The position numbers were made by a program, and so were the translations under genes. The notes under the pieces are model-generated. The model saw only the letters and a program-made list of their open reading frames with translations, was not told the origin of the DNA and ran no database searches. A stretch of DNA of 64,000 bases. Source: an uncultured Myxococcales bacterium (lineage in GTDB: Bacteria; Myxococcota_A; UBA9042; CAIXZC01). How positions within the stretch are numbered: position 1 is the first letter of the stretch; each line of letters starts with the position of its first letter. Shown here in pieces: positions 1-64,000 of this stretch. The DNA lies in contig CAITUV010000063.1 of the NCBI GenBank assembly GCA_903895725.1, positions 51,902 through 115,901 on the forward strand, in the 5' to 3' direction.

Positions 1-18
1 GAAAATCGGGAGAGTAGC

Positions 19-1866
19 CTACGGGGCCACGGCCCGCGTGGGGATGGAGCGCGGCTCGCAGACCGGCGGTCGCCCCGGTGCGATCCTGGCTTCCCCGTCG
101 CACGTGGCCTCGAACACCGCTTCGATGAACGCATCGAGCTGCTTTCCGAGAGTGGCGGTCTCGTGAACCAGGATCACCGTGGGGCGGCGGGCTTCGACGA
201 GCCGGTACGCAAGTCGCTGGAGCTCCGCTGCCGAGGTCCCCGGCTCCCAGTTGGGCTGGTCGATGTGCCAGTGGACGTGATCGTGCAGCCCGGCCAGCTC
301 GAGCCCCTGGCGCACGTTGGGGCGGCTTCGCCCCATGCCGCCAGGAAGCCTGGCCCATCGACGCTCCCACTGCAGCCCGACGGAGGCGGACACGATCTCC
401 TCGAACAGGTCCACGTCATCCCGAATCTGCTCGGGCGTGAAGAACTGCAGGTGCCAGTTGTACGTCGTGTCGTGGCTGACCGAATGGTAGCCCAGGCGAT
501 GTCCGGACAGCAGAACCCGGCGCATCAGCGCAGTCCCCTCTTCCGGGTGCGCCACGGCCAGCCTGGCCATGTTGCCGCCGATGAAGAAGAAGGTCGCCCG
601 TACCCCCCACCGGTCCAGCGCATCGAGAATGGCACGAAGCCGGAACATCGTCGGCTGCGGCCCGTCGTCGATGGTGATGTCGATCCAGTCGGGCCACCAG
701 GTCGGTTGCTTCGGGGTGAACTCGTACCGGTCGAATCCCTGCATGGGGGACCAGTCCCTCGACTGGCGGGCCAGATCTTTCAGGTCCGGCCTGCGAAGGA
801 TCCGCCGGGGCACGGAATGGAGCCCGTAGCCCTCGGCCGAGCTCAGCTTCTTCCGGCAGACCGCCGGGATCCCGGGGGAACCCGACTCCGCCTGATCCAG
901 CACTCCAAGGCTTGATTCCGGATCTCCGTCCAGGAACACCGGTGGCAGCCACGACGAGAACCGGGTCTTGTCCGACACCAGGGCCTGATTCCAGTCGGCC
1001 TCCCGCAGCAGCCGGGCAGCCCGTTCGTCACCCCCGTCCCCGCGCCGCAGGCAGGGCAATCCAGCGGACAGGATGGCTCGAGCCAGCCGTCGGCGCTTCT
1101 CCGGGGTTCCCGCCTCGTCCATCGCAGTCATCCCTGCGGCCAGGGCCGCATCACAGTCGGTCTCGGACAGCCGGGCCATTCCCCACATCGCCAGCACACG
1201 CACCGCAAGCAGCTTCTCATCCTGGGCCAGATCGGTCGGCGAGAGCACCTCGGTCAGCGTCGCCCGCAGCTCGTCGCTCGTGCTCTTCCCCGCAGCCGAG
1301 GCCAGCCAGGCCGCCGCGGCCACCCGGGCCTCGCCCGACGGGGACGCCCGGTGCACGAGCTGGAGCAACGTGCGCAGGAACGGGTGGTGCGTCAGCGATA
1401 CCACGCCCGCCAGCAGCCCGGCCACGCACGCACCGTGGCAGCGCGGGCGCATGAGCCCCACCAGCAGGGTCGAGTATGAGAAGTTGTCCCGCCACTGGCC
1501 CAGCACGTAGGCCGCCACAGCCACCGACGCACCGTCGCTCCCCTGGCGGACCACCTCCCGGAACAGCTCCACCGAGTCCACGTCTTCCAGCACCGCCAGG
1601 GCCAGCAGGGCCGGCAGGGCCCCCCGGTCGAACCGGCCCGCAGCCGCCCGAAGCTCTTGAACCCCCCCGCTCCAGTCCATCAGGCCTGCCAGAGCGGCCA
1701 GCTCCGCCTGTGTCTCCGGGTCGGCCGAATCGAAGCCAGCGTACAACCCCCTCAGGACGCTTCCATCACATCGGGCCGGCTCCCGTCCGTCCATCACGCG
1801 CACCGGTCCCGGCGGCATGAAAACGGACATCTGGAACAGCAGAAGCAGGGCCCACATGGACAGCAC
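19..1866 (-). CDS. Exported protein with N-terminal alpha-helical (HEAT-like) region and C-terminal polysaccharide deacetylase (CE4/NodB) domain
   Basis: Hydrophobic N-terminus; CE4 motifs TIDDGP, ATFFFIG, HSVSH, RLPGG, LVHE in the last ~230 aa. Confidence 0.85.
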   Translation of the reverse strand: MLSMWALLLLFQMSVFMPPGPVRVMDGREPARCDGSVLRGLYAGFDSADPETQAELAALAGLMDWSGGVQELRAAAGRFDRGALPALLALAVLEDVDSVELFREVVRQGSDGASVAVAAYVLGQWRDNFSYSTLLVGLMRPRCHGACVAGLLAGVVSLTHHPFLRTLLQLVHRASPSGEARVAAAAWLASAAGKSTSDELRATLTEVLSPTDLAQDEKLLAVRVLAMWGMARLSETDCDAALAAGMTAMDEAGTPEKRRRLARAILSAGLPCLRRGDGGDERAARLLREADWNQALVSDKTRFSSWLPPVFLDGDPESSLGVLDQAESGSPGIPAVCRKKLSSAEGYGLHSVPRRILRRPDLKDLARQSRDWSPMQGFDRYEFTPKQPTWWPDWIDITIDDGPQPTMFRLRAILDALDRWGVRATFFFIGGNMARLAVAHPEEGTALMRRVLLSGHRLGYHSVSHDTTYNWHLQFFTPEQIRDDVDLFEEIVSASVGLQWERRWARLPGGMGRSRPNVRQGLELAGLHDHVHWHIDQPNWEPGTSAAELQRLAYRLVEARRPTVILVHETATLGKQLDAFIEAVFEATCDGEARIAPGRPPVCEPRSIPTRAVAP

Positions 1867-1942
1867 TCCCCGGGGATTCCCCCCCCATCGACAAGCTGCG
1901 ATCCGTAGCCCCCGCCGTCAACGGCTGTCAAGCGGATTCCTG

Positions 1943-1970
1943 TTGCATCCGCAGTCTGTTGGCCTATACT
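1943..1970 (+). promoter_or_regulatory. Putative sigma70 promoter of cmk-era-der
   Basis: TTGCAT-N16-TATACT, 38 nt upstream of the cmk ATG, which has a GGGGAGG RBS. Confidence 0.5.
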
Positions 1971-2008
1971 CCCGCCGTTTCGTGGCGACGCCTTGGGGAG
2001 GTTTGCTC

Positions 2009-2698
2009 ATGGAGACCGCTTCTGACCGCATTGTCGTGGCACTCGACGGCCCCGCCGGAGTCGGCAAGAGCACCGTTGCCATGGCGATCGCTCGGGAGCT
2101 CTCCCTCACCTACGTCGAGACCGGTGCCATCTACCGCGCCGTGGCCTACAAAGCCCGCAACGAAGGGATTCCGCTCGACGACCTGACCGGCGTGGCCGGA
2201 ATCGCCAGGACCATCGACATCACCTTCCGGGTCGAAGGGGACCTCAACCGAGTGTTCTTGGACGGCCAGGACGTGACCTTCGCCCTTCGCAGTCAGGATG
2301 TCAGCCCCCTGGCCTCCAAGGTCTCCGCCCAGGCCGGCGTGCGTGCCGCGTTGCTCGACGTGCAGCGCTCACTGGCCCGCTCCGGACGCGGTGCCGTTGC
2401 CGAAGGGCGGGACATCGGTACCGTGGTCTTTCCCGACGCCCCCTTCAAGTTCTTCCTGACCGCGGATGTGCGCACTCGAGCGCTGCGCCGATTCCACCAG
2501 CTCGAGGAGATGGGACGCCGACCGGTCCTGGCCGAGCTCGAAGACGAGATCGCCGCCCGCGACCGGCAGGATACCGAGCGGGCCGTGGCACCGCTCAAGG
2601 CCGCTCCGGATGCGGTGATCCTCGATACTTCCCGATTGACGGCCGCCCAGGTGATCCAGGCCATTCTCGAGCGGATCCGCACGGCCTGCGCAGGCTAG
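2009..2698 (+). CDS. cmk: Cytidylate kinase
   Basis: LDGPAGVGKST P-loop, ETGAIYRA, EGRDIGTVVFPDA, RDRQD; start moved to ATG 2009 after the RBS. Confidence 0.97.
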   Translation: METASDRIVVALDGPAGVGKSTVAMAIARELSLTYVETGAIYRAVAYKARNEGIPLDDLTGVAGIARTIDITFRVEGDLNRVFLDGQDVTFALRSQDVSPLASKVSAQAGVRAALLDVQRSLARSGRGAVAEGRDIGTVVFPDAPFKFFLTADVRTRALRRFHQLEEMGRRPVLAELEDEIAARDRQDTERAVAPLKAAPDAVILDTSRLTAAQVIQAILERIRTACAG

Positions 2699-2701
2699 GA
2701 G

Positions 2702-3616
2702 GTGCTCATGGGTTTCCGTTCCGGTTTCGTGGCCATCATCGGCCGCCCCAACGTCGGCAAGTCCACTCTGCTCAACCAGCTCCTGGGGACCAAGCTGGCC
2801 ATCGTCACCCCCAAGCCACAGACCACCCGAAACCGCATCTCCGGGATCGTCTCCTGGCCGGACAGCCAGATCGTGTTCCTCGATACCCCCGGCATCCACG
2901 AGGGCAAGGGAACGCTCAATCGCTTCATGGTCGACGAGGCGCTCAACTCCCTGCTCGAAGCCGACCTCGTCTGCCTCATGATCGATGCCGAGTTCGAGGT
3001 GCGGGCCGACGACATCCGCCCCGAAGAGCTTTCCATCATCGACCACATCCGCAATTCCGCCCGTCCTGCGGTCCTTGCCATCAACAAGGTCGACAAGGTC
3101 GAGAAGAACCTCCTGCTCCCCGTCCTCGACCGCTATTCCAAGGCATTCCCGTTCACCGCGCTCGTCCCCATCTGCGCTCTGGCCGGCGACGGGGTCGATT
3201 CGCTCGTTGCCGAGGTCAAGCAGCGCCTCCCGGAAGGGGAGCGCATGTATCCCGAAGGTCAGCTCACCGACCGCAGCCGCGACTTCATCATCTCCGAGTT
3301 CATCCGGGAAAAGGCCTTTCTCCTGACTCACCAGGAGGTCCCGTACTCGGTCGCCGTCGTCGTGGACGCAGTCCAGGAGAGGCCCGGAAAGGACCATGTC
3401 CTCTACGTCGCGGCCACCCTCCACGTCGAGCGGGACAGCCAGAAGGGGATCCTCGTCGGACGGCGGGGCGAGATGATCAAGGAGATCGGCTCCAAGGCCC
3501 GGACCGACCTCGAGGCTTTTCTCAAGCGCCGGATCTTCCTCGAGCTGAGGGTCCGGGTCGAGAAGGACTGGACCCGGTCGGACCGGGGACTTACCCGAGT
3601 AGGCTTCACACCATGA
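2702..3616 (+). CDS. era: GTPase Era
   Basis: GRPNVGKSTL, KPQTTR, DTPG, NKVD, C-terminal KH domain with SQKGILVG. Confidence 0.97.
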   Translation: MLMGFRSGFVAIIGRPNVGKSTLLNQLLGTKLAIVTPKPQTTRNRISGIVSWPDSQIVFLDTPGIHEGKGTLNRFMVDEALNSLLEADLVCLMIDAEFEVRADDIRPEELSIIDHIRNSARPAVLAINKVDKVEKNLLLPVLDRYSKAFPFTALVPICALAGDGVDSLVAEVKQRLPEGERMYPEGQLTDRSRDFIISEFIREKAFLLTHQEVPYSVAVVVDAVQERPGKDHVLYVAATLHVERDSQKGILVGRRGEMIKEIGSKARTDLEAFLKRRIFLELRVRVEKDWTRSDRGLTRVGFTP

Positions 3617-4941
3617 GCCGCATCGTTGCCATCATCGGCCGACCCAACGTCGGCAAGTCCACCCTGTTCAACCGACTCGTCGGCAACCGCAAGTCCATCG
3701 TCGAGGATGTCCCCGGAGTCACCCGGGACCGCATCTACGGCCGCTGTGACCAGGACGGAGAGAGCTTCGACGTCATCGATACCGGCGGGTTCGACCCCAA
3801 GCCCGACGACCCCCTTCTCAAGATCATGAAGGAGCAGGTCCTGCTGGCCCTGGACGACGCGGACGTGATCCTCCTGGTCACCGACGCCCGCAGCGGGTTG
3901 AATCCCGTCGACGTCGAAATCGCCCGGATGCTCCAGCGCCAGAAGCGCCCCTGGCTGCTTGCGGTCAACAAGGTCGATTCCTTTGAAAAGGAGGCAGAGG
4001 CCCACGAGTTCCATGGCCTCGGCGCACCCCAGGCGCACTACGTTTCCGCCCAGCACGGCCGTGGGTTTGCCCCTCTGCTCGATGCCATCGTGGAGGCGCT
4101 GGAAGGCTGCGAGGATGAGCCCCAGCCTCCCCAGGACCTCACCCATATCGCAGTGGTCGGCCGGCCCAACGTCGGCAAGTCCACCCTGATCAACAAGCTC
4201 CTGGGCGAGAACCGCCTGCTCACCAGCGACATGCCCGGGACCACCCGCGATTCCATCGACACCCTCTGCACCCGCCCCGACGGGAGCCGCTGCGTGCTCG
4301 TCGATACCGCAGGGATCCGGCGCAAGCGGGCCATCCGGGATGCCGTCGAGTACTACAGCGTCGTCCGCTCCATCCGAAGCATCGAGCGGGCCCACGTCGT
4401 CCTCCTCCTCCTCGATGCCCGCCTCGGCATGGAGGACCAGGATGCCCGCATCGCCAACCTCGTCCAGGAGCGCGGTAAGGCCCTTGCCATCCTGTTCAAC
4501 AAGTGGGACCTTGTCGAGAAGGAGGCCGATACCGCGGACCTCTTCATCAAGGCCTTCCGCCGCAATTTCGGTACCCTCGACCACGTCCCGCTCCTGTTCA
4601 CGTCCGCCGCATCGGGCAAGGGGGTCGCACGCATCCTTCCGGTCGTGGACGAAATCAAGCAGCAGTGGGAGACCCGCATCTCCACCGGTGAGCTCAACCG
4701 CCTCATCGAGAAGCTCGTCACCCACACCCCGCCTCCCATGTATCGCCGCCGGCTCGGGAAGATCTTCTTCGCCACCCAGGTGGAGGCCGCACCCCCGACC
4801 ATCGTCTTCCAGGTCAACAACCCGGAAGCCTTCAGCGACAACTACCGGCGCTTCCTGCTCAACCGGCTGAGGGACGAGTACAAGTTCACCGGCAGCCCCA
4901 TCCGCCTCGTCTTCCGCAAACGCGGGGCCGAGGAGGAATGA
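3613..4941 (+). CDS. der: Ribosome biogenesis GTPase Der (EngA)
   Basis: Two tandem G domains (GRPNVGKSTL twice, PGVTRD and PGTTRD, DTGG and DTAG); ATGA overlap with era. Confidence 0.97.
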   Translation: MSRIVAIIGRPNVGKSTLFNRLVGNRKSIVEDVPGVTRDRIYGRCDQDGESFDVIDTGGFDPKPDDPLLKIMKEQVLLALDDADVILLVTDARSGLNPVDVEIARMLQRQKRPWLLAVNKVDSFEKEAEAHEFHGLGAPQAHYVSAQHGRGFAPLLDAIVEALEGCEDEPQPPQDLTHIAVVGRPNVGKSTLINKLLGENRLLTSDMPGTTRDSIDTLCTRPDGSRCVLVDTAGIRRKRAIRDAVEYYSVVRSIRSIERAHVVLLLLDARLGMEDQDARIANLVQERGKALAILFNKWDLVEKEADTADLFIKAFRRNFGTLDHVPLLFTSAASGKGVARILPVVDEIKQQWETRISTGELNRLIEKLVTHTPPPMYRRRLGKIFFATQVEAAPPTIVFQVNNPEAFSDNYRRFLLNRLRDEYKFTGSPIRLVFRKRGAEEE

Positions 4942-4946
4942 ACCGC

Positions 4947-4974
4947 TTGCATCCTGACGCTCTCCGCTTATCTT
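4947..4974 (+). promoter_or_regulatory. Putative sigma70 promoter of grpE
   Basis: TTGCAT-N16-TATCTT in the short der-grpE gap. Confidence 0.4.
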
Positions 4975-5000
4975 AGGCACGGCGCCGGAATCGGCCGGCC

Positions 5001-5753
5001 ATGGCTGCGGGGGTATGGCTCGTGCGAGGCGATGAAGAGCTCCACAGGAACGAGGCTGCAGGTGCACCACCATCCGAGGGGACTGCGAGCGGGGGTACCC
5101 CCCACCAAGAGACGGCAGCAGGACTCCCACCCGAGGAACGTCCCGGGGCCCCTTCGAGCGGGCCGGCCACGCCGGGCGAAGAACCCGCTGCCGGTACCGC
5201 CAACGAGACCCCGGCATCAGGCGACGAGGCGGGCAAGGGCTCCCCGAGCCCCGCATTTGTCCTCCAGCTCGAGCAGCACATCGCGTTCCTGAACACGAAG
5301 CTCGAAGAAGCGGAGCGGCTCAAGGAGCAGACCCTGGCAGCGGCCCGCTCACGGGAGCAGGAGCTCGACAGGGTCCGGGAGCGCCTCGAGCGGGACCGGG
5401 AAAAACGCCTGTTCCTCGAGAAGAGCCGCGTGTTCTCCAAGCTGCTCGATCCGCTCGACAACATCGAGCGTTGTCTGGCCGCCGCAACGGTATCCGGAGA
5501 CGTCAAGGCCATGCAGGACGGCTTGGCCCTCGTTCTCAAGGCCTTTCAGGGGGCGTTGTCCTCGGTCGGACTCGAGCGCTTCGACCCCACCGGGCAGCCC
5601 TTCGACCCCCAGTGCCACGAGGCCATCAGCGTGATCCCCGCGCAGGAGTCGGCACAGGCCGAGAAGGTCTTTGCCACCTATCTGGCAGGGTACAAGCTGG
5701 ATGACCAGGTCATCCGCCATGCTCGTGTCGTGGTTGCCCGCAATCAGAACTGA
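5001..5753 (+). CDS. grpE: Nucleotide exchange factor GrpE with long low-complexity N-terminus
   Basis: LLDPLDNIER, GLERFDPTGQPFDPQCHEAI, GYKLDDQVIRHARVVVA. Confidence 0.85.
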   Translation: MAAGVWLVRGDEELHRNEAAGAPPSEGTASGGTPHQETAAGLPPEERPGAPSSGPATPGEEPAAGTANETPASGDEAGKGSPSPAFVLQLEQHIAFLNTKLEEAERLKEQTLAAARSREQELDRVRERLERDREKRLFLEKSRVFSKLLDPLDNIERCLAAATVSGDVKAMQDGLALVLKAFQGALSSVGLERFDPTGQPFDPQCHEAISVIPAQESAQAEKVFATYLAGYKLDDQVIRHARVVVARNQN

Positions 5754-5962
5754 AGATTGTCACGCACCCGCATGACTCTTGTTGCCGCAGGTCCCCGCGG
5801 CAACTCCTCTCGGTCGTAGAGGACTTCCTCACCGTCCAGCAGGGTCTTGTAGCCGTCGCAGATGATGACCGTATGGTGCACGAAGATGTCGGGACCGCCT
5901 TCACCCTCGATGAAGCCATACCCCTTCAGATCGCTAAACCACTTCACCTTGCCCTTCAGCAT
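5744..5962 (-). CDS. Cold-shock domain protein
   Basis: GKVKWF, RNP1 KGYGFI, RNP2 DIFVHH; start moved to ATG 5962. Confidence 0.93.
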   Translation of the reverse strand: MLKGKVKWFSDLKGYGFIEGEGGPDIFVHHTVIICDGYKTLLDGEEVLYDREELPRGPAATRVMRVRDNLQF

Positions 5963-6047
5963 CCTTACCCTATCCGTAGTCGCCAATCCACCACCGCCGC
6001 CAATGGTTCTACCACCCGGGTCAAGGCCGCGTCAAGGACTTTGGCCG

Positions 6048-6076
6048 TTGCATCCCCCGGACTCCGTTGCTATGAT
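6048..6076 (+). promoter_or_regulatory. Putative sigma70 promoter of the usp-helicase unit
   Basis: TTGCAT-N17-TATGAT with extended -10 TG; AGGAG RBS before ATG 6106. Confidence 0.55.
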
Positions 6077-6105
6077 GGCCTCGAGGACCTGAATAGGAGT
6101 CAGCC

Positions 6106-7008
6106 ATGTGGAAGAAGATTCTCGTCGTCACCGACTTCTCTCCCAACTCTCTCAAGGTGATCCCGCCCGCCCTGGCTGTGGCCCGGCGCTTTGGCGGCTC
6201 CATCCATCTGTGCCACGTGGACGAGGAGGAGCAGGCCCTCTCCGCACACAGCTCTGACGAGCTTGTGGAGTTTCTTGAAACCGTCGAAGCACGACGCACC
6301 GCCTGGCTCGAGAATCTTGCCAATCAGGTGCGTGAAGCCGACATCGAGTGCGAGGTCGTCCGGCTCAAGGGCTGGGCTTCCAAGGAGATCCTCCGCTACA
6401 CCGAGGAGGCCGACATCGACCTCCTGGCCATCTCCGCACTCGGCGCCCAGGGCTTCAAGGCCCTGCTCATGGGCTCCACGTCCACCAACGTGCTGCGGAA
6501 CTGCACCCGGCCGATCCTGTTCGTCTCGGCCCACTGCCATCCCGCGGAGGATTTCGACATCGCCAACGTCCTTTACCCCACCGACTTCTCGGAGATCTCC
6601 GTGGCCGGTGCCCGGGATGCGGCCCGGCTGTGCAAGGAGACCGGTGCCAAGCTGGAGCTGTTCCACGTGCTCAAAGTCCCGACCTACATCCCGGCACTGC
6701 CCGGCGAGCCCCCGCTCGTCATGCCGCCACGTCTCCTCCAGTCCATGGATTCCGGCTTCGACGCCATCCAGGAAGACGTGGCCGACCTCCTGCCGGAAGA
6801 CCGCATCGGCTACGAGATCGCCACCAGCCAGGACGAGGCCGATGCCATCTGCAACGGGGCCGTGGCCAAGAAGAGCGATCTCATCCTCATCACACGCCGT
6901 GGCCAGGGAGTCCTCGACGGCCTCCTCTTCGGCCGGGTGGCCGAGAACGTCGCCCGTCTCTCCCCGGTCCCCGTGATCCTGTTCGAACCCGAAACCGAGG
7001 CCGAGTAG
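6106..7008 (+). CDS. Universal stress protein, two tandem Usp domains
   Basis: KILVVTDFS and VLYPTDFS starts; LLMGSTSTNVLR and LLFGRVAENVAR ends. Confidence 0.93.
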   Translation: MWKKILVVTDFSPNSLKVIPPALAVARRFGGSIHLCHVDEEEQALSAHSSDELVEFLETVEARRTAWLENLANQVREADIECEVVRLKGWASKEILRYTEEADIDLLAISALGAQGFKALLMGSTSTNVLRNCTRPILFVSAHCHPAEDFDIANVLYPTDFSEISVAGARDAARLCKETGAKLELFHVLKVPTYIPALPGEPPLVMPPRLLQSMDSGFDAIQEDVADLLPEDRIGYEIATSQDEADAICNGAVAKKSDLILITRRGQGVLDGLLFGRVAENVARLSPVPVILFEPETEAE

Positions 7009-7038
7009 CCCCCCCACCAGCCTTCCAGAGTCCAGCGC

Positions 7039-9054
7039 ATGAGCCAGAACAGCCTGCTTACCGGCCTCAACCCCGAGCAACAGCAAGCCGTCACCGCGGT
7101 CGAGGGCCCCGTCCTCGTGCTCGCCGGTGCCGGCAGCGGCAAGACCCGGGTGATCATCCATCGCATCGCCTATCTCCTCGGAATGGGAGTCCAGCCCGAG
7201 CGCATCCTCGCCGTCACCTTCACCAACAAGGCCGCTCACGAGATGCGTGACCGAGTCCGCTCCTTCCTCCCCTCCGCCCACACCGAGGGGATCCACCTGT
7301 TCACCTTCCACGCCTTCGGTCTCCGCATGCTCCGCTCGGCCAGGAAGGCCTTCGGCCTGTCCCCCTCCGCCTCGGTCATCGACGACTCCGACCGGGATAC
7401 CATGCTGCGCCAGGTCCGGGCCGACATGGCCGTCACGGAAAAGGATCTCGCCCAGGAAGAGGTCGACCTGTTCCTCATGCAGGTCAAGGGGTGCGGGGCC
7501 GACCCCAGGACCGTTGCCGCTCCGCTCGGATTCCGCAAGGCCGCGCTGCTCGAGGAGACGCTCGACCAGTACACCCGACGTCTGCGCCTGGCCGATGCCC
7601 TCGACTTCGACGACCTGATCCTGCTGCCCGTCACGGCCCTCTCCCGGGACGAGGAGCTCCGCCGACGGTTCGCCGGCCAGTTCGACTACATCATGGTCGA
7701 TGAATACCAGGATACCAACCTGCTCCAGTTCCGCCTGCTCGAGCTGCTCGCCCGCGACCACAAGAACCTCTGCGTCGTGGGCGACGACGACCAGTCGATC
7801 TACGGCTGGCGCGGGGCCCGCGTCGAGAACATCCTCGAGTTCGACACCCACTTCCCCGGGGCCCGGATCGTCAAGCTCACCCGCAACTACCGCTCCGAGG
7901 CCAACATCCTCAAGCTCGCCAACGCCGTCATCGCACGCAACCGGCGCCGTCGCCCCAAGGAGCTGTGGACCGATGCACGCAACGAGGTCCCCGCGCTCCG
8001 CATCGTCTTCGATACCCAGCAGGAAGAGGCCCAGCAGATTACCGACCGGGTCAAGGACCTGCTCCACACCGGCAAGACCCGGGCCTCAAAGATCGCGGTC
8101 CTCTACCGCACCAAGGGGCAGTCGAGATCGCTCCAGGAGGCCTTCCGCCTGGCCGCGCTGCCCTACAGGGTGGTCGGCTCCTACGACTTCTTCGAGCGCA
8201 AGGAGGTCCGGGATCTCCTTGCGTACTTCAAGCTGGCCTGCAACCCGAACGACGAGGCCTCGTACCGCCGGGTCATCAACACTCCGGTCCGCGGCATCGG
8301 CCTCGCCACCCTCGAGAAGATCGAGGTGATCCGGCGCAAGGGGATGTCCTGCCTGGCCGCGGCCGAAGCCCTCGCCAGCGATCCGGCAGCGGGGCTTCCG
8401 ACCCGCACCGCCCGCTCGCTCGAGGGGTTCGTCTCCGTCGTGCAGCGGGCCCACCGGGAGGTCGCCACCTGCGAGGGAAAGGACCTGCTGCCTGCGGTCC
8501 AGCGCTACATCGGCGATTCCGGCATGCGGGACGACCTGGTCGTGAAGGGGGGCTCGCCGCTCAAGGCCATGCATGTGCTCACGGGCATGATCGAGCGGGG
8601 CCTCCAGGCCGGGCACTTCTCCTCCCTGGCCGGCTTCCTCGAGCGGGTCACCCTCGACCAGAAGGATGCCGAGTTCTCCCCCGGCGAGTCCAAGGATGAG
8701 CTCGTCACCCTCATGACCGTCCACGCTTCCAAGGGGCTCGAGTTCGATGCCGTCTTCCTCGCCGGCCTCGTGGACGGGCTCTTCCCCCATTTCCGGTCGG
8801 TGCAGGACGAATCCGGCCTGGAGGAGGAGCGGCGGCTGTTCTACGTGGCGCTCACCCGCTCCCGGCGACACCTCCAGCTCTCCTACTTTCGCCAGCGGGA
8901 GGACAAGGGGGAGCTCCGCCCCGCCACCCCCTCCCGATTCCTCTCCGAGCTGCCGCAGGAGCTGCTCCATTCCCGCCCCGGCGGAACCTCCGGGATGGTC
9001 AGCAAGGACGACCTCATTGCACGGTTCCGCAAGCTGGGCCAGCCCCAGGAGTAG
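7039..9054 (+). CDS. UvrD/Rep/PcrA-family 3'-5' DNA helicase (Rep-like length, no C-terminal Tudor-like tail)
   Basis: LAGAGSGKT, TFTNKAA, VDEYQDTN, VGDDDQSIYGWRGA, NYRS, TVHASKGLEF, EERRLFYVALTR. Confidence 0.95.
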   Translation: MSQNSLLTGLNPEQQQAVTAVEGPVLVLAGAGSGKTRVIIHRIAYLLGMGVQPERILAVTFTNKAAHEMRDRVRSFLPSAHTEGIHLFTFHAFGLRMLRSARKAFGLSPSASVIDDSDRDTMLRQVRADMAVTEKDLAQEEVDLFLMQVKGCGADPRTVAAPLGFRKAALLEETLDQYTRRLRLADALDFDDLILLPVTALSRDEELRRRFAGQFDYIMVDEYQDTNLLQFRLLELLARDHKNLCVVGDDDQSIYGWRGARVENILEFDTHFPGARIVKLTRNYRSEANILKLANAVIARNRRRRPKELWTDARNEVPALRIVFDTQQEEAQQITDRVKDLLHTGKTRASKIAVLYRTKGQSRSLQEAFRLAALPYRVVGSYDFFERKEVRDLLAYFKLACNPNDEASYRRVINTPVRGIGLATLEKIEVIRRKGMSCLAAAEALASDPAAGLPTRTARSLEGFVSVVQRAHREVATCEGKDLLPAVQRYIGDSGMRDDLVVKGGSPLKAMHVLTGMIERGLQAGHFSSLAGFLERVTLDQKDAEFSPGESKDELVTLMTVHASKGLEFDAVFLAGLVDGLFPHFRSVQDESGLEEERRLFYVALTRSRRHLQLSYFRQREDKGELRPATPSRFLSELPQELLHSRPGGTSGMVSKDDLIARFRKLGQPQE

Positions 9055-9092
9055 GCTCGTCCCCCTGTCCCCGCCCTTCTCTGCCTTTTTCC

Positions 9093-9122
9093 TTGCCCCC
9101 CTCGCGCGTGCGTTGCTATACT
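9093..9122 (+). promoter_or_regulatory. Putative extended -10 promoter
   Basis: TTGCCC-N18-TATACT with TGn immediately upstream of the -10. Confidence 0.5.
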
Positions 9123-9152
9123 ACTTTGGCGAATTTGGCATTGAGGTTGAAC

Positions 9153-10487
9153 ATGAACCGTGCTCTATGGCTCATCGTGCTCCCGTCCGTGGCGCTGCTC
9201 CTGGCCGCGGCCGGCTCGTTCGTCACGTCCTTCCAGGCCGACCTTCCGATCCTCCTGGCGGCGGGATTCCTCCCGTTCATCACCGGACTCTCCTTCGCCC
9301 AGAAGAAGAACGGGGAGGACGAGGAGGACGACGAGCGTTCCCGCACCATCGTGGCCATGCCCGCCTGGATGTCCGAGGAGCTCCAGAAGGAGCGTGAAAA
9401 GCTGGCCCAGGATACCACCCGGACCCTGGCTTTCGACCCGTCCGAGGCGATCAAGGCCGCCCGCGAGGCCGCCGCCTCTGGCAAGTCCGCTGCCGGCAGC
9501 ACCGCCCGAGATACCTCCGACCAGGGAACCGGGACCTCCCGGACCCTCATGTTCGACCCCAAGGCAGCGTCCTCCGCTCGAGAGGAGGCCACCGACGTCG
9601 GCAACGATCGCACCGCATCTTACTCCCCTGAAGAGCTCAAGCGCATTCGGGAGTCCCTGCGGGACACCCGGGCCGAGGACGAGGGCAATGCCCGCACCGT
9701 GGCCTACATGCCCGCCGTGACCGAGCAACAGGTTCCCTCCGCCCCCAAGAAGGAGGAGGGGGATGCCTTTGCCGCCACCGTGGCCTACATGCCCGCGGTC
9801 ACGGCCACCGAAAACGGGACTCTGGCCTACGGCCCGGGAGAGAAGGAGAAGCTCCTCCAGGCCATGGGACGAAAGCCCGTCGAGGCCGAAGATACCGACG
9901 ATGGAAGCGCGGCCACTCAGGTCTACTCCAAGGAGCAGGCACAGGCCGTCAAGGATGCCTACTCCCTGCTCGACGGCTCACGAAAACCCCAGGCTGCATC
10001 GACGCCCGCAGCGTCCGCCAAGGGGACTGCCACCTCCGCTGCTCAGGCCGCAGCGCCCCAGGCCGCCGCTTCGAAACCTGCTGCCGCCGCTGCTCCGGCC
10101 TCCCAGCCCGTGGCCCCCGTCCGACAGCCGGCACCGACCGGAACCGGGGCAACCGCCTCGAGCACTACGTCCCCCGGGGTCTTTTCCTCGGCCCCCGTCT
10201 CCACCCCCTCCTCGATTCCCGCATCCACGTCCCCGGCAGGGGGTTCGACCGCACCGGCTTCCACCCCAGTCTCCGCTGGCCCCGCCACCGAAGACAGGCG
10301 CTCCTCCCCCAAGGTCAGCGCCATGCCCGTCGAGGGGCAGAAGAGCGGCATGTCCACCGGTTCTCTCATCGCACTTCTCGTCGTCCTGCTCGCCCTGGCC
10401 GGCGGTGCCACGGCCGTCATCCTTCACCTGCTCGGCATCGTGACGCTGCCGCTGCCGCTGCCCCAACTGGACCTCTTCTCCAAATAG
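9153..10487 (+). CDS. Hypothetical membrane protein: N-terminal hydrophobic hairpin, long disordered region with repeated Thr motifs, C-terminal TM
   Basis: GAGG RBS before ATG 9153; hydrophobic ends; Ala/Pro/Ser/Thr-rich middle. Confidence 0.8.
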   Translation: MNRALWLIVLPSVALLLAAAGSFVTSFQADLPILLAAGFLPFITGLSFAQKKNGEDEEDDERSRTIVAMPAWMSEELQKEREKLAQDTTRTLAFDPSEAIKAAREAAASGKSAAGSTARDTSDQGTGTSRTLMFDPKAASSAREEATDVGNDRTASYSPEELKRIRESLRDTRAEDEGNARTVAYMPAVTEQQVPSAPKKEEGDAFAATVAYMPAVTATENGTLAYGPGEKEKLLQAMGRKPVEAEDTDDGSAATQVYSKEQAQAVKDAYSLLDGSRKPQAASTPAASAKGTATSAAQAAAPQAAASKPAAAAAPASQPVAPVRQPAPTGTGATASSTTSPGVFSSAPVSTPSSIPASTSPAGGSTAPASTPVSAGPATEDRRSSPKVSAMPVEGQKSGMSTGSLIALLVVLLALAGGATAVILHLLGIVTLPLPLPQLDLFSK

Positions 10488-10498
10488 CGGCTGCCGAC

Positions 10499-10981
10499 AT
10501 GGACATCATCTGGGCCCCCTGGAGAATGAAGTACATCCTCGGAGAGAAGAAGATGGGCTGCTTCGTCTGCGATGCACTGCCCCAAGGCGTCTGCGTCGAA
10601 ACCCTGATCCTCCGGATCACCCCGCACTCCCTCGTGCTGCTGAACCGCTACCCGTACATCAGCGGTCACCTCATGGTCATTCCCAAGGCGCACGTGGGTA
10701 GCCTCGACCACCTCTCCCCCGAACAGATGGCCGACCTGCACGAAACGCTGCGCTACTCCATCCGCAAGACCCTGGAGGTTCTAAGACCTCACGGCATCAA
10801 CGTCGGCATGAACCTGGGACGGGCCGCGGGGGCCGGCCTCGAAGAGCACATCCACTACCACATCGTCCCCCGCTTCATGGGCGACAACAACGCCATGAAC
10901 GTGCTCGGCGACGTCCGGGTCATCCCCGAGTCGCTCGAAGACACCTGGAACCGCTTCCTCCCCGCATTCTCGAAGGACTGA
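10499..10981 (+). CDS. HIT-family (Fhit-like) nucleotide hydrolase
   Basis: WAPWRMKYI, CFVC, LNRYPY, histidine triad HIHYH. Confidence 0.95.
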   Translation: MDIIWAPWRMKYILGEKKMGCFVCDALPQGVCVETLILRITPHSLVLLNRYPYISGHLMVIPKAHVGSLDHLSPEQMADLHETLRYSIRKTLEVLRPHGINVGMNLGRAAGAGLEEHIHYHIVPRFMGDNNAMNVLGDVRVIPESLEDTWNRFLPAFSKD

Positions 10982-11376
10982 TGAACCATTTCCTCTTTCT
11001 TTCGCTGCTCCTGATGATCCTGGGTTACGGGACCGTCGAATTCGCCCGCTTTCGACGGGCGCTCCAGCAGGGACGGCACGACCTCTACCCCAAGGTCCGC
11101 TTCGCCCTGCGGACCCTGGACGGGCTCCTCGTCGTAGGGCTGGGGTGGTGGCTGGTCTACTCCGAGTCTCCCCGTGTCCAGGGGTCCATCGAGCACCAGG
11201 TCGTCCTGGCCGCTCTGGCAGTCCTTTTCGTCTCGATTGCCGTCGATGTGACCTGGCTCGTCCGCCAGTTTCGGGGCGAGGCACGCCGTCGGGAAGAGCA
11301 GTTCCTCGACGAGGTCGGCCGCCTGGTCCGCCAGGCTCGTGACGGGAACGATCGCAAGCGCGGCGGGGCTGCCTAG
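10981..11376 (+). CDS. Small hypothetical membrane protein (about 3 TM)
   Basis: One-base overlap with the HIT stop codon; three hydrophobic stretches. Confidence 0.7.
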   Translation: MNHFLFLSLLLMILGYGTVEFARFRRALQQGRHDLYPKVRFALRTLDGLLVVGLGWWLVYSESPRVQGSIEHQVVLAALAVLFVSIAVDVTWLVRQFRGEARRREEQFLDEVGRLVRQARDGNDRKRGGAA

Positions 11377-11669
11377 CCACCCACCGGATCACCACCCGAC
11401 CGCAAGGCATCACTTCTGGGGTGGCGGCCTCGACTCGTCCGCTGCCCCGGCGACCATCGACCAAAGCCTGTCCCGAGCGGAGTCGAGGGGACCGTTGTCA
11501 ACCCGGCAGATACCGGTGACACTTTCACTCGGCTACCACACGATCCTGGCACAATCTTGACGCACCCCGGCCCGGTGACTATCATCTCGCCGATCGACGG
11601 ATTACCGCACAATTCGCGGAACGGCGACGGACTTTGGAGAATCCTATTCGGCAAGCGGAGGAACGAGAG

Positions 11670-12806
11670 ATGAAGAAGATGGCGTTGTTCACCCTGGCGA
11701 TTCTGTCGATGGCCTTCACCTTCTCGCTGGGCTGCGGCGGCGGCGATGACAAGGAAGGCACCGATACCAAGACCAACGAAGAGACGACTGCCGGCGATGA
11801 CTCGGTGACCGGCGATGACGTCCCGCTTCCCTGCGCCGACGTGTGCGAGGACGGAACGCTCGTTCCGCCCGACACGACCGAGCCCGAGGGGGTCTCCGTG
11901 GACGTCAAGGCCGCGGATGGCGGCACCGTGGCATCCGAAGACGGCAAGGCCGAGCTCACCATCCCGGCCGGTGCCCTGGCCGAGGACACCACCATCACCC
12001 TGGCCGTCGAGGCTGCCTCTGGCGACGCCCAGGCCCAGGTCTACAACTTCGGTCCCGATGGCCTCACCTTCCTCAAGCCGGTCACCCTGGCCCTCGCATT
12101 CGATGGCAAGGTCCCGGACAAGCAGAAGGCCGTCCTGGCCGTCCTGGATGGGGACAAGTGGACCGCCATTGCCGGCTCTGCCCTCGCCGACGGCAAGGTG
12201 ACCGGCGAGATCACCCACTTCTCCAAGTTCACCATCATCTTCACCGAGGACGAGATCATCATCACCTCCGATTGCGGCGAGATGGCCACCGGATTCGTCC
12301 CCTGCGGAGGAAACCCCGAGGGCGTCTGGAAGTTCGACAACGTCTGCTTCGACCAGGCCTCGCTGGGCGAGAACCCCCTCAAGGATACCTGCCCCACCGC
12401 CACCATGTCCGTCGAGATGAACTGGGATGCCACCATCGAGTTTGCCGGCAGCAATTACACGTCCACCTTCAACAAGCAGGAGATGAAGGTCTTCATGACC
12501 GTCCCGAAGTCCTGCCTGCCCGCAGAGGCCGGCTGTGACGTGTTCGGCGCCGACATGCCCTGCACCGACACGGGCGAGGCGTGCGAGTGCGTCAAGACGG
12601 AGGTCAAGGATCAAGTCGAGACCGATTCCGGGACCTGGGTCGTCGAGGGGACCAACCTGGTCATGACCAATTCCCAGGGAGACGTGAGCACCGCCCCGTT
12701 CTGCCAGTCCGGGGACCAGGTCGTCGTCAAGATCGAGGATACCGACGAGGAAGGAAAGATCTCCATCCTCTACTTCGTACTCTCGAAGGTCCAGCCCACG
12801 GCGTGA
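11670..12806 (+). CDS. Lipoprotein with ZU5-like domain ending in HFS and Cys-rich C-terminal domain
   Basis: Lipobox FSLGC; GGTV..LTIPAGAL..YNFGPDGLTFLKPVTL..W..THFS; CGGNPEGVW domain. Confidence 0.8.
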   Translation: MKKMALFTLAILSMAFTFSLGCGGGDDKEGTDTKTNEETTAGDDSVTGDDVPLPCADVCEDGTLVPPDTTEPEGVSVDVKAADGGTVASEDGKAELTIPAGALAEDTTITLAVEAASGDAQAQVYNFGPDGLTFLKPVTLALAFDGKVPDKQKAVLAVLDGDKWTAIAGSALADGKVTGEITHFSKFTIIFTEDEIIITSDCGEMATGFVPCGGNPEGVWKFDNVCFDQASLGENPLKDTCPTATMSVEMNWDATIEFAGSNYTSTFNKQEMKVFMTVPKSCLPAEAGCDVFGADMPCTDTGEACECVKTEVKDQVETDSGTWVVEGTNLVMTNSQGDVSTAPFCQSGDQVVVKIEDTDEEGKISILYFVLSKVQPTA

Positions 12807-12850
12807 TTCTTTCGCCGGCCATCGATTCCGGCCGGAGTCCGGCCCTGTTT

Positions 12851-14593
12851 CTACTTCGTCAGATCGACCACCCGGATTGAGCGGGCTTCGAGATCGCCCA
12901 TCGACAGGTCTGTCCCTTCGATGAGCCGGGTCTGATCCGGTGCGGGCCAGATCTCGTCCACCGTTCGGACGAGCGCAGCACCGTTCCAGCGTCGCTCCGG
13001 TGCCGGGTCCGCCCCGAGGTCGACGGTGGTCTCAAGCGCCTTGACCGTGCCGAAGTTCACGGCAATGACCAGGTCCTGCTCCGGTGCCGGGCGCCGGAAC
13101 GCCCACACCGGTCCCCCCGTGACCGCTCGGGCCGGCAGCGGAAGGAACCCCCCCTTCAGCAGCCCGGCGTTGGCCCTGCGCATCCGGATCAGGTCTCGGT
13201 AGAGGGACAGCAGCGAGGCCCCATCGCCTTGCTGCGCAGCCACATTGATCGTCTCGTAGCTGGAATGGGGCGATTTCCAGGGCTTGCCCGTGCTGAATCC
13301 CGCACCCGTTTCCCCGGTCCACGACATGGGAAGCCTCTTGGCCGTGTCGTCCAGCGAGGCCCCGTTCGGCATGCCGATCTCCTCCCCGTAGTACAGGAAG
13401 GGAGTCCCGGGGAGCGTCATCAGCAGCATCGCGGCCAGCCGCATCGAGGCCCCATCCTCCTGGAGGCGGCTCGACAGCCGCACCAGGTCGTGGTTGGTCA
13501 GGAACGTGGCATCCCCCGCACCGGGAGGGAACTGGCCAGCAAACAGGCAGAGCACCTTCTCGATGTCCGCAGGCTCCTCGGCCGGGATTCCAGCCGCAAT
13601 CGCCTCCATCAGGTCGAAGTCGAACGTGAGCGGAAGCCCCTTGCCGTCTGCACGGTAGATCGCTGCGACCTCGTTGGAGGCCCAAGCCTCGCCCACGAGC
13701 AGCACGTCGGGAGACTGCTTCGACATGGCCGCGGCAAACTCTTTCCACCAGCCCACGGTCTCCGCCGTGTCCTGCTGCCCTTCGCCCGGCCCGGTCTCCA
13801 CCATGTAGCGCACCGCATCCAGCCGGTACCCGTCCACGCCCATCTCGGACAGCCACCAGCGACCCACGTCGGTCATCTCGGCCCGCACCTCCGGGCTCTT
13901 GTAGTTGAGGTCCGGCATCCCGGACCAGAACAGGCCGTAGTACCAGGCGTCCCCCGACTGGTGCCAGGTGCTGTCCTTGCCCCCCCAGGGACGCCCCCAG
14001 TCCAGGGGCTCGTCGCTCCACACGTACCAGCTCCGTCTGGCCGACGCCGGGTCCCTGGATTCCACGAACCAAGGGTGCCCGCTCGACGAGTGGTTCATCA
14101 CGAGATCCACGATGATCCGGATCCCCCGCTCGTGCGCCTCGGCCACCAGCTTCTTCATGTCTTCCAGGGTGCCGTAGTCCGGCTCGATCCCGCGGTAGTC
14201 GGTCACGTCATAGCCATGGTAGCTGGGAGACGGGGAGACCGGCATGAGCCACACCAGATCCACACCGAGATCCCCGGTCGTCTCCGCCTTCCCGTCGTTC
14301 AGGTAGTCCAGCTTCTCGATGACGCCTGCCAGGTCTCCGATGCCGTCACCGTCCGAGTCCTTGAAGCTGCGGACGAAGATCTCGTACCCCACGGCACGGT
14401 TGTACCAGGAATCCGCTGCCGGCAGTCGCTCGGCACACTGGGGCTCGTTGAGTGCCCCGGTCTCCGCCTCGTCGCCAGCGCCCCCCCCCTCCGGTACCTG
14501 GGGCAGGTCCGAGGCCCCCGGGCTCGACGTGGACGCACACGCCAGGCACAGAACCAGGGCCGGAAAGATCACACGGAGCAGTCGGAGACCCAT
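12851..14593 (-). CDS. GH13 alpha-amylase-family lipoprotein
   Basis: Lipobox CLAC; SFKDSDGDGIGD, DLVMNH, GYRLDAV (nucleophile), VGEAW (acid/base), FLTNHD, YYGEEIGM. Confidence 0.93.
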   Translation of the reverse strand: MGLRLLRVIFPALVLCLACASTSSPGASDLPQVPEGGGAGDEAETGALNEPQCAERLPAADSWYNRAVGYEIFVRSFKDSDGDGIGDLAGVIEKLDYLNDGKAETTGDLGVDLVWLMPVSPSPSYHGYDVTDYRGIEPDYGTLEDMKKLVAEAHERGIRIIVDLVMNHSSSGHPWFVESRDPASARRSWYVWSDEPLDWGRPWGGKDSTWHQSGDAWYYGLFWSGMPDLNYKSPEVRAEMTDVGRWWLSEMGVDGYRLDAVRYMVETGPGEGQQDTAETVGWWKEFAAAMSKQSPDVLLVGEAWASNEVAAIYRADGKGLPLTFDFDLMEAIAAGIPAEEPADIEKVLCLFAGQFPPGAGDATFLTNHDLVRLSSRLQEDGASMRLAAMLLMTLPGTPFLYYGEEIGMPNGASLDDTAKRLPMSWTGETGAGFSTGKPWKSPHSSYETINVAAQQGDGASLLSLYRDLIRMRRANAGLLKGGFLPLPARAVTGGPVWAFRRPAPEQDLVIAVNFGTVKALETTVDLGADPAPERRWNGAALVRTVDEIWPAPDQTRLIEGTDLSMGDLEARSIRVVDLTK

Positions 14594-14653
14594 CTCACGC
14601 CTCCCTTGCGGAACTGTCTGGAACGATTGCCTGCGAGCGAAGGACGGGACGGC

Positions 14654-15079
14654 TCACTGGCCCGACGAGAAGCTCTTCTGACCTGCAGTCAGGATGGTGA
14701 CCACGATGAGCCCGGCCACGGCACCGGCGCCCCCCGCGATGAGGAGCACGGTCTTGGGGGTCGACAGCAGATCGACCTCTCCTTCCGGCTTGATCTGGCT
14801 CAACATGAAGATGTAGTCACGGTCGGAAGCCACGAGCTGGCTCCCGGTGAGCTTGAAGTTGTAAGGAGTGATGGGGTAGCGGCGGTTGTCCACGTCCCGC
14901 ACGAAGAGGCGCGTTCCGGTCGAGACCTCCACCTGCTCCCCTTCCTTGGTCGCCATCACCTTGTTGGCTCCTTCCGCTGCCTGGAGCTCCTTCATCTGGT
15001 CCATCGAGATGTGGTAGGTGTTGTAGCAGGCCATGGACCCGAAGGCTAGTGCCACGAGGAGTGCAACGAGCTTCTTCAT
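14654..15079 (-). CDS. Hypothetical lipoprotein with C-terminal hydrophobic segment
   Basis: MKKL..FGSMAC lipobox; AGGAGG RBS; strongly biased codons. Confidence 0.8.
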   Translation of the reverse strand: MKKLVALLVALAFGSMACYNTYHISMDQMKELQAAEGANKVMATKEGEQVEVSTGTRLFVRDVDNRRYPITPYNFKLTGSQLVASDRDYIFMLSQIKPEGEVDLLSTPKTVLLIAGGAGAVAGLIVVTILTAGQKSFSSGQ

Positions 15080-15118
15080 CGAATCCTCCTGATGCCAAAC
15101 GGCAAATCAGACCGGACA

Positions 15119-15147
15119 AAGGTACTTCAACCCGCCGGCCAGTGCAA
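15119..15147 (-). promoter_or_regulatory. Putative sigma70 promoter for 14654-15079 and the GH13 gene
   Basis: TTGCAC-N17-TACCTT on the minus strand. Confidence 0.45.
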
Positions 15148-15172
15148 CAGAATTTTGGGCTGGATTTCCGGC

Positions 15173-15655
15173 CTACTTCGAAACCGGTGCCAGGCCGATC
15201 CCGGCAACGATGTCCCGATGGATTTTCGCCCAGTCCGCACCCTCCGCCAGGATCGCCAGGAACGTGTCGTCCCCGGCCACCGTTCCAATCACCCCGCCCA
15301 ATCCCAGGTGGTCCATGGCCAGAGCCGCTGCCTGCGCATGACCGGGGCCCGTCCGGAGCACCAGGATGTTCACCGAGCGTTCCACCCCCTGCACCAGCCG
15401 CTTGAAGGTCTCTTCGTACTGCTGACGGGACGACGGCTGGCTCCCGGGCAGCACATACCGGGACCCCGTGCTCCCCAGGGGCACCTTGATCACTCCGAGC
15501 TCCCGGAGATCCCGCGACAGAGTCGCCTGGTTCACGTCCACTCCCAGGTCGGCCAGACGCTTCTGGAGCTGATTCTGACTGGAGACCTCCTCCCGCTGGA
15601 TCAGCTCCATCAACAGCTTCCAGCGACGCCTCCTGTTTTCGGCACGTTCGGCCAT
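15173..15655 (-). CDS. argR: Arginine repressor ArgR
   Basis: VSSQNQL, VNQATLSRDLRELGVIKV, LRTGPGHAQ, GTVAGDDT. Confidence 0.95.
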   Translation of the reverse strand: MAERAENRRRRWKLLMELIQREEVSSQNQLQKRLADLGVDVNQATLSRDLRELGVIKVPLGSTGSRYVLPGSQPSSRQQYEETFKRLVQGVERSVNILVLRTGPGHAQAAALAMDHLGLGGVIGTVAGDDTFLAILAEGADWAKIHRDIVAGIGLAPVSK

Positions 15656-15667
15656 GTCCTCCTCCGC

Positions 15668-16117
15668 CTACTCACACGCATCCAGCATGTCGTACAAGCC
15701 GCCCGACAGATTCTTGAACCAGCTCGGGTCCGCAATGTCGATCCGGGCACGATCCTCGAACAGCTCCTGGGCCGACCCGTATCCGTGCTTCTGGAGAATA
15801 ACCAGGTACGGCTCGATGGATTTGCTCTTCTCTTCGACCATCCGCTCGAGCTCGGCGTAGGGCTCCCGCAGCGTGGCAAAGCTTGATTCCGGGTCGAAGT
15901 CGATGTTCGCCTTGCAGGCCAGGTCTCGATACGCGGCCTCAAACCGCGAAAGCTTCTGCATGTACGGGTCGGTCACCTCCGGCTGGGGCCCGGGCTCCGG
16001 CTCTTCCACCCTCGTGGCCACCGGCTCTTCCTTCACCTGCGCTCCAGAGCAGCTCACGACAAGCGCCAGCCCGGATACCATCCCAAGAACCAGCAGCATC
16101 CCCCGTGTGCTCTTCAT
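15668..16117 (-). CDS. Hypothetical lipoprotein
   Basis: AGGAGGGAG RBS before ATG 16117; lipobox VVSC. Confidence 0.75.
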   Translation of the reverse strand: MKSTRGMLLVLGMVSGLALVVSCSGAQVKEEPVATRVEEPEPGPQPEVTDPYMQKLSRFEAAYRDLACKANIDFDPESSFATLREPYAELERMVEEKSKSIEPYLVILQKHGYGSAQELFEDRARIDIADPSWFKNLSGGLYDMLDACE

Positions 16118-16185
16118 GTCTCCCTCCTTTCTTGCTGCCCCCTCGAGGGCCCCTCCCGCGTGGTCGGGGCTGTGTGGGGGCAGTA

Positions 16186-16225
16186 CCCACTGCCCACTGC
16201 CCACTGCCCACTGCTCACTGCCACT
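16186..16225. repeat. Heptamer tandem repeat (CACTGCC/GGCAGTG, about 5-6 copies) with an adjacent inverted copy
   Basis: cccactgcccactgcccactgcccactgctcactgccact; GGGCAGT at 16178-16184 can pair with ACTGCCC. Confidence 0.85.
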
Positions 16226-16231
16226 TCTCCC

Positions 16232-18187
16232 CTACATCCCTTCCTTCTCCAGTCTCGCCAGGTAGACTGCCACTTGGCTCCAGACCGACGACCGCCAGAA
16301 CTGCTCCAGGGCATCGAGCTTGTCCTGGTAGCTGGTCCGGTCCCGCAGCACCATGGCGATCTGGTATGCGACCTTGGCACTCTCCGGGACGGCCCCCGCG
16401 TGCTTGAGCGCCAGGGCAGCGTTCTCCCGGGCCTTCTCCTCTGCCAGAGTCAGGGTGGCTACCAGGGCCTTCTCCCGCTCCACGCCCGCCAGGTTCCCGC
16501 CGGAATCCAGCTTGACCCCGATGGAATAGAACTTCGCCACCAGCGAGGACGAGGCGAAGAAGGAGGACAGCGCTCCCGCCAGCCTCGCCAGCGACAGCGG
16601 CAATCCCGACTCCGCCCACCCCATCTTCCCGCTGTCCGGCAGCTTCAGGTTGAACTGGGCGGTCCGGTACCCGGGCTCCTTCTCCATCAGCACCGTGGCC
16701 ACCTTCTCCATCGACTTGCCCGACTTGTCCGCCACCTCGCGCACGAAGATGGCATCGAAGTACTCCACGTTGGCCGAGGCTGCCCCCTGGAACAGACGAG
16801 CCACCTCCTCGATCCGCTTGAGCCGGGTACCGCCCCCTCCCACCGCCTCCCCCAGCAGCGCCAGGTTGTCGAGCGCAAGCCCGGCATTTACCTCCAGCGC
16901 CGCAATCTCCGACAGCGGCTTGTACATCTCGGCAAACAGCCCCACCAGCTCCTTGACGTCCTTGCCCTCCTCCAGGGCCCCCTTCATCCGCATCAGCAGG
17001 TCGCCGTACTGGGCCTTGGCAAACTCCCGGCTCACGACCGCCGAGATCGCCGCCTCGTAGGCATCGAGCAGCAGCACCGCCCGATTCAGGCTGTCCGCAT
17101 TGGTTCGGGACAGCTCTTCGAATACCTTGTCCAGCTTCTTCTTCCCCTCTTCTTCCAGCTCGCCGAAGATCTTCAGGGCCTCGACCGGATTGCCCGTGGA
17201 GAGACGATCCACCATGGCCGCAGCCAGCAGCACCGTCCGGGACGAGAGGTAGGATGTCACGGCCTTCCAGTAGGCAGCGGCCACAAGCCCTTCGTTCAGC
17301 AGGGCCGTGGCATCGTCGTACTCGAGCGACGCATCCTGCCACAGCGGCTCGAACTTCTCCGCCTGCGAGAGCTGACGAGACGCCTCGTACGCCTCCTGCG
17401 ACCTCACGAGCCAGTCCTGCGCCTTGCCCTTGAGCAGCTCATACTCAGCGCTCGAAAGGGCCATCTCCGTCCGCCGAAGCGGCTTGGTCCTCGGCAGCGG
17501 TCGGTCCACGAGGCATTGGTAAGCCTGCACCAGGTCCTCCACCTCGACCGCCTCCACCCCCTCTCGCCGGGCCAGCTCGATCACGTCCAGCGTCTGCCCG
17601 GAACCCGGCTGTTCCCCAGCTCCTTCCGTTCCCCCGCCCACCTCCTCGAACCGCTGGCCGACCGGGAAGCAGAACCGCTTCTTGCCCGCCTTGGTCGCAG
17701 CGGCAAGCTTCTGGATGACACCGCCGACCGGACCGATCGTCCCGTCCGGGTTGATCGTCCCGGTCATGGTGGCATCCTCCGACAGCCGGTCCCCCTCCAG
17801 GATCGCCATCACCGCCACCGCAAACAGACCGCCGGCCGAAGGACCGTCCACCCGTCCGGCCAGCGTCTCCGTCTCCACCGAGTACCGGAAGTCCAACGGA
17901 TTGCCGTTGATCTGCAGTGTACCTGTCAGGGCCGCCACCCACAGGGCCACCCGCCACAGCTCACTGGTTCCTCCCGGCTTGGTCTCGAACACTCCCAGCG
18001 ACATCCCGGTGCGGCTCGGCTCCAGCTTGACCCGGGCATGGCTCATCCCCCCTTCCCCGGACCTTCCCTCCCGAACCCCCTTGATCCAGAGGAAGTCCAC
18101 CTCAGCGCTTCCGCCCCTGCCGGTTGCCGGAGAGCACCCCGCCACCAGCATCCAGATGCCCAGCAGCCCACTCAACGCACGAACCAT
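16232..18187 (-). CDS. Lipoprotein with Lon-protease (S16) catalytic domain and long helical C-terminus, no AAA+ module
   Basis: Lipobox LVAGC after ATG 18187; VDGPSAG (Ser), TGTINPDGTIGPVGGVIQK (Lys). Confidence 0.88.
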   Translation of the reverse strand: MVRALSGLLGIWMLVAGCSPATGRGGSAEVDFLWIKGVREGRSGEGGMSHARVKLEPSRTGMSLGVFETKPGGTSELWRVALWVAALTGTLQINGNPLDFRYSVETETLAGRVDGPSAGGLFAVAVMAILEGDRLSEDATMTGTINPDGTIGPVGGVIQKLAAATKAGKKRFCFPVGQRFEEVGGGTEGAGEQPGSGQTLDVIELARREGVEAVEVEDLVQAYQCLVDRPLPRTKPLRRTEMALSSAEYELLKGKAQDWLVRSQEAYEASRQLSQAEKFEPLWQDASLEYDDATALLNEGLVAAAYWKAVTSYLSSRTVLLAAAMVDRLSTGNPVEALKIFGELEEEGKKKLDKVFEELSRTNADSLNRAVLLLDAYEAAISAVVSREFAKAQYGDLLMRMKGALEEGKDVKELVGLFAEMYKPLSEIAALEVNAGLALDNLALLGEAVGGGGTRLKRIEEVARLFQGAASANVEYFDAIFVREVADKSGKSMEKVATVLMEKEPGYRTAQFNLKLPDSGKMGWAESGLPLSLARLAGALSSFFASSSLVAKFYSIGVKLDSGGNLAGVEREKALVATLTLAEEKARENAALALKHAGAVPESAKVAYQIAMVLRDRTSYQDKLDALEQFWRSSVWSQVAVYLARLEKEGM

Positions 18188-18227
18188 GGATTCCTCCGGA
18201 GCCAGCCTTCCAGTGGCCACAATACCC

Positions 18228-18241
18228 CGCATAATTATGTG
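18228..18241. promoter_or_regulatory. AT-rich palindrome resembling an ARG box
   Basis: CGCATAATTATGTG with perfect core CATAATTATG; 11/14 to TGCATAATTATGCA; 41 bp upstream of the S16 gene, in the run leading to argR. Confidence 0.4.
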
Positions 18242-18303
18242 ATGTCCAGGGAGATCGACCAGGGGAGTGCCCGGCCCGACCGCCTCGAGTCCGCCCGGTC
18301 CCT

Positions 18304-19599
18304 CTACCGCTCGAGGCCAACCTCGGCCTCGCTCTCCAGGACTTCCACCGTCCCCTCGAGCCGGCCGTCGGCCAGCAGCATCTCCACCCGATCCCCTACC
18401 GCCGCGGCCGAGCAGCGGGTCACCGCCACCCGCTCCGGAAGCCTGCGGACGATGGCATACCCACGCTCCAGAACCGCTTGCGGACCGAGCTGCTCCAACT
18501 GGGCACCGGCATGCTCCACCCGACGCCTGGCCCGGTCGAGCAGGTTGTCCATCGCCACGAGCAGCCCGCGGCCGAGCCCCGCCGCCCGCTCCGACTGGCG
18601 CTCCACGGCAGCAGCCGGGTGCGCCCCCGCCAGTGCGGCCTTCATCCTGGCCAGCCGCTCCGCAGACCGCTGGAGTTGCCGGTCCGACAGCTCGAACACC
18701 CGGTCCACCAGGTCCGCCACGCGCATCTCCCGCTCTTCCAGCATCCGGTCGACCAAGCGGTCCATGGAGAGGCCGGCCTCGTCCAGCCCCGCCCTCAGCT
18801 CGGCACGGTCCGGAACCACCATCTGGGCCGCCGCAGTGGGGGTCGGTGCCCGCCGGTCCGCGGCAAAGTCGCACAGCGGCGTGTCCACCTCGTGCCCGAC
18901 TGCCGAAATCACCGGCGTCCGGCAGGCAGCCACCGCCCGCACGACGGCCTCGTCCGAGAACGGCAGCAGATCCTCGAACGCCCCGCCGCCCCGGCCCACG
19001 ATGATCACGTCGACCTCCGGGTCCTCATCGAGCACCGTGAGCCCCGACACGATGTCGCGGGCCGCCGCATCCCCCTGGACCTGCGCCGGATAGAGCTTCA
19101 CACGGCTGGGAAACCGCTCCTCGATGATCCGCAGCATGTCCCGGATGGCGGCCCCGGTCTCGGAGGTCACGATCCCGATGGTCGACGGCAGGTAGGGGAT
19201 CTCCTTCTTGCGGGCCTCGTCGAACAACCCCTCCTGCGCCAGCCGCCCCTTCAGCTCCTCCAGCTTCTGGAGCAGCAGCCCCCGCCCCTGCGGTCGCACC
19301 TGGTCGATGACGAGCCGGTAGCCGCCCGACGGCTCGTACAGGCTGATCCGCCCGTGGCAGACCACCTGCAGGCCGTCCACCAGCTCGTCCGGGCGCAGCG
19401 CCAGGAATCGAAGCTGCCCCCGGAAGATGATTCCGTTGAGCCTGGCCCCCTCGTCCTTCAAGGTCAGGTACACGTGACCGGAGCCGTGCAGCTTGCTTCC
19501 CACGACTTCGCCCGATACCCAGACGTCCGGGAACTCCCCTTCCAGGAGATCCTTCATGCGGGCGGTCAGCCCGCTCACCGACAGGATGTCTTGTTCCAT
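18304..19599 (-). CDS. xseA: Exodeoxyribonuclease VII large subunit
   Basis: LSVSGLT, VWVSGE, SGHVYLTLKD, GIVTSETGAAIRD, RGGG, SAVGHEVD, PTPTAAA, VLERGYAIV. Confidence 0.97.
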   Translation of the reverse strand: MEQDILSVSGLTARMKDLLEGEFPDVWVSGEVVGSKLHGSGHVYLTLKDEGARLNGIIFRGQLRFLALRPDELVDGLQVVCHGRISLYEPSGGYRLVIDQVRPQGRGLLLQKLEELKGRLAQEGLFDEARKKEIPYLPSTIGIVTSETGAAIRDMLRIIEERFPSRVKLYPAQVQGDAAARDIVSGLTVLDEDPEVDVIIVGRGGGAFEDLLPFSDEAVVRAVAACRTPVISAVGHEVDTPLCDFAADRRAPTPTAAAQMVVPDRAELRAGLDEAGLSMDRLVDRMLEEREMRVADLVDRVFELSDRQLQRSAERLARMKAALAGAHPAAAVERQSERAAGLGRGLLVAMDNLLDRARRRVEHAGAQLEQLGPQAVLERGYAIVRRLPERVAVTRCSAAAVGDRVEMLLADGRLEGTVEVLESEAEVGLER

Positions 19600-19638
19600 G
19601 GAAACCTGCTGACCGTCCGACCCACGGCCCGTGGCGTT

Positions 19639-22600
19639 CTAGAAGTTGTACGCAGCGTGCTTGCCCGCCGTCCCGCCCATGCCCGGGTTGCCCTTCGAGG
19701 CACCGCCCTGGCCGCCGGTACCGCCAGCCCCGGCCAGCGTCACCGGGTTCTGGTTCTTGTAGCCCGCCAGCACCTCGGGCGGCGTGACCAGCGAGAATAC
19801 GAAGATCCCGATCGAGGAGCCGCCGCACCCACCACCACCTCCTCCTCCATGTCCTCCATTGCCTCCATGGCCGCCGGCACCGCCTTCACCTGCGCACCAG
19901 ATGAGCTGGTTTCCCGACCCATCCTGGCCGCCGGAACCGCCCCAGCCTCCAGCACCGCCGTTGCGCCCCTTGCCGCCGCGGCCGCCGGTGCCGCCGCAAC
20001 CAGTCGATATCTGGTTCTTCTCCAGCACCGGGTACCCCGCGGGCTCCTTGGTCCATGCCAGGAAGATGCCGAAGCAGCCTCCTCCCCCGGTCCCCGGATC
20101 GCCCCCCGAACCCGCACATCCGCCGCTGCCGCCTCCTCCGCCGCTGCCACCGATGTCCCAGCCGCCGAGAGGATCCTGGCACCCGTGCGTTTCCACGCCA
20201 CCCCCGGCACCGCCGCCGCCCCCCCCCGCACCGGGCAGCGCATAACCACCCGTCACGCCGGGCAATGCGGACCAGTCCCCATTGGCCACCGCTCCCTCGG
20301 TGTTCACGCACCCGGCCCCGGGCCCTCCGCTGGCACCCTCCAGGCCTCCCTTCCCGTTCTGGCCGTCCGTTCCGTAGAGGCTCAGGTGGCAGTATGAGCA
20401 GTTCAGGTAGTCCCACTCGCACTTCTTCCCGTCGAACAGCACCGTCTGCATGGCATCATAGCCCGCCGACCCCCCGACTCCCCCCTTGCCGGCCGGAAGC
20501 CCGCTCGTGCCTCCCTCCACCAGGTTCGGGTTCTGGTTCTCCGAGATCGGGCAGGCCGACGAGGGACCGAACTCGTCGTAGTCCGGGCAAACCGAAGCCC
20601 CGCCAAGCCCGCCGGAAACGTCCGCTCCCGGACACGTGTGCTTTCCCCCCGCACCGCCCGCGGTCGAGCTCCCGTTGCACCCTTCCGTCGGTAGATCCGA
20701 TGCCGGCTTCCCTGACTGACCCGCCGCACCGTCCAGACCGTCGACCCCCATCTTGCCGCTTTCTCCCGGGCCACCCTTGCCGGCAATGAGCTGGTTGTCC
20801 CGCACCACGAGGTTCGCACCGGCATCGAGCAGGTGAATCACGTACGACGAGCGCCCCACCGCCAGTGCATCCGGCCCTTTGACCACGAACCCCTCGAACG
20901 AGCTCTTCGTCACCCCCACTCCGTTGGCTACGACGGTTGCCTGGAGTGCCCCGGGCAACGGGCTTCCCGTCAGCGTCGACACATACTGCGCCGGCTTGCG
21001 CACCGAGAAGTCCGGAGAGAATCCACCGAACACCTGCACCCCGTCCACCAGCGCAATGCTCTCCACGTACGCACCCTCGGCAACATACAAGTGCTTCTTG
21101 GCCTTCTCCTTGCACCGCTGGAGCCCCATGCTTATCGTCCGCACGGGAAGCTCCGGAGTCCCCGGATTCGTGTCGCTTCCCGCCACCGAAACGAAGATCG
21201 CATTGGCCGGATCCCCGTCGATGCCGTCACAGTTCTGGTCGATGCCGTCCGGAGGATCGTCGGCCGAAACGAACGGGCACTCGCAACCGTTCACCAGCAA
21301 CTTGTCCAGGTCCACCCACAAGTCGTTGCACTTCATCACGCAGACCGGAACGGCCGGAACCGGGTCGCACACCGACTTGGCATTCGGGAAGATCTGGACC
21401 GTGCAGTCGTTTCCGCACCCGCCGCAATCCTTGTCCGTCGAGTACTGCCCGCTCACCGGGTCCACGAACCCCTCGTCCACCACCTGGTCGCAGTTGTCGT
21501 CCTTGTAATTGCACGTCTCCGTCTCCGGAGGAGGAGCATCACACACCAGACCCGCTTCCCCCTCGCACTGGAAGAACCCGGCGCAGCTCCCGACGCCCGG
21601 AATGGCATTGGCGCAGGGAAGCACCCCATCCAGATCCTCGTCCACCACGCCGTCGCAGTCGTTGTCCACAGCGTCGCACTCCTCCGCAACGGGCACTGCC
21701 GCATCGCACGCAAGCCAGCCCGCAGCCTCACACACCTGATAGCCGAGGCACGTGCCGAGCTCGCTGCTGTTGGCGCAGGTCTTGACCAGCCCCACCGTAT
21801 CCGGCGTGCACTCGCAGCTCCCGGTCACCGGCTGGCAGCTCCCCTCGCCCGAAGGCTCGCCCGAGTCCGACTCGCATTCATACCCTTCCGGGCATTCGGA
21901 GGTGCAGTCGGGCAGGCAGTACTTCCCCCCCCCTACGTCGTAGCACCCGCCGCCGGGGCAGTCCCCGTCAAGCTCGCACGGCACGCAGGCCGCACCCGTC
22001 ATCACCACGCAGGTCATCCCGTCGGCCGTGTAGTAGCCCGGGTCACACGCCCCCACCTTGCACACCGGTGGCGGCGGTGCCAGCGAGCAGAATCCCGTTC
22101 CGTTCTCGATGGCCTCGGCGCACGAGTTCCCGCACTCCCCGCAGTACTCAGGACCGAAGTACCATTCGCCGACCTTGAAATCCTCGTCCGTCTCCCCGTC
22201 GCAGTCGTTGTCCAGCTCGTCGCATTCCTCGGCCGCCGGGACCGCCGCATCACAGGCCCAGATCCCCTTGTCCTCACACGAAGCCAGCCCCAGGCAAGTG
22301 CCGAACTCGTTCTCGTTCGCACACGCCTTCTTGTCCGTCACCCCCGGGTCGCACGCACACACTCCCCCAAGCGGCTGGCAGAAGTACCCCAGCGCAAACT
22401 CCTCGCACGTGAAGCCCTCGGAGCAGAACCCGTTGGGACAAGGAAGCAGGCAGAAGCTGCCGTCTCCCATGGCCACGCACGAGCCCGTCTGGCACGTACC
22501 GTCCCCCACGCACGGATCACAGAGCCCGAAGCCGCCCGCAACATCGACCGCATCCCCGGGAACAACCTCAAGAGCACCGATCTCCGAGTCCACCTGCATC

Positions 22601-22803
22601 TTGCTGGCCGGCGAGCTGGGGCACCCCGGAAGCAGCAGCGCCGCAAACCCGAGCGCCACAAATCCGGGCGCTACGAACCGCTGCGGCCGGGACCTCGACG
22701 CCGCCGGTCTAGGCGCTCCGAGCTCCGGCATTGCCAACCTCAACCCCGAAAACAGAGAGCCAACTCCACCCCGCCCGTCGGTCCAGTTCTTCCTGCCGCC
22801 CAT
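19639..22803 (-). CDS. Large Cys-rich surface lipoprotein: MopE-type metal-binding repeats, beta-helix-like domain, Gly-rich C-terminus
   Basis: Lipobox LLPGC; EECDELDNDCDGETDE-type repeats; IFVSVAGSDTNPGT; GxxG runs; start uncertain (22731, 22803 or 22893). Confidence 0.85.
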   Translation of the reverse strand: MGGRKNWTDGRGGVGSLFSGLRLAMPELGAPRPAASRSRPQRFVAPGFVALGFAALLLPGCPSSPASKMQVDSEIGALEVVPGDAVDVAGGFGLCDPCVGDGTCQTGSCVAMGDGSFCLLPCPNGFCSEGFTCEEFALGYFCQPLGGVCACDPGVTDKKACANENEFGTCLGLASCEDKGIWACDAAVPAAEECDELDNDCDGETDEDFKVGEWYFGPEYCGECGNSCAEAIENGTGFCSLAPPPPVCKVGACDPGYYTADGMTCVVMTGAACVPCELDGDCPGGGCYDVGGGKYCLPDCTSECPEGYECESDSGEPSGEGSCQPVTGSCECTPDTVGLVKTCANSSELGTCLGYQVCEAAGWLACDAAVPVAEECDAVDNDCDGVVDEDLDGVLPCANAIPGVGSCAGFFQCEGEAGLVCDAPPPETETCNYKDDNCDQVVDEGFVDPVSGQYSTDKDCGGCGNDCTVQIFPNAKSVCDPVPAVPVCVMKCNDLWVDLDKLLVNGCECPFVSADDPPDGIDQNCDGIDGDPANAIFVSVAGSDTNPGTPELPVRTISMGLQRCKEKAKKHLYVAEGAYVESIALVDGVQVFGGFSPDFSVRKPAQYVSTLTGSPLPGALQATVVANGVGVTKSSFEGFVVKGPDALAVGRSSYVIHLLDAGANLVVRDNQLIAGKGGPGESGKMGVDGLDGAAGQSGKPASDLPTEGCNGSSTAGGAGGKHTCPGADVSGGLGGASVCPDYDEFGPSSACPISENQNPNLVEGGTSGLPAGKGGVGGSAGYDAMQTVLFDGKKCEWDYLNCSYCHLSLYGTDGQNGKGGLEGASGGPGAGCVNTEGAVANGDWSALPGVTGGYALPGAGGGGGGAGGGVETHGCQDPLGGWDIGGSGGGGGSGGCAGSGGDPGTGGGGCFGIFLAWTKEPAGYPVLEKNQISTGCGGTGGRGGKGRNGGAGGWGGSGGQDGSGNQLIWCAGEGGAGGHGGNGGHGGGGGGGCGGSSIGIFVFSLVTPPEVLAGYKNQNPVTLAGAGGTGGQGGASKGNPGMGGTAGKHAAYNF

Positions 22804-22896
22804 GTTCGACCTCTTGGCTGTTGCACCGCCGTCGCCATGATACGCAGGCGGGCGGAGCGACACAAGAACTCCCGATGTCTTGTTGCGCTCCAAAGT

Positions 22897-22977
22897 CTAC
22901 AGGTCGTCTGGTCGAGCCAGCACCTCGAACCCCTCTGCCTCGAAGTGCCGGTCGAACGTGAAGGCTGTCGACGTCCA
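22897..22977 (-). pseudogene. C-terminal remnant of a PIN-domain (VapC) toxin gene
   Basis: Reads WTSTAFTFDRHFEAEGFEVLARPDDL*; AFTFD-x-HF-xxx-GF is the typical VapC C-terminal motif; no plausible upstream domain in frame. Confidence 0.6.
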
Positions 22978-23037
22978 GTTTCCCCGTGCATGCCCCGGAT
23001 CGGTGGGGTAACATGGTGACCCACGGAGGTTCCAGCA

Positions 23038-26000
23038 ATGAAGCCCAGCATCCCAGGTTCGGCGTGTTTGGCCAGGCTCGCCAGTCCCCTCGGTTTCCCG
23101 GCGCTGATACTTTGCGTGGCGCTTTCATCGGCCTGCGGCGCCAAGTCCGACGGGTCGGACGTGCCTGCCCCGAGCGACACAGAGGGGGCGGAGGTGCCTG
23201 CCCCGAGCGACACAGAGGGGGCGGACGTGCCTGCCCCGGGCGACGTTGAAGGGTCGGACGTGCCTGCCGCGGGCGACGTCGAGGGTTCGGACGTGCCTGC
23301 CCCGAGCGACGTCGAGGGTTCGGACGTGCCTGCCCCGAGCGACACAGAGGGGGCGGATGTGCCGGACGTCTGCCCTGCTCCACCCCCCGGTCCCCACGCC
23401 CGTCTGTGCGAGATCGGCTGCGACGGCCCGGAGTCCTGTGGCGACGGCAACATGTGCCTCCAGTTCCAGGACATCGGCCAGTTCTTCTGTGCGACCCCCT
23501 GCACCGGAGTCCCCCCCTCCTGCCCGTTCGGCTTCTACTGTGCGGATGTGAGCGGCAAGTCGATGTGCGTCCCGTCGTCCGGAGATTGCCGCACCGCCCT
23601 CCTCGGAGTCGACTGCAACGCGCTCGAATCGGACCTCGCCGGCCTGTGCAAAAACGACTATCCTGTCTGCACGTCCACCGACTGGCGTCCCGGCTACTGC
23701 ACGGCTGCGTGCGATACGGACGCAGACTGCCCCGGAGCCTTCCGCCGCTGTCTGCCCACTCCGGATCCCTGCCTTCCCCCCAAGGTCTGTCGGGCCGCAT
23801 GGGAGTCGGGCCCCGAAGGCTGCGGGGTGGTCTCGGGGGACAGTGCGGGCAATGGGTCGTCCTGTCGGGACGACGACGATTGCATGCCCGACCAGGATTG
23901 CGTCAAGCCCCCGTTCGAACAGAAGCTGCGCCCCTTCTGCGCGGCCGCCTGCAACCTCGACGGCGACTGCCCTGCGGGGACCGTGTGCGAGGACGTCGCA
24001 GGAAGCAAGCGGTGCATCCCTCCCTCTTGCCAGTGCCTGCTGTCGAACGGCTCCCTCTACGATCAGGTGCTCGAGGCTCTGGAGCTCCCCCGCTGCAAAG
24101 CCATGTTCCGACGGGACTGGCTGATGCTTTTCCCCTATGCCCTCTCGCACGATCCCTGGCGCCTGCGTCACTTCCACGACCTGCACGACTTCCCCGAAGC
24201 TGCGCTGCCCGCCGCATCCGATGACGTCGCCGGCCTGGTCGCCAAGAAGGGCCCGGAGCGCGTCGTCGAGGCCATCCGAAAGAGCATGACGCTCATCGAG
24301 CGCACCGAAGACTACTCGTTTCTTCCCGCCGAAGCCCCCGACGGCCCGGCGGACGCAGTCGCCACGTTCATTCTGGCTGCGGGCGGGACCCCCGACTCGG
24401 CCAAGCTCTCCCTCGCGCTCGCCCCTCTCCCGAGCGAGCTGGCACCTGCATTCACTGACATCGTGACGGCCATGACCGGCGCCGTTTACGCCCGCAAACA
24501 GGCATCGAAGACGCTCGGTGACACCGAGCTCGAGAAGTACCTCTTCGACCTGACCCACGGCTTTGTCGCCATCCCCAAGAGCAAGCTGGGGCTTCCTGCC
24601 GGCAACAAGGACGTACAGAAGGCGCTGCTCGGCAAGTTCGATGTCGGCTTGATCGGGTCTGCTGCCATCGTGCTTGCGGAAACTGTCGAGGCCGCCTTCG
24701 ACAAGGGGCAGCTTGCCCCCGATGCCAAGTACACCGGCTTCTCCATCAAGATCGACACGCCGGCGGGCCTGATCCTCGTGGGAGACAACGGCGACACGAC
24801 CTGGGATGCCCAGGAGCTCGGTACCTCCGAGATCGCACTGCTTATCGATACAGGCGGGAACGACACCTACCGGATTCCGGCCGGAGCGAACGCCACGCTG
24901 GACAATCCCGTGTCGATTCTCATCGATCTGTCGGGCAAGGATGACTACGGATACGTCGAGGCCGCCCCGGCACTCGACCCGCTTCTGCTCCCCGAGGACG
25001 AGGACGGACGATACACCCCCAAGAAGCCGCCCAACGAGGACAACGGGCCGTTCTCTCTCTCGGACCGCAACCGTCAGGGGAGCGGACGGCTCGGGGTCGG
25101 GATGCTGTACGACCTCGGCAGCGATGTCGACCACTACGCTTCCCTCCGCCTGTCGCAGGGATTCGGCGTGCTCGGGGTAGGCGTCCTCTACGACGCCGGC
25201 GGCGACGACTTCTACGATGCCGAAGCCGCATCCCAGGGTGCGGGCATCTTCGGAATCGGAATCCTGGCCGATGACGGCGGAGACGACCTCTACACCGCGT
25301 TCCAGTGCGTGCAGGGGTTTGCCTACGCGTACGCCGTTGGCATCCTGCTGGACCAGGCGGGCAACGATGGCTACACCGCTCGTCTCGGCGACCCGGCAAT
25401 GGGCGGCTACCCGCTCTACTATAATCCGCAAAACCCTGGAAAATCAAATACTTCCATGTCTCAAGGGTTTGGTTTCGGCCGTCGGGCGGACATGACCGAC
25501 GGCGTGTTCATGTCCGGTGGATTCGGCATCCTGGTGGACCAGGCCGGGGACGACGTGTACCAGGCGGACATCTTCGGCCAGGGCGGCGGCTACTGGTTCG
25601 GTACCGGGATCCTGGCAGACCAGGGAGGCAGTGACTCCTACTCCGGACGCTGGTACGTGCAGGGAGCCGCTGCCCACTACGCCACCGGGATCCTGCTGGA
25701 GGGGAGCGGCGACGACCTGTACAACCCCGACCCGTCCATTCCGCTGCTCAACGCCAGCGTTGGCCTGGGGCACGACTGGTCGCTGGGAATCCTGCACGAC
25801 AAGGCGGGCAACGACGACTACCGTGCCCCGAGCCTTGCCGTCGGGGCTGGCAACGCGGACGGCCTCGGCTTCCTCGTCGACGGACAGGGGGACGATTCCT
25901 GGTGGTCCTCCGCCAACAACACGTTCGGGCATGCCAACGCTGGGGACTACGCCAAGTACCCGGTCTTCGAGACCTTTCCCTGCATCGGCATCTTCCTGGA

Positions 26001-26160
26001 CGGCGGCGGCCAGGATGCGTACGAGCGTCCCGACATGACGACCGTGTTGCTGGAGGACGATTCCGTCTGGGTCAACCCGGCCCCGAACAGCCTCCCGGAC
26101 ATCGAGAAGGGAGGCGGTGCTGACGGAAACGGAGCTCCGGTCGGCTTTGCCGGTCTATAG
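23038..26160 (+). CDS. Large lipoprotein: 11-aa repeat linker, Cys-rich region, about 12 C-terminal GxLxDxxGxDxY repeats
   Basis: Lipobox LSSAC; repeats such as GILADDGGDDLY, GILVDQAGDDVY, GILHDKAGNDDY. Confidence 0.85.
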   Translation: MKPSIPGSACLARLASPLGFPALILCVALSSACGAKSDGSDVPAPSDTEGAEVPAPSDTEGADVPAPGDVEGSDVPAAGDVEGSDVPAPSDVEGSDVPAPSDTEGADVPDVCPAPPPGPHARLCEIGCDGPESCGDGNMCLQFQDIGQFFCATPCTGVPPSCPFGFYCADVSGKSMCVPSSGDCRTALLGVDCNALESDLAGLCKNDYPVCTSTDWRPGYCTAACDTDADCPGAFRRCLPTPDPCLPPKVCRAAWESGPEGCGVVSGDSAGNGSSCRDDDDCMPDQDCVKPPFEQKLRPFCAAACNLDGDCPAGTVCEDVAGSKRCIPPSCQCLLSNGSLYDQVLEALELPRCKAMFRRDWLMLFPYALSHDPWRLRHFHDLHDFPEAALPAASDDVAGLVAKKGPERVVEAIRKSMTLIERTEDYSFLPAEAPDGPADAVATFILAAGGTPDSAKLSLALAPLPSELAPAFTDIVTAMTGAVYARKQASKTLGDTELEKYLFDLTHGFVAIPKSKLGLPAGNKDVQKALLGKFDVGLIGSAAIVLAETVEAAFDKGQLAPDAKYTGFSIKIDTPAGLILVGDNGDTTWDAQELGTSEIALLIDTGGNDTYRIPAGANATLDNPVSILIDLSGKDDYGYVEAAPALDPLLLPEDEDGRYTPKKPPNEDNGPFSLSDRNRQGSGRLGVGMLYDLGSDVDHYASLRLSQGFGVLGVGVLYDAGGDDFYDAEAASQGAGIFGIGILADDGGDDLYTAFQCVQGFAYAYAVGILLDQAGNDGYTARLGDPAMGGYPLYYNPQNPGKSNTSMSQGFGFGRRADMTDGVFMSGGFGILVDQAGDDVYQADIFGQGGGYWFGTGILADQGGSDSYSGRWYVQGAAAHYATGILLEGSGDDLYNPDPSIPLLNASVGLGHDWSLGILHDKAGNDDYRAPSLAVGAGNADGLGFLVDGQGDDSWWSSANNTFGHANAGDYAKYPVFETFPCIGIFLDGGGQDAYERPDMTTVLLEDDSVWVNPAPNSLPDIEKGGGADGNGAPVGFAGL
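23152..23364 (+). repeat. In-frame 33-bp tandem repeat, about 6.5 copies (G[SA]DVPAPSD[TV]E)
   Basis: Direct inspection of DNA and translation. Confidence 0.9.
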
Positions 26161-26255
26161 GCCCCGCTCGAGACAGAGCTGCCCCGAGCTGACTCCGGGG
26201 AGGACAGGCGACGGGGTGCGACAGAACGTGGGGAAGCACCCCTGACAGACCGGCA

Positions 26256-27128
26256 ATGCCCGGTGGGAGGTCCAACGTGTCCAGAACAGTCGTGATTGCC
26301 CTCCTGGCCGGCCTGCTGGGGGCAGCGCTCGCAACGGGCACCATCCTGCTCCTCTACGGGCCGCCCGGAAGCCGGCCGACCTCCGGCGCATCCGTCCGGC
26401 CGGACCCCGCTGAGTCGGACGTGAGCGACCTTTCCGAGGACGTCGAGGACGACGCTACGTTGCCGGGCGAAACCCTCGAATTCGACCCGTCCTCCCGCAC
26501 ACCGCCCGCGCCGAGCCCCGCTCCGGTTTCCCCGCCATCCCCCTCCGCCGGGCCCGTCTCGCCGTCGCCCCCGGCCGTCGCCCCCTCGCCTCCCCAGCCC
26601 CTTGGGGTCGCGTCATCGTCCCAATTGGCTGCGCCGGCTGCCTCGGGCCCATCCCATCCCCCCGTCCCCTCAGGTCCCCCGGCGTCGGGGGGTACCCCGG
26701 CCGCCCCGGTCGCCGAGCCCCCGGGCCACCCGCTGGCACCTCCGTCTTCCGAGCCGGCCTCGTCGAGCTCTGGCGACGTCGTCTCCGACGTCCCGGAAGT
26801 GGAAGAGGCCCCCCTGGTCTGGGACATTGACAAGGAATCGATCCACCAGGCCCTCGTTTCCCAGATGCCCAAGTTCAAGGAGTGCTACTCGGCATGGGCT
26901 GCCATGCAGCCCGACCTGGCCGGGCGCCTCAAGATTGGCTTCACCATCGGCCGGGCCAATCCTGGAGACGAGAACGCATCGGTGATCCAGGCCGACGTGC
27001 TCGATTCCCAGCTCGACAACGAGTTCTTCCAAGGGTGCATCCTGCGGACGGTCGAGGACTTGAAGTTCGTCCCTCCCGAAGGAATCATCCGTGTCAACAT
27101 CCCCTATGTCTTCCGCCAGGAGGAGTGA
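26256..27128 (+). CDS. Single-TM protein with Pro-rich linker and AgmX/PglI-type TonB_C-like C-terminal domain
   Basis: N-terminal TM; IHQALVSQMPKFKECY..LAGRLKIGFTI..CILRTVEDLKF..VNIPYVF. Confidence 0.8.
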   Translation: MPGGRSNVSRTVVIALLAGLLGAALATGTILLLYGPPGSRPTSGASVRPDPAESDVSDLSEDVEDDATLPGETLEFDPSSRTPPAPSPAPVSPPSPSAGPVSPSPPAVAPSPPQPLGVASSSQLAAPAASGPSHPPVPSGPPASGGTPAAPVAEPPGHPLAPPSSEPASSSSGDVVSDVPEVEEAPLVWDIDKESIHQALVSQMPKFKECYSAWAAMQPDLAGRLKIGFTIGRANPGDENASVIQADVLDSQLDNEFFQGCILRTVEDLKFVPPEGIIRVNIPYVFRQEE

Positions 27129-27132
27129 GCCC

Positions 27133-30100
27133 ATGCATTCCCGAGCTCCCGACTCAGCGAGAGGCTGGCCATCGACTGCGGCTCCGGCCGTCCTCGTCGC
27201 GCTGTTCCTCGCCCTGTCCGCCGCCGACGTCCAGGCCCAGGTCTTCTCGTCGGACCGTCCCGGCGGCGTCACGCTCGCCCCCCTTGGCACCAAGGACAGC
27301 CTGAACAACTGGTCGCTGGGTACCAGCGGAATCGTCGGCTGTACCGGTGGCCCCGCGTTCATGCTGACCGTTGCCACCCAGGGGTCGATCTTCGCGGTCA
27401 GCGACGGCATGTTTGACGGCATGCCCTATGTCTGGCCCATCGCCTCCATGGAGGACCTGGGCGACGCACTGGCCGGCAGCTCGGTCTACCAGATCAACGC
27501 GGTCGCGTCGACCCCGTCCCGGGACCTCATCTACGTGGGCTTCCAACCTGTCGCCTGGACGGCTGCCGTGCCCATCGTGAGCGTCGATCTCCACGGCGAG
27601 GTCACCCCGGTCGTCACCTCGGCCGAGCTCGAAGAGGTCGCCGGTCCCGGCGCCGCCGTCATGGCGCTCTCCGTCGCTCCCGATGAAACCCTCTATGCCT
27701 CGATGAGGTCGCAGGTGGAAGGTACCCTCATCGAGATCCACCCGGACCAGCCGGAGGGGCAGCGGGTCAGTGCGCGGCTCACCACCGACGATCTGCTGAG
27801 CGAGCTCCCTGCCGTGAGCCACGATATCCCCTGGATTTGGGGCAACTCCATCGCATCGGACGGGCAGGGCAGGGTTCTGTTCCAGGCCGACGTGGTCCCT
27901 GAGGGAGGCGATGATCCCCTCTGCGTCCTCATCCGCCTCGATCCGGACGGTACGCTCGTCGAGATGACCTCACGGGAGGGGGAGATCCCCGCCCTTCCCA
28001 GCTATGACTTCAACGTCCCCGACTACCCCTGCCAGAGCACCCGGGAAGGGCTCGTCTATGATCCCGTGTTCGACCTCGTGGTGGGCGTCGGCAACGGCAT
28101 GTGGTTCCTCTCCCCCGACGAGCCGGGCAAGGCAGACCTCGTGCTCCAGCCGTTTGCCATCGAGAGCCTCGTGTACGAGCTCATCGGGCCGGACTATGTC
28201 AATCACCAGCCCAGCCCCGCGGCCCCCGGCAACTGCCTGGGCTTCATCGGTGCCCAGGGGGTCCGGGTCTACGGCTCGATGAAATGGATCCTCTACGGCG
28301 TGGCCCTCGACCCCCTTCGCCTCGACCTCGATCGGGACCTCCTGCTCGGGGAGGAAGAGGGGGTCTGGGGAACAGACCCCGTCGAGGCCGATTCCGACGG
28401 CGGGGGCCTCGTGGATGGAGCCGAGGTGCTCGACCACACCGACCCGCTCGACCCTGCCGACGACCGCGTCCTCCCGTCCTTCTCCGACCGCTGGAGCATG
28501 TCCGCACGATTCTGGGGATCCCGGTTCTGGGACGCGTTTGCCGGCACCTTCAACCGGTACGTCGTGGCGAAACCGGACGGCAGCCTCCTCTTCTCGGTAT
28601 GGGGCAACCAGCCGGGGCGCTGCACCGTGGCCCGCTGGACCGACTGGGACCACCCCGCCCAAATGCTGTCCCAGGGGGCCTGCGAGTCCCACCAGGAGCT
28701 CGACAAGGACGGAAACATCCTGTGCGACTACGACACCCCGTCGTCCGGTGCCGCCACACACCCCGTCGACGGATCCCCCGCTGCCCCTCTTGTCGATCCG
28801 GCCGTCCAGGACGTGCTCGTCGGCGATTCGAACGTCACGGGGATTGCCGCCCGCCCCGACGGAACCCGCTTCGTGGCCTACGAGAACGGCCGGCTGCTTC
28901 GTATCGAGCCGGATGGCTCCGCAGCGCTCCTCTACGACTCCCATGAGGACCTGCTGAAATCGGGGACCATCGACGAGAACGACGGGTGCTTTTCCTGCTG
29001 CACCTGCTCCGCCCCTCTCGGCCCTATCGTCTACGAGCCGGTCCGCTCGATCGTGTACGTCTGGGTCAACTTCACCCTCTACTATGGGAGCACGTCCTTG
29101 TCGCCCATCCTGGTGGCCGTCCTGCCGGACAACTCCCTCCGGATCATCGTCGAGGCCGACATCTTCCGCCCGTTCCAGGCTCAGCTCGGCGGCCAGAGCA
29201 TCGTGGACGTGGAGCCCGACATGTCCGGAGGCCTCTGGGTCCTGACCACCTCCGGAATCGACCGTTCTCTTGCCCGCCTCGATGCCAACATGGTCCTCCA
29301 TACCGACCCCTGGTTCGCCACTCCCGTTGGCATCACCGGCCCTGGCGGCCCCGGTGACATCCCCTGGTGGGCCCTGGCTCACGCAGACGACATCGCCGTG
29401 ACCCCCGATGGCCGGGTCTTCCTCCTCCCCATGTACAGCTACGAGCAGTACCCCCCCGCCTACTTTCCCTCCGAGCTCATCTCGGTCGAGCCTGTGGTCC
29501 GGGCCGGCGACATCCTCTCCGTCCACCCGCAGGAAAAGGGCCTTGGCAAGCTCGACCCCCGAGGCGGTGGCATCAACCTCGTCTTCGAGGGAGATCTTCA
29601 GCGCCCCGTCTCCGTTGCCGGGACCGTCGAGAAGGTCGTCGTCGCCGACGCCGACCGCCACGAGCTGCTGGTCTATGAGCTCAAGAAAGACGGATCGCTC
29701 AAGAAGCCTGCCCCTCTCGGACAGATCCAGGAGCCGGGCGGAATCGACATCGATGCCGACGGCAGCATCCTCGTCGTGGACCGGGCAGCCAAATCCGTGC
29801 TGCGCGTCGAGTCCGACGGCACACAGACCCCCGCAGTCCAGGGCAACCCCTTTGCTGACCCCCGTGACGTGGTCGCCCTCCGGTCCGGCGAGCTCGCAGT
29901 CTCGGACAATTCCGCCGGGAGCATCTTCCTGGTCGGAGCCGACCGCGTCGCCAAGCCGGTGGCCTCGGCTCCCGGGGCCGATGCTCTGACCGTCATCGAC
30001 GGTCTGGCATGGGTCGTCTCCACCCCGGCGGACAAGCTCCCTCCGCTTCGCATCGCGTCGGACGGCCAGACCCGTCTGGGCAGCAAGGTCCCCCAGGAGC

Positions 30101-31548
30101 TCGCCTATCTGGACAACCCCGGCGGCATGAGCGCAGACCTGGAGGGGAACGTGTTCTGGATCGTCTGGGGCGGCTTCCACTTTGACTCGGTCTACAACGC
30201 CTCCCAGACTCGGGTCCTGCGCCTGACGCCAGACGGCTACATGTCTCCCATGGTTCGCTCCGGCCTGCCGTCCACCCAGACCCCGGGAGACGTCTACGTC
30301 GTCCGCTCAAGCGACGCACAGCTTCCCCGTCTCCCCGGCGAGGTCGAGCCTCCCCCTCCGTTCGTCGAGGCCGTCGACGGAGCCGACGTCGCCACTCATC
30401 AGGACATCGCCCCGGCGGATACCATCGACGGTTCCCCTTCTCCCTCTACTTCGGGTGGCTGCAGCGCAGCTCCGATCCGCTCTGCACGGTTCAGCAGGGT
30501 GCTCCCCGCCGCCGGACTGCTGGCGCTCATCTGCTTCCTCGGTTTCCTGGCCCTCGTGCGGTACGGTCGCTTCGGGCGTCATAAGTCGGCGGGTGACGCA
30601 ACATCGCGGGAGTTGTGTCGCTCCGGGCGTCATAAGTCGGCGGATGATGCAACATCGCGGGAGTTGTGTCGCTCCGGGCGTCATAAGTCGGCGGATGATG
30701 CAACATCGCGGGAGTTGTGTCGCTCCGGGCGTCATAAGTCGGCGGATGTTCTGGCGCCGGCCCTCGGCCTGCTCCTTCTCCTGGGGCTTGTCAGCCTGCC
30801 GGGATGCTCTTCTCCCCGCACCCCGTCACCGGGAGACGTCACGACCGACGGCGGAGCAGAGGCCTCCGTGGGGGACGCCCGGTATGCGCCTGAAACCATC
30901 CCCCCCGAGTGCAAGGGGAAGGACCTCTGTCCTCCCGGCATCGACCCGGTCTGTGCGGGTCCGACCAGCAGCAGGAGCTGCCATCTCGACCAGGACGGAT
31001 GCTATGTCTGGTCCAAGGAAATCGTCTGCCCTGGCGGTGTGGCGTGCAAGGACGGGATGTGTCAGATCTGCTTCCCGAACTGTCGGGGCCTCCAGTGCGG
31101 CGATGACGGATGCGGCGGCTCCTGCGGGGAATGCGCCGCTCCGGAGACCTGCTGCAACGGCTTTTGCGCCCCCTGCAAGGTGGATTGCTCCGGCAAGGCC
31201 TGCGGCGACGACGGGACGGGCGGCACCTGTGGCAAGTGCCCGGCAAACTTCGTCTGCTCCAAGGGTAAGTGCTTCCAGCCCGGCACCGGGACGTGCGTGG
31301 ACTACTTCGAGTGTTCGTCCTCCTGCCCGGAGTGGAGCGACCCCTGCTGGGAAGACTGCGAGTCCTATGCCTCGGACCAGGCCAGGTATCAGGCCACCCT
31401 TCTCAACGCTTGCACCCTCGAGCAGTGCGCCCCCTGCCTGGACATGAAGCCGCGTGACAAGGCCCTCGAGTGCCTGGACGAGTGCGCCCTCGAGTACTGT
31501 TCAGCACCTCACGACGCTTGCGTCAACGACATTCCCCCGAACACGTAG
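27133..31548 (+). CDS. Very large exported protein: NHL/beta-propeller repeats, Ca-binding DxDxDG-like motif, internal MYXO-CTERM-like signal, repeat linker, second lipobox, Cys-rich tail
   Basis: AGGAG before ATG 27133; signal peptide ending VQA; TDPVEADSDGGGLVDGAEV; SGGCSAAP plus TM; LVSLPGC; CGDDGCGGSCG repeats. Confidence 0.8.
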   Translation: MHSRAPDSARGWPSTAAPAVLVALFLALSAADVQAQVFSSDRPGGVTLAPLGTKDSLNNWSLGTSGIVGCTGGPAFMLTVATQGSIFAVSDGMFDGMPYVWPIASMEDLGDALAGSSVYQINAVASTPSRDLIYVGFQPVAWTAAVPIVSVDLHGEVTPVVTSAELEEVAGPGAAVMALSVAPDETLYASMRSQVEGTLIEIHPDQPEGQRVSARLTTDDLLSELPAVSHDIPWIWGNSIASDGQGRVLFQADVVPEGGDDPLCVLIRLDPDGTLVEMTSREGEIPALPSYDFNVPDYPCQSTREGLVYDPVFDLVVGVGNGMWFLSPDEPGKADLVLQPFAIESLVYELIGPDYVNHQPSPAAPGNCLGFIGAQGVRVYGSMKWILYGVALDPLRLDLDRDLLLGEEEGVWGTDPVEADSDGGGLVDGAEVLDHTDPLDPADDRVLPSFSDRWSMSARFWGSRFWDAFAGTFNRYVVAKPDGSLLFSVWGNQPGRCTVARWTDWDHPAQMLSQGACESHQELDKDGNILCDYDTPSSGAATHPVDGSPAAPLVDPAVQDVLVGDSNVTGIAARPDGTRFVAYENGRLLRIEPDGSAALLYDSHEDLLKSGTIDENDGCFSCCTCSAPLGPIVYEPVRSIVYVWVNFTLYYGSTSLSPILVAVLPDNSLRIIVEADIFRPFQAQLGGQSIVDVEPDMSGGLWVLTTSGIDRSLARLDANMVLHTDPWFATPVGITGPGGPGDIPWWALAHADDIAVTPDGRVFLLPMYSYEQYPPAYFPSELISVEPVVRAGDILSVHPQEKGLGKLDPRGGGINLVFEGDLQRPVSVAGTVEKVVVADADRHELLVYELKKDGSLKKPAPLGQIQEPGGIDIDADGSILVVDRAAKSVLRVESDGTQTPAVQGNPFADPRDVVALRSGELAVSDNSAGSIFLVGADRVAKPVASAPGADALTVIDGLAWVVSTPADKLPPLRIASDGQTRLGSKVPQELAYLDNPGGMSADLEGNVFWIVWGGFHFDSVYNASQTRVLRLTPDGYMSPMVRSGLPSTQTPGDVYVVRSSDAQLPRLPGEVEPPPPFVEAVDGADVATHQDIAPADTIDGSPSPSTSGGCSAAPIRSARFSRVLPAAGLLALICFLGFLALVRYGRFGRHKSAGDATSRELCRSGRHKSADDATSRELCRSGRHKSADDATSRELCRSGRHKSADVLAPALGLLLLLGLVSLPGCSSPRTPSPGDVTTDGGAEASVGDARYAPETIPPECKGKDLCPPGIDPVCAGPTSSRSCHLDQDGCYVWSKEIVCPGGVACKDGMCQICFPNCRGLQCGDDGCGGSCGECAAPETCCNGFCAPCKVDCSGKACGDDGTGGTCGKCPANFVCSKGKCFQPGTGTCVDYFECSSSCPEWSDPCWEDCESYASDQARYQATLLNACTLEQCAPCLDMKPRDKALECLDECALEYCSAPHDACVNDIPPNT
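30568..30748 (+). repeat. In-frame 51-bp tandem repeat, about 3.5 copies (RSGRHKSADDATSRELC)
   Basis: Units start at 30568, 30619, 30670 and 30721 (partial). Confidence 0.95.
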
Positions 31549-31742
31549 AAGCCGTGTCGACGAGCCGGACCGGAAGGGGATCCGTCCGACCGATGCATCT
31601 TGGCAGCGGGCGAGTTCGCCCTGCAGGCAGCCGGCTCGGAGGCGAGCCCCCCTGTTGCCGTCGATCGTGGCATCCGCACCGAGGTTGCAAACCTGACCCC
31701 GAGTCCGTAAACTCCGACTCAACTGAGAGGAGGTGCTCGCCA

Positions 31743-33275
31743 ATGAGGAACATGCGGCTGTTGTCTATCCTGCTCCTGGCCGGTCTGTCCGGCTCGTGCG
31801 GCGACCGGCCCGACCCATTCGAGTCCTGGGAGGCCCCCCAGGGACCGTACATCGTCTCCAACCAGGTCGCCTACCTGGACAAGAACTGGGACGAGCTGGT
31901 CGTGCTCGGAGTCGAGAAGAAGGATCCGACGCCCACGGTGCAGCGCATCCCGGTCGAGGCCGAGGCCTCCGTCATCGGCACCCTCACCTCCGTCGACTCG
32001 CTGCTCCTGCGCGTCCCCGGAACCGGGCGCATCCAGAGCGTCAAGCCCGCCCTTGCCGAGGTCACCGACTATGACCTCGAGAGCCCGTTCGATCGGTTCC
32101 TCATCCGCCAGGATCCGCCCACGCTGGCGGCCTGGTTCAGCGAGAATGCCCAGGCCGGCGATTCTGCGGTCCTGTTCAGCAAGGGGGACGTAGCCTTCGT
32201 CGACCTCACCAGGAAGAAGGATGCGGTCACCCGTTTCACGCTGCCCACTTACGGCGGAGCGCCCCTGGGGGTCGAGATCGCAGACACGGTGCCGGCCGCA
32301 TCCGGAAGCCGGCGCTTCGCATTCGTCCGGTGGAACTCCTTTCTCTCCCTGGTCGACATCGACAACTCGAAGCTGAAGGAGACTGCAATTCCTCTCAAGG
32401 CCCCCGATTCGGACGCCCAGGTGTTGCCCCTGCCGCTCCAGTTCGTGACCGGCTCGAGTCACCTGACCGCGCTCTTCCTCGCCCAGGCCAGCCCCGACCT
32501 CTACGTCCTCGACGTCGATGCCGAAGCGGCCCAGGGAGCGGGTACCGGAGTCTCCCTCAACGTCTTCCCGACCGCACAGGGGGCCTCGACGTTCAAGACC
32601 TTCATGGACAAGGACAACCTGCTCACCGTGCTGGTGCTCTGCCCCGGCTCCAGGACCGCCGCCGTCGTTCGGCCCGAGACGTCGGATGTCCTCCTCTACC
32701 CCCTCGACTTCACCGCCCACGACGTCACCGTGTTCACCATGCCCGTCGAGGACGGCAAGGAAGAACGCTTCGCCTTCCTGTTCAGCAGCAGCGGCGATTC
32801 CTATGGCTACTATTTCGTCGAGCTCGACCACCTGGCCGACAAGAAGAGCAAGGCCTTCCACCTCTTCAACCTGCCTGCCCCGGTCCGCCGGGTCTACATG
32901 GTCGACAAGGATCGGTTCCTGGTGATGCACTCGAGCGGCTCGTCCCCCATGTCGCTCGTGACCGTCTCCTCGGGCGAGGTGATCTCTCTGGGAGGCATCC
33001 CCAACCTGTTTGCCGAGGTGTTCGCTCCGGACGGCACCACTTTGTACGCGCTCAGCCAGTCGGGCCGCATCGTCCGCTTCGACACCGCCGACTTCTCGGC
33101 CTCGAGCATCGACGTCAAGCACGTGGTCAGCCCGGGCAGTCTGAGACTCGTGGCCGACAAGGGGCTCCTCTTCGCCTGGGACGACAACGGCCTGGTCGTG
33201 GCACCGGACGACTTCGAAACCGCCAGCGACGCGGTGGAGATCGCCCAGCCCGTCCTGTTCGGCCTGGACCGCTAG
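31743..33275 (+). CDS. Hypothetical lipoprotein, predicted beta-propeller
   Basis: GAGGAGG RBS; lipobox LSGSC; repeated short beta-strand pattern. Confidence 0.8.
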   Translation: MRNMRLLSILLLAGLSGSCGDRPDPFESWEAPQGPYIVSNQVAYLDKNWDELVVLGVEKKDPTPTVQRIPVEAEASVIGTLTSVDSLLLRVPGTGRIQSVKPALAEVTDYDLESPFDRFLIRQDPPTLAAWFSENAQAGDSAVLFSKGDVAFVDLTRKKDAVTRFTLPTYGGAPLGVEIADTVPAASGSRRFAFVRWNSFLSLVDIDNSKLKETAIPLKAPDSDAQVLPLPLQFVTGSSHLTALFLAQASPDLYVLDVDAEAAQGAGTGVSLNVFPTAQGASTFKTFMDKDNLLTVLVLCPGSRTAAVVRPETSDVLLYPLDFTAHDVTVFTMPVEDGKEERFAFLFSSSGDSYGYYFVELDHLADKKSKAFHLFNLPAPVRRVYMVDKDRFLVMHSSGSSPMSLVTVSSGEVISLGGIPNLFAEVFAPDGTTLYALSQSGRIVRFDTADFSASSIDVKHVVSPGSLRLVADKGLLFAWDDNGLVVAPDDFETASDAVEIAQPVLFGLDR

Positions 33276-33284
33276 GAGGATACC

Positions 33285-34016
33285 ATGCGAAACGGACTGA
33301 TTCCCTGCAAGGCCTTCTCGGCCATTCTGCTCGCCCTGGCGCTCGTGGCGCCTCTCCAGGCCCTGGCGGAAGAGGACTTCCTCGAAGTCCACCTCACCGG
33401 TGGCTTCGAAACCGTGCTCACCCAGGATGGCGGGTTCGACTACGTCTCCAAGACCGACTGGATGGCGACCGGCACCGTCGCCGCAGAAGTGGAAGTCTGG
33501 GACGAGCTCTTCGTCCGCCTGGCCCTCGCCTCGGGCGATTCCTCCGAGTACTTCTACGACAACTACTTCGCCTCCCTCTCCATCGTGGAACCCCAGCTCG
33601 GCCTGCGCAAGGGGTACTCCATCGTCGAGGGGATCCGCCCCTACGTCGCGGCCATCGCCACCTACACCGTGGCGGACGTGGACATCGACCTGACGTCCGA
33701 GACCGGCATCTCCCGTGATTCGGGCATCGGTGACGGACGGTTTGGAGGCAAGTTCTCGGGCGGCGTCGAGCTGTTCCTCCCCCGCCGGGTCTTCCACGGC
33801 AAGGGAGAGCGCAGCGGCTTCTTCAAGGACTTCACCCTCGGGATGTCCGTCGAGTGCGGATACGCGCTTCGGCAGGCGATCCCGCTGAGCGGACTCTCGC
33901 AGGAGAAGGAGCAGGGCACCACGGGGAAGGACTCGATGATCCCGGGACGGCACGATCTCGGCGACCTTTCCCTGTCCGGCTTTTTCATCGCCGGCGACTT
34001 CCGCTTCATGTTCTAG
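33285..34016 (+). CDS. Probable outer-membrane beta-barrel protein
   Basis: Signal peptide ending LQA-LA; alternating amphipathic strands; C-terminal FRFMF. Confidence 0.75.
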   Translation: MRNGLIPCKAFSAILLALALVAPLQALAEEDFLEVHLTGGFETVLTQDGGFDYVSKTDWMATGTVAAEVEVWDELFVRLALASGDSSEYFYDNYFASLSIVEPQLGLRKGYSIVEGIRPYVAAIATYTVADVDIDLTSETGISRDSGIGDGRFGGKFSGGVELFLPRRVFHGKGERSGFFKDFTLGMSVECGYALRQAIPLSGLSQEKEQGTTGKDSMIPGRHDLGDLSLSGFFIAGDFRFMF

Positions 34017-34027
34017 GAGGTGACGAG

Positions 34028-35707
34028 ATGAAGACCTTGCAGACAAGAGCACTTTCGGCCCTCCTTCTGGCGCTCGTGCCGCTGGCCATGGCCCTGTACG
34101 GAGCAGGCTGCGGGGCCGGCGGGATGGATACCGGGGCCGCATACGAATCCGACTGGGGCGGCGCTGGCGGCGGTCAGGGCGGGTACGAAGATACCCTTTC
34201 CCCTGCTGGGGACGTTGCTGCCTCAGCGGACTACGGCCCTCCGCCTACTCCCGAGGAGGAGATGCTCCTCAACCTCAAGGCCCCGCAGGCCAGCCAGAAC
34301 TACGTCTACATCGCAGCCACGGACCGGGATTCCCTCGTGCGGATCAGCGCGGACGACCCGCCCCAGATCGACATCATCCCGGTCGGAGGACACCCCACCG
34401 TCGTCGCCACCGTCCCCGGCTCCGACACCGCACTCGTCATCAACTCCGGAACGCAGGACGTCTCGATCGTGCGCACCCAGGACGGCAAGGACGACGTCAC
34501 CACCCTCGACGTCCTCCCCTATGTCAACCTCCTGGCCGTGTCGCCGGACGGCAAGTACGCCATCGCCTACTACAATGACCTGGCCGCCGAGCCCGGCGAC
34601 CCCGTCGGCGACTTCCAGACCATCTCCGTCATCATCCTCGAGGAGGGCAAGGACCAGGCCCGCCTCGTCTCCACAGGCTTCCACATCACCGAGATCTACT
34701 TCCACCAGAGCAAGTCGATCGCCTATCTCGTCACCAACGACGGCATCTCGGTGCTCGAGCTGGACAAGGTCAAGGACGGCGTGATCACGCCGATCATCCC
34801 GGTCTCCGAGGACCCCCTGGACGACCCCGAGATGCGGGAGGTCCTGATCACCGAAGACGGGGACTTCGCCGTCGTCCGCAACCTCGCCGAGCCCGTTGTC
34901 TCCGTCGTCGACCTCGAATCCGAGCTCATCGTGACCACGGAAGTCAAGGGACTCCCCACCGACGTCGACCTCATCCCCGGAGTCGACAAGGTGCTCCTCA
35001 CCCTGCGCGAGCAGGGGCTCGCCTACGTGGGCGACCTCGAGAAGCTCCAGGCCGGCGACGACGACGCCCTGATCTCCATCGACATCCAGGGGAGCCAGGC
35101 CGGCGCCGCAGTCGTCACGGCCGACGGGACCCGGGCCGTGCTGTACACCACGGTCGGGATGGTCAAGGCCGTTGCCGTGATGGACCTTGACGACGCAGCG
35201 TACCCCTGGAAGTCCTGGCCCCTCCAGAAGGGGGTCGTGGGCGTGGCCGTCTCCGACAAGGGCTCGACCGCCGTCATCTTCCACCAGGCCGAAGGCTACA
35301 CCGCCGGCTCCAGCGACGTCGAGAAGACCATCGCTGCCACCGAGGGGTTCACCCTGTTCAACATCGAGTCCGGCTATCGCAAGCTCATCCAGACCGAGCA
35401 CCGCTACACCCAGCACCTGTTCGTCGCAGACAAACAGAAGGGGGACCTGGCCGCCTACGTGCTCACTCCCGACCCTTACGGAGGGGCCTTTGGCGTGACC
35501 CACTCGGTCCAGGCCGCGGTCCTGTCCACCTACATCTCGACCCCCATCCCCATCGCGTCCGAGCCCGTGGCCATGGTCTTCATCCCCCAGGCCCGCAAAG
35601 TCGCCGTCGCCCAGGACCACCAGAACGGACGCATCACGTTCATCGACGTGGATACGGGCAAGACCTGGTCGGTCACCGGCTACGAGATCAACGGCATGAT
35701 CCACTGA
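34028..35707 (+). CDS. Lipoprotein with YVTN/YncE-like beta-propeller
   Basis: GGAGG RBS before ATG 34028; lipobox YGAGC; IPVGGHP, LAVSPDGKYAIAY, VAVSDKG blades. Confidence 0.82.
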   Translation: MKTLQTRALSALLLALVPLAMALYGAGCGAGGMDTGAAYESDWGGAGGGQGGYEDTLSPAGDVAASADYGPPPTPEEEMLLNLKAPQASQNYVYIAATDRDSLVRISADDPPQIDIIPVGGHPTVVATVPGSDTALVINSGTQDVSIVRTQDGKDDVTTLDVLPYVNLLAVSPDGKYAIAYYNDLAAEPGDPVGDFQTISVIILEEGKDQARLVSTGFHITEIYFHQSKSIAYLVTNDGISVLELDKVKDGVITPIIPVSEDPLDDPEMREVLITEDGDFAVVRNLAEPVVSVVDLESELIVTTEVKGLPTDVDLIPGVDKVLLTLREQGLAYVGDLEKLQAGDDDALISIDIQGSQAGAAVVTADGTRAVLYTTVGMVKAVAVMDLDDAAYPWKSWPLQKGVVGVAVSDKGSTAVIFHQAEGYTAGSSDVEKTIAATEGFTLFNIESGYRKLIQTEHRYTQHLFVADKQKGDLAAYVLTPDPYGGAFGVTHSVQAAVLSTYISTPIPIASEPVAMVFIPQARKVAVAQDHQNGRITFIDVDTGKTWSVTGYEINGMIH

Positions 35708-35807
35708 GCTCCCCGGGCCCAAGTCGAACCGCAGGCAATCCTTGAGCACACCTTGAGCCCGGAACAGGCGAACTCCCTTCTGGTTGAGAAGTTCTCTGGC
35801 CGACGGC

Positions 35808-35836
35808 TTGTCAGGGGGCAAGGGCCGGGGTAGAGT
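35808..35836 (+). promoter_or_regulatory. Putative sigma70 promoter of a possibly leaderless transcript
   Basis: TTGTCA-N17-TAGAGT followed by 7 nt and then ATG 35844; no SD sequence. Confidence 0.45.
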
Positions 35837-35843
35837 CGCTCCC

Positions 35844-38585
35844 ATGTTGGCTCGACTTCCACCAGCCCCGGCTGCACCGATTGGCCTTCTGAGAAGCCTC
35901 CACCGGGTGCTCATTCCGCTGTCGCTGGCTCTCCTGGTCGCCTGCTCCGGCCGCCCCACCTGCCGCGATTCCTGCGAGCGGGTCGTGGCCCGAGTCATCG
36001 ATGACGCCCGGGCCGCCGGAGCCGATGCCGACCGGGCCGAAGCCGACATGGAGGTCGCCGTCTCCGCCTGCGTGGCAACCTGCGGTGGGGACTACGCTCC
36101 CAGTCTGTCGCAACCCTCCATGCCCCCCTCCGCCCCCGCAGGCGCCCCCGCGTCCCCTTGCTCCACTGCAGGCGCTCCTGCGTCCCCTTCAGGGGCCGTA
36201 CCAGCTCCTGCTTTCCCCCGTGCCACCGCTCCGGCCCTCACTTCGGAGCATGAGCGAGTCGAAGCCGAGCCGTGCCGGCTAGGGGGTGGGGTGGGCTGCC
36301 TCCGCTTCGAGCCCCGGTGCGCCGCACTCGCCGGAATCCCCTCCGCCTGTGACCGGCTGCCGGAAGGGGAGGAGCGAGACGACTGCTACGCCAACGCACG
36401 CATCCTTGCCGTCGTGTCCCGCCAAGCCGATGCCGTCTGCCCCCTGGCGCCTCCGGATGCGGCCTCCCTGTGCGGGGCGTTGTCAGGGGACCGGGACTGC
36501 GCCACTCTCGAGGCCGGGCGAGCCGAGATCTGCAGGCAGTTCCGCTCCGGCACTCCCGCATCCGATCCGGCCCGGTTTCTCCTGGCCGCAGCGCGGCATG
36601 ACCTTCAGCTCTGCACGGCCATTGAGGACGCCTCGGACCGGGCCTCCTGCACCGCGGCGTTGTCCGGCCCCGAGGCCTGCCCCACCGTGCTCGAGCTGTC
36701 GGCCGAGGCCTCGTCTTGCCTCGGGAGCACGCTGAAGGAGCCTCCCCCCCCGAGTGCTCCTGCCTCCCGTGCTCCGGAGTGGCTTCCCTCGGTCTTTGGC
36801 ATCCTGGAGCTGCTGTCCGCGGGCTTCTGGCTCTTCCTTCCGTTCTGGCTCGTCGGAGTCCTGAGACGGGGGCGAGAGGTGCTCAGCCCATCGGGGCTGG
36901 GCCTGAAGGCCTCTCCCAACCGACACCTGCACCCCGCTCTCTCCTGGCTCTCACGGCCCCCGTTCTCGTGGCTTTCCCGGCCCCCGTTCTCGTCGCTGGC
37001 CCGGCCCCCATTCTCGTCGCTGGCCCGGCCCCCGCTTGCCTGGCTCGGTCTGTCCGTGATGGCCTTCCTGCTCCTGCGTTTCCTCCTGGTGCCCCTGGCC
37101 CCTCTCAATTTCGCCGAGTATGGCCGACTTCTCCCTGGGCACGAGCAGGATCTCGCCCGGTTGGCGTACGCCTTCCAGCCCCTCCTGTTGCGGCCGCTTC
37201 AGGCGTTGCTCGGGTCTTCGTTCGACTCCGCATTCCTGTTGAACGGCCTGCTGGCCGTGCTCGCACAGGCGGCGCTGTTCGACGTCCTGATCTCGATGCG
37301 GGCCGGCCGTGCGGCGCTTCTCGCCGTGCCGCTCCTGGCGCTGAACCCGGTCTTCCTCCGCATGTCCGGGACCACGGCTGAGACCGTCGGTGCCGCGTTT
37401 GCCGCCCTCCTCCTGTTCGGCCTTGCGCTTCGGGCTCCTCGTGATCGGGGGGCAGCCATGGCACTGCCTCTCGGAGTCGCTCTGCTGGCGGCGTGGAGGC
37501 CCGAGGGAGTATTCCTGGCTCCCGTCCTCCTGCTCCCTGCCTTCGTCGAGGGGCTGGCAATCCGGTCGCGCACGGAACCGTTGTGGGTGGCGGCCACCCG
37601 GCCCTTGCTGCTCCTGGCCGCTCTGGGCGTGGAGATCCTGTTCCTCTTCCTGTTTCTCAAACTGCCTTTGCCAACCACCCCTGCAGGCCTTCTCCCCTCC
37701 CATGCCGTGGAGCTGCTCCGGGAGCTGCTTCTCCCCAGGTTCTTCTCGCCTTTGCTTCTCCCGTTGGCAGCGGCCGGAGCGGCCTTCTTCCTGTTCAGCG
37801 GCATGCGACGCGACGGGGCCCGGAGCACTCCGGATTCAGCGCCTGTTCCCGGGACGGCCTGGCGATTGGCAGCTCCTGCCCTTGCCGTCGTGCTCTCCAG
37901 CCTTCTCCTTCTGGCACTCTGGACGGTCCAGGGGGTGGAGAAGAACCTCGTCTTCGGCACATCCAGGTACGCCGTCATGCTGCTGCCCTGGCTTCTCCTG
38001 GCTGTCACGCTCCTCTTCCGAAGCGACACGTCCGGGGGGATGAAGCGAGCGGCTGCCCTGGTGGCGATCGTGCTGCTCTCCTATGTCCCTCAGTGGCCCC
38101 TGCTGTGGACGGAGGCGGACACGCAGACCGAGTTCCGCTTCCTCCGGGAGACGGTCACGCTTCTTCCGGACGAGGCCCTGGTGCTCGTCCCTGCGGCCCC
38201 GGCGGGGAATGACGAGTTTGCCCCCGAGGCAGCCGCCGCCTCGATCCTGGCTGACCGGCCCAACCCGGTATCCTGGATGCCGCTTGCCGATGGGGTCGAC
38301 GGCGACGCCCTGGCCACCCGCAGGCCGCTCTACCTGCTGACCGGGAGATACCCGGGGTGCGGGGACGTCGAGCGGTTGCGCCGCCGCTGTCGCCTGGTGC
38401 CGGTTGCCTCACTTCGTGTCGCTTCCAGGCCGGACCTGGCTCTCTTCCCAGTTCCGTGTCCCCGGGAGGGACCGACCCTCGACTTCTCATTGGAGCTCGT
38501 CTCGTGTCCCACCGCGATCCATTGGGCCGGGCGGGGACAGGCTCGTCATTCGGTGGGGTCCCCCGTCGAGCGGAACCCGAAGTAG
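35844..38585 (+). CDS. Fusion of an N-terminal Cys-rich exported domain and a polytopic membrane domain resembling GT-C glycosyltransferases
   Basis: LALLVAC lipobox-like motif; many spaced Cys; over 10 TM segments with LLALNPVFL..AET and LLAAWRPEG; C-terminal soluble domain. Confidence 0.7.
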   Translation: MLARLPPAPAAPIGLLRSLHRVLIPLSLALLVACSGRPTCRDSCERVVARVIDDARAAGADADRAEADMEVAVSACVATCGGDYAPSLSQPSMPPSAPAGAPASPCSTAGAPASPSGAVPAPAFPRATAPALTSEHERVEAEPCRLGGGVGCLRFEPRCAALAGIPSACDRLPEGEERDDCYANARILAVVSRQADAVCPLAPPDAASLCGALSGDRDCATLEAGRAEICRQFRSGTPASDPARFLLAAARHDLQLCTAIEDASDRASCTAALSGPEACPTVLELSAEASSCLGSTLKEPPPPSAPASRAPEWLPSVFGILELLSAGFWLFLPFWLVGVLRRGREVLSPSGLGLKASPNRHLHPALSWLSRPPFSWLSRPPFSSLARPPFSSLARPPLAWLGLSVMAFLLLRFLLVPLAPLNFAEYGRLLPGHEQDLARLAYAFQPLLLRPLQALLGSSFDSAFLLNGLLAVLAQAALFDVLISMRAGRAALLAVPLLALNPVFLRMSGTTAETVGAAFAALLLFGLALRAPRDRGAAMALPLGVALLAAWRPEGVFLAPVLLLPAFVEGLAIRSRTEPLWVAATRPLLLLAALGVEILFLFLFLKLPLPTTPAGLLPSHAVELLRELLLPRFFSPLLLPLAAAGAAFFLFSGMRRDGARSTPDSAPVPGTAWRLAAPALAVVLSSLLLLALWTVQGVEKNLVFGTSRYAVMLLPWLLLAVTLLFRSDTSGGMKRAAALVAIVLLSYVPQWPLLWTEADTQTEFRFLRETVTLLPDEALVLVPAAPAGNDEFAPEAAAASILADRPNPVSWMPLADGVDGDALATRRPLYLLTGRYPGCGDVERLRRRCRLVPVASLRVASRPDLALFPVPCPREGPTLDFSLELVSCPTAIHWAGRGQARHSVGSPVERNPK
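36942..37037 (+). repeat. In-frame 24-bp repeat, 4 copies (S[WS]L[SA]RPP[FL])
   Basis: SWLSRPPF SWLSRPPF SSLARPPF SSLARPPL between TM segments. Confidence 0.85.
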
Positions 38586-40039
38586 TCGAGCCAGCGATAC
38601 ACCTGTCGGCGGTCGCACCCATAGTGGCGGGCGATGGCGGACACGTTGCCCGACAGCTCGGCGAAGACTCCGAGGAACTCCTCTCGTGGCGGCGGTCCTG
38701 ACCTTCGATGCCGCACGTTCGGGCCCTGCATCCAATCCTGGCGCTGTGACCCGTCTGCAGGCGGGGACTCCACGGCGGTCGGTGGGATTTCGTCTCCTTG
38801 CCGGCCTGCAGGCTCCCCGGGGTGTTGCCCGTCCCCGTCCAAGGGGATCGGAGCGAGCTGCTCGAGCGCCCTCGTGACCGAAGAGACCGATGCCCGCTCG
38901 GCCATCTCCTCCACGGTCCGAAGCGGGACGCCCGGATTCCGTCTTGCCGTGCGGACCGACTTGATGAGCTGTCTCACGTTGCGGGGCCAGGGGTGCAACA
39001 GCAGCTCCTCGGCAAGCTGCAGCGAGAGCTGGAACGTCCCATTGTCCGGCTGCTCGCTGTCCAGCCCCCACAGGGCCAGCGACAGGATGTCCTCACGGCG
39101 TTCCCGCAGCGGCGGAATCAGGAGGACGTGGTCCTCCAGCCGACCCAGCAGGTCGGAGCGGAACCCTGCCTGAGAATCCTGGAGTGCCCCGAAGTTGTTG
39201 GTAGCCGCAATGATCTTCACGTCGACGGCCTGCTCCTGCGTGCCGCCGACCGGAACCACCTTGTGTTCCTCCACTGCCCGCAGGAGCTTGACCTGCAGCC
39301 GGACGGGAACCTCGCCGATCTCGTCCAGCAGCAAGGTGCCCCCGTGGGCCTCGGCAAACACTCCTGCCTGGGCGATGTCCGCCCCTGTATACGCCCCCTT
39401 CACGCTGCCAAAGAGCGTGCTCTCCATGAGGGTTTCCGGGACGGCAGCACAGTTGACCGCAAGGTATCGCCCTCTCCGGCCGCTCAGGAGATGCAGCGTG
39501 TGGGCCAGAAGGTCCTTGCCGGTTCCTGTCTCTCCAAGGAGCAGCACGTTTCCCCTGTCCTGGGCAGCAAGCTGCAGCTCGGCCAGTAGACGGGCAACGG
39601 GCTGACTCTGCCCCACCACGTGGTATTGCCGGTACTTCCTGAGGTCGGCCGGCGGCTGGGCGGTGAGGACGAAAAGCGAGTTGCCCGCCCGGACCACGTC
39701 CTGCGGGCCGATCCAGGACGACTGGACCTGTCGGCCGTTGACGAACGTCCCGTTCGAGCTTCTCAGGTCGTCCACTCTCCACCGGCCTCGATCGAAGGCC
39801 ACCGAGAAGTGGTTGCGGGAGACGGCCTCGTCGTCGACGACCCAGCTCGGCGTCCCGACCGGCTCTCGACCCACCACGATCTGCTTCTCGACTCGCACCA
39901 TCGGAAGCGGCCAGCCGGAGCGATTCGCCATGGGGAATACCCGGCAAAGCCAGATGCCGGGGGGGCCGTTGCTCCCGTCTGCCCGAGGAGGATCCTGCTT
40001 GACCGTGATGCCTTTGATCACAGGAGGCGAAGTATCCAT
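38546..40039 (-). CDS. FHA-domain sigma54-dependent transcriptional activator
   Basis: FHA (VGRE, VSRNH, DDLRSSNGTFVNG); GETGTGKD, VNCAA, ESTLFGSVKGAYTGA, LLLDEIGE, WPRNVRQL; C-terminal HTH; convergent overlap with the upstream CDS. Confidence 0.95.
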   Translation of the reverse strand: MDTSPPVIKGITVKQDPPRADGSNGPPGIWLCRVFPMANRSGWPLPMVRVEKQIVVGREPVGTPSWVVDDEAVSRNHFSVAFDRGRWRVDDLRSSNGTFVNGRQVQSSWIGPQDVVRAGNSLFVLTAQPPADLRKYRQYHVVGQSQPVARLLAELQLAAQDRGNVLLLGETGTGKDLLAHTLHLLSGRRGRYLAVNCAAVPETLMESTLFGSVKGAYTGADIAQAGVFAEAHGGTLLLDEIGEVPVRLQVKLLRAVEEHKVVPVGGTQEQAVDVKIIAATNNFGALQDSQAGFRSDLLGRLEDHVLLIPPLRERREDILSLALWGLDSEQPDNGTFQLSLQLAEELLLHPWPRNVRQLIKSVRTARRNPGVPLRTVEEMAERASVSSVTRALEQLAPIPLDGDGQHPGEPAGRQGDEIPPTAVESPPADGSQRQDWMQGPNVRHRRSGPPPREEFLGVFAELSGNVSAIARHYGCDRRQVYRWLDYFGFRSTGDPTE

Positions 40040-40217
40040 GTCGTCCCGCGCATCAATCTCCCAAAACCAACGAAACCACCGCCCGCATGATATGCGGTTG
40101 TTCCCCGCCTGTCCACTCAAAACGAGCCTCTGGCGACGCACCATGAGTCCTCAACTTCCCACTCCGGCAGTCTCCTTCTCTCTCGCTGCAGCGGGGAATT
40201 CCTGGTCTTTTTTGAGA

Positions 40218-40246
40218 TTGCAGTAAGGGCCGGGGAGTGCTAGGCT
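40218..40246 (+). promoter_or_regulatory. Putative sigma70 promoter of the zinc-ribbon gene
   Basis: TTGCAG-N17-TAGGCT with TGn extension. Confidence 0.45.
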
Positions 40247-40281
40247 ATGGCCCGTGTTTTGTGGAGGTGTGCCCGCTGGCA

Positions 40282-41247
40282 ATGAGCGAGCAGTTCATCT
40301 GCATCAGTTGCTGGAAGGAGTTCACTGCGGCTGCCGAAGAGGTGGCGGCTCGCGGGGGCAAAGTGGTGTGCCCACTTTGCGGCTACGTCCAGACCAGCGG
40401 TGCTGACGTGGATGCCGTGGTTCACAACCCCTCTCATCCACAACCCAAGCTCGAGAATCCCGGGGCCGAGATCGACAAGACGATCTCCCAGGAGCTGGCC
40501 TGGGGAAACGTGTCCTCCGATGAGGACGATCTCCCCATCGGCGAAGAGGAGCACACAGACCGGGTCGACGTCCCGGCCGACGTCATGCTGTTGAAGCGCG
40601 ATTCCCACCCCGAGGGAGAGGTCGCCTTCGATTCCGGCGAGGCGGACGAGCCCACTCCCCTGGAGCCCATTCGACTCCCCGGCAGCCGGGAGCCTTCGGC
40701 CGGAGTCCTGGTGCGCGACATGAGCCCGCTGGCTCAGCCGGGAAGGACCCCGGCGCAGCCCAGGGTCGTCTCCTGGCAGCTCAAGACTCCGTCGGGCCTC
40801 ACCTTCAAGTTCACCGACCCGGAAGCTCTCCTGGGGTGGAAGAAGAAACTGGCCACCTACAAGGAGCTCCACGTGTCTCCGGATGGCGAGCGCTGGGTCG
40901 ATTTCGCTCGTTTCGTCCGCGAGTTCGAGGAGCTCGGCGATCCGATGAAGGCCTTCATCCTCTCCTCGAGCCTCGGAGATGCCGACTTGCCCCCGCCCAC
41001 TCCTGTCGACGTCTCGGAGGATTCCGACTCCGCTGAGAGCACCGGCGAGGACGTCACGGCAGGACGCTCCTCCAGCCGTCCCTCCAACCAGGTCACCACC
41101 GGCGTGGGCTTCACGTTCAAGGTCAAGGAGGAGCGTGAGGCAGGCTGGGGTCGCTATCTCCTCTTTGCCATCCTCGGCGTCGGCCTCGGAGCCGGAATCA
41201 TCATGGCAGTGCTCTACCTGACGGGCAACTGGACCCCCGTCCCCTAG
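40282..41247 (+). CDS. Zinc-ribbon plus GYF-like cytoplasmic protein with C-terminal TM anchor
   Basis: CISC..CPLC; WQLKTPSGLTFKF..L..W..VSPDGERW; terminal hydrophobic helix; GGAGG RBS. Confidence 0.8.
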   Translation: MSEQFICISCWKEFTAAAEEVAARGGKVVCPLCGYVQTSGADVDAVVHNPSHPQPKLENPGAEIDKTISQELAWGNVSSDEDDLPIGEEEHTDRVDVPADVMLLKRDSHPEGEVAFDSGEADEPTPLEPIRLPGSREPSAGVLVRDMSPLAQPGRTPAQPRVVSWQLKTPSGLTFKFTDPEALLGWKKKLATYKELHVSPDGERWVDFARFVREFEELGDPMKAFILSSSLGDADLPPPTPVDVSEDSDSAESTGEDVTAGRSSSRPSNQVTTGVGFTFKVKEEREAGWGRYLLFAILGVGLGAGIIMAVLYLTGNWTPVP

Positions 41248-41272
41248 CGTCCAGGCATCGAGAGTCAAGTCT

Positions 41273-41469
41273 GAGCGAATGAGGCGTGGCTCCAAGGCCA
41301 CGTCGCAGTGAGCAACGAGCGTAGCTGCTGAGGCGACCATGCCAGAGGCACGAGACAGGACCAGCTGCAAGGCGCGAACGAGCGAGCGAATGAGGCGTGG
41401 CCCGCGCCACGTCGCAGTGAGCAAGCGACCGAGCTACGCCGCAGATGGTCCTGTATTCGTGACTCTGGC
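41273..41469. mobile_element. MITE-like palindromic element (41341-41469) preceded by a partial second copy of its core
   Basis: About 28-bp imperfect TIR GCCAGAG[G/T]CACGA..CAGGACCA[G/T]CTGC; core GAGCGAATGAGGCGTGGC..GCCACGTCGCAGTGAGCAA at 41273-41315 and 41384-41424. Confidence 0.7.
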
Positions 41470-43616
41470 TACTGCTTGCGGAGGACGAAGGGATAGTTGA
41501 CCTTCACGACGCCGCCACCCTGGGGAGCCGGGAAGCGCCAGGTCATGATCTTCTGCTCGACGCACCCTTCCAGCTCCTTGTCCGCCAGGGAGGAGTTGAT
41601 CACCTTGGCCGACATGACCGATCCGGTCGGGGAAATCACGAAGGAAACAGTGAGCTTGCCTTCCAGCTCGGGGTTCTTCTGGAACGCCTTCTGGTAGCAC
41701 CACCGGATCTTGGCAAGCTGCTTGCGGATGTAGTTCTTGACGACCTCGCGGTCCAGCTTGCCGCCACCCGACATGTCGAAGTTGGCCGACGGCGTGATCT
41801 TGACCGCCTTGTCCTTGAACTTCGGGTTCTTGACCGAGCTCGAGACCTTCTTCTTGTCGAGCTCCTCGAAGTCCTTGCCCGAGATGAGGTTGTCCCCTCT
41901 CATGGCCGCTCCGTCGGCACCGACCGATCCGGCAAACCCACCGGCACCGGCCGCTCCGCCTTCGCCTTCCAGCCCGGAGCCGGAGCCGGCCACGCCCGAC
42001 AGATCGAACGGGTCGCTGTCCGCAGAGCCGCCCAGATCCATGCCGCCGGACCCGAGACCGCTGATGGCCAGATCTCCCACCGGCTGGAACGAAGAATCGA
42101 TGTCCATCCCGCCGGCACCGAAGTTGGACCCCACCACCTTCATACCCGCGTTGTTCAGGGCCGCCAGAGCACCGGTCGACCGGACCTTGTCCTTGGAGAC
42201 CGGCGTGCTCATCGAGGAAAGCTTCTTCTTGTCCGACTTGGTCTTGAGGTCGCTGACGAGCGACTTCTTCTCCGCCGTGGTGAACGCCACCTTCTTGGTG
42301 ACGACCCGCTTCTCCTCGACCACCTTCTCTTCCAGGAGCGGATCCTTCTCGACTTCCTCGTCCAACGGCTCGTCCTCGTCCTTCTTCACTTCCTCCTGCT
42401 TCTCCTCCTTCTTCTTCTCCTTCTCGACGTCGTCCTTCTTCTTCTCCTCCTCTTCCTTCTTCTGCTTCTCGGCCTTGATCAGGGTCTTGAAGGAGCGGGA
42501 CTGGGCCGCTGCAAGCTTCACCACCCGCTCGGTCTTGGGGGCCGCCATCATCGACAGCAGGAAGAGCGCACACAGGAAGAATGCCAGCCCGAAGCTCGAC
42601 AGGAACGGGACGTTGATCTCGCCCAGCAGACCGGCCTTGGGTTCCCGCAGGGACGGATCGAGACCCAGGATGAACGTGACATGGCCGATCTCGATGCGGG
42701 CCCGGGTCTTGTAGTCCAGGGGCAACAGGTTCTTCTCCCGCATGAACGAGGTCTTCTTGATGTCCTCGACCGGCAGGATCTGCCCTTCCATCATGATTCG
42801 GCCGCGCACGGCCTGGTTCTCCAGGTTCAGCGCCGGCTTGTTCTTGTAGGACACGATGAGGTCATAGTCCTCGGACCCCAGGAGATCCTGCGGTACGAAG
42901 AAGTCCGCCCGCTTCGACTGGCCCACCCGGATTGATTTGAACTGTGCCTCCCGAGGCCAGGCAAACAGATCCTTGACCATGACGAAGACCATGATGTCCG
43001 TGATGATGAAGCACACGATCACCGCGGTCAGGGCCGGGCCGTAGTCAGCCATCTTGCCGGCAACGTACATGCTCCGCAGGGACGAGTAGTACGCCCAGAC
43101 GAACCATAGCTCCACCGCCAGCACCGACACCGTGAACGCGATGCTGTGCACGATGTGCTTGGCCGATTTGCCGAACCGGCTGACCGCAACCACCGAGTCG
43201 CCCCACATCTGAGCGATGTTGAGCACCGGGCGGTGCACCAACTCGTACGACTTCCACTTCGCCCCGTCGCGGGCCGAAGCCTTCGGAACCGGCGCCTCGG
43301 CGGCCTTCTTGACCCGAATCGCCAGCGTCGTGTCGCCCACCTTGAGCTCGTCTCCGTCGGACAGCAGGATGCTCTCCGCGATCCGGTTCCCGTGCAGGTA
43401 AGTGCCCGTGCTGGTCCCCAGGTCACGCAGCCGAACGGCCCCCTCCGGAGACACTTCGATGCGGGCGTGCTCTTTGCCCGCTGCCGTCTCCTCGAGCGGT
43501 ACGTCGCACGATACGGCGCGGCCAATCAGGAAGGAGCTCTTCGAGAAGGTGTACGGCTTCTCCTTCCCCGATGCATCCCGGACGACGACTGTGATTTCTA
43601 CCTTGCTCTGGCTCAT
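41469..43616 (-). CDS. gltG: GltG/PglI-like protein: FHA domain, TM, periplasmic linker, TonB_C-like domain
   Basis: IGRA..HARI..DLGTSTGTYLHG; QMWGD; LDREVVKNYIRKQLAKIRWCYQK..LEGKLTVSFVI..WRFPAPQGGGVVKVNYPF. Confidence 0.85.
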   Translation of the reverse strand: MSQSKVEITVVVRDASGKEKPYTFSKSSFLIGRAVSCDVPLEETAAGKEHARIEVSPEGAVRLRDLGTSTGTYLHGNRIAESILLSDGDELKVGDTTLAIRVKKAAEAPVPKASARDGAKWKSYELVHRPVLNIAQMWGDSVVAVSRFGKSAKHIVHSIAFTVSVLAVELWFVWAYYSSLRSMYVAGKMADYGPALTAVIVCFIITDIMVFVMVKDLFAWPREAQFKSIRVGQSKRADFFVPQDLLGSEDYDLIVSYKNKPALNLENQAVRGRIMMEGQILPVEDIKKTSFMREKNLLPLDYKTRARIEIGHVTFILGLDPSLREPKAGLLGEINVPFLSSFGLAFFLCALFLLSMMAAPKTERVVKLAAAQSRSFKTLIKAEKQKKEEEEKKKDDVEKEKKKEEKQEEVKKDEDEPLDEEVEKDPLLEEKVVEEKRVVTKKVAFTTAEKKSLVSDLKTKSDKKKLSSMSTPVSKDKVRSTGALAALNNAGMKVVGSNFGAGGMDIDSSFQPVGDLAISGLGSGGMDLGGSADSDPFDLSGVAGSGSGLEGEGGAAGAGGFAGSVGADGAAMRGDNLISGKDFEELDKKKVSSSVKNPKFKDKAVKITPSANFDMSGGGKLDREVVKNYIRKQLAKIRWCYQKAFQKNPELEGKLTVSFVISPTGSVMSAKVINSSLADKELEGCVEQKIMTWRFPAPQGGGVVKVNYPFVLRKQ

Positions 43617-43636
43617 TGCACCAACCTATCCACGGG

Positions 43637-43891
43637 CTAGAGGTCCTCAGCCGATCGAACGATCTCGTCCACAAAATCCTGTCGGATCTTGATCAGGCTG
43701 GCGATCTTCTCCTGCTCGATCACGCCGACGAAGCCCATCTCCGGCTTGAGGAAGCTCACGGTCACCTCGTCCTCCTCGAAGTTGAAGACCGTCTCGTCGG
43801 CCCCCTTCTTCTTGTCCTTGGCCTGGACCAGGGCTGGCAGCCCGATGGAGAACGCCACTGCCACTGCGACCATCGTCAGAAGCCTCTTCAT
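43637..43891 (-). CDS. gltF: GltF/CglF-like small exported protein
   Basis: Signal peptide; TVFNFEEDEV..LKPE..SLIKIRQDFVDEIVRSAEDL; located between gltE and gltG. Confidence 0.8.
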   Translation of the reverse strand: MKRLLTMVAVAVAFSIGLPALVQAKDKKKGADETVFNFEEDEVTVSFLKPEMGFVGVIEQEKIASLIKIRQDFVDEIVRSAEDL

Positions 43892-43914
43892 GGTCTTCCT
43901 CCCATTGCGACCCG

Positions 43915-43920
43915 ATTATA
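43915..43920 (-). promoter_or_regulatory. Perfect TATAAT -10 upstream of gltF (possible internal promoter)
   Basis: TATAAT 24 bp before ATG 43891 in a 124-bp gap; no clear -35. Confidence 0.35.
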
Positions 43921-44015
43921 GCTCACTCTCCCCCAATGCACCATAGTCGCCGTATTGCCCGGTTCCAAACCCCGGCAGGCGGCGCACTGACACCCGACCC
44001 CATGCCGGGTTCCCA

Positions 44016-45470
44016 TCATTTTCCACCCTCGCTCGGACTTCCCGTCTCGGCCGGCTTCTCCGGTTCCGCCGGCTTCTCGGTCCCCGTCTCGGCCGGCTTC
44101 TCAGGCTCTGCCGGCTTCCCGGTCCCGGTCTCGGTCTCGGCCGGTTTCTCCGGTTCCGCGGGCTTCTCGGTCCCCGGTTCCTCCGCGGGCTTCTCGGGCT
44201 CGGCCGGCTTCTCCGGCTCCGGCGGACGTTCCGCCTCGAGCTTCTTCATTTCCTCCATGGCCTTGATCGTCTCGCGGATACCCTTGATGCGGAGCTCCAT
44301 CTCCTTGAACTTCGGGTGCTTCTTGTCCAGCCGGCTCTGGAATTCCTGGCAGGTGCCGAGAGCGCTCTGGAGGTCCTGGATGTACTCGTGCTCCAGGATG
44401 CAGAGGTTGTACCGGCCATCGAGCTGGGAAGGATCGCGGTTGACGAGGTCCCTGAGCAGCTTGCGGGCTTCGTCGAAGCGCTCCAGTCCACGCAGCGAGA
44501 GGGCATAGGAGATCTGGAACTCGGTGTTGGCCGGCTCAGCCTTGAGCACGATTTCAAACTCCCGGGCAGCCAGCTCGAAGTCCTTGAAGTTGAGAGAAAC
44601 GGCCGCCAGGTTCTTGTGGGCATCGAGATAGGCGGAATCGGCCATGGTGGCGGCCTGGAAGAGCGTGATGGACCCCTTGATGTCATCCCGCTTGAGCTGG
44701 ATGAGGCCCATGAGGTTCAGGATCGGGGCATTGTTCTTGTCGATGCGCAGGGCGCTCTCGCAGACCAGCTCGCCGACGTCGTACTGCCCCTTGCGGAACA
44801 GGGCGATGGCCATGTTGAGGTACGCATTCATGTTGTTGGGATCGCCCAGGAGAGCGATTCGGCAGTGCTTGATCGCCTCGTCCAGATTCCCCTCATTGAG
44901 GGCCTTCTGGGACAGATAGTTCCGGGCCGGAGCGCAGTACTTGTCGGCCAGGAGCGCCTGGTCGATGAGCATGGTGGCCTTGTCGGTCTCGTTGTTGAGC
45001 GCGGCCAGCACGCCGAGCTGCGCCGTGGCTTCGGAGAAGTCCGGTGCCCGGCTCAGCACCTGCTGGAAGTAGCTGGCGGCCTTGTCGCGGGCCCCGAGGC
45101 GGAGGTAGAACACGCCAAGGTCGTACACGGCCTCGACCACGGGGTCGTTGCCGCCGGACAGGCGGAGCAGCTCGGCCTCGACCTCGCTGCCCAGGGCAAG
45201 TTGAGCCGGGTCCGCCTTGAGGCGCTCGAGTGCCTTGCGGAGCTCGGCACCGGGGCCGGTTTCCTCGATGGGAGCGGCCGCTTCGCCGACGGTCTCCTCG
45301 GTCCCCTCTCCTCCCTCGGTCGCTTCGACGTCGACGGGGGAATCGCCCGTGGGAGTCTCCTCGAGAGGGGAATCCCCGGTTGCCGGGGTCTCATCCGCAG
45401 GCTGGGAGAGGGCCGGCAACGCGGCCACGGTCAACGACAAGAAGGTTGCAATGGCGAGCAGCGTTCTCAT
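44016..45470 (-). CDS. gltE: GltE/AglT-like TPR protein with C-terminal PAEPEK repeats
   Basis: Sec signal; multiple TPRs; position between gltD and gltF; ATGA-type overlap with gltD. Confidence 0.75.
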   Translation of the reverse strand: MRTLLAIATFLSLTVAALPALSQPADETPATGDSPLEETPTGDSPVDVEATEGGEGTEETVGEAAAPIEETGPGAELRKALERLKADPAQLALGSEVEAELLRLSGGNDPVVEAVYDLGVFYLRLGARDKAASYFQQVLSRAPDFSEATAQLGVLAALNNETDKATMLIDQALLADKYCAPARNYLSQKALNEGNLDEAIKHCRIALLGDPNNMNAYLNMAIALFRKGQYDVGELVCESALRIDKNNAPILNLMGLIQLKRDDIKGSITLFQAATMADSAYLDAHKNLAAVSLNFKDFELAAREFEIVLKAEPANTEFQISYALSLRGLERFDEARKLLRDLVNRDPSQLDGRYNLCILEHEYIQDLQSALGTCQEFQSRLDKKHPKFKEMELRIKGIRETIKAMEEMKKLEAERPPEPEKPAEPEKPAEEPGTEKPAEPEKPAETETGTGKPAEPEKPAETGTEKPAEPEKPAETGSPSEGGK

Positions 45471-48400
45471 TTCGTCTCACCTCCCGGTGCGGGCGTGCCG
45501 GTCGGAGCAGCCCCGGGCGGGGTTTCTCCTGCTGGCGGCGCCGTCCCCGCCGGTGGAGTCCCTGCCGGTGGAGTCCCTGGCGGTGGAGTCCCTGCCGGCG
45601 GAGTCCCTGCCGGCGGAGTCCCCGGAGCCGGAGGTACCGGCTTGCTGCCCGACTCGTCGGCAGAGGCCTTGAACACCACCACCTTGCGCAGCTTGAAGTC
45701 GGGGGGATTGGCTCCTGCCGAGAGGAAGCCGGGCCGGACACGGTATTCCTTCATGCCCGCGAACTGGAATTCCAGCACAGACAGGCGCTGTTCCGCCTTT
45801 TCCGTGTAGTCATTGAAAATATGGTTGGTCTTGGCTTCCTCCAGGCATTTCTTGTAGGCAGCGGCGGCCTTCGTGCGGAAGGCCTGGGCAGCCTCGGAGA
45901 GCTGGAGCTTGTACTCCTCCTGTTCGTCCTCGGTCAGCCCGGGGGGCATGGGGGAGTTCTCGAAGTCGTCGCCGAACTTCTCCCAGGCAGCACCGATCTT
46001 GTACAGAGCGGCGCTGTTCCAGAAGGGCTGCTTGAGGCTGAGGACGGTGAGGTAGAGCTTCTCCGCCTCGGTGGTGATGCGGATCTTCTTCTCCGTGTCC
46101 TCCTTGAGGGTCTTGCGGGTCAGCTTGATGCTGACGGCCTCTTCGAACATGGCGTCCGCATTGTTGAAGTAGGCCCAGGCGATGGCGGTGATGCCTCGGC
46201 GGCCCACCTTCTTCTTGTCTTCGTCGGAAAGCTTCTTGAACGTGTCGATGACGGCCTCGAACTGCTTGCGGGCCTCCTTGATCTTCTTTTGCGCGGCCAG
46301 GCACTCGCCGATCTCCTGGTATGCGGCCAGGAGGAGGTTGACGCCGCCGGCAGCCCGGTACCTGGCCAGGTAGTTGTTGTAGTGCTTGATGGCCTCGGTG
46401 TACTTCCCCTCCCGCTTGTAAAGGGTGCCGATGTCGAAGAAGACGGCCGGGACCTTCGGGTCCTTCTTGAACAGGTTGATGTACCGCTCGTAGTTGCGGA
46501 TCGCCTCCTGGTTCTGGCCCAGACCCCGGCGGAACGCGGACGCGAAGATCAGCGCTTCCTTGACCTTGACCTCCTTGGGGTGGTCCTGCGCGTACTTCTC
46601 GTAGTAATCGGCTGCCTGGTCGTAGACTGCGGCCGCCCGGTAGGTCTCCGCAATCAGGTACAAGGCCCGGGGGCCGAGCTTGGAGGAGCGGGCGCAGCAG
46701 TTGTAGAGCTGGGCGTTGGCCTTGAGGGCCTTCTCGTACTTGCGGGCCCGCTGGTAGTTGACGGCCGCGTTGTAGAGCGACTTGTCCATGAGCTTGGACT
46801 CGGGGAACTTCACGGTGTAGTCCACGAAGCAATCCGCCGCAGCCTCGAACTGCTTATCGAACTCGTACTGGAAGCACCGGTTGAACTTGGCCCGGTCGCG
46901 GATCTTGTTGATGATGGCCAGCAGCTCCCCTTGGGCCAGGGCCGGCATGGCGTACAGCTTGTCGGCCCAGGCGTTGAGGCTGTTGATGTCGCGAAGCATG
47001 GTGAAGCTGGACAGGAGCAGTTTGGCCGAGTCCGGGGCCACTTCGCTGGTCGGATACTGCTCGACCAGCTCGGACAGCCGAGGGGCCGCATCCTTGAAGT
47101 GATTGAAATCATACAGGATCTTTGCCGCAGCGAACTTGGCCTGGATGATCTCTTCCGGGTCGTCCGAACCGATGCCGACGAAGCGGTCGCACGCGGTGAC
47201 CATGTTGGCATACTGCTCGGGGATCTCGGTCTCTTTGGCCTGGTCTTCTTCCTCCTCCCCCTTGACCACGGTCTTCTTCGAGGTGTCGATGACCTTGTAG
47301 TAGCACATCAGGGCGGTGTAGGCAGCCTCCTTGGCGTACTTGCCCTGGGGATCCATGGCAATCACGCGCTCGTACTCGACGACGGCCTTGCCGTAGTCTT
47401 CGAGCTGGTAGAGCAGGATGGCGTGGTTCATCAGCATCTGGTAGCGGCCCGAGCCCTCGGGGAACAGGCGCAGATAGTGGTCGTACACCTCCTGGGCCAG
47501 GAGCATGGCCTTCTTCTCCATGGTCTTCTGGGCCTCGAAGTGGTAGGTGATGGCCATAGTGCGCAGGAGCTCTTCGACCTTCTCCTTCTCCTGGGCGATG
47601 ACGGAGGAGTTCTCCTTCTGGAGAGCCTCGTACAGCTCGACCATCCGGATGATCTCAGTGCGGGTCCGGACCTTGTCCGCAGTCTTGTCCGCTGCCTCGA
47701 CGATGTTGCGCTGGTAGGTGAGGACGGTAGGCGATTCCGGCTCTTCCGCAATGATGTTGCGGTACATCGTGATCGCCTTCTCGTACTCGCCCTGGTCCAG
47801 GTACAGCCGGGCAAGCCGGGCCGACAGCACCAGGTAGATCTCCGGAGCGATTCCCTTGAAGAACGGGATGGCCTTGGCTTCCTTGCCGATCTGGCTGTAA
47901 GCCAGGACGATGTCCTTCTGGGCCTCGGCCTTCAGGCCGATTTTGCCGGTGGTGCCTTCCTTCTCGGCCTCCATGGCGTACTGGATGACTTCAACGAACT
48001 TCTTGAAAGCCTCCTCGTACTCGCCCATGTTGTAATGACACCAGGCCTGCTTGTAGATGGCAAATGGATAAATCTTAGAATCCGGGAAACTAATAACTCT
48101 TTTGTAGAATTCGATTGCGGTGTCGAACTCGTCCTGCTGGAAATAATACTCTCCAACGTTCACAAGAGCATCGGGGAGGTATTTTGATTCTGGGAAGCTC
48201 GTGATTAGTTGGGTATAGTAATTATACCCAGCTTCGTACTCGCTCATCTGGGTGCTGAAGTTGCCCAGGTAGAAGAGGACCATGTCGAGCTTGTCGTAGT
48301 CCGGGTACTTCTGCTCGATTTCCTGGAAGATCTTGATGGCCTTGCGGCGCCATTCCTTCTGCTGCTCCAGCAGGCCGTCCCGCTTGGCCTCGGCGAGGCG

Positions 48401-48817
48401 GACGCGTTCTTCGTCGTTGGCGTTCTGGGCAGCTAGGATCTCCTTGTCGAGCTCATCGGAGTAGGCCTGCATGAAGTAGCTCTCGGCCTTTTCCCAGTAG
48501 AGGTTGGCAAGACGAGCGTAGTAGACCGGCTTTTCCGGATCGTCTTCTTCGGCGTAGTCGATGATGCGGTACAGCGACTCGATGGCGGCCTGGAGCTTCT
48601 CTTCGGAAGCGCTGGGCTTGACCCGGTAGAGGTCTTCTGCGGAGAGACCCGGTCGAGGCTTCTTACCCTTGGTCTCCTCCTTCGGCTTGACCTCTTCCTT
48701 CTTGACCTCGCCTCCGGTATCGATCTTCGGGACATAGCCCTTCCCCTGCCCGTAGGACGGGACTGGGGGGGCATATGCCGCAAGCAGGACGATGGCGAAC
48801 AGTAGGGCTCGTTTCAT
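45467..48817 (-). CDS. gltD: GltD/AgmU-like large TPR protein with C-terminal PAGTP repeats
   Basis: Signal peptide; 1116 aa of TPR/YbgF-like repeats (YKQAWCHYN, LYNAAVNYQ); gene order. Confidence 0.8.
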   Translation of the reverse strand: MKRALLFAIVLLAAYAPPVPSYGQGKGYVPKIDTGGEVKKEEVKPKEETKGKKPRPGLSAEDLYRVKPSASEEKLQAAIESLYRIIDYAEEDDPEKPVYYARLANLYWEKAESYFMQAYSDELDKEILAAQNANDEERVRLAEAKRDGLLEQQKEWRRKAIKIFQEIEQKYPDYDKLDMVLFYLGNFSTQMSEYEAGYNYYTQLITSFPESKYLPDALVNVGEYYFQQDEFDTAIEFYKRVISFPDSKIYPFAIYKQAWCHYNMGEYEEAFKKFVEVIQYAMEAEKEGTTGKIGLKAEAQKDIVLAYSQIGKEAKAIPFFKGIAPEIYLVLSARLARLYLDQGEYEKAITMYRNIIAEEPESPTVLTYQRNIVEAADKTADKVRTRTEIIRMVELYEALQKENSSVIAQEKEKVEELLRTMAITYHFEAQKTMEKKAMLLAQEVYDHYLRLFPEGSGRYQMLMNHAILLYQLEDYGKAVVEYERVIAMDPQGKYAKEAAYTALMCYYKVIDTSKKTVVKGEEEEDQAKETEIPEQYANMVTACDRFVGIGSDDPEEIIQAKFAAAKILYDFNHFKDAAPRLSELVEQYPTSEVAPDSAKLLLSSFTMLRDINSLNAWADKLYAMPALAQGELLAIINKIRDRAKFNRCFQYEFDKQFEAAADCFVDYTVKFPESKLMDKSLYNAAVNYQRARKYEKALKANAQLYNCCARSSKLGPRALYLIAETYRAAAVYDQAADYYEKYAQDHPKEVKVKEALIFASAFRRGLGQNQEAIRNYERYINLFKKDPKVPAVFFDIGTLYKREGKYTEAIKHYNNYLARYRAAGGVNLLLAAYQEIGECLAAQKKIKEARKQFEAVIDTFKKLSDEDKKKVGRRGITAIAWAYFNNADAMFEEAVSIKLTRKTLKEDTEKKIRITTEAEKLYLTVLSLKQPFWNSAALYKIGAAWEKFGDDFENSPMPPGLTEDEQEEYKLQLSEAAQAFRTKAAAAYKKCLEEAKTNHIFNDYTEKAEQRLSVLEFQFAGMKEYRVRPGFLSAGANPPDFKLRKVVVFKASADESGSKPVPPAPGTPPAGTPPAGTPPPGTPPAGTPPAGTAPPAGETPPGAAPTGTPAPGGETK

Positions 48818-48841
48818 GGTGCCTCCCGCCTCTGAGCTCCG

Positions 48842-50437
48842 CTAGGGCTTTGCCGGCTTCGGTGCTTCCGGGCACAGGTTCTCAACTCGGAAAAGATAGG
48901 AATCCAGCTCGTCCTTCCAATACTCGCCGTCGAAGGGCCATGCGAGGTGCTCGTCGTCCCGACGGACGACCCAGCCGGTGCTTTGCCCCTGGGCCTTTGC
49001 GCCCTCGCGCTTGCCTTCGATGACTTCCTTGAGGGCGTTGAGCGACTCGAACTTGACCTTCATGGCCTGGCCGACGAGGCGTTGGAGCTCGCGGCGCTTG
49101 AGGTCGAGCCGGGCGCGGGCCTGCTCGCCGGTTTCGCCGATGGCCAGCTCTCGGTAGGTGACGAGCTCGCCCAGGAGCCGCTCGGCCAGGTCCTTCTGGA
49201 CCGCGGCCTGGCGCATGCTCTCGAGGAGGGCCTCCTCGCGGTCGAGCGCGACGATGAACGAGAAGAGGCGGTAGAGCTTCTTGTCCGCCAGGGCGAGGTT
49301 GAAGATTCTCTTGAGCTTGCGGGAGAACCCCTTGCCCTTGGCCGACAGGGCCGCGAGCCAGTAGTAGAAGTCCGCAGGGTCCTCGTTCTGGGCAAGCTGG
49401 GTGTTCATCTCCTTGCGGAGGTCGTCGTACTCGCGCACGAAGGCGTCGACGACGACGATGGCATCCTCGTAGCGGCAGTTGGAGAAGAGAATCACGGCCT
49501 GCAGGACGCGGGACTCGGGGAAGTACTGCTCCTCGAAGTACGGGGAGTTGAGCGTGTGCAGGTTGCCCATGGCCCGCTCGTTGTTGTTGGCCCGGAAGAA
49601 GGTCCAACTCTTCTCGAACAGGGCCTGCAGCCAGTCGCCCGAGTACTTCTCGATTTCGTCGTAGTACTTGAGTGCCCGGTCGAAGTCGCCGGTGGAGTAG
49701 AAGATTCGGGCGATGGCCATGATGGCCCGCGACCGGAACTTCTGCGCGAGGGCCGACGGAGCCACGCTGCCCTGGACGTAGCGCAGGACCTCCTTGAAGG
49801 CGTCGAGCGATTCCTTGGCCTTGTTGCGGCGGGCGTGGATGGCCCCGGTCAGGTAGGTGGACGGGAGGTAATGCTCCTCGGACTTGGCGTCGACGACCTT
49901 GAGGGCATCCAGTGCGGAATCGAGATCGTCCTGGGTGTAGTAGAACTGGCCCACTGTATGGGCGATCTCGTTCTTCAGCTCGGGTGGGTAGCTCTCCGCC
50001 GGATAGGCAGCCAGGTACTCACGAACCCCCTGGAACCCCGGTACCTCGCGGGAAATCTGCACCAGCCAGGGCAGGGTCTTGAGGAAGTAGGCGTGGGTAT
50101 CGCCGCCGTCCACGATACGGGCGAAGTAGGTGAAGGAGGAGTAGACCAGGCCGAGGTTGTGGAGGTTGACGGCCATGGCATACTCGGCCTCTTTGTAGTA
50201 GTCCTCCACCGGCTCCCCGCGCTCGAGGATTCCGTTGAAGGCGACGCAGGCCTCGTAGTAGTAGCCGTTGTCGGCCAGGGTGGTGCCTTCCTTGAGCAGC
50301 CCCAGGAAGAACTGGCGCTTGCCGGAATCCGCCGCAGCGGCGGCGGCCGGAGTCTCCTCCTCTTCCTGGCACAGCCCGACGTGGCTCCACATCCCGAGGC
50401 ACAGGATCACGGCCAATGCAGACAGCGGTCTCATCAT
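48842..50437 (-). CDS. gltC: GltC-like TPR protein
   Basis: Signal peptide after ATG 50437; ALFEKSW..AMGNLHTLNSPYF; C-terminal WPFDGEYWKDEL motif. Confidence 0.8.
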   Translation of the reverse strand: MMRPLSALAVILCLGMWSHVGLCQEEEETPAAAAAADSGKRQFFLGLLKEGTTLADNGYYYEACVAFNGILERGEPVEDYYKEAEYAMAVNLHNLGLVYSSFTYFARIVDGGDTHAYFLKTLPWLVQISREVPGFQGVREYLAAYPAESYPPELKNEIAHTVGQFYYTQDDLDSALDALKVVDAKSEEHYLPSTYLTGAIHARRNKAKESLDAFKEVLRYVQGSVAPSALAQKFRSRAIMAIARIFYSTGDFDRALKYYDEIEKYSGDWLQALFEKSWTFFRANNNERAMGNLHTLNSPYFEEQYFPESRVLQAVILFSNCRYEDAIVVVDAFVREYDDLRKEMNTQLAQNEDPADFYYWLAALSAKGKGFSRKLKRIFNLALADKKLYRLFSFIVALDREEALLESMRQAAVQKDLAERLLGELVTYRELAIGETGEQARARLDLKRRELQRLVGQAMKVKFESLNALKEVIEGKREGAKAQGQSTGWVVRRDDEHLAWPFDGEYWKDELDSYLFRVENLCPEAPKPAKP

Positions 50438-50500
50438 CCCCTCTCCCTCGTGCGCGGTGCGTAAAGCTCCCTTAAAGAACTGACACTCATAGTCTCTTAT

Positions 50501-50529
50501 TCCATAGGCGACGGGACGGGAAGTGTCAA
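50501..50529 (-). promoter_or_regulatory. Putative promoter of the glt-like operon
   Basis: Perfect TTGACA, then N17, then a weak -10 TATGGA. Confidence 0.35.
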
Positions 50530-50633
50530 GAAAAAACCGGGGTTCGAAGGGGGGGGGGAACACCCCCCTTTACAGACCGAGGCATTCTGACGCATCATCC
50601 GGGATCGTGGTCTTTTCCTGGAGGAGGTCGGCC

Positions 50634-51893
50634 ATGAAATCGGTTCGCCCCGGTACGGTTGCCGGGTTTGCCTGCATCCACTGTGGTCGAGAGAGCGAGT
50701 TCGTGTTTCCCGCTTACCGTTGCACCTGCGGGGGCAACCTGGAGGTCCGGTACGATGCCGCCGCGGTGAGGCGTGCGATCGGGAAGCCGTCGCTGGAGGA
50801 GCTGGGGCGGCGGGGGCACTGGATCTGGCTGCCCATGCTGCCGGTGACGGAGGCCGGCGTCGCGGCCTTCTCGCTGACCGTTGGTGGGTCTCCGTTGGTC
50901 GAGCGTCGTGATCTGGCCCGGTCCGCTGGGGTGGGGCGGCTCCTGCTCAAGGATGATACCCGCCTGCCGAGCGCCTCGTTCAAGGACCGTGCCTCGTCGG
51001 TCCTGGTTGCAATGGCCGCGGAGCGGGGAATCCGGAGGGTCTGCACGGCCTCCACGGGGAACGCCGGCTGCTCCATGGCCTGCCTGTGTGCCGATGCCGG
51101 CCTGGAGGCCGTGGTATTCGTGCCCGCAACGGCCCCCAAGGCCAAGATCGCCCAGCTCCTGTTCTACGGGGCCCGGGTCGTGAAGGTGGCGGGGACCTAT
51201 GACGACGCGTTCGACCTGTGCTGGGCGCTTTCACAGAAGCACGGCTGGTTCAATCGAAGCACCGGATGGAATCCGTTCACCCGGGAAGGAAAGAAGACCG
51301 TGTCGCTCGAGATCATGCAGCAGCTCGGCTGGCAGGTCCCGGATGCCGTGCTCGTGCCGGTCGGCGACGGCAACATCATCTCCGGCGTCTTCAAGGGATT
51401 CGTCGACCTGAAGATGGCCGGGCTCATCTCCACGCTGCCCCGTATCATCGCGGTCCAGTCGACCCTGAGCAACGCGGTCAGCCTGGCCGTCGGCCGGGTC
51501 CGCGAAGGGATGGATCCCGTCGCAGCGGTCCAGCCGGTCCGGGCAACGACACGGGCCGACTCGATCAGCGTGGATCTGCCGCGGGACGGCGTGGCCGCGG
51601 TCAAGGCCGTCATGCAGAGCGGCGGGGACGTGGTGGAGGTCAGCGACGACGAGATCCGTCAGGCCATCGTGACACTTGCCGGCCGGACCGGGATCTTCTC
51701 CGAACCAGCGGGGGCCACGGCCTACGCGGGCCTGCAGCGCTGGGCCGAGCGGCAACCCGACGCGTCCCGTCTGACTGTGGTCTGTCTCGTGACCGGCAAC
51801 GGGCTCAAGGACGTCGAGGCGGCAGCGGCCCTTCTCCCGCCTCCGACCGAGGTGAAGCCGGGGGCCGAGGTCGTGCCCGGGCTGGTGGAGTGA
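50634..51893 (+). CDS. thrC: Threonine synthase (fold-type II PLP enzyme)
   Basis: GGAGGAGG RBS; PLP lysine SASFKDR; ASTGNAG, EGKKT, VPVGDGN, VTGNGLKD. Confidence 0.88.
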   Translation: MKSVRPGTVAGFACIHCGRESEFVFPAYRCTCGGNLEVRYDAAAVRRAIGKPSLEELGRRGHWIWLPMLPVTEAGVAAFSLTVGGSPLVERRDLARSAGVGRLLLKDDTRLPSASFKDRASSVLVAMAAERGIRRVCTASTGNAGCSMACLCADAGLEAVVFVPATAPKAKIAQLLFYGARVVKVAGTYDDAFDLCWALSQKHGWFNRSTGWNPFTREGKKTVSLEIMQQLGWQVPDAVLVPVGDGNIISGVFKGFVDLKMAGLISTLPRIIAVQSTLSNAVSLAVGRVREGMDPVAAVQPVRATTRADSISVDLPRDGVAAVKAVMQSGGDVVEVSDDEIRQAIVTLAGRTGIFSEPAGATAYAGLQRWAERQPDASRLTVVCLVTGNGLKDVEAAAALLPPPTEVKPGAEVVPGLVE

Positions 51894-51901
51894 GGGGAAG
51901 C

Positions 51902-51973
51902 GTGGGAAGTATGGGAAATATAGGACGTATAGGACGTATAGGACGTATAGGACGTATGGAAGACATGGGACGG
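51902..51973 (+). repeat. 9-bp period array (4 exact ATAGGACGT plus 4 degenerate units)
   Basis: Begins 9 nt after the thrC stop. Confidence 0.9.
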
Positions 51974-51996
51974 GGGGCGGGCTAGGGGGGGCTTTT

Positions 51997-52225
51997 GACT
52001 AGCGGCCGATGGGGCTAGCCGTCCGTCCGGGACTAGCGGCCGATGGGGCTAGCCGTCCGTCCGGGACTAGCGGCCGATGGGGCTAGCCGTCCGTCCGGGA
52101 CTAGCGGCCGATGGGGCTAGCCGTCCGTCCGGGACCAGCGGCCGATGGGGCTAGCCGTCCGTCCGGGACCAGCGGCCGATGGGGCTAGCCGTCCGTCCGG
52201 GACCAGCGGCCGATGGGGCTAGCCG
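51997..52225. repeat. 34-bp tandem repeat, about 6.7 copies
   Basis: GAC[T/C]AGCGGCCGATGGGGCTAGCCGTCCGTCCGG at 51997, 52031, 52065, 52099, 52133, 52167, 52201. Confidence 0.95.
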
Positions 52226-52287
52226 GCTGCTCATGCTAGGCAACCAATCCCGCGATAGAGGCCGTTCTCCCTCAGGGGCGGCGGCGG

Positions 52288-52333
52288 GTCCTATCTGTCC
52301 TATTCGTCCTATCTGTCCTATTCGTCCTATGTC
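52288..52333 (-). repeat. 9-bp period array (ATAGGAC[GA/AG] x5 on the minus strand)
   Basis: GTCCTAT at 52288, 52297, 52306, 52315, 52324; enclosed by a 9-bp inverted repeat GCGGCGGCG/CGCCGCCGC. Confidence 0.9.
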
Positions 52334-52366
52334 TTTCGCCGCCGCAGCAGCAGCAGCCGCCGCCGC

Positions 52367-53155
52367 CTACGCCACATCCCCCAGGAACGCCAGCGACCGC
52401 AGGTTGCTTCCAAACAGCCGAGTCAGGAACGGTTCCAGACGGGCAAGCAGGGGCAGGGCAATCGGGGAAACCTCGGGGGCAAGGGGCCACTCGGCCGGAG
52501 CCCCTGCCGTCAGGGCCAGGAGTTGGAGCTCGTGCTCTTCCAACCGAATCCTCCCCGCATGGTGCTCGGCGTGGGAGCTGCAGAGCAGCTCGCCCGTCGC
52601 CGGATCGAGCCAGGCCTCGGACGGGAAGGGGGGCGTGGACGTCCCGGGGGCGGAGAGCCGGGGGAGCGAACAGCCGGAGCAGCGGAGCGGCTGCGGAAGC
52701 AGGTGGAGACGATGGAGTATTCCGCCGGCAGCCAGGAGCGCAGCGGCGGGGCCACAAGGCCCCGGGGCCGCATCGAGGCGGTTCAGGAGGGCGCAGGCAA
52801 AGTCGAACAGCAGCGTTGCCTCATCCGGCTCCACGTGCGCCTTGAGCAGCAGCTCGGCCAGCAGAGAGGCGGCGGCCACCTTGCCCAGGTCGGATCGGAT
52901 GTTCCACCACACCTCGGCCACTTCGGCCCCCTCCAGCGTGGGCATTCCCCGGCCGGTCCGGGAGGCCGAGATGCGGACGTCGGCCAGCGTCAGGCGGTCC
53001 AGGCCGGACGGGAAGCGGCGCCGGCTCGCCCGGGCCGAACGGGCCATGGCACTGACGTTGCCGCGCTCGGCCAGGAACAGGCGCACTACAAGGTCAGCAT
53101 CGCGGTATGGGTGGGTGTCGAGGAGGAGGGCTCGGGTCTCCTGCGTGCGGCTCAT
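52367..53155 (-). CDS. recO: DNA repair protein RecO
   Basis: YRDADLVVRLF..GNVSAMARSARASRRRF; OB fold, helical bundle, CxxC..CxxH zinc motif. Confidence 0.9.
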   Translation of the reverse strand: MSRTQETRALLLDTHPYRDADLVVRLFLAERGNVSAMARSARASRRRFPSGLDRLTLADVRISASRTGRGMPTLEGAEVAEVWWNIRSDLGKVAAASLLAELLLKAHVEPDEATLLFDFACALLNRLDAAPGPCGPAAALLAAGGILHRLHLLPQPLRCSGCSLPRLSAPGTSTPPFPSEAWLDPATGELLCSSHAEHHAGRIRLEEHELQLLALTAGAPAEWPLAPEVSPIALPLLARLEPFLTRLFGSNLRSLAFLGDVA

Positions 53156-53175
53156 CCCCAGGCCCCGGACAGGGA

Positions 53176-53643
53176 CTATTTCTCTGGATTGACCGGCGAG
53201 AACGTCCGGGTGGTCCCGGAGTCCGCATCGGTCGCTTCCATGGAGGTCATGGCCCGCCCGTTCTCACGGACCGAGGAGGTGAGGAAGTAGGCGCTCAACA
53301 TGGCCAGGAGCGCAAACACCAACACCAGCAGATGGGCCACCTTGAAGCGGTGGCCGGCAGGTTCGTTCTCGTGCATCGGAACGCCGGCAAACGGGGCGGC
53401 CAGGGAGTTGGGCGAAGTCTGGGTGTCGAGCAGCTCCAGCGCCCGTTCGGCGGGCTGGCGGAGCTGTTCCATGTATGAGCGGACAAAGCCCCGCAGAAAA
53501 ACGCCCTGCGGGCAAGCGTCCAGGCGGTCGTCCTCGATGCTCTGGAGGAGCGAAGACCGGATGCGGGTCGCGGAGGAAATCTGCTCCAGGGAAACGCCGG
53601 CTTTCTGTCGCTGCTGCTTCAGATAGTTGCCTATGGTCTCCAT
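53176..53643 (-). CDS. RodZ-like HTH protein with TM, lacking the periplasmic domain
   Basis: IGNYLKQQRQKAGVSLEQISSATRI..SIE..FLRGFVRSY; one TM. Confidence 0.85.
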   Translation of the reverse strand: METIGNYLKQQRQKAGVSLEQISSATRIRSSLLQSIEDDRLDACPQGVFLRGFVRSYMEQLRQPAERALELLDTQTSPNSLAAPFAGVPMHENEPAGHRFKVAHLLVLVFALLAMLSAYFLTSSVRENGRAMTSMEATDADSGTTRTFSPVNPEK

Positions 53644-53689
53644 CGATTCTCCTTCCCCGTCAAACCGGGCCAGAGGGTCAACCCTGCAA

Positions 53690-53718
53690 CCTCTAGCAAA
53701 CCGCCCCTTTCATGTCAA
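53690..53718 (-). promoter_or_regulatory. Putative sigma70 promoter of the HTH-recO unit
   Basis: TTGACA-N17-TAGAGG with TGn extension. Confidence 0.5.
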
Positions 53719-53802
53719 CCAAAACTTGGCTGAACCAGGAGGGCACGGGCATCTGCGGGTGGGGTGGAACCGACACGGCGGTCGGAGGAGCCCGCTGAAG
53801 GA

Positions 53803-54558
53803 CTACAGGCGGGTGGTATACGGGAAGCGGAAGTGGAGCAGCAGGTAGACCTGCCCGTTGTGCCAGATGCTCTTGTCGAGGAGGTCGTCCCCAAGCTCCT
53901 GCCAGAAGTCCCGACCCACCCGCTGAGGCACATAGAGATACGAGTCCCAACCGACCGAGACCAGGAAGGACCGGGCCAGCGCGATCTGGATGTCCAGCCG
54001 GGCATCCACTCCCGGTCGGAGGAAGTGCATGGAATCCGAGTCGAAGCCCTCGTCCTCCCACTTCGTCCCTGCCATCCAGGCATAGGTGAGCACGGCACCG
54101 CCGGAGATCGACACTTTGAGCGGTCCGGCATTCACGAGCGAGAGGCCCAGCGAGACGGGCCTCCAAGTGATCCCCCACATCTGTGTGTCCTGCACCGCAG
54201 GAGAGAGCAGCAGCGACTCCGGCAGCCACCAGAACGGCTTGTACGAAAGCTCCTTGATGCCCGCCGCGGCTTTGCGGTACTTCTTCGGAATGCGGTCCTT
54301 GTTCGCCTGAATGGTCTCCTGATCGATGATCGCAGCGAGATCCAGCTTCAATCCCCAGTGTGCGAGCTGGCCTCCCAGTGCACCGAAGAAGTGATTTCCC
54401 GTGGGCCCGATTGCGAGGTCCACCGGAACGGTCACCTCCGCCTTGGCTTTCTTCTTTCCCTTCTTGCCCTTCTTCTTGGCCGCTTCGACCGGGGCCGATA
54501 CGGTGCACACCACCGCCACCAGCATCACCAGGAAGAGGCTCAGCAGTCGCATTCTCAT
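53803..54558 (-). CDS. Hypothetical exported protein, possibly an outer-membrane barrel, with Lys-rich N-terminus
   Basis: Signal peptide ending VEA; AKKKGKKGKKKAK; amphipathic strands. Confidence 0.75.
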   Translation of the reverse strand: MRMRLLSLFLVMLVAVVCTVSAPVEAAKKKGKKGKKKAKAEVTVPVDLAIGPTGNHFFGALGGQLAHWGLKLDLAAIIDQETIQANKDRIPKKYRKAAAGIKELSYKPFWWLPESLLLSPAVQDTQMWGITWRPVSLGLSLVNAGPLKVSISGGAVLTYAWMAGTKWEDEGFDSDSMHFLRPGVDARLDIQIALARSFLVSVGWDSYLYVPQRVGRDFWQELGDDLLDKSIWHNGQVYLLLHFRFPYTTRL

Positions 54559-54576
54559 GGCAACCTCCCCGGGGGG

Positions 54577-55074
54577 TCAGTTTTGCGGGCTCCCCTCGTT
54601 CTCTTCTTCCACGAACGGCGACCGCCGGGCAGCCGGGTCCTTGGGCGGACCGATGGCCTCGATGTACCAGCTTCCCCGCTTTCGGGCCCAGTGCTGGACC
54701 TCGAGGCCCGTCTGGACCGTGGTATCCCTCGTCGTGTACCAGGAGTAGCGGACCAGGACCAGCGCATGATCCTTGTCCGCCCCTTCAGCCACCTCCACCA
54801 CCTCGCTTTCGGCCAGCTCCAACGACTCGGAGCGCTTGCGGATGGCCTGGGCCAGGCCTCCGTCCTTGCCGACCGCGTAGCGGGCCACCCCGGGATAGTG
54901 CTTCCAAGTTACCGCCTCGACCAGGTCCCGGACGGCCAGGGGAAGCTCCCGGGACGGGTCGCTGACCGGAGAACAGGAAGGCATCCAGCAAACCAGAAGG
55001 GCCATGGCACCCAGACCAACCACCGCCGAGCAGGCTCTCCCAGCAAAGCTCCAGGTGGGGAGGGTGCCCCGCAC
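54577..55074 (-). CDS. Hypothetical small lipoprotein
   Basis: LLVCWMPSC lipobox-like motif; globular downstream region; start uncertain (GTG 55074 or ATG 55005). Confidence 0.65.
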   Translation of the reverse strand: MRGTLPTWSFAGRACSAVVGLGAMALLVCWMPSCSPVSDPSRELPLAVRDLVEAVTWKHYPGVARYAVGKDGGLAQAIRKRSESLELAESEVVEVAEGADKDHALVLVRYSWYTTRDTTVQTGLEVQHWARKRGSWYIEAIGPPKDPAARRSPFVEEENEGSPQN

Positions 55075-55156
55075 CCGAGCAGAGTCAAGGAGCCCATGAC
55101 CTGAGCTGGCACTGGAAATCAAGCAGGAAGGGCGTTCTGGACGCACGGAGCCGACC

Positions 55157-58100
55157 CTACTTGGCCGGCTCGGCCGGCTTGTCAGCGGGGGCAGCGGCAG
55201 CAGGCTGGGCACCTTCGGCCGGCTTGTCAGCGGGGGCAGCGGCAGCAGGCTGGGCACCTTCGGCCGGCTTGTCAGCAGGGGCAGCGGCAGCAGGCTGGGC
55301 ACCTTCGGCCGGCTTGTCAGCGGGGGCAGCGGCAGCAGGCTGAGCGCCTTCGGCCGGCTTGTCAGCAGGGGCAGCGGCAGCAGGCTGGGCGCCTTCGGCC
55401 GGCTGAGCGGCTCCCTCGGCTTCCTTCTTCGCCTCCGCCTCGGCCTTGGCCTTCTCCTCCTCCAGCTTCTGCTTGCGGACGGAGTCGAACTGGCGGATGG
55501 CCGTGTCCGACACGATCTCGAAAAGCGGGTAGGATTCCTTGACGGCCGCGATCTGGGCCTCGTCGAGCTTCTTGTCCGCCAGGGCCTGCGCCAGAAGGCG
55601 GTCGATGGTGCCCCGGATCGGAGTGGTCAGGGCCGCATACCGGGCGAAGGTCTCGTCCGGGATTCCCCAGCGCTTCTGCGTCTCGGTGTCCCCAAACACC
55701 GCAATATCCTGGAAGAGATGCCACAAATCGTCATAATTCTCCATGAGGAAGTCGACCAGATTCGCATCAGCCGAGAAGAACTTCGCGGCATCGAAATCCT
55801 GGTTAGCGGCATCCTCGACCAGGGAGCGGGCATTCCATTTCTGGGTGGCCGGATCCTGCTCGGACCATTCGAGCTTGGCGTTGTAGACGAGGATGGCACC
55901 GAGCGTGTACTTCTCGGGCAGCTCGAGGAATTCCCGATATTCCTTGAGGTCGGCCTCGGACACGCCGCGGACGCCCTGGCTCTTGTCGAAGTCTTCCTTG
56001 GCCATGCCGAGGGCGATGCCGACGAACTTGTCGATCACGCCGCGCAGGTCGGGGTCATCCAGGGCCCACTTCTTGGTCTTGGCCAGGGTCTTCTGGACCT
56101 TGACCTCGAGGATGCCCTGCTCGACTGCGGCCTTCAGGTAGGCCCGGGCCTTGGCCTTGATATAGAACTTGCGTTCGATTTCCCTCTTCATGAGCCCGAG
56201 AATGACGGCGGAACGATAGATGTCCTGAGTGAATCCAAAAAAGTCGAGCTTCTTCTTTGTAAGCTTGTCCTCTGCCTCTTTCTGACAGGCGATCGAGGTG
56301 TTTTCGATGTACTTCTCGACCGCTGCGGTATCGCTTGCGGGCGGGTAGTCCTTGATCTTGGTGAAGCAGATGTAGCGGACGGCCTTCTGGTACTTGCGCA
56401 TGAGCTCGGCCAGCTTCTCCTTCTGCTGCTGGTAGCGCTCCTGGCGTTTCTTGATTTCGTCGCGGTAGGTCTTCTCGAGCTCGTCTGCGGTGAGGGCGAG
56501 GTCGGCGAGCATGCGCTGGCGGACCTTCTCGATCTCATCCGGGGAGAGGAGTTTGTCCTTGAGGGCGCTGACCTTGAGCTCCTGGAACTCCTTGGCCAGT
56601 GCGATGCCCTTGATGGCATTCTGGGCGACCAGGCCGAGCGTGGCGCCGGTGCCGAAGTAGTCGGAGACGTCGAGGGCCTCGGTGGCGACCTTCTGGAGGA
56701 GCTCCAGGGAGCGGGCGGTGCCGAGGTACTTGAAGCCGGCGATGGCCATGAGGCGCTTGACCTTGAGGTCGGAGCCGAGCCAGTCTTCGACCAGCGGGGT
56801 GACCTTGGCGTCGACACGCTTGTCGAGCTCGGCCATGAAGGCCGGGTCGATGAGGAAGTCGGGCTTCTCGGCCGGAGCGGCGGGGGCAGCGGCAGCGGCC
56901 TCGGCGGGCTTGTCCGCGGCGGGGGCAGCGGCGGGGGCAGCGGCAGCGGCCTCGGCGGGCTTGTCCGCGGCGGGGGCAGCAGCGGGGGCAGCGGGGGCAG
57001 CGGCGGCAGCAGCGGCGGCAGCGGCGGCCTGCTCCTTCTGCCATCGGTCCTCGAACTCCTTGAGAAGGGCTTCACGCTGTTTCTCGACGAGCGGGTCGAG
57101 GAAATCGGAAACGACTCCGTAGAAGAATTTGGCCGCGTGGAATCCCTTGACCGAGAGGTAGGCCTTCCAGCTGGTGTGCTTCTCCCCGTCGACTTCCTTC
57201 TCGATGACCAGGGGGACGTCCTTGAGTCCCTGGACCTGGGACTTTTCGAGGAAGATCTGGGCCTGCTTGAGGCGGCCCATTCCGGTGCTGTCGCGGATTT
57301 CCGGGAGCTTGGTGACGATGACAGAGAGCACCTTGTCGATGTGCTTGTTGACTTCTTTTTCCGGGACGACGACGTCGAACATCCTCTCTGCGATGATCAG
57401 GGCCTCGTACTGGCTGGCCGGGTCGATCTTGGGGTTGCGGGCGAGGTCGAGAAGATAGAGGACCGCTGCGGTGGAGTCGAACTTCTCGACGAGGACGATA
57501 TCCTGGGGGTCGAAGAAGGCTTCCTTGTCGGTATCCATCTGCTTGAACAGGGCCTTGTGCTGGCGCTTGAGGGCTTCCAGGGCATCGGCCTTGTACTTGA
57601 TGGCAACGGCCTTCCTCTCTGCGTTATCATCGTCCGGGTTGTAGAAGGAGAAGATGTACTCGATCCAGTTGAGCAGGCTCCAGGATTCGGACTCGACGCG
57701 CTTCTCAATCATGATCAGCACGTAGGGCACGGCGAAGTCGCCGAGGTCGCGGACCTGGTTGAGGGCGAGCTTCTTGCTCACCAGCTCCCAGATTTCCTCC
57801 TTGGACTTCTCGACGGCAACACCGGCAAAGGACCAGGCGGTGAGAGCCTTCTGGGAGTCGATGCGGTGCTTCTCGTCCATGGTGCCGAGGAGCTGGAACA
57901 GGCCGTCGCGGGCGCTCTGGGCCTGCTCTTCGGTGCCGGAGCTCAGCGACTCGATGAGCTTTTCCGCCACGGCGGAGGCGAGCTCTTCGGGATTGGGATA
58001 CTTGGTGACGATGCCTCGGATGCTCGCGGACCAGCCGTTCTCCACGAGAACCTGAATGGCTCGGGTCTTGATGTGAAGCGGCTGAGCTTCATCCTGCATC

Positions 58101-58255
58101 AGCTCGCCGATCCGCTTGAGCCCCTCCTCATTCTGGGACCATTTCGTGAGATCCTCGTCGGTGATGGGGCCGCACGAGGCAGCCAGGGAGACCAGGGCCG
58201 CAAACACGATTGCCACGATGCCCTTTCCTCGACTGGAGAAGCCCTGAAGTTGCAT
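55157..58255 (-). CDS. Large alpha-helical lipoprotein with Ala/Pro-rich repeat linkers
   Basis: GAGGAGGG RBS; lipobox LAASC; helical charged sequence; internal and C-terminal PA-rich repeats. Confidence 0.85.
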   Translation of the reverse strand: MQLQGFSSRGKGIVAIVFAALVSLAASCGPITDEDLTKWSQNEEGLKRIGELMQDEAQPLHIKTRAIQVLVENGWSASIRGIVTKYPNPEELASAVAEKLIESLSSGTEEQAQSARDGLFQLLGTMDEKHRIDSQKALTAWSFAGVAVEKSKEEIWELVSKKLALNQVRDLGDFAVPYVLIMIEKRVESESWSLLNWIEYIFSFYNPDDDNAERKAVAIKYKADALEALKRQHKALFKQMDTDKEAFFDPQDIVLVEKFDSTAAVLYLLDLARNPKIDPASQYEALIIAERMFDVVVPEKEVNKHIDKVLSVIVTKLPEIRDSTGMGRLKQAQIFLEKSQVQGLKDVPLVIEKEVDGEKHTSWKAYLSVKGFHAAKFFYGVVSDFLDPLVEKQREALLKEFEDRWQKEQAAAAAAAAAAAPAAPAAAPAADKPAEAAAAAPAAAPAADKPAEAAAAAPAAPAEKPDFLIDPAFMAELDKRVDAKVTPLVEDWLGSDLKVKRLMAIAGFKYLGTARSLELLQKVATEALDVSDYFGTGATLGLVAQNAIKGIALAKEFQELKVSALKDKLLSPDEIEKVRQRMLADLALTADELEKTYRDEIKKRQERYQQQKEKLAELMRKYQKAVRYICFTKIKDYPPASDTAAVEKYIENTSIACQKEAEDKLTKKKLDFFGFTQDIYRSAVILGLMKREIERKFYIKAKARAYLKAAVEQGILEVKVQKTLAKTKKWALDDPDLRGVIDKFVGIALGMAKEDFDKSQGVRGVSEADLKEYREFLELPEKYTLGAILVYNAKLEWSEQDPATQKWNARSLVEDAANQDFDAAKFFSADANLVDFLMENYDDLWHLFQDIAVFGDTETQKRWGIPDETFARYAALTTPIRGTIDRLLAQALADKKLDEAQIAAVKESYPLFEIVSDTAIRQFDSVRKQKLEEEKAKAEAEAKKEAEGAAQPAEGAQPAAAAPADKPAEGAQPAAAAPADKPAEGAQPAAAAPADKPAEGAQPAAAAPADKPAEGAQPAAAAPADKPAEPAK
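55172..55396 (-). repeat. In-frame 45-bp tandem repeat, 5 copies (EGAQPAAAAPADKPA)
   Basis: Direct inspection. Confidence 0.93.
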
Positions 58256-58286
58256 GGAAAACCCTCCTCACAGGTCAGCTCCGGCC

Positions 58287-58314
58287 ACTCTAGCACGCTC
58301 CCCCCGAAAGTCAA
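58287..58314 (-). promoter_or_regulatory. Putative sigma70 promoter of 55157-58255
   Basis: TTGACT-N16-TAGAGT with TGn extension. Confidence 0.5.
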
Positions 58315-58392
58315 GGGTGCAAAACCATGCAAGACATGGGATATTATGGGGTCTGCGTGGTCGCGCCGGACGCCCCGTCGGGCCGGTGGAGG

Positions 58393-58421
58393 TTGACACC
58401 CGCAACCCGATGCTTTACAAC
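58393..58421 (+). promoter_or_regulatory. Putative sigma70 promoter of the foldase operon
   Basis: TTGACA-N17-TACAAC; GAGG RBS before ATG 58443. Confidence 0.55.
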
Positions 58422-58442
58422 CGTTTCGCTTCGAGGTGGCGA

Positions 58443-58988
58443 ATGCGGCGGCTTTCCATCCCCGGACTCATGGTGCTTGCGGCCCTTGTGGCCACCGCAG
58501 TCACCGTGCTGGCCTTTTTTCCGCCGGAGAAGCCCCAGATCCGCCAGTATCGGATCGGTGAGCAGGGGTTGGCCGAGGAAGAACGGCTCCGCCGCGTGCA
58601 CCTGGAGGAGATCGTCCTCCTGGAGATCGACGGCCAACCCATCACGGCCCAGGAGCTGGCCGACGCGCTGGGGCGCCTTCCCCCGTACCAGCGCTACTAC
58701 TACTCCAACCCGGACAAGGTCGAGGTCTTTGCCCAGAACTACGCGCTTCTGCACCTGCTTGCCCGGCAGGCGGTCGATTCCGGGGTCGATGTCGACCCCT
58801 ACGTGCGGCTGGCCCTGGAAGAAGAGCTGGCCGGTCGATACAAGTCCGATTGGCTGGCTGCCGAAGTCAAGGCGTCGGATCTGCCGGCCGCGGAGAAGGA
58901 CTCCTCTGCCCGGGCCGCATTGCTTGAAGAACGGCGGCAGGCCGCCTGGGCGGCCCATCTTCGAAAGCTGACCCCCAAGAACCCATGA
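58443..58988 (+). CDS. Membrane-anchored SurA/PrsA N-domain-like protein without a parvulin domain
   Basis: TM; LLEIDGQPITAQEL..LL..QAVDSGVD.DP.V. Confidence 0.7.
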   Translation: MRRLSIPGLMVLAALVATAVTVLAFFPPEKPQIRQYRIGEQGLAEEERLRRVHLEEIVLLEIDGQPITAQELADALGRLPPYQRYYYSNPDKVEVFAQNYALLHLLARQAVDSGVDVDPYVRLALEEELAGRYKSDWLAAEVKASDLPAAEKDSSARAALLEERRQAAWAAHLRKLTPKNP

Positions 58989-58997
58989 GGTAGCTCC

Positions 58998-60296
58998 ATG
59001 TCTGGATTCCGTGCCCTGATTCCTTGTCTCGTGGCCGCGCTGATGGGGACCGCATCCTGCGGTCGGACTCAGGCCCCTGCCAACCCCGCTCCGGCTCCAA
59101 CCGATCCGGCCAAGGGGGCGGCCTCGAGCGAGGCATCCACGGGACCCGCCGCCCCCGGTGAGCCGGCCGGCAAGACCGACAACGCTGTCGCTGCCGGGGA
59201 GGCCGGAAAGGCCGGGGCTCAGGCCGAGGCCGGCAAGGAACCGCAGGCCGAGGCCTCCGGCGAGGCCGGCAAGACGGAGGAAGAACGTCCTGCACAGGGA
59301 GCGGAGGCATCTCCCGAGGCGGACAGGGCCCGGAAGACCCGACAGCTCGCCTCCGAGCATGCCCCGGCCCCGGGCGAGCCCGTGGTCGCCTGGACCGAGG
59401 GGAAGAAGGTCTTCCGGCCTGACTTCGAAAGCTACGTCGCCCGCTTGCCCGTGTTCCAGAAACGGGAGCTGGCATCGCTCGAGAAGAAACGGGAGCTCCT
59501 GCTCAACTACATCAAGTTCGACACCCTGGCCGACCTCGCCGTGAAGGAAGGGCTCGACCGCGACCCGGACGTGCTGCTCGCTGCCAGAACTGAGATGGTA
59601 AAAAAGTATATCCAAAAGAAGTTTGGTGAAGATGTAAAGGTTGATGTATCTGAATCGGAAATAGTTCAACAATATGAAAGAGATATATCCATGTACAATA
59701 AACCCGAGAGGGTCCGGGTGAGTCACATCCTCCTGCCCGACCGGGTCCAGGCTCAAAACGTGCTCCAGGAGCTCAAGAGCGTGCTGGCCTCCCCCGATAC
59801 CAGCACCCGGCAGGTGTTCCGGGATTTCGTCCGCAAGTACAGCGTGGACGAAGCAACCAACAGCCGGGGAGGGGATCTCCTGTTCTTCTCGCGCGACGGC
59901 CAGGTGGACGGGAGCGAGGTGAAGGTGGACCCCGCTGTCGTCTCTGCAGCGTTCGCGATGCAGAACATCGACCAGATCAGCGACGTGATCGAAGGGAAGG
60001 ACGGGTTCCACATCCTGACGCTCATGAATCGCCGGGAGAAAGTGGAGAAGCCGCTCGAATCGGTCCGGGAGGACATCCGGCAGAACATCGCCCGGGAGAA
60101 GCTGGATCGGGACCGCCGGGAGTTCATGGACACGCTGGTCGATTTCTCGGCCTGGCAGGTCGAGGCAGGGGAGCTCAACAAGGTGGTGGTCGAGGATGTT
60201 CCGCCGTCGCCGGCTGCGGTCAAGGAGCGGGTGGACAGCATCAAGGCCCCGGGGAAGGAAGCCCCCGCCACCAAGGAAGGGGAGCAGGTGCAATGA
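58998..60296 (+). CDS. PpiC/parvulin-type peptidyl-prolyl isomerase lipoprotein
   Basis: Lipobox TASC; PERVRVSHIL, SVDEATNSRGGDL, AAFAM, GFHIL. Confidence 0.92.
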   Translation: MSGFRALIPCLVAALMGTASCGRTQAPANPAPAPTDPAKGAASSEASTGPAAPGEPAGKTDNAVAAGEAGKAGAQAEAGKEPQAEASGEAGKTEEERPAQGAEASPEADRARKTRQLASEHAPAPGEPVVAWTEGKKVFRPDFESYVARLPVFQKRELASLEKKRELLLNYIKFDTLADLAVKEGLDRDPDVLLAARTEMVKKYIQKKFGEDVKVDVSESEIVQQYERDISMYNKPERVRVSHILLPDRVQAQNVLQELKSVLASPDTSTRQVFRDFVRKYSVDEATNSRGGDLLFFSRDGQVDGSEVKVDPAVVSAAFAMQNIDQISDVIEGKDGFHILTLMNRREKVEKPLESVREDIRQNIAREKLDRDRREFMDTLVDFSAWQVEAGELNKVVVEDVPPSPAAVKERVDSIKAPGKEAPATKEGEQVQ

Positions 60297-61330
60297 GAGC
60301 GGCCTGGATGGCAATCGTGCTCCTGGCGTTGCCGGCATCGGTCCGGTCGCAGGAGAGTCCTCCCGGGGAGCTCCTGGACGGGATCGTGGCGGTGGTCGGA
60401 GAAGAGCCCGTTACCCGCTCGGAGCTGTCCGAGATGCTGGTCTTCCAGGGGCGTCTGCTCAAGGCCCGCAAGGATGCCGGAATGTCGGCCGAAGAGGCGG
60501 ACCGGGAGTTCCACAAGCTGCAGGAGGAGACCTTGCGGCACCTGGTGGACAACCGCCTGATCCTGTTGGCGGCCAAGGCGGACGGGATGTCGGTCACGGA
60601 CGAGGTCCGGCGCCGGATCGAGAAGCTGAAGGCCTCGTTTTCCGGGGATGTGAAGCGACTGGAGAAGTACCTGTCCGCTCAGGGGTTCGTGTCGCTGGCC
60701 GACTACGAGCGGCAGATGGGGGAGGAGATGCTGCGGCAGCGGATGGTGTTTGCCCAGGTGAGGCCGCGGGCCGAGATCTCCGAGCGGGAGGCGCAGGCTG
60801 CGTTCGAGGAGCGGTTCCTGGGCAAGCGGGCCGAGGCACTGGAGTGTTCCGGGGCCGTGGTGTCGCAGTATGCGCTCGAGCAGGTCTGGTTCCCCCTGCC
60901 GGAGGATGCCGGGCCCGAGCGCGTGCTGGCCGCCTACGGGCAGGCCTACTCGTGTTACCTGCGGATTGCCCGGGGCGAGTTCGGAGGGGCCGAGGCTCCG
61001 GACCGGTGTGCGGGGGAGGTGACCCCTCAGTTCGGCGACCTGGGCGAGGTGGACGAGACCAAGACGTTCGAGCGCTCCTTCCAGGATGCCTTCGATGAGC
61101 TTCGAAAGACCCCCGGGGCGCAAAGCTCGGCCCCGTTCCTGCACAAGGACGGAGTTCGGATCCTGCGGATCACCGGAACGCGGGAGGAGTGCATCGACGA
61201 CCCGGAGGAGGTGGCGCAGCTTCGGGACACGCTGAAGGCCCGCCTGGAAGAGGAGAAGTTCGAGAAGGTCCTCGAGTGGTGGCTCGACGAGCTTCGGGGG
61301 AAATTCCGCGTGGAGCTCAAGCCCCTTTGA
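60293..61330 (+). CDS. SurA-like periplasmic chaperone with degenerate parvulin domain
   Basis: Signal peptide; LLDGIVAVVGEEPVTRSE; LVDNRLIL; final W..ELR..F.VE; catalytic His motifs not seen. Confidence 0.82.
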   Translation: MRAAWMAIVLLALPASVRSQESPPGELLDGIVAVVGEEPVTRSELSEMLVFQGRLLKARKDAGMSAEEADREFHKLQEETLRHLVDNRLILLAAKADGMSVTDEVRRRIEKLKASFSGDVKRLEKYLSAQGFVSLADYERQMGEEMLRQRMVFAQVRPRAEISEREAQAAFEERFLGKRAEALECSGAVVSQYALEQVWFPLPEDAGPERVLAAYGQAYSCYLRIARGEFGGAEAPDRCAGEVTPQFGDLGEVDETKTFERSFQDAFDELRKTPGAQSSAPFLHKDGVRILRITGTREECIDDPEEVAQLRDTLKARLEEEKFEKVLEWWLDELRGKFRVELKPL

Positions 61331-61460
61331 GCACACAGTCCGTTTGATTCCTTCCTTCAACTAGCTGAAATCGCAAGAAAAAATCTGGAGATCCGCGCGG
61401 CCGACCCGCCTGGTGACGATAACGGTGGCGACAACTGCCACACAACCAGGAGGGGCAACG

Positions 61461-64000
61461 ATGAAGAACAACGGTCTGCAGATTGGGCGTCTCTGCCTTG
61501 CGCTCGGGGTGCTGGTGATCGGGTCCGTGACGGGAGCTCTGTCGGCCTGCTCCGAGGGGGAACCGGCCGGCAAGGGGATACTCCCCCAGGGCCTGGAGGA
61601 GGCGGCTCCCGAAGTCCGCTTCCAGGAGTCGGACCTCGGCTGGGCCCCGGACATCGTGGAGGAGGCGGACCTGCTCTCGGGGAGCGCCGAGGTGGAGGCG
61701 ATGGGGTGCACTTCGGACGACGAGTGCGATTCCGGCCTGTGCCTCGAGGGGGCGGCCGGGAGGGAGTGTGCCCGGGTATGCGGGAGCGACGGCTGCCCCG
61801 AGGGGTTCGCGTGCAGCGGACTGAGCGTGGCGGGGCCGGACCCCATGTCGATCTGTCTGCCCGACGTCATTCCGTTCTGTCGCCCGTGTACGGACGACGC
61901 GGACTGCATCCGGTACCCGCTCGATACCGAGAGCTTCTGCCGATCGAGCGGTGCGGAGGGGGCGTTCTGCACCACCTCCTGCTCCGAGGACAGGCCCTGC
62001 CCGGACGGCCACGAGTGCGGTCCGGAGGGGCATTGCGTCCAGTTGGAGCCGTGTGACTGCACGCAGCCTGCTTCGAACATCGGCTACTCGACCTTCTGCC
62101 AGGTGGGAAACCAGGCCGGCCTGTGCGAGGGGGAGCGGTGGTGCTCCGCCCAGGGGCTGACTGAATGCGATGCCCCGGTTCCTGCCAAGGAGGAGTGCGA
62201 CCTGGCGGACAATGACTGCGACGGAGCCGTCGACGAGGACGTTCCCGTCCTGCCCTGCCAGAAGGCCAGTCCGCACGGCGTGTGCGACGGCAGCACGTCC
62301 TGCGAGGGGGGGCAGACCGTGTGCAAGGCGATGGAGCCGTCCCCCGAGAGCTGCGACGGAGCGGACGACGACTGCGACGGGGAGATCGACGAAGCGGGGG
62401 CCGCAGGCTGCTCGACCTCGTTCCTCGATGCCGACGGGGACGGTTTCGGCAGCACGCAGGCAATCTGCACGTGCTCGCCCCAGCCGGGGTACGTGGGCAA
62501 CTCCCTCGACTGCAACGACCAGGACCTCGAGCAGTCGCCGGCCGGAATCGAAATGTGCGACGGCAAGGACAACAACTGCGATTCCGTGGTGGACGAGATG
62601 TGTGATCTGGACGGGGATGGCTATTGCGGTCAACCGTTCACGGTCTTTGGTCCTGGATACGTCTGCGTCTTTGGGAGCCTGGACTGCAACGACCTGGAGC
62701 ATTCGATCCACCCGGATGCGGTCGAGCTGTGCGATGCCGTCGACAACGACTGCGACCTGGAGAAGGACGAGGGGTGCGATCTGGACGGGGACGGCTACTG
62801 CGGCAAGGTGGCGCTCGTATCCGGGGAGGCCCTGGTGTGCCAGCATGCGGCCATCGACTGCAACGACCAGGATGCCGAGGTGCATCCGGACGCGGCGGAG
62901 CCGTGCAACTTCGTGGACGACGACTGCGACGGGAAGAAGGACGAGTTGTGTGACCTGGACGGGGACGGCTGGTGCGCCGGGGTCATGCCCATGGAGGTCA
63001 AGGGGTGCAAGGGGCTGAGCGGGCCGGCCGTTGCACTGTGCGCCAAGCAGTTCCAGGACCAGGTCTGCCCGGAAGGCTTTGCGGACTGCGACGATGCGGA
63101 TGCCACGGCCCACCCCATGGCCGCAGAGGTGTGTGACGACCACGACAACGACTGCGATGCCTCCGTGGACGAGGGGTTGGATCAGGACGACGACGGCTGG
63201 TGCACGGTCCAGTCCGACGTGGGGAAGGGGTGCCTGGCCTGTCCCAAGGGGACGACCGACTGCAAGGATGACTCGGCCTCCGTTCACCCGGGGGGGGAGG
63301 ACGTGCCGGACGGGGCGGCCCTGGATTCCAACTGTGACGGCATCGACGGGGATGCGGCGACGTGCATCTTCGTGGACGGAGTCGGGGGCAGCGACAGCCT
63401 CCCCGGGACGCCGAAACAGCCCAAGGCAAGTCTGAAGGGGGCGGTTGCCGAGGCGGCGGGCAAGCCGTGGCGCAACTGCATTCTGCTGTCGAAAACCCCG
63501 GTGGCCGCAACCGGGTTCGTGCTGCCTTCGGGCATTTCGCTGTGGGGCGGGTACGACGCCAAGGCCGGCTGGAGCATTCCGGGACCCACGAGTCGGACCA
63601 CGTTCCAGGGGGGAAGCACGGCGATCCTGGTCGAGAACAGCCAGAAGAGCACGTCCGTGGGGCGGCTGCTGGTGAAGGCCGCCGACGGCGGGGCGGGCAA
63701 GGGGGCTTCGGGGAGCGGGGCCGACTCCATCGGCATTCTGGTGCGCAACAGCACGAACCTGTTGCTGGAGGCCGTCGAGGTGCAGGCCGGTGCGGGCGGT
63801 GCGGGAGTCGACGGCCTCCCCGGCGCCGCGGGGTCTGCCGGCAAGCAGGGAGAGGCCGGGCCGGGCTGGTGCGAGCCTTACTGCCTCGTGGGCAATGCCA
63901 AGTGCGATCCGATCGCCCTGGGGGGCAAGGGGGCGGGCAAGCTGACGTGCGGCGGAGGCGGCGGACGAAATCAGGCGTGGAGCCCGGCGGCCTCGGAGTG
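61461..64000 (+). CDS. Large Cys-rich surface lipoprotein with MopE-type repeats, paralogue of 19639-22803; runs off the window end
   Basis: AGGAGGGG RBS; lipobox LSAC; EECDLADNDCDGAVDE, CDGKDNNCD, DSNCDGIDG..IFVDGVGGSDSLPGT; frame spot-checked and absent from the ORF track because it has no stop. Confidence 0.85.
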   Translation, partial: MKNNGLQIGRLCLALGVLVIGSVTGALSACSEGEPAGKGILPQGLEEAAPEVRFQESDLGWAPDIVEEADLLSGSAEVEAMGCTSDDECDSGLCLEGAAGRECARVCGSDGCPEGFACSGLSVAGPDPMSICLPDVIPFCRPCTDDADCIRYPLDTESFCRSSGAEGAFCTTSCSEDRPCPDGHECGPEGHCVQLEPCDCTQPASNIGYSTFCQVGNQAGLCEGERWCSAQGLTECDAPVPAKEECDLADNDCDGAVDEDVPVLPCQKASPHGVCDGSTSCEGGQTVCKAMEPSPESCDGADDDCDGEIDEAGAAGCSTSFLDADGDGFGSTQAICTCSPQPGYVGNSLDCNDQDLEQSPAGIEMCDGKDNNCDSVVDEMCDLDGDGYCGQPFTVFGPGYVCVFGSLDCNDLEHSIHPDAVELCDAVDNDCDLEKDEGCDLDGDGYCGKVALVSGEALVCQHAAIDCNDQDAEVHPDAAEPCNFVDDDCDGKKDELCDLDGDGWCAGVMPMEVKGCKGLSGPAVALCAKQFQDQVCPEGFADCDDADATAHPMAAEVCDDHDNDCDASVDEGLDQDDDGWCTVQSDVGKGCLACPKGTTDCKDDSASVHPGGEDVPDGAALDSNCDGIDGDAATCIFVDGVGGSDSLPGTPKQPKASLKGAVAEAAGKPWRNCILLSKTPVAATGFVLPSGISLWGGYDAKAGWSIPGPTSRTTFQGGSTAILVENSQKSTSVGRLLVKAADGGAGKGASGSGADSIGILVRNSTNLLLEAVEVQAGAGGAGVDGLPGAAGSAGKQGEAGPGWCEPYCLVGNAKCDPIALGGKGAGKLTCGGGGGRNQAWSPAASE

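What the first reader, a model, noticed from the sequence alone, without database searches (positions are those of the whole stretch)
27133..31548. Candidate bacterial polyprotein: two export signals in one ORF
Seen: signal peptide, ~1090-aa propeller-rich ectodomain, then SGGCSAAP (30454-30462) plus a TM and basic residues, which looks like a complete MYXO-CTERM-like sorting signal, but the frame continues. A basic repeat linker follows, then a second hydrophobic segment ending in lipobox LPGC (Cys 30805) and a 245-aa Cys-rich domain. Known: MYXO-CTERM signals are normally C-terminal and cleaved; lipoboxes are normally N-terminal. Inference: out-in-out topology processed by a sortase-like protease and Lgt/LspA, giving two surface proteins in 1:1 ratio. 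Alternative: internal TTG initiation near 30715 would give a normal lipoprotein (MCRSGRHKSADVLAP..LPGC), although the SD spacing is poor.
Basis: partly seen in the sequence, partly recalled or inferred. Interest (0 to 1): 0.7.

Follow-up and report, generated by a model that had tools for sequence, protein, structure and literature searches.

The report
Two lipid-anchored proteins from one gene
One myxobacterial gene encodes two secreted proteins joined by a two-helix membrane hairpin made of a normally C-terminal sorting tag and a normally N-terminal lipoprotein signal, so the cell probably cuts one precursor into two lipid-anchored proteins; single cases of this layout have been published, but no cut has been shown.

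Summary
Window 27133-31548 (+) is one 1471-codon frame. It has a signal peptide, a three-propeller ectodomain, Gly-Gly-Cys (30454-30462), TM1, a basic loop, TM2 ending in LPGC (Cys codon 30805), and a 247-aa Cys-rich module.

The layout is conserved, not an accident of this assembly. All 12 distinct full-length relatives found carry both modules in one frame, including a paralog in the same genome, at 30-70% identity. In the 11 aligned, both junction Cys are invariant. No relative ends at the tag. An independent assembly is identical except for one repeat unit fewer.

The "basic repeat linker" is an in-frame insertion of a genome-wide 51-nt palindromic tandem repeat (38 arrays, otherwise intergenic) into the cytoplasmic loop.

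The genome holds about 20 ORFs with an internal MYXO-CTERM-like tag followed by a new signal peptide, against about 56 terminal tags. It also encodes myxosortase MrtP, five Lgt paralogs and LspA.

Best reading: a membrane polyprotein cut by myxosortase and by Lgt/LspA.

Precedent exists: MXAN_5598 (mBio 2025) and Haloferax HVO_0405. I therefore rate this a new variant of a known, rare kind.

The parts
27119..27125 (+). Shine-Dalgarno GGAGGAG, 7 nt before the ATG; the upstream gene's TGA is at 27126-27128
   Evidence: Sequence read directly.
27133..27237 (+). N-terminal type I signal peptide (residues 1-35). Predicted cut is VQA|Q, and the mature end Q-V-F is conserved in the family.
   Evidence: Translation. 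The family consensus is A-x-A-Q-V-F.
27238..30357 (+). Module 1: ectodomain of three beta-propeller-like blocks (about residues 45-395, 455-720 and 750-1060), with a TSP3-type Asp-rich calcium-binding linker at 399-454
   Evidence: Pfam NHL and TSP3_bac. AF2 model with pLDDT 71. Foldseek matches to multi-propeller proteins.
30358..30453 (+). Low-confidence Pro/Asp/Ser-rich stalk before the tag (residues 1076-1107)
   Evidence: pLDDT below 50 for residues 1075-1109.
30454..30462 (+). Gly-Gly-Cys signature of the MYXO-CTERM-like tag. Cys1110 is invariant in the 11 aligned family members.
30499..30558 (+). TM1 (VLPAAGLLALICFLGFLALV), predicted N-out/C-in
   Evidence: Translation. It passes the hydropathy criterion of my own scan.
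30559..30747 (+). Cytoplasmic basic loop (63 residues, net about +7). It serves as both the basic tail of the tag and the n-region of the lipoprotein signal. It is 4-10 residues long in most relatives.
30566..30748 (+). In-frame insertion of 3.6 copies of a dispersed 51-nt palindromic tandem repeat (183 nt = 61 codons; GC3 0.61 against 0.83-0.85 in the flanks). An independent assembly has 2.6 copies.
   Evidence: TRF. Genome-wide family of 38 arrays. GC3. L034 comparison. Fold z-score -4.5.
30748..30807 (+). TM2 / h-region (VLAPALGLLLLLGLVS) and lipobox L-P-G-C. Cys1225 (30805-30807) is invariant in the 11 aligned family members.
30808..30879 (+). Disordered Ser/Pro/Gly/Asp tether after the lipobox Cys
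   Evidence: pLDDT below 50 for residues 1-25 of the module-2 model, which starts at Cys1225 (30805), one codon before this part.
30880..31548 (+). Module 2: Cys-rich domain with small disulfide-rich beta-hairpin units carrying CGDDGCGGSCGxC repeats, then a Cys-rich helical bundle; stop at 31546-31548
   Evidence: AF2 pLDDT 71. No Pfam, NCBIfam or PDB match. The repeat is common in Myxococcota proteins.

Best explanation
Window 27133-31548 is one real gene for a two-module membrane precursor, a bacterial 'polyprotein'.

Shown:
- It is a single conserved frame.
- Between the modules lies a helical hairpin.
- The outgoing arm is a MYXO-CTERM-type tag: Gly-Gly-Cys, then a TM helix, then basic residues.
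- The returning arm is a lipoprotein signal: basic residues, a hydrophobic h-region, then a lipobox Cys.
- The two arms share one cytoplasmic basic loop.

Inferred route:
1. The N-terminal signal peptide takes module 1 (three propellers) through Sec and is cut by signal peptidase I.
2. TM1 stops transfer. TM2 re-starts it, so module 2 also reaches the periplasmic side.
3. Lgt acylates Cys1225 and LspA cuts in front of it. This frees module 2 as an ordinary N-terminally lipidated lipoprotein.
4. The tag Cys1110 is lipidated and the genome's myxosortase (MrtP) cuts behind it. This frees module 1 as a C-terminally lipid-anchored protein, which can go to the cell surface as published for TraA.
5. 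The TM1-loop-TM2 hairpin is waste. That would explain why its loop varies from 4 to 63 residues and has tolerated an in-frame insertion of a mobile 51-nt repeat here.

The likely benefit is obligatory co-expression of two partners of one surface complex. The gene sits in a conserved cluster with an outer-membrane barrel gene and two downstream genes, at least one encoding a lipoprotein.
For: - The frame is single and open. An independent ENA assembly (L034) is 100% identical over the gene except for one repeat unit fewer.
- All full-length relatives found are fused. These are the paralog G000:C43:394516-399024, G002:C230, P0005 and P0014, and P0124-P0129 and P0257 from a search of 1.84 billion representatives. 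None ends at the tag.
- In the 11-sequence alignment both junction Cys columns are invariant, while the loop is hypervariable.
- G/S/P/D-rich, low-confidence stretches flank both Cys on the periplasmic side, as in lipid-tethered proteins.
- TIGR03901 aligns over almost its whole length to the paralog's tag (17.4 bits) and to G002's tag (13.7 bits).
- In the own genome there are about 56 terminal tags, 14 credible tag+lipobox junctions and about 6 tag+type-I-signal junctions. The reversed-sequence control gives 1. These junctions join unrelated modules: matrixins, MopE repeats, SGL and BNR propellers.
- The genome encodes MrtP (NF040674, 289.6 bits, cut-off 250), five Lgt paralogs, LspA and secretins.
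- Stand-alone lipoproteins with the same class of Cys-rich module exist: P0284, P0291, P0297.
- Published basis: MrtX cleaves MYXO-CTERM in a manner that depends on the conserved Cys. Internal MYXO-CTERM in MXAN_5598 was proposed to be processed. An internal archaeosortase tag is processed in Haloferax (PMC11980579 and its ref. 46).
Against: - No cleavage has been observed for this protein or any relative.
- The window's own tag is not recognised by TIGR03901, nor by an HMM I built from the genome's 56 terminal tags. It has a long Arg-containing spacer between the Cys and TM1.
- The window's lipobox has Pro at -2 (LPGC), outside the canonical pattern.
- To my knowledge, Lgt/LspA action on a signal whose n-region is tethered to an upstream TM helix has not been demonstrated.
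- The enzyme that lipidates MYXO-CTERM is still unknown (PMC11980579).
- That the repeat insertion kept the frame is only weak evidence of selection. The chance of an open, in-frame array is roughly 0.2.
Confidence: 0.6

Rival explanations
1. The precursor is not cut at the junction. The hairpin is a permanent inner-membrane anchor holding two periplasmic domains, and the two Cys have another role such as a disulfide or metal binding.
For: No cleavage data exist. The window's tag fails TIGR03901 and my own tag HMM. LPGC is a non-canonical lipobox. Hairpin-anchored proteins with large periplasmic domains are common (general knowledge).
Against: Both Cys sit exactly where lipidation and cleavage sites sit in stand-alone tags and lipoprotein signals. 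They are invariant across 30-70% identity, while everything between them drifts in length and sequence. The same junction joins many unrelated module pairs. Both Cys are flanked by tether-like disordered linkers. The module-2 class occurs elsewhere as an ordinary lipoprotein.
Confidence: 0.18
2. Only one of the two signals is used. LspA releases module 2 as a lipoprotein, while module 1 stays in the inner membrane on the leftover TM1-loop-TM2 hairpin. In this reading the tag-like segment is just a stop-transfer helix. The converse, with only the tag being cut, is also possible.
For: The lipoprotein arm is canonical in most relatives: LAAC, LLAC, VAAC, LVAC, VAGC. The window's tag arm is the weaker match.
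Against: The tag Cys is as invariant as the lipobox Cys. Relatives' tags align to TIGR03901 over nearly the full model. The genome has a bona fide myxosortase and about 56 terminal tags.
Confidence: 0.15
3. Two independently translated proteins. Module 2 starts at an internal codon (TTG 30715, giving MCRSGRHKSADVLAP...LPGC), and the fused frame is incidental.
For: TTG 30715 would give a textbook lipoprotein signal. In one other junction of this genome (C7), an AGGAG-type Shine-Dalgarno and an ATG survive inside the loop.
Against: The upstream frame has no stop, so the fusion protein is made in any case. The TTG belongs to the repeat unit and recurs in each complete copy, with GGGAG abutting it at zero spacing. 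Most relatives have loops of 4-10 residues with no start codon or ribosome-binding site. No promoter-like site lies in 30200-31800.
Confidence: 0.04
4. Artefact or decay. Two neighbouring genes were joined by a mis-assembled repeat array or by recent loss of a stop codon, making this a pseudogene-like accident.
For: 17 of the 38 arrays of this repeat lie at contig ends, so it does disturb assembly. Copy number differs between two assemblies.
Against: Relatives that lack the repeat have the same fusion. The flanks are identical in an independent assembly. GC3 is 0.83-0.85 on both sides in the same frame. Synteny is conserved with the P0005 locus.
Confidence: 0.03

Closest known systems
MXAN_5598 of Myxococcus xanthus (internal MYXO-CTERM; Guo, Haft & Wall, mBio 2025, PMC11980579)
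   Same: It has a large adhesin-like N-terminal region followed by an internal MYXO-CTERM motif and a second envelope module in one ORF. The authors propose it arose by gene fusion and that the N-terminal part is processed and surface-anchored.
   Different: It is described as a rare, single case with no experiment. Its second module is an outer-membrane barrel with an OmpA domain, and no lipobox directly after the tag is described in the passages I read. Here the tag abuts a lipoprotein signal and shares its basic cluster, the layout is fixed across a whole family, and about a quarter of this genome's tags are internal.
MYXO-CTERM / myxosortase sorting (TraA, MrtX; TIGR03901, NF040593/NF040674)
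   Same: The tag is tripartite: an invariant Cys in a Gly/Ser context, a TM helix and a basic cluster. There is an N-terminal signal peptide, many tagged proteins per genome, and a myxosortase gene.
   Different: The tag is not C-terminal. The window's copy is below the detection limit of TIGR03901. The genome's enzyme is of the MrtP type, not MrtX.
Haloferax volcanii HVO_0405, an ArtA substrate with a non-C-terminal tripartite tag (Abdul Halim et al. 2017, J Bacteriol; ref. 46 of PMC11980579)
   Same: It gives experimental precedent that a sorting tag in the middle of a protein is still recognised and cleaved.
   Different: It is archaeal, uses the PGF-CTERM/archaeosortase system and is a Tat substrate. 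I am not aware of a lipoprotein signal after its tag, though I did not read the paper.
Bacterial lipoprotein signal peptides (Lgt / LspA / Lnt pathway)
   Same: It has a positive n-region, an h-region of about 15 residues, a lipobox with an invariant Cys and a disordered tether after the Cys.
   Different: The signal is internal, and its n-region is tied to an upstream TM helix. The window's lipobox is LPGC, with Pro at -2.
Polyproteins cut at internal signal peptides: Bradyrhizobium FbcH (cytochrome b/c1), and bunyavirus and flavivirus glycoprotein precursors (from my own knowledge; the viral cases are also in PMC7926653, listed)
   Same: One precursor is threaded through the membrane more than once. 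A TM segment followed by a new signal peptide forms a hairpin, and membrane peptidases release separate mature proteins in fixed stoichiometry.
   Different: Those use signal peptidase I (or the host signalase) only. Here both cuts would be coupled to lipidation and carried out by two different intramembrane enzymes.

Membership tests
MYXO-CTERM sorting domain (TIGR03901; criteria listed in Haft 2023, bioRxiv 10.1101/2023.06.07.544157) | [quoted passage not shown] | tested here: not met
   The tag is at residues 1108-1149 of 1471, and 322 residues follow TM1.
MYXO-CTERM sorting domain (TIGR03901) | Signature motif with an invariant Cys at the start of the domain | tested here: met
   GGC at 30454-30462. 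The Cys column is invariant in 11 of 11 aligned relatives.
MYXO-CTERM sorting domain (TIGR03901) | Hydrophobic TM helix followed by a short cluster of basic residues | tested here: met
   VLPAAGLLALICFLGFLALV, then RYGRFGRHK. Relatives have RRRARR, RRRH, RSRR, RLRR and RRTRK.
MYXO-CTERM sorting domain (TIGR03901) | Score at or above the curated cut-off (20 bits) of the NCBIfam model | tested here: not met
   There is no hit for the window's tag. The paralog scores 17.4 bits and G002 13.7 bits, each over model positions 1-32 of 34.
MYXO-CTERM sorting domain (TIGR03901) | Multiple tagged proteins in the genome, an N-terminal signal peptide, and a myxosortase gene | tested here: met
   There are about 56 terminal tags. 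A signal peptide is present. MrtP is at G000:C86, around 79.3-79.6 kb: NF040674 289.6 bits (cut-off 250) and Mrt_core 134.5 bits (cut-off 100).
MYXO-CTERM sorting domain (TIGR03901) | Cleaved by myxosortase in a manner that depends on the conserved Cys | not testable with these tools
   This needs expression and Western or mass-spectrometry analysis.
Bacterial lipoprotein signal peptide (Sec/SPII) | Positive n-region and uncharged h-region of 7-22 residues directly before the Cys | tested here: met
   Basic loop, then VLAPALGLLLLLGLVSLPG.
Bacterial lipoprotein signal peptide (Sec/SPII) | Lipobox [LVI][ASTVI][GAS]C | tested here: inconclusive
   The window has L-P-G-C, and Pro at -2 is outside the pattern. 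Six of the 12 relatives' lipoboxes fit it (VAAC, LAAC x2, LLAC, LVAC, VAGC), while SLGC, SSSC, LVGC, VPAC and LCAC fall outside at -3 or -2. The Cys is invariant.
Bacterial lipoprotein signal peptide (Sec/SPII) | At the N-terminus of the precursor | tested here: not met
   The signal starts at about residue 1143.
Bacterial lipoprotein signal peptide (Sec/SPII) | Lgt and LspA present in the genome | tested here: met
   PF01790 is found at five loci and PF01252 at one locus.
Membrane polyprotein processed at internal signals (FbcH type, viral glycoprotein precursors) | Separate mature products demonstrated | not testable with these tools

The most novel reading that the evidence does not exclude
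Uncultured Myxococcota use natural membrane polyproteins as a routine design. A single hairpin carries two mirror-image 'lipidate-then-cut' signals: Cys-TM-basic read by a CPBP myxosortase, and basic-TM-Cys read by LspA. The two share one cytoplasmic basic cluster. One Sec substrate would then yield a C-terminally lipidated surface protein and an N-terminally lipidated lipoprotein in fixed 1:1 ratio. One of the genome's five Lgt paralogs might acylate both Cys. The discarded hairpin loop behaves like intergenic DNA and can host mobile repeats.
Probability: 0.45. Interest if true: 0.8.

Novelty: new variant of a known kind. Interest (0 to 1): 0.62.

Why it matters
If both cuts occur, this is a bacterial counterpart of viral glycoprotein polyproteins. 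It would be a genetically simple way to make two lipid-anchored envelope proteins in fixed stoichiometry.

It would also give a natural substrate for open questions in the myxosortase field. Which enzyme lipidates the MYXO-CTERM Cys? Lgt is the published candidate, and this genome has five paralogs. Do the tag and the lipoprotein signal work when neither is at a protein end?

For annotation it matters because such ORFs are currently called single 'hypothetical proteins'. Their internal tags are missed by models that expect a C-terminal position. In this genome about a quarter of all tags are internal.

The repeat insertion also shows that a dispersed non-coding repeat can persist inside a coding frame where the encoded peptide is probably discarded.

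Tried and rejected
No read-level check of 30400-30900, no check of copy number and no RNA evidence was possible. An independent assembly (L034) served as a partial substitute.
- The search for related loci on genome contigs chose the generic CGDDGCGGSC repeat as its pattern. It returned Myxococcota-wide Cys-rich proteins rather than family members. This was useful only for taxonomic context.
- An HMM built from the genome's 56 terminal tags was too weak. It found only 5 internal hits at i-E < 0.01 and did not hit the window junction. I therefore did not use it as support.
- The reversed-sequence control is not valid for terminal tags. It gave 46 'terminal' hits. I suspect, without checking, that reversed N-terminal lipoprotein signals mimic the tag. 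I used this control only for the fused class.
- Foldseek of module 2 against the PDB found nothing below E = 3. Pfam and NCBIfam also found nothing. The fold of module 2 therefore stays unassigned.
- Rfam found no family over 30300-31000. The promoter and terminator scan of 30200-31800 found none.
- The loop of orthologue P0005 contains 'ELCR', like the repeat peptide. Its DNA shows no significant similarity to the 51-nt unit, so I dropped the idea of a shared ancestral insertion.
- My script (GC3 on both flanks of all arrays) mishandled strands and is disregarded. replace it.
- I considered stop-codon reassignment and rejected it. The junctions contain no stop codon at all.

Full report
**Observation.** The ORF listing gives one open frame, 27091..31548 on the + strand. 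The likely start is ATG 27133. It lies 7 nt after GGAGGAG and 4 nt after the TGA of the upstream gene.

- A type I signal peptide, ...AADVQA|QVF.
- About 1070 residues of ectodomain.
- A Pro/Asp/Ser stalk.
- Gly-Gly-Cys at 30454-30462 (Cys1110).
- A 20-residue hydrophobic helix at 30499-30558.
- A 63-residue basic stretch.
- A second hydrophobic segment ending in L-P-G-C (Cys1225, codon 30805-30807).

Tandem Repeats Finder reports 3.6 copies of a 51-nt unit at 30566-30748.

**What the modules are.** Pfam sees only an NHL repeat and a bacterial TSP3 repeat in module 1, and nothing in module 2.

An AlphaFold2 model of residues 1-1109 was built on an 8-sequence alignment (mean pLDDT 71). It is almost all beta, in three blocks. 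A low-confidence Asp-rich linker spans 399-454 and a low-confidence tail spans 1075-1109. Its best PDB matches are multi-propeller proteins: megalin/LRP2, LRP6, Bacteroides BT4673, DDB1 and PorZ, with E down to 9e-21.

The model of module 2 (pLDDT 71) has a disordered first 25 residues. Small disulfide-rich hairpin units follow, then a helical bundle. It has no PDB match. Its CGDDGCGGSCGxC repeat is very common in Myxococcota proteins.

**The repeat.** The 51-nt unit is not peculiar to this gene.
- It matches 86 places in the window's own 7.06-Mb genome.
- These merge into 38 tandem arrays, 17 of them at contig ends.
- The unit matches both strands, and the array folds well (z = -4.5). No Rfam family matches.
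- Most of the 21 internal arrays begin within a few to some tens of bases of where a long open frame ends, or just before one begins.
- Four arrays are spanned by a long open stretch. Only the window's array has real coding sequence in that frame on both sides.
- Third-position GC is 0.61 in the array, against 0.85 and 0.83 in the two modules.

So the 'basic repeat linker' is a dispersed, normally intergenic repeat that sits in frame (183 nt = 61 codons) inside this gene. The unit is open in two of its three forward frames. An open in-frame array would therefore arise by chance roughly one time in five, which makes it only weak evidence of selection.

An independent ENA metagenome assembly (L034, a 190-kb contig) carries the same gene. 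It has no mismatch outside the array and exactly one unit fewer. That rules out a stop or frameshift peculiar to one assembly. It also shows copy-number variation or collapse.

**The decisive comparison.** They are not.
- A paralog in the same genome (C43:394516-399024, 35% and 42% identical to the two halves) has both halves in one 1503-codon frame. Its junction reads ...GTGCSAAGRGHEACALPLVLSLLVLAGLTRLRRTPIPSLPAVISASLLIALLCVAACSSSGG..., with no repeat.
- A homologue in another genus (G002:C230) reads ...GGGGGCAVGVGPGILPALPVVALLLLLLVAARRGWTKMIGLILVVLLAACGGAGG....
- The word-index search gave P0005 (70% identical overall, syntenic locus) and P0014.
- An exhaustive phmmer search of 1.84 billion cluster representatives with module 1 gave P0124-P0129 and P0257.

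Every full-length member (1418-1514 residues) continues past the tag into a lipobox and the Cys-rich module. No member ends at the tag.

In an alignment of 11 members, the tag Cys and the lipobox Cys are invariant. The loop between the helices ranges from 4 residues (RSRR) to 63. Both Cys are followed or preceded on the periplasmic side by Gly/Ser/Pro/Asp-rich, low-confidence stretches, like the tethers of lipid-anchored proteins.

Stand-alone lipoproteins with the same class of Cys-rich module exist (P0284, P0291, P0297). Module 2 therefore belongs to a class that ordinarily is a lipoprotein.

**Generality in this genome.** I scanned all 14,825 stop-to-stop ORFs of at least 200 residues. The pattern was G-x-C, a TM window, then a basic cluster. 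The scan finds:
- 56 tags within 25 residues of a stop.
- 15 internal tags followed by a second hydrophobic segment ending in a lipobox Cys, of which 14 are credible by eye. Reversed sequences give 1.
- About six more internal tags followed by a type-I-like signal peptide ending in AxA: C8 residue 246, C20, C31, C58, C61 and C63 outside the window.

One 891-codon ORF on C8 has two junctions and so three modules. The joined modules are unrelated: two matrixin domains, MopE repeats, and SGL or BNR propellers.

Most loops are tight, and their codons leave no room for a stop, a ribosome-binding site or a start. Two loops keep an in-frame ATG, and one of those also keeps a Shine-Dalgarno sequence. 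That looks like the scar of a fusion of neighbouring genes.

Several loops hold in-frame tandem repeats (C21, C43, C51 and the window). Four unrelated metagenomic proteins among my search hits have the same junction.

The homologue of module 1 in G020 is itself preceded, in frame, by another tag plus a signal peptide.

**Machinery.**
- The genome encodes a myxosortase that passes the NCBIfam equivalog cut-off for MrtP (289.6 bits against 250) and for the myxosortase core domain.
- It has five Lgt paralogs.
- It has one LspA, followed by two lgt genes in tandem.
- It has two secretin-containing loci.

**Mechanism.** The first arm of the hairpin has the three parts of a MYXO-CTERM tag. The second arm has the three parts of a lipoprotein signal. 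The basic cluster is shared and would sit in the cytoplasm, in line with the positive-inside rule (the loop is net about +7 here).

The most economical reading is as follows:
1. Sec exports module 1.
2. TM1 stops transfer.
3. TM2 restarts transfer.
4. Lgt and LspA release module 2 as a lipoprotein.
5. Lipidation of Cys1110 followed by myxosortase cleavage releases module 1, as shown for TraA and MrtX (PMC11980579).

The hairpin would be discarded. That fits its hypervariable loop and its tolerance of a mobile repeat. Everything after 'one conserved frame with two conserved signals' is inference. I put 0.6 on both cuts occurring.

The main rivals are an uncut hairpin anchor (0.18) and use of only one of the two signals (0.15). 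Internal initiation at TTG 30715 (0.04) is weak because:
- The TTG is part of the repeat unit and recurs in each complete copy.
- GGGAG abuts it with no spacing.
- Relatives with 4-10-residue loops have no start.
- The upstream frame never stops.
- No promoter-like or terminator-like site lies in 30200-31800.

Mis-assembly or decay (0.03) is contradicted by the repeat-free relatives and by the second assembly.

**Membership.** The window's tag meets the descriptive criteria of MYXO-CTERM. It has an invariant Cys, a TM helix, a basic cluster, an N-terminal signal peptide, many tagged proteins in the genome and a myxosortase gene. It fails two criteria: it is not C-terminal, and TIGR03901 does not detect it. 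The paralog and G002 tags align to nearly the whole model but score 17.4 and 13.7 bits, under the cut-off of 20. I therefore call it MYXO-CTERM-like.

The lipoprotein signal is canonical in about half of the relatives. The window's LPGC has Pro at -2. P0129 also has Pro at -2 (VPAC).

[quoted passage not shown] They discuss MXAN_5598, which has an adhesin, a tag, then an outer-membrane barrel with an OmpA domain. They treat it as a probable gene fusion whose N-terminal part is processed. They cite work on internal LPXTG and on a Haloferax ArtA substrate with a non-terminal tag.

A full-text search found no paper holding the term 'internal lipobox'. Functionally, the closest analogues are polyproteins cut at internal signal peptides. 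Examples are Bradyrhizobium FbcH (from my own knowledge) and bunyavirus glycoprotein precursors.

What is new here:
- The back-to-back tag and lipoprotein signal share one basic cluster.
- The layout is fixed across a whole family.
- Such junctions are frequent in one genome, about 20 against 56 terminal tags.
- A mobile repeat sits in the loop.

Earlier notes of this scan report the same junction type in at least 14 other genomes. I saw them after reaching my own reading. I count them as leads, not support.

**Verdict.** The feature is real. It is a new variant of a known, rare kind. Interest is 0.62.

Noticed in passing
window 30566-30748; also 37 other arrays in G000, e.g. C64:55210-55623, C75:27081-27432, C49:9175-9436, and the start of C63 (1-170): There is a genome-wide family of 51-nt, partly palindromic tandem repeats with 1-8 copies per array. 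17 of the 38 arrays lie at contig ends. Many arrays start within a few to some tens of bases of where a long open frame ends. No Rfam family matches. The array RNA folds with z = -4.5. Only the window's array lies inside a real coding frame.
   Followed up: partly
G000:C8:73247-75919 (-), locus L117: An 891-codon ORF has two internal tags, giving three secreted modules in one frame. The first tag is followed by a type-I-like signal (…RRRPAAARAGLLIGGAALCMAPAARA|S). The second is followed by a lipoprotein signal (…RQRRLVAVVLLALGLIAC|DA).
   Followed up: partly
G000:C20:128292-130076 (+), locus L122: A 595-codon ORF has two matrixin (Peptidase_M10) modules. The first ends in an internal tag plus a new signal peptide. 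The second ends in a normal terminal tag.
   Followed up: partly
G000:C36:43686-45883; also C43:290029-290859, C58:1041-1838, C43:131031-131771: The genome has five Lgt (PF01790) paralogs. lspA is followed directly by two lgt genes in tandem. This is of interest because Lgt is the published candidate for the unknown MYXO-CTERM acyltransferase.
   Followed up: no
L021 1-190 (G020:C339): In another family of the same class, the homologue of module 1 is itself the downstream module. Its signal peptide is preceded in frame by ...GGGGGGCAAGPAGPPVGAWLLLGLFVLLGLRGRGRH, an upstream MYXO-CTERM-like tag. The contig is short, so the upstream module is not seen.
   Followed up: no
G000:C43 (+) ORF at codon offset 14979; C53 (+) offset 48560; C47 (-) 630-codon ORF: Short in-frame tandem repeats, (GRI)n / (GRM)n and PTAHGSL x5, directly follow the basic cluster of several tags. 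They occur both before a stop and inside fused loops. The DNA just after tags appears to be a preferred home for simple repeats.
   Followed up: no
window 23038-35707; L035 and L036: The gene order is conserved with the 70%-identical orthologue. It runs: a 1040-aa Cys-rich lipoprotein, a small gene, the fused gene, a 510-aa lipoprotein, a 243-aa OMP_b-brl barrel, and a 559-aa protein. This suggests one envelope complex. Pfam finds nothing except the barrel.
   Followed up: partly
whole genome (script): Reversed protein sequences gave 46 'terminal tag' matches in my scan, though the hits themselves were not inspected. A likely reason is that a reversed N-terminal lipoprotein signal (Cys, hydrophobic stretch, basic residues, end) mimics a MYXO-CTERM tag. 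The two signals look like near mirror images, which may be why they pack into one hairpin.
   Followed up: no

Follow-up and report, generated by a model that had tools for sequence, protein, structure and literature searches.

A GltD-like gene with an island of A/T-ending codons

The gene described here lies on the minus strand at 45467..48817 of the window (the whole 64,000-nucleotide stretch of DNA that was analyzed) and encodes a GltD-like periplasmic TPR protein of 1116 amino acids, as judged from the open reading frame, its TPR matches, an N-terminal signal peptide and a Pro/Thr-rich tail. Upstream, on the same strand, is a GltC-like TPR gene (48842..50563; NF033756 gliding_GltC, 288 bits with a cut-off of 450). 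Downstream, profile matches define a minus-strand block (41469..45470) made up of a GltE-like gene (44016-45470, best match NF033758), a GltF/CglF-like gene (43637-43891, best match NF033764) and a GltG-like FHA/TonB-C gene (41469-43616, best match NF033760). The best matches of the neighbors were thus to the GltC, GltE, CglF/GltF and GltG models, every score was below the curated cut-off, and the host protein matched no GltD-specific model.

GltD (AgmU) of the Myxococcus Agl-Glt gliding machinery is a large periplasmic TPR protein encoded beside gltE, gltF and gltG. An earlier reading of the window from its letters and open reading frames (the sequence-only reading) had named the gene gltD. 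With GltC/E/F/G-like neighbors, all scoring below cut-off, the name would hold in the gliding-motility sense only; the neighbors match Glt gliding models, and we rejected an identity as glutamate synthase. The gene could equally be GltD (AgmU)-like or belong to an Nfs-like paralogous system of the kind reportedly described by Luciano et al. 2011. Orthologues were present in every family genome searched.

Codons 195-252 of this gene (48062..48235, minus strand) form an island in which 31 of 58 codons end in A or T. GC3 (third-position G/C) was 0.47 in the island, in contrast to 0.93 and 0.87 in the 60 codons upstream and downstream, 0.84 over the whole gene, and a GC content of 66% for the host genome. 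With codon use taken per amino acid from the genome, the expectation was 8.7 A/T-ending codons (Poisson-binomial P = 5e-12), and with the codon usage of the host gene itself it was 6.8 (P = 3e-16). The abrupt patch that had been reported in an otherwise G/C-ending gene is therefore real by composition. When ~3,470 ORFs were scanned blind by log-likelihood, the maximal segment in this gene coincided exactly with 48062-48235; the segments that ranked above it were low-complexity repeats, upstream ORF extensions, and one comparable island in a gene for a folded protein (C62:45240-45413). The island uses codons found at 1-7% in the genome (CTA, AGA, AGT, TCA, TCT, CCA, CAA, AAA and GTT) in a run beyond chance under the genome's own usage, and so qualifies as a rare-codon cluster in the sense of Clarke and Clark 2008 and Chaney et al. 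2017.

The encoded peptide is normal TPR sequence (TPR_1 at residues 215-243, TPR_2 at 252-281, TIGR02795 at 193-279) and alignment to orthologues revealed no indel, both as the sequence-only reading had it.

The island did not arise by misassembly. The host genome, a metagenome-assembled draft, is in 88 contigs with 4% estimated contamination, and a lower-GC strain might have been joined into the contig during assembly or binning. However, five separate assemblies agree on every base of the host gene: the window itself, ENA contigs of two samples, and two Logan assemblies built from single runs. Lake metagenome runs such as ERR4194174 and ERR4194106 are among those that gave the identical contigs. 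Three further lineages, sampled elsewhere, have a shifted patch in the corresponding position. These results effectively rule out an artefact at the assembly level, and we give a chimera almost no credence.

Conservation of the patch within one genus

The patch is conserved in position in four lineages of the genus, all of them lake bacteria, and its A/T sites mostly differ between them. These four (the window lineage and lineages L010, L009 and L036) had AT3 (third-position A/T) values ranging over 0.46, 0.38, 0.31 and 0.31 across codons 195-266, with flanks at 0.02-0.13. Over the same codons it was 0.04-0.10 in two other genera, and we found no dip in nine orthologues from other family genera (those two and seven further), including lower-GC ones. 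The core of the island, codons 216-252 (48062..48172, minus strand), was A/T-shifted in 4/4 lineages by the third-position pattern at each site, with A/T-ending counts read from those patterns of ~20/37 in the window lineage, ~11/37 in L010 and ~18/37 in L009. In the codon alignment the window lineage has a weak 3' tail (codons 253-261, 48035..48061, minus strand) with TGT and CAT at 260-261, and the sister lineages have A/T-ending codons in the tail region at 253, 254, 258 and 266 as well.

Few of the individual sites are shared. The correlation of W (A/T) states inside the island was 0.08-0.27, and only seven A/T-ending codons (195, 216, 234, 236, 240, 246 and 247) were common to the three fully aligned lineages. 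Three of the seven are within codons 234-240 (48098..48118, minus strand; GCA, an Ile/Ser codon, GAA, TTC, TAC, AAR and AGA), one of them the rare Arg codon AGA, at a site that reads CGC or CGG in other genera. Conservation of position with differing A/T sites matches the prediction of a constraint on a property of the stretch, or of a persistent local bias.

The composition of the peptide does not by itself yield the shift. The 45 codons immediately upstream have still lower GC at the first and second positions (GC12 of 0.34-0.37) and would allow long A/T runs (e.g. KIKIF), yet their GC3 was 0.89-0.98 in 4/4 lineages. Based on these G/C-saturated third positions and the amino-acid-specific expectation above, we rejected amino-acid composition as the cause.

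The DNA of the patch is native. The sequence-only reading had proposed a short replacement from a lower-GC donor as one origin. We found no support for this: amino-acid identity to orthologues was 0.74-0.83 in the patch and 0.72-0.82 in the flanks, first- and second-position GC was unchanged relative to other genera, and among 185,579 GTDB species representatives the patch peptide occurred in the sister species only. Import from a low-GC donor is thus disfavored by these sequence comparisons. Gene conversion from a paralogue was also rejected; a blastn search of the whole genome with the island returned only the island itself. For that reading, orthologues lacking the patch at this position, together with a low-GC donor that matched it, would have been grounds for refutation; we found a conserved position and no donor. 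Together, these results show that the patch is a genuine feature of native DNA that has kept its position, does not extend beyond the genus and affects silent sites only, and that its sister islands, described below, are alike.

Similar islands in the genome and the possibility of a single ancestral event

A second island is in a PpiC/PrsA-like isomerase gene (58998-60296, assigned by family matches), at 59586..59702 on the plus strand, where 28/39 codons end in A or T. Two other lineages of the genus also have an A/T shift there (17/39 and 19/39), and the GTDB sister species has 2/39 such codons. For two more strong islands, C62:45240-45413 and C44:207896-207994, the sister species had an A/T shift at the corresponding place and three other genera did not. 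These three islands behave like the one in the GltD-like gene; for a further one, C50:33168-33284, the relatives had no orthologue.

The genome-wide scan for such patches, which the sequence-only reading had suggested along with inspection of relatives, indicated about ten real islands, an approximate number as the scan also picked up 5' ORF extensions and low-complexity repeats and missed the gene at 59586 because of an overlapping ORF. The islands tend to fall where the peptide is rich in Tyr, Asn, Lys, Ile and Phe. Low-GC patches are concentrated on certain contigs, two of which have Glt-like clusters (C63, n = 5, P = 0.03; C62, n = 4, P = 0.004), and they are clustered along contigs (coefficient of variation 1.43), so we rejected regular spacing. 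The island at 59586 starts at codon 197 of its gene, close to the start at codon 195 in the GltD-like gene. This match had been noted as possibly fortuitous and does look like a coincidence, because other islands begin at unrelated codon numbers; a shared start near codons 195-197 was rejected.

The changes in the island at 59586 include transitions and transversions, many of them C>A and G>T, and we rejected pure cytosine deamination on these grounds. The direction of change in the GltD-like gene is masked because its silent sites are saturated.

Silent sites beyond the patch are close to saturation between the lineages of the genus. Outside the island, the observed synonymous difference reached 0.71-0.83 of the saturated value (575 codons with identical amino acids), with a between-genus plateau of ~0.88. 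This bears on whether the patch could date from a single event in the ancestor of the genus, either a short replacement by DNA of a low-GC homologue or clustered mutations in one burst, that left an almost all-A/T patch to decay separately in each lineage. Given near-saturated silent sites, such a patch would need to have been ~100% A/T at first and to have arisen precisely at the root of the genus. The restriction of the patch to one clade would fit, patches with AT3 of 0.7-0.8 do occur elsewhere in this genome, and the seven shared codons are as expected from common descent, with AGA needing more than one base change to return to CGC or CGG. For the island in the GltD-like gene, the required residual ancestry of at least 0.095 (with a 100% A/T ancestor) is within the error of the estimate of 0.06 +/- 0.08; with no other island considered, the saturation argument lies only about one standard error from a one-off model of the most extreme kind. 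However, the island at 59586 would require a residual ancestry of at least 0.24, in contrast to the estimated 0.07-0.10, and 28/39 has a probability of 3e-6 under clock-like decay. The ancestor would have to have been ~80-100% A/T, and a donor would have to have encoded a nearly identical peptide even though amino-acid identity is the same within the patch as beyond it. Apart from the sister species no species representative has the peptide, no paralogue matches, and four separate islands would each require such an event. We consider a single ancestral event quite improbable.

What may hold the silent sites shifted

That four lineages have the patch at one and the same position and neighboring genera lack it indicates that some local force keeps resetting the silent sites. 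We looked for elements at the DNA or RNA level that might do so. A consensus scan for sigma-70-type promoters over 47000-49200 found 0 sites, and the patch has no conserved -35/-10 pair with appropriate spacing. The only perfect TATAAT is absent from the L009 and L036 lineages. It is inside a perfect 7-bp hairpin, GGGTATA-ATTAC-TATACCC (48211..48229, minus strand), which by sequence, fold and lineage comparison is restricted to the window lineage and broken in the sister lineages, and which is therefore probably a by-product of codon choices. The sense strand folds with a z-score of -3.0; there was no match to Rfam at E up to 1, and covariation in the four-lineage alignment was negligible (term -0.94, one compensatory pair), so we do not count the patch as a structured RNA. 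Homologues of H-NS and Lsr2 (PF00816 and PF11774) were absent from the genome and 12 relatives and were detected in control genomes, in a search confined to these two families. The proposal of an internal or antisense promoter was thus not borne out for the sigma-70 type, and the broader proposal, that the coding sequence carries an overlay of DNA- or RNA-level information or a translational pause, survives in its general form only, with the position kept and the sites differing, and with no specific element found.

These results make a composition-defined DNA or RNA element of 110-200 bp an unpromising explanation. Such an element could be an internal or antisense promoter, a binding site for an AT-preferring protein, a melting site, or an RNase- or Hfq-type entry site in the glt operon mRNA. 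It would account for conservation of density without conservation of sites, for the sharp edge against an equally A/T-capable flank, and for the clustering of patches on contigs including C63 and C62. The GAA at codon 236 gives an antisense TAGAAT in 4/4 lineages, where other genera read TAGAAC in their sequences. In other organisms, Lsr2 of Streptomyces, a GC-rich host, binds AT-rich tracts (PMC6584129), and AT-rich genes fire intragenic promoters in the context of H-NS (PMC3923964). The island resembles such silencer-bound tracts in being a short A/T-rich stretch within a gene of a 66% GC genome. It is unlike them in that its DNA is native and neither an H-NS or Lsr2 homologue nor a promoter-like site was found; codon positions 1 and 2 are unshifted, and the patches are clustered rather than regularly spaced.

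A wider form of this idea is that the genus keeps a small set of A/T-rich patches of 100-200 bp in conserved genes through a requirement at the DNA or RNA level that overrides the preference for G/C. Several of these patches would be in Glt-like envelope-machine clusters, and they would have been kept for as long as the genus has existed with the protein untouched. An AT-preferring chromosome protein, a melting site and an mRNA entry site are candidate requirements. We view this as unlikely.

A neutral explanation is that, in this genus, codon selection or GC-biased conversion, whichever keeps silent sites G/C, fails in a few short stretches of low GC12, or that mutation toward A/T is raised there. 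The patches would then drift to mutational equilibrium without function, and their position would be conserved only because the peptide context is conserved. In this genome, 30-codon windows with AT3 of at least 0.5 made up 1.5-2.3% of those with GC12 below 0.4, in contrast to 0-0.07% at GC12 of 0.4-0.6. AT3 in the island is close to 0.5, the shift is limited to the genus, and motif, promoter, RNA family and silencer were all absent in our searches. In addition, L010 differed from its close relatives L011 and L012 in 2/72 island codons and in 4/907 codons elsewhere. A weak lead is that the genus has one UDG-family gene and 5/7 family relatives have two; however, genome G008 also has a single UDG match and lacks the dip. 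Evidence against the neutral explanation also comes from the upstream 45 codons, which have lower GC12 and remain mostly G/C-ending, from the fact that the majority of low-GC12 windows in the genome are not islands, and from the mixture of transitions and transversions at 59586, for which simple deamination is insufficient. We regard a neutral lapse as possible, if doubtful.

We favor, with a probability of roughly 0.4, native DNA in which the silent-site balance was locally shifted and is still shifting in one genus, with weak selection on the density of rare codons as the preferred cause. Silent sites are at ~90% G/C in the rest of the gene and at ~50-70% G/C in a stretch of 37-72 codons in every lineage of the genus. 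The conserved property is then the density of rare A/T-ending codons and not their sequence, with single A/T sites turning over. Such a cluster would slow ribosomes, or keep the mRNA open, during synthesis of TPR repeats 2-3 of the exported GltD-like protein.

Two observations concern this proposal. The dip is missing in every other genus of the family even though the protein segment is highly conserved, which counts against a folding-related pause, as this would be expected to be more widely shared. In addition, A/T-biased mutation with nothing to oppose it might lead to the same AT3 of ~0.5.

Weak selection on density would place the island close to conserved rare-codon clusters, whose published signature is conservation of codon rarity and not of codon identity (Chaney et al. 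2017, PMC5438181). Like those clusters, the island is a significant run of rare codons within a conserved domain rather than between domains, and its rarity is kept at a homologous position while codon identity is not. Unlike them, its conservation ends at the genus boundary although the peptide is family-wide, an effect on translation or folding is a prediction, and it is one of about ten islands with preferred peptide contexts. The island also resembles mosaics made by short-patch recombination or transfer in its abrupt change of composition inside a uniform gene, but it has no excess amino-acid divergence and no donor, it involves only silent positions, and it is present in 4/4 lineages at different sites.

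If the patch is selected, it would be a clean natural case of silent-site constraint on density, not sequence, in a conserved protein of the envelope machinery. Neighboring genera with the same peptide and no patch provide a built-in control, so that the function of internal rare-codon clusters could be tested directly by recoding. A neutral patch would instead mark a local failure of the force that makes the genome GC-rich, and would help to tell apart codon selection, biased gene conversion and mutation bias as sources of high GC3. In both cases, sharp compositional breaks within genes need not signal transfer or misassembly, a warning for annotation.

Composition of an A/T-ending island in a GltD-like gene

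The sequence-only reading had counted 31 A/T-ending codons among the 58 at positions 195-252 of a GltD-like gene (48235 down to 48062 on the coding strand; island 1), and we reproduced this count. The genome's amino-acid-specific codon use predicts 8.7 such codons (P = 5e-12), and the gene's own usage 6.8 (P = 3e-16). The edges are as abrupt as first described, with a third-position G/C fraction (GC3) of 0.93 upstream, 0.47 inside and 0.87 downstream. There is no indel, and the encoded peptide is ordinary TPR sequence. A blind maximal-segment scan of about 3,470 ORFs in the 7.06 Mb draft genome, in which the window occupies positions 51902-115901 of contig C63, returned exactly 48062-48235. 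The segments outscoring island 1 consisted of low-complexity tandem repeats and of 5' ORF extensions that are non-coding, except for 45240-45413 on contig C62, the sole comparable island in a folded protein among them.

It is scarcely credible that the patch was produced by assembly, given that the window, an ENA MEGAHIT contig (L001), a 190-kb ENA scaffold and two Logan single-run assemblies all give one and the same sequence for the gene. The sole mismatch with the MEGAHIT contig starts in the gene's repetitive tail, about 2.6 kb from the patch. This Pro/Thr/Gly-rich tail at the 3' end (GTPPAGTPPAG...; 45467-45700, minus strand) owes its low GC3 to the repeat codons, and its length differs by 15 nt between two assemblies that are identical elsewhere.

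The host gene (1116 aa; 45467-48817, minus strand) encodes a product with an N-terminal signal peptide, numerous TPR repeats and a tail rich in Pro and Thr. The name gltD is reasonable by position in its gliding-motility sense, because the best NCBIfam matches of neighbors on the same strand, each under the curated cut-off, are GltC (48842-50563), GltE (44016-45470), CglF/GltF (43637-43891) and GltG (41469-43616). It does not hold in the sense of glutamate synthase, an identity that we rejected. Alternatively, the gene may belong to an Nfs-like paralogous system.

Conservation within the genus and the origin of the shift

The patch was conserved at the same position in relatives, within the genus only, as four lineages are shifted and orthologues from other genera have no dip. 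A metagenome scan, together with the cluster of the protein at 90%, yielded three more lineages of the genus: L009 (the GTDB sister species G001), L010-L012, and L036. Over codons 195-266, the third-position A/T fraction (AT3) reached 0.46 in the window, 0.31 in both L010 and L009, and 0.38 in L036; their flanks had 0.02-0.13. We found no dip in family orthologues from other genera (50-79% amino-acid identity), including two whose GC3 is lower overall, at 0.74-0.79. Three fully aligned lineages had seven A/T sites in common (codons 195, 216, 234, 236, 240, 246 and 247); the remaining sites are lineage-specific at mostly different positions, and the W-state correlation within the island was just 0.08-0.27 between lineages.

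Codons 230-237 (48104-48127, minus strand) encode two Glu-Phe dipeptides (GAR TTC ... GAA TTC), and the self-complementary GAATTC gives a 7-8 bp hairpin in all four lineages. Other genera have GAG TTC twice, making pairing impossible. GAA at codon 236 probably generates this hairpin incidentally.

Import from a low-GC donor, which had been proposed, was unsupported. Amino-acid identity to orthologues was equal in the patch (0.74-0.83) and outside it (0.72-0.82). In the patch, G/C at codon positions 1-2 (GC12) was the same in the genus (0.38-0.40) and elsewhere (0.38-0.42), and therefore the shift is limited to silent sites. Among GTDB species representatives, none other than G001 encodes the genus-specific peptide YYFQQDEFDTA. 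Sampled relatives outside the genus had GC3 of at least 0.74 across this stretch, and only a close relative could have served as donor. We also rejected a source within the source genome (G000), where the patch has no second match.

The island is unlikely to be a decaying relic of one ancestral A/T pulse. At 575 codons outside the patch with the amino acid identical in five sequences, the observed/saturated synonymous difference was 0.71 (window-L010), 0.83 (window-L009) and 0.81 (L010-L009), compared to a between-genus plateau of 0.81-0.94 (mean 0.88). For the window and L009, W-state correlation was 0.116 (between-genus baseline, 0.05-0.23). Because the difference is near its plateau and the correlation within baseline, residual shared ancestry at silent sites of the deepest pair is about 0.06 +/- 0.08. 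Under a single pulse decaying at the normal rate, the product of the excesses in two lineages cannot exceed the squared ancestral excess times the residual ancestry. Island 1 would need residual ancestry of at least 0.095 (ancestor 100% A/T) or at least 0.16 (80%), and so disfavors the relic model without deciding it alone.

A second island, in a PpiC/PrsA-like isomerase gene (58998-60296), bears on the same model. At 59586-59702 (plus strand), 28 of 39 codons end in A/T, including ATA, AGA and GTA, making it stronger than island 1. Two other lineages of the genus are shifted as well, with 17/39 in L058 and 19/39 in L059, and A/T sites overlapped between lineages no more than by chance; G001 is unshifted at 2/39. 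For a relic here, residual ancestry would have to reach 0.24 or more, compared to an estimated 0.07-0.10, and clock-like decay gives 28/39 with a probability of 3e-6. Amino-acid divergence is somewhat raised inside this island.

Other shifted stretches and their location

Two further strong islands are A/T-shifted at the matching position in G001 and unshifted in three other genera (G002-G004): C62:45240-45413 (minus strand; 58 codons), in a small beta-rich protein adjoining a GltD paralogue, and C44:207896-207994 (minus strand; 33 codons), in a membrane protein. A neighboring 1032-codon gene of the window (55157-58255, minus strand) has milder A/T bumps (AT3 0.25-0.45). G000 and G001 share these bumps, at about codons 401-430 and 631-690, even though silent sites outside them are near saturation, which hints that the landscape of codon bias within the gene is conserved. 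Because the sister islands and coinciding bumps recur among lineages, we conclude that local departures of silent-site composition are a stable, genus-specific feature.

Paralogous TPR genes (C19:125442-125625 and C32:76808-76955) have low-GC patches at the homologous motif GEYYF...YALYKLAW.YYN. With GC3 at 0.76-0.78, these dips fall mainly at the first and second codon positions, and the patches are compositional, unlike the silent-site islands.

Islands were over-represented where the peptide context is rich in A/T at the first two codon positions. AT3 reached at least 0.5 in 1.5-2.3% of 30-codon windows of G000 with GC12 below 0.4, versus 0-0.07% of those with GC12 of 0.4-0.6. The low-GC12 windows are bimodal: a majority has unusually high GC3 (mean AT3 about 0.09) and a minority is strongly A/T-shifted. 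The 45 codons directly upstream of island 1 have GC12 of 0.34-0.37, below that of the patch, but their GC3 stays at 0.89-0.98 in each of the four lineages. Because most low-GC12 windows, including this flank, stay G/C-saturated at third positions, peptide context permits the silent-site shift without causing it. Low-GC coding patches were not evenly spaced but clustered on few contigs (five on C63; four within 50 kb on C62).

G000 and G001 each have one UDG-superfamily match. Five of the seven family relatives contain a further paralogue with a weaker score, a gap that could reflect a repair difference or else draft incompleteness. One relative with a single match has no island.

Overlaid elements and the favored reading

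Of the earlier proposal that DNA or RNA information is overlaid on the coding sequence, a property-level constraint survives; the specific elements sought were absent. A consensus scan of 47000-49200 found no sigma-70-type promoter, the patch had no Rfam match, and no H-NS or Lsr2 homologue was found in the genus and relatives. A hairpin containing TATAAT (GGGTATA-ATTAC-TATACCC, 48211-48229) occurs in the window lineage only. Shuffled sequences fold less well than the sense RNA (z = -3.0), but covariation across the four lineages is almost nil. A DNA or RNA element defined by its composition is improbable.

Island 1 is best described as a cluster of rare A/T-ending codons that is conserved at the level of the genus and would be kept in place by an ongoing local shift in the balance at silent sites. 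From these comparisons we tentatively favor weak selection acting on the rarity of the codons or on local openness (probability about 0.4), with a putative function; mutation bias or a neutral local lapse is the less likely alternative. The nearest known kind is the conserved rare-codon clusters of Chaney et al. (PMC5438181), from which island 1 differs in that its conservation ends at the genus boundary. The pattern is clean and testable, but the kind is already known and the function only putative.

Follow-up and report, generated by a model that had tools for sequence, protein, structure and literature searches.

Rare TTA codons, which are bldA-dependent, serve as regulatory devices in the GC-rich Streptomyces. 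AT-rich xenogeneic islands are bound by silencers of the H-NS, MvaT or Lsr2 class, hiding intragenic promoters. Clusters of rare codons that are conserved by position have been described as well (Clarke & Clark 2008, PMC2565806; Chaney et al. 2017, PMC5438181), and conservation of rarity over codon identity is stressed for such clusters (Chaney et al. 2017, PMC5438181; Clarke & Clark 2008, PMC2565806). We describe here an island of AT-rich, rare codons inside a PPIase gene of an uncultured member of the Myxococcota. The island is genuine and native to its gene, it recurs at the same position in relatives, and the identity of its codons has turned over. Among the known systems, position-conserved rare-codon cluster is the best-supported class in which to file it, judging from sequence comparison: it is a run of rare codons far above expectation, and rarity recurs at the aligned position with differing codon identity, as it also does in gyrB and in a TPR gene when the genome analyzed (G000) is compared to another of the same genus (G001).

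The window, by which we mean the whole 64,000-nt stretch that was analyzed, comprises positions 51902-115901 of contig C63 of G000. This genome is a MAG-like draft of 7.06 Mb in 88 contigs, with 65.6% GC and 4% contamination. The island and the genes that bear upon it are the following.

58998..60296, + strand: PPIase gene encoding a PrsA/PEB4/SurA-like parvulin (ORF of 432 aa; Pfam Rotamase_2, Rotamase, Rotamase_3)
59586..59702, + strand: AT-rich rare-codon island of 117 nt, codons 197-235 of the PPIase gene; peptide RTEMVKKYIQKKFGEDVKVDVSESEIVQQYERDISMYNK
60293..61330, + strand: SurA_N-like chaperone gene, 3' of the PPIase gene (from the ORF list; Pfam SurA_N_3)

The protein matches PpiC-type rotamase families in Pfam, and its structural relatives in the PDB are 3rfw (Cbf2/PEB4), HP0175 and PrsA. 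Its N-terminus resembles a signal peptide and Cys21 is almost invariant, from which it is probably a lipoprotein. From the N- to the C-terminus it consists of a low-complexity linker, a chaperone arm, the parvulin domain and a C-terminal helix. In the AlphaFold model, which is confident over residues 130 to 400, codons 197-235 correspond to a helix (197-209), a loop and two further helices (219-228 and 230-233). The island thus begins at residue 1 of helix 197-209 and stops just ahead of strand 238-246, the first strand of the parvulin domain. The start of the SurA_N-like gene overlaps the PPIase stop codon (ATGA), and the same gene order is found on contigs of relatives.

A first-pass annotation of this DNA had reported that 28 of the 39 codons at 59586-59702 end in A or T, and had argued that amino-acid composition does not account for them. 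The sequence that it quoted is indeed there, in frame with the ORF, and its count is correct. Given the peptide, and with codon usage for each amino acid taken from 2,584 long ORFs of G000, only 5.4 +/- 2.1 A/T-ending codons are expected (Poisson-binomial P=1.9e-17), and composition therefore does not account for the island. Among its codons are AGA and ATA (two each) and GTA and CAA (three each), every one of which makes up 2-7% of its own amino acid's codons across the genome. GC content falls to 33% in a 120-nt window as compared to ~65% in the flanks. The 90-nt minimum of 27.8% is tied at rank 4-6 among the AT-rich loci of the genome, and the island is more AT-rich than almost all of its intergenic DNA. 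A TACAAT hexamer, correctly located by the annotation, lies at 59694-59699. The entire gene, island included, is base-for-base identical in 5/5 contigs read from three pipelines; these came from ENA scaffold assemblies (two samples), two k141 (MEGAHIT-style) assemblies and one Logan assembly. At least two samples are thereby represented, and the assembly types are SPAdes, MEGAHIT and Logan. The genome holds no second copy of the island, in agreement with the earlier remark that a template copy is lacking.

Orthologs were compared by contrasting A/T-ending third positions (AT3) in the aligned 39 codons with those in the rest of each gene, with the following results.

G000: 28/37 AT3 in the island, p=3e-15
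L018 and L051 (one organism): 17/37, p about 1e-6
L019: 19/37, p=2e-5
G007: 21/34, p=6e-4
G003: 19/38, p=0.056, borderline
G001 (same genus as G000): 2/37, without excess

No AT3 excess was present at this position in G004, G009, G011 or G005. Positional conservation in sister genomes had been put forward as a check on the island, and the enrichment at the same site in L018/L051, L019 and G007 bears it out; the island is therefore not private to one lineage. In a maximum likelihood tree, the clade (L001, L018, (L002=G001, L019)) receives 99/100 support. G001 is nested among island-bearing members, which makes loss of the island in G001 the most likely course of events. G007 likewise carries an island and its sister G011 does not. 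The genus-level clade alone (L001, L002, L018/L051) has the peptide start RTEMVKKYIQKKFGED, and L019 has KKF where the members with this start have KKY. Conservation of the island peptide matches that of the flanks; it is 77% identical to L018, compared with 71% for the full protein. The loci of the clade all have 61-66% GC.

The PPIase island had been presented as one of several sharp AT patches within unrelated genes, and this is borne out, although the tally of at least five in 64 kb is not. The islands are unequal: the window contains two strong ones, that of the PPIase gene among them, and two moderate ones, and the pair at 55 to 56 kb is weak.

25398..25482, + strand: moderate island in a gene for a large secreted-type protein; 14/28 A/T-ending codons vs 4.2 expected, P=7e-6; peptide YNPQNPGKSNTSMSQGFG
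45467..48817, - strand: TPR gene, 1116 aa
47979..48264, - strand: strong island in the TPR gene; 36/94 A/T-ending codons vs 13.9 expected, P=1e-8
50472-50537: moderate island with an excess of A/T-ending codons, P=1e-5
55687-55784 and 56198-56296: weak patches in the gene at 55157..58255, P=0.016 and P=1e-3, respectively

The two weak patches reflect chiefly a low GC content of the first two codon positions (GC12) and are for the most part driven by amino acids. The island at 25398-25482 was also picked up by the genome-wide scan, and the TPR gene product matches TPR families of Pfam. Both the PPIase and TPR islands begin near codon 195, but the genome-wide count of such starts (16 observed vs ~11 expected, by hand) is unconvincing.

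Across the genome, AT-rich, rare-codon patches number about 35-60 and are heterogeneous. At a 90-nt GC of no more than 40-42%, only 52-60 loci were found in 7.06 Mb, ~33-35 of them cleanly intragenic, and these counts are rough, since the gene calls missed the PPIase and TPR genes. The annotation's "genome-wide layer" of AT-rich sites thus finds no support in these counts. The first gene-calling scan also yielded many false "islands" at 5' ends, which arose from over-extended ORFs. Windows of 90 nt with GC <= 40% represent only 0.05% of all windows, coding or not, and the islands are sharp dips within sequence that otherwise has 64-70% GC. They range from 14 to >120 codons and occur in very different proteins, among them Cys-rich secreted proteins, a transporter-like membrane protein, a LysM protein, a lipase-like protein, a kinase, a PriA-like helicase and cytoplasmic GyrB. 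With the last two among the hosts, the proposed link to envelope proteins is not supported, and no clear restriction to such proteins is apparent. GC3 is negatively correlated with GC12 (r=-0.43). Windows of low GC12 usually have a GC3 of 0.91 vs 0.857 expected, and ~3% of them are islands instead; GC3 <0.5 is ~100-300-fold commoner among low-GC12 windows. The PPIase island lies at the GC12 minimum of its own gene and the gyrB island is not at such a minimum. As few low-GC12 windows are islands, and the gyrB island lies off the minimum, low GC12 is neither sufficient nor necessary. A "bistable threshold," at which GC3 would collapse where GC12 is lowest, suits the PPIase gene, but it fails for gyrB and for a TPR window of equally low GC12 with a GC3 of 0.97.

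Island GC3 is about 0.25-0.35. Pooled islands have A at 157 and T at 155 four-fold sites, and Leu is encoded by CTT at 0.44 and by TTA at 0.11. This CTT/TTA ratio and the A/T parity look like the outcome of third-position change in place, unlike the usage of a low-GC donor. Rare codons that end in G or C (AGG, TTG) are raised only 1.6-2-fold in islands, as opposed to 5-20-fold for those that end in A or T; rarity and AT-richness are inseparable in G000. Synonymous changes at the first position are likewise AT-ward (AGA, TTA, TTG). The tRNA genes with anticodons for AGA, CAA, GAA, AAA, TTA and GTA are single-copy, and the ATA-reading tRNA is indistinguishable from tRNA-Met by its anticodon.

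Two further islands permit a direct comparison of G000 and G001, whose synonymous sites are near saturation. The TPR genes share 605 identical codons vs 548 expected under independence, and in ordinary sequence the probability of AT3 in G001 given AT3 in G000 is 0.19-0.24 over a baseline of 0.10-0.11. The TPR island of G000 shares its 3' half with the G001 ortholog, with AT3 at 15/35 in both (p=1e-4 and 5e-6), and the 5' half belongs to G000 only. A 20-codon island at the Toprim motif of gyrB has AT3 at 14/20 in G000 and 16/20 in G001 (p=7e-10 and 6.5e-13), with 11/20 codons differing between the two; none was found at this site in eight other genera. The A/T-ending positions of shared islands do not match codon by codon, which indicates that a regional state has been kept and codon identity has not.

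We propose that synonymous changes created the PPIase island where it now lies, in an ancestor shared by the genus-level clade, and that it has since been retained as a regional state of A/T-ending, rare codons rather than as specific bases. It would have been lengthened in the G000 lineage and erased in the sister lineage G001. Ribosomes would slow over ~39 codons, among which are the genome's rarest (ATA, AGA, GTA, CAA and AAA); wherever the anticodon permits the assignment, these are matched by tRNA genes present in single copy. The slowing would fall during synthesis of the last helices of the chaperone arm, right before the parvulin domain. We infer that a local force, whether selection for rarity or for AT, maintains the island by way of translation rate. 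Co-translational pausing, which had been among the early suggestions, is a possible reading. The PPIase is exported, however, and is expected to fold after export, which weakens the rationale of co-translational folding; moreover, the loss in G001 (2/37 AT3) and the absence from other family members imply that any function of the island is dispensable. We hold the account as a whole, a native cluster that is kept as a regional state and slows ribosomes, tentatively and at somewhat less than an even chance, and the narrower claim that the island is a selected translational attenuator at that level or marginally below it.

The main rival to translational slowdown is non-adaptive, and we regard it as unlikely while taking it seriously. 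It holds that the GC-raising force, be it GC-biased gene conversion or selection on GC, is inactive on a patch of ~100 nt, such that synonymous sites relax to the AT-biased mutational equilibrium and the patch is functionless. Such a force is real, in that the GC content of prokaryotes generally exceeds the prediction from mutation bias alone (PMC6867656). The low GC3 of the islands and the near equality of A and T at four-fold sites are what a neutral equilibrium of AT-biased mutation gives, and Leu is mostly CTT, a single step from CTC or CTG, rather than TTA. Gain and loss among near relatives, variable length and the partial islands of L018 and L019 suit such a lapse, as do the searches for motifs, promoters, tracts and structures, none of which produced a signal. 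On the other hand, no mechanism is known that would exempt a patch of 45-200 nt at a fixed position in a gene, and the GC force is near-ubiquitous, given how few 90-nt windows reach <= 40% GC. Low-GC12 windows are normally over-compensated in GC3. Furthermore, with a per-lineage memory of ~0.39 as estimated from turnover in the remainder of the genes, a decaying ancestral island would be expected to sit near 0.39-0.45 AT3 by now, not at 0.7-0.8, and the gyrB and TPR islands of G000 and G001 far exceed this value. An element that acts at the DNA or RNA level appears improbable to us; it could be a nucleation site for nucleoid proteins, a region of easy melting, a promoter within the gene or on its antisense strand, or a stretch of AU-rich mRNA that lacks structure and gives access to RNase E or ribosomes. 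The PPIase island does count among the genome's 4-6 most AT-rich loci, lies at the GC12 minimum of its gene and contains TACAAT; low-GC3 windows concentrate where GC12 is low, and the AT-ward first-position changes point the same way. The gyrB island lies away from the GC12 minimum, however, and the specific signals are wanting. No pair of sigma-70 -35/-10 hexamers at 16-18 nt spacing occurs in the PPIase island, TACAAT has no usable -35 and was rejected as a -10 element, and the best promoter-like pairs in the island set (7-8 of 12) are not enriched on either strand over codon-resampled controls in which both the peptide and the codon usage of the islands are preserved. The IHF consensus WATCAANNNNTTR has 0 matches in the whole window, A/T runs are no longer and A-tracts no more frequent than in within-island synonymous permutations, and TpA steps are significantly depleted (234 vs 252.6 +/- 5 in the permutations, P about 0.001). 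Cryptic transcription and histone-like or nucleoid-protein positioning, both of which the first-pass annotation had offered, lose ground accordingly, and its call for shared motifs met with generic AT k-mers only among 19 clean islands. No Rfam family was found at the PPIase island, whose fold z-score of -1.2 is not unusual. The minimum-energy fold does pair GC-rich arms on either side of the island. These arms result from the reverse complementarity of DPD and VRV codons, and as an RNA stem they were rejected, being equally strong in the island-less G001. The ends of the island carry a direct repeat of 15 nt (59600-59614 and 59677-59691; 80% identity), which is within chance by our estimate.

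Readings that would make the island foreign, artefactual or a recoding signal fare worse, and import, chimera, DGR and recoding are essentially excluded. Gene conversion from the homologous gene of a low-GC donor, which the abrupt edges and the low GC at all three codon positions might suggest, is largely refuted and in our estimation very improbable: the peptide carries the signature of its clade and is no more divergent than its flanks, none of the known clade members falls below the GC range given above, codon usage in the islands is unlike that of low-GC genomes, and relatives carry weaker islands in the same place with different codons. An exact 37-mer of the island was also absent from metagenome contigs, a search that covered exact matches only. 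The import from a low-GC source that the annotation itself had allowed for thus runs counter to peptide, codon usage and tree. It had likewise allowed for a chimera, and a draft of this type, with its many contigs and measurable contamination, could harbor an assembly chimera or consensus artefact; this is hardly credible for a gene that five independent contigs, produced by different assemblers from different samples, reproduce without a single change, and whose frame and homologous peptide are intact. A DGR variable region was rejected, as the genome has no template copy of the island. The candidate recoding signal is the following heptamer.

59600..59606, + strand: A AAA AAG heptamer in the zero frame (gtA AAA AAG); the -1 frame ends at TGA 59627-59629

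The heptamer fits the dnaX-type slippery X XXY YYZ in the right frame. A -1 frameshift on it, with a stop after 7 codons, would yield a truncated chaperone arm; alternatively, the ATG at 59691, whose Met is conserved across the genus clade, would start a separate parvulin. Neither event would require 117 nt to be recoded, and no stimulatory structure is evident. At the site of the heptamer, L002 and L051 read GTC AAG AAG and the third positions of L018 end in G or C, such that island-bearing relatives lack it, and G007, which also bears an island, has Thr instead of Met at 59691. We consider recoding of either kind most improbable, and the heptamer is probably a by-product of A-rich recoding.

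Taken alone, the PPIase island is one more rare-codon cluster. Its value lies in being a clean, well-controlled, native and assembler-independent example that recurs after synonymous turnover, and for which a congener supplies the natural "off" state. On/off pairs of this kind lend themselves to two tests, one of selection on rare-codon clusters and the other of the force that holds GC3 near 0.9 elsewhere. A broader idea, which we offer as speculative and on balance doubtful, is that GC-rich bacterial lineages carry a class of intragenic elements defined by composition: short patches at fixed positions in core genes, actively held at the AT-rich extreme and switching on and off from one sister species to another. 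Here the PrsA-like, TPR and gyrB Toprim patches would, with the same reserve, be its members, held against a genome-wide GC-raising force. If this were true, the patches would report local counter-selection or local exemption from GC-biased conversion, and the old question of why bacterial genomes stay GC-rich would become directly testable at defined loci.

Several of the known systems resemble the PPIase island in part. Short-patch recombination mosaics and DGR-type diversification share with it a sharp-edged, deviant patch inside a gene, but the PPIase peptide is conserved and clade-typical, with no donor, template copy or diversification. The TTA/bldA system of Streptomyces also places A/T-rich codons that are almost missing from a GC-rich genome at particular sites; here, many different rare codons are clustered rather than the codon of one regulated tRNA, and islands of G000 also occur in the essential gyrB. 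Xenogeneic AT islands are similar in that RNA polymerase and proteins with a preference for AT would be drawn to so sharp an AT stretch against a GC-rich background, whereas the PPIase island is native, only 117 nt long, located in a core gene and without promoter or enrichment of TpA or tracts. The closest likeness is with position-conserved rare-codon clusters: a large, in-frame, synonymous cluster is placed between small structural motifs, and rarity recurs in homologs as the codons change. The PPIase island departs from these clusters in that its conservation does not run deep, being at genus level and interrupted by the loss in a congener, its composition is extreme, ranking with the most AT-rich DNA that the genome contains, its host protein is exported, and rarity and AT-richness go together inseparably in G000.

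Across the whole genome of the uncultured Myxococcales bacterium (G000), GC at third codon positions (GC3) showed a negative correlation (r = -0.43) with the GC content of the first two positions, and a GC3 of 0.91 was usual in AT-coded stretches, which amounts to over-compensation. This over-compensation suggests that pressure acts on local total GC in G000. Sharp AT dips were also found within a few kb of each other, with three in G000:C32:112251-118334 and two in G000:C13:114882-121853. One of the C13 dips is a 488-nt patch with a GC minimum of 21%, and it codes for a transmembrane-like N-terminal region.

The gyrB gene of G000 carries a 20-codon island of A/T-ending rare codons (L032:1606-1665, corresponding to G000:C31:75847-75906), including two AGA, TTA, AGT, ACA and two CTT codons. 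Its extent overlaps exactly with the 20 codons of the invariant Toprim motif. A/T-ending codons occupy 14 of 20 positions in G000 and 16 of 20 in the same-genus genome G001, with differing codon choice; no such island occurred in the eight other genera compared.

Features in and around the PPIase island (window 59586-59702) were as follows:

55157-58255, minus strand: 1032-aa protein without a Pfam match
58446-61330: three successive chaperone-type genes, namely a 181-aa ORF without a Pfam match, a PpiC lipoprotein gene, and a SurA_N-like gene joined to the latter by an ATGA overlap
59562-59574 and 59712-59719 / 59735-59747: GC-rich complementary arms ACCCGGAC / GTCCGGGT on either side of the island
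59600-59606: in-frame A AAA AAG heptamer
59600-59614 and 59677-59691: 15-nt direct repeat AAAAAAGTATATCCA / AAAGAGATATATCCA (80% identity), close to both island ends

The 1032-aa protein has Ala/Pro-rich tandem repeats at its C-terminus (AAAPADKPAEGAQP) and an internal repeat (AAAAPAAAPAADKPAE). In relatives, the counterpart of the 181-aa ORF is similar to the PPIase N-arm.

The complementary arms arise because the DPD codons are the reverse complement of the VRV codons, and they are strong throughout the genus clade, including G001, which lacks the island. The direct repeat is estimated to fall within the range of chance at this composition.

The heptamer was not conserved among relatives. 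The -1 frame is closed after it by a TGA at 59627-59629, and a -1 shift would, as predicted from sequence, yield the chaperone arm minus the parvulin domain. The heptamer is of the dnaX slippery type.
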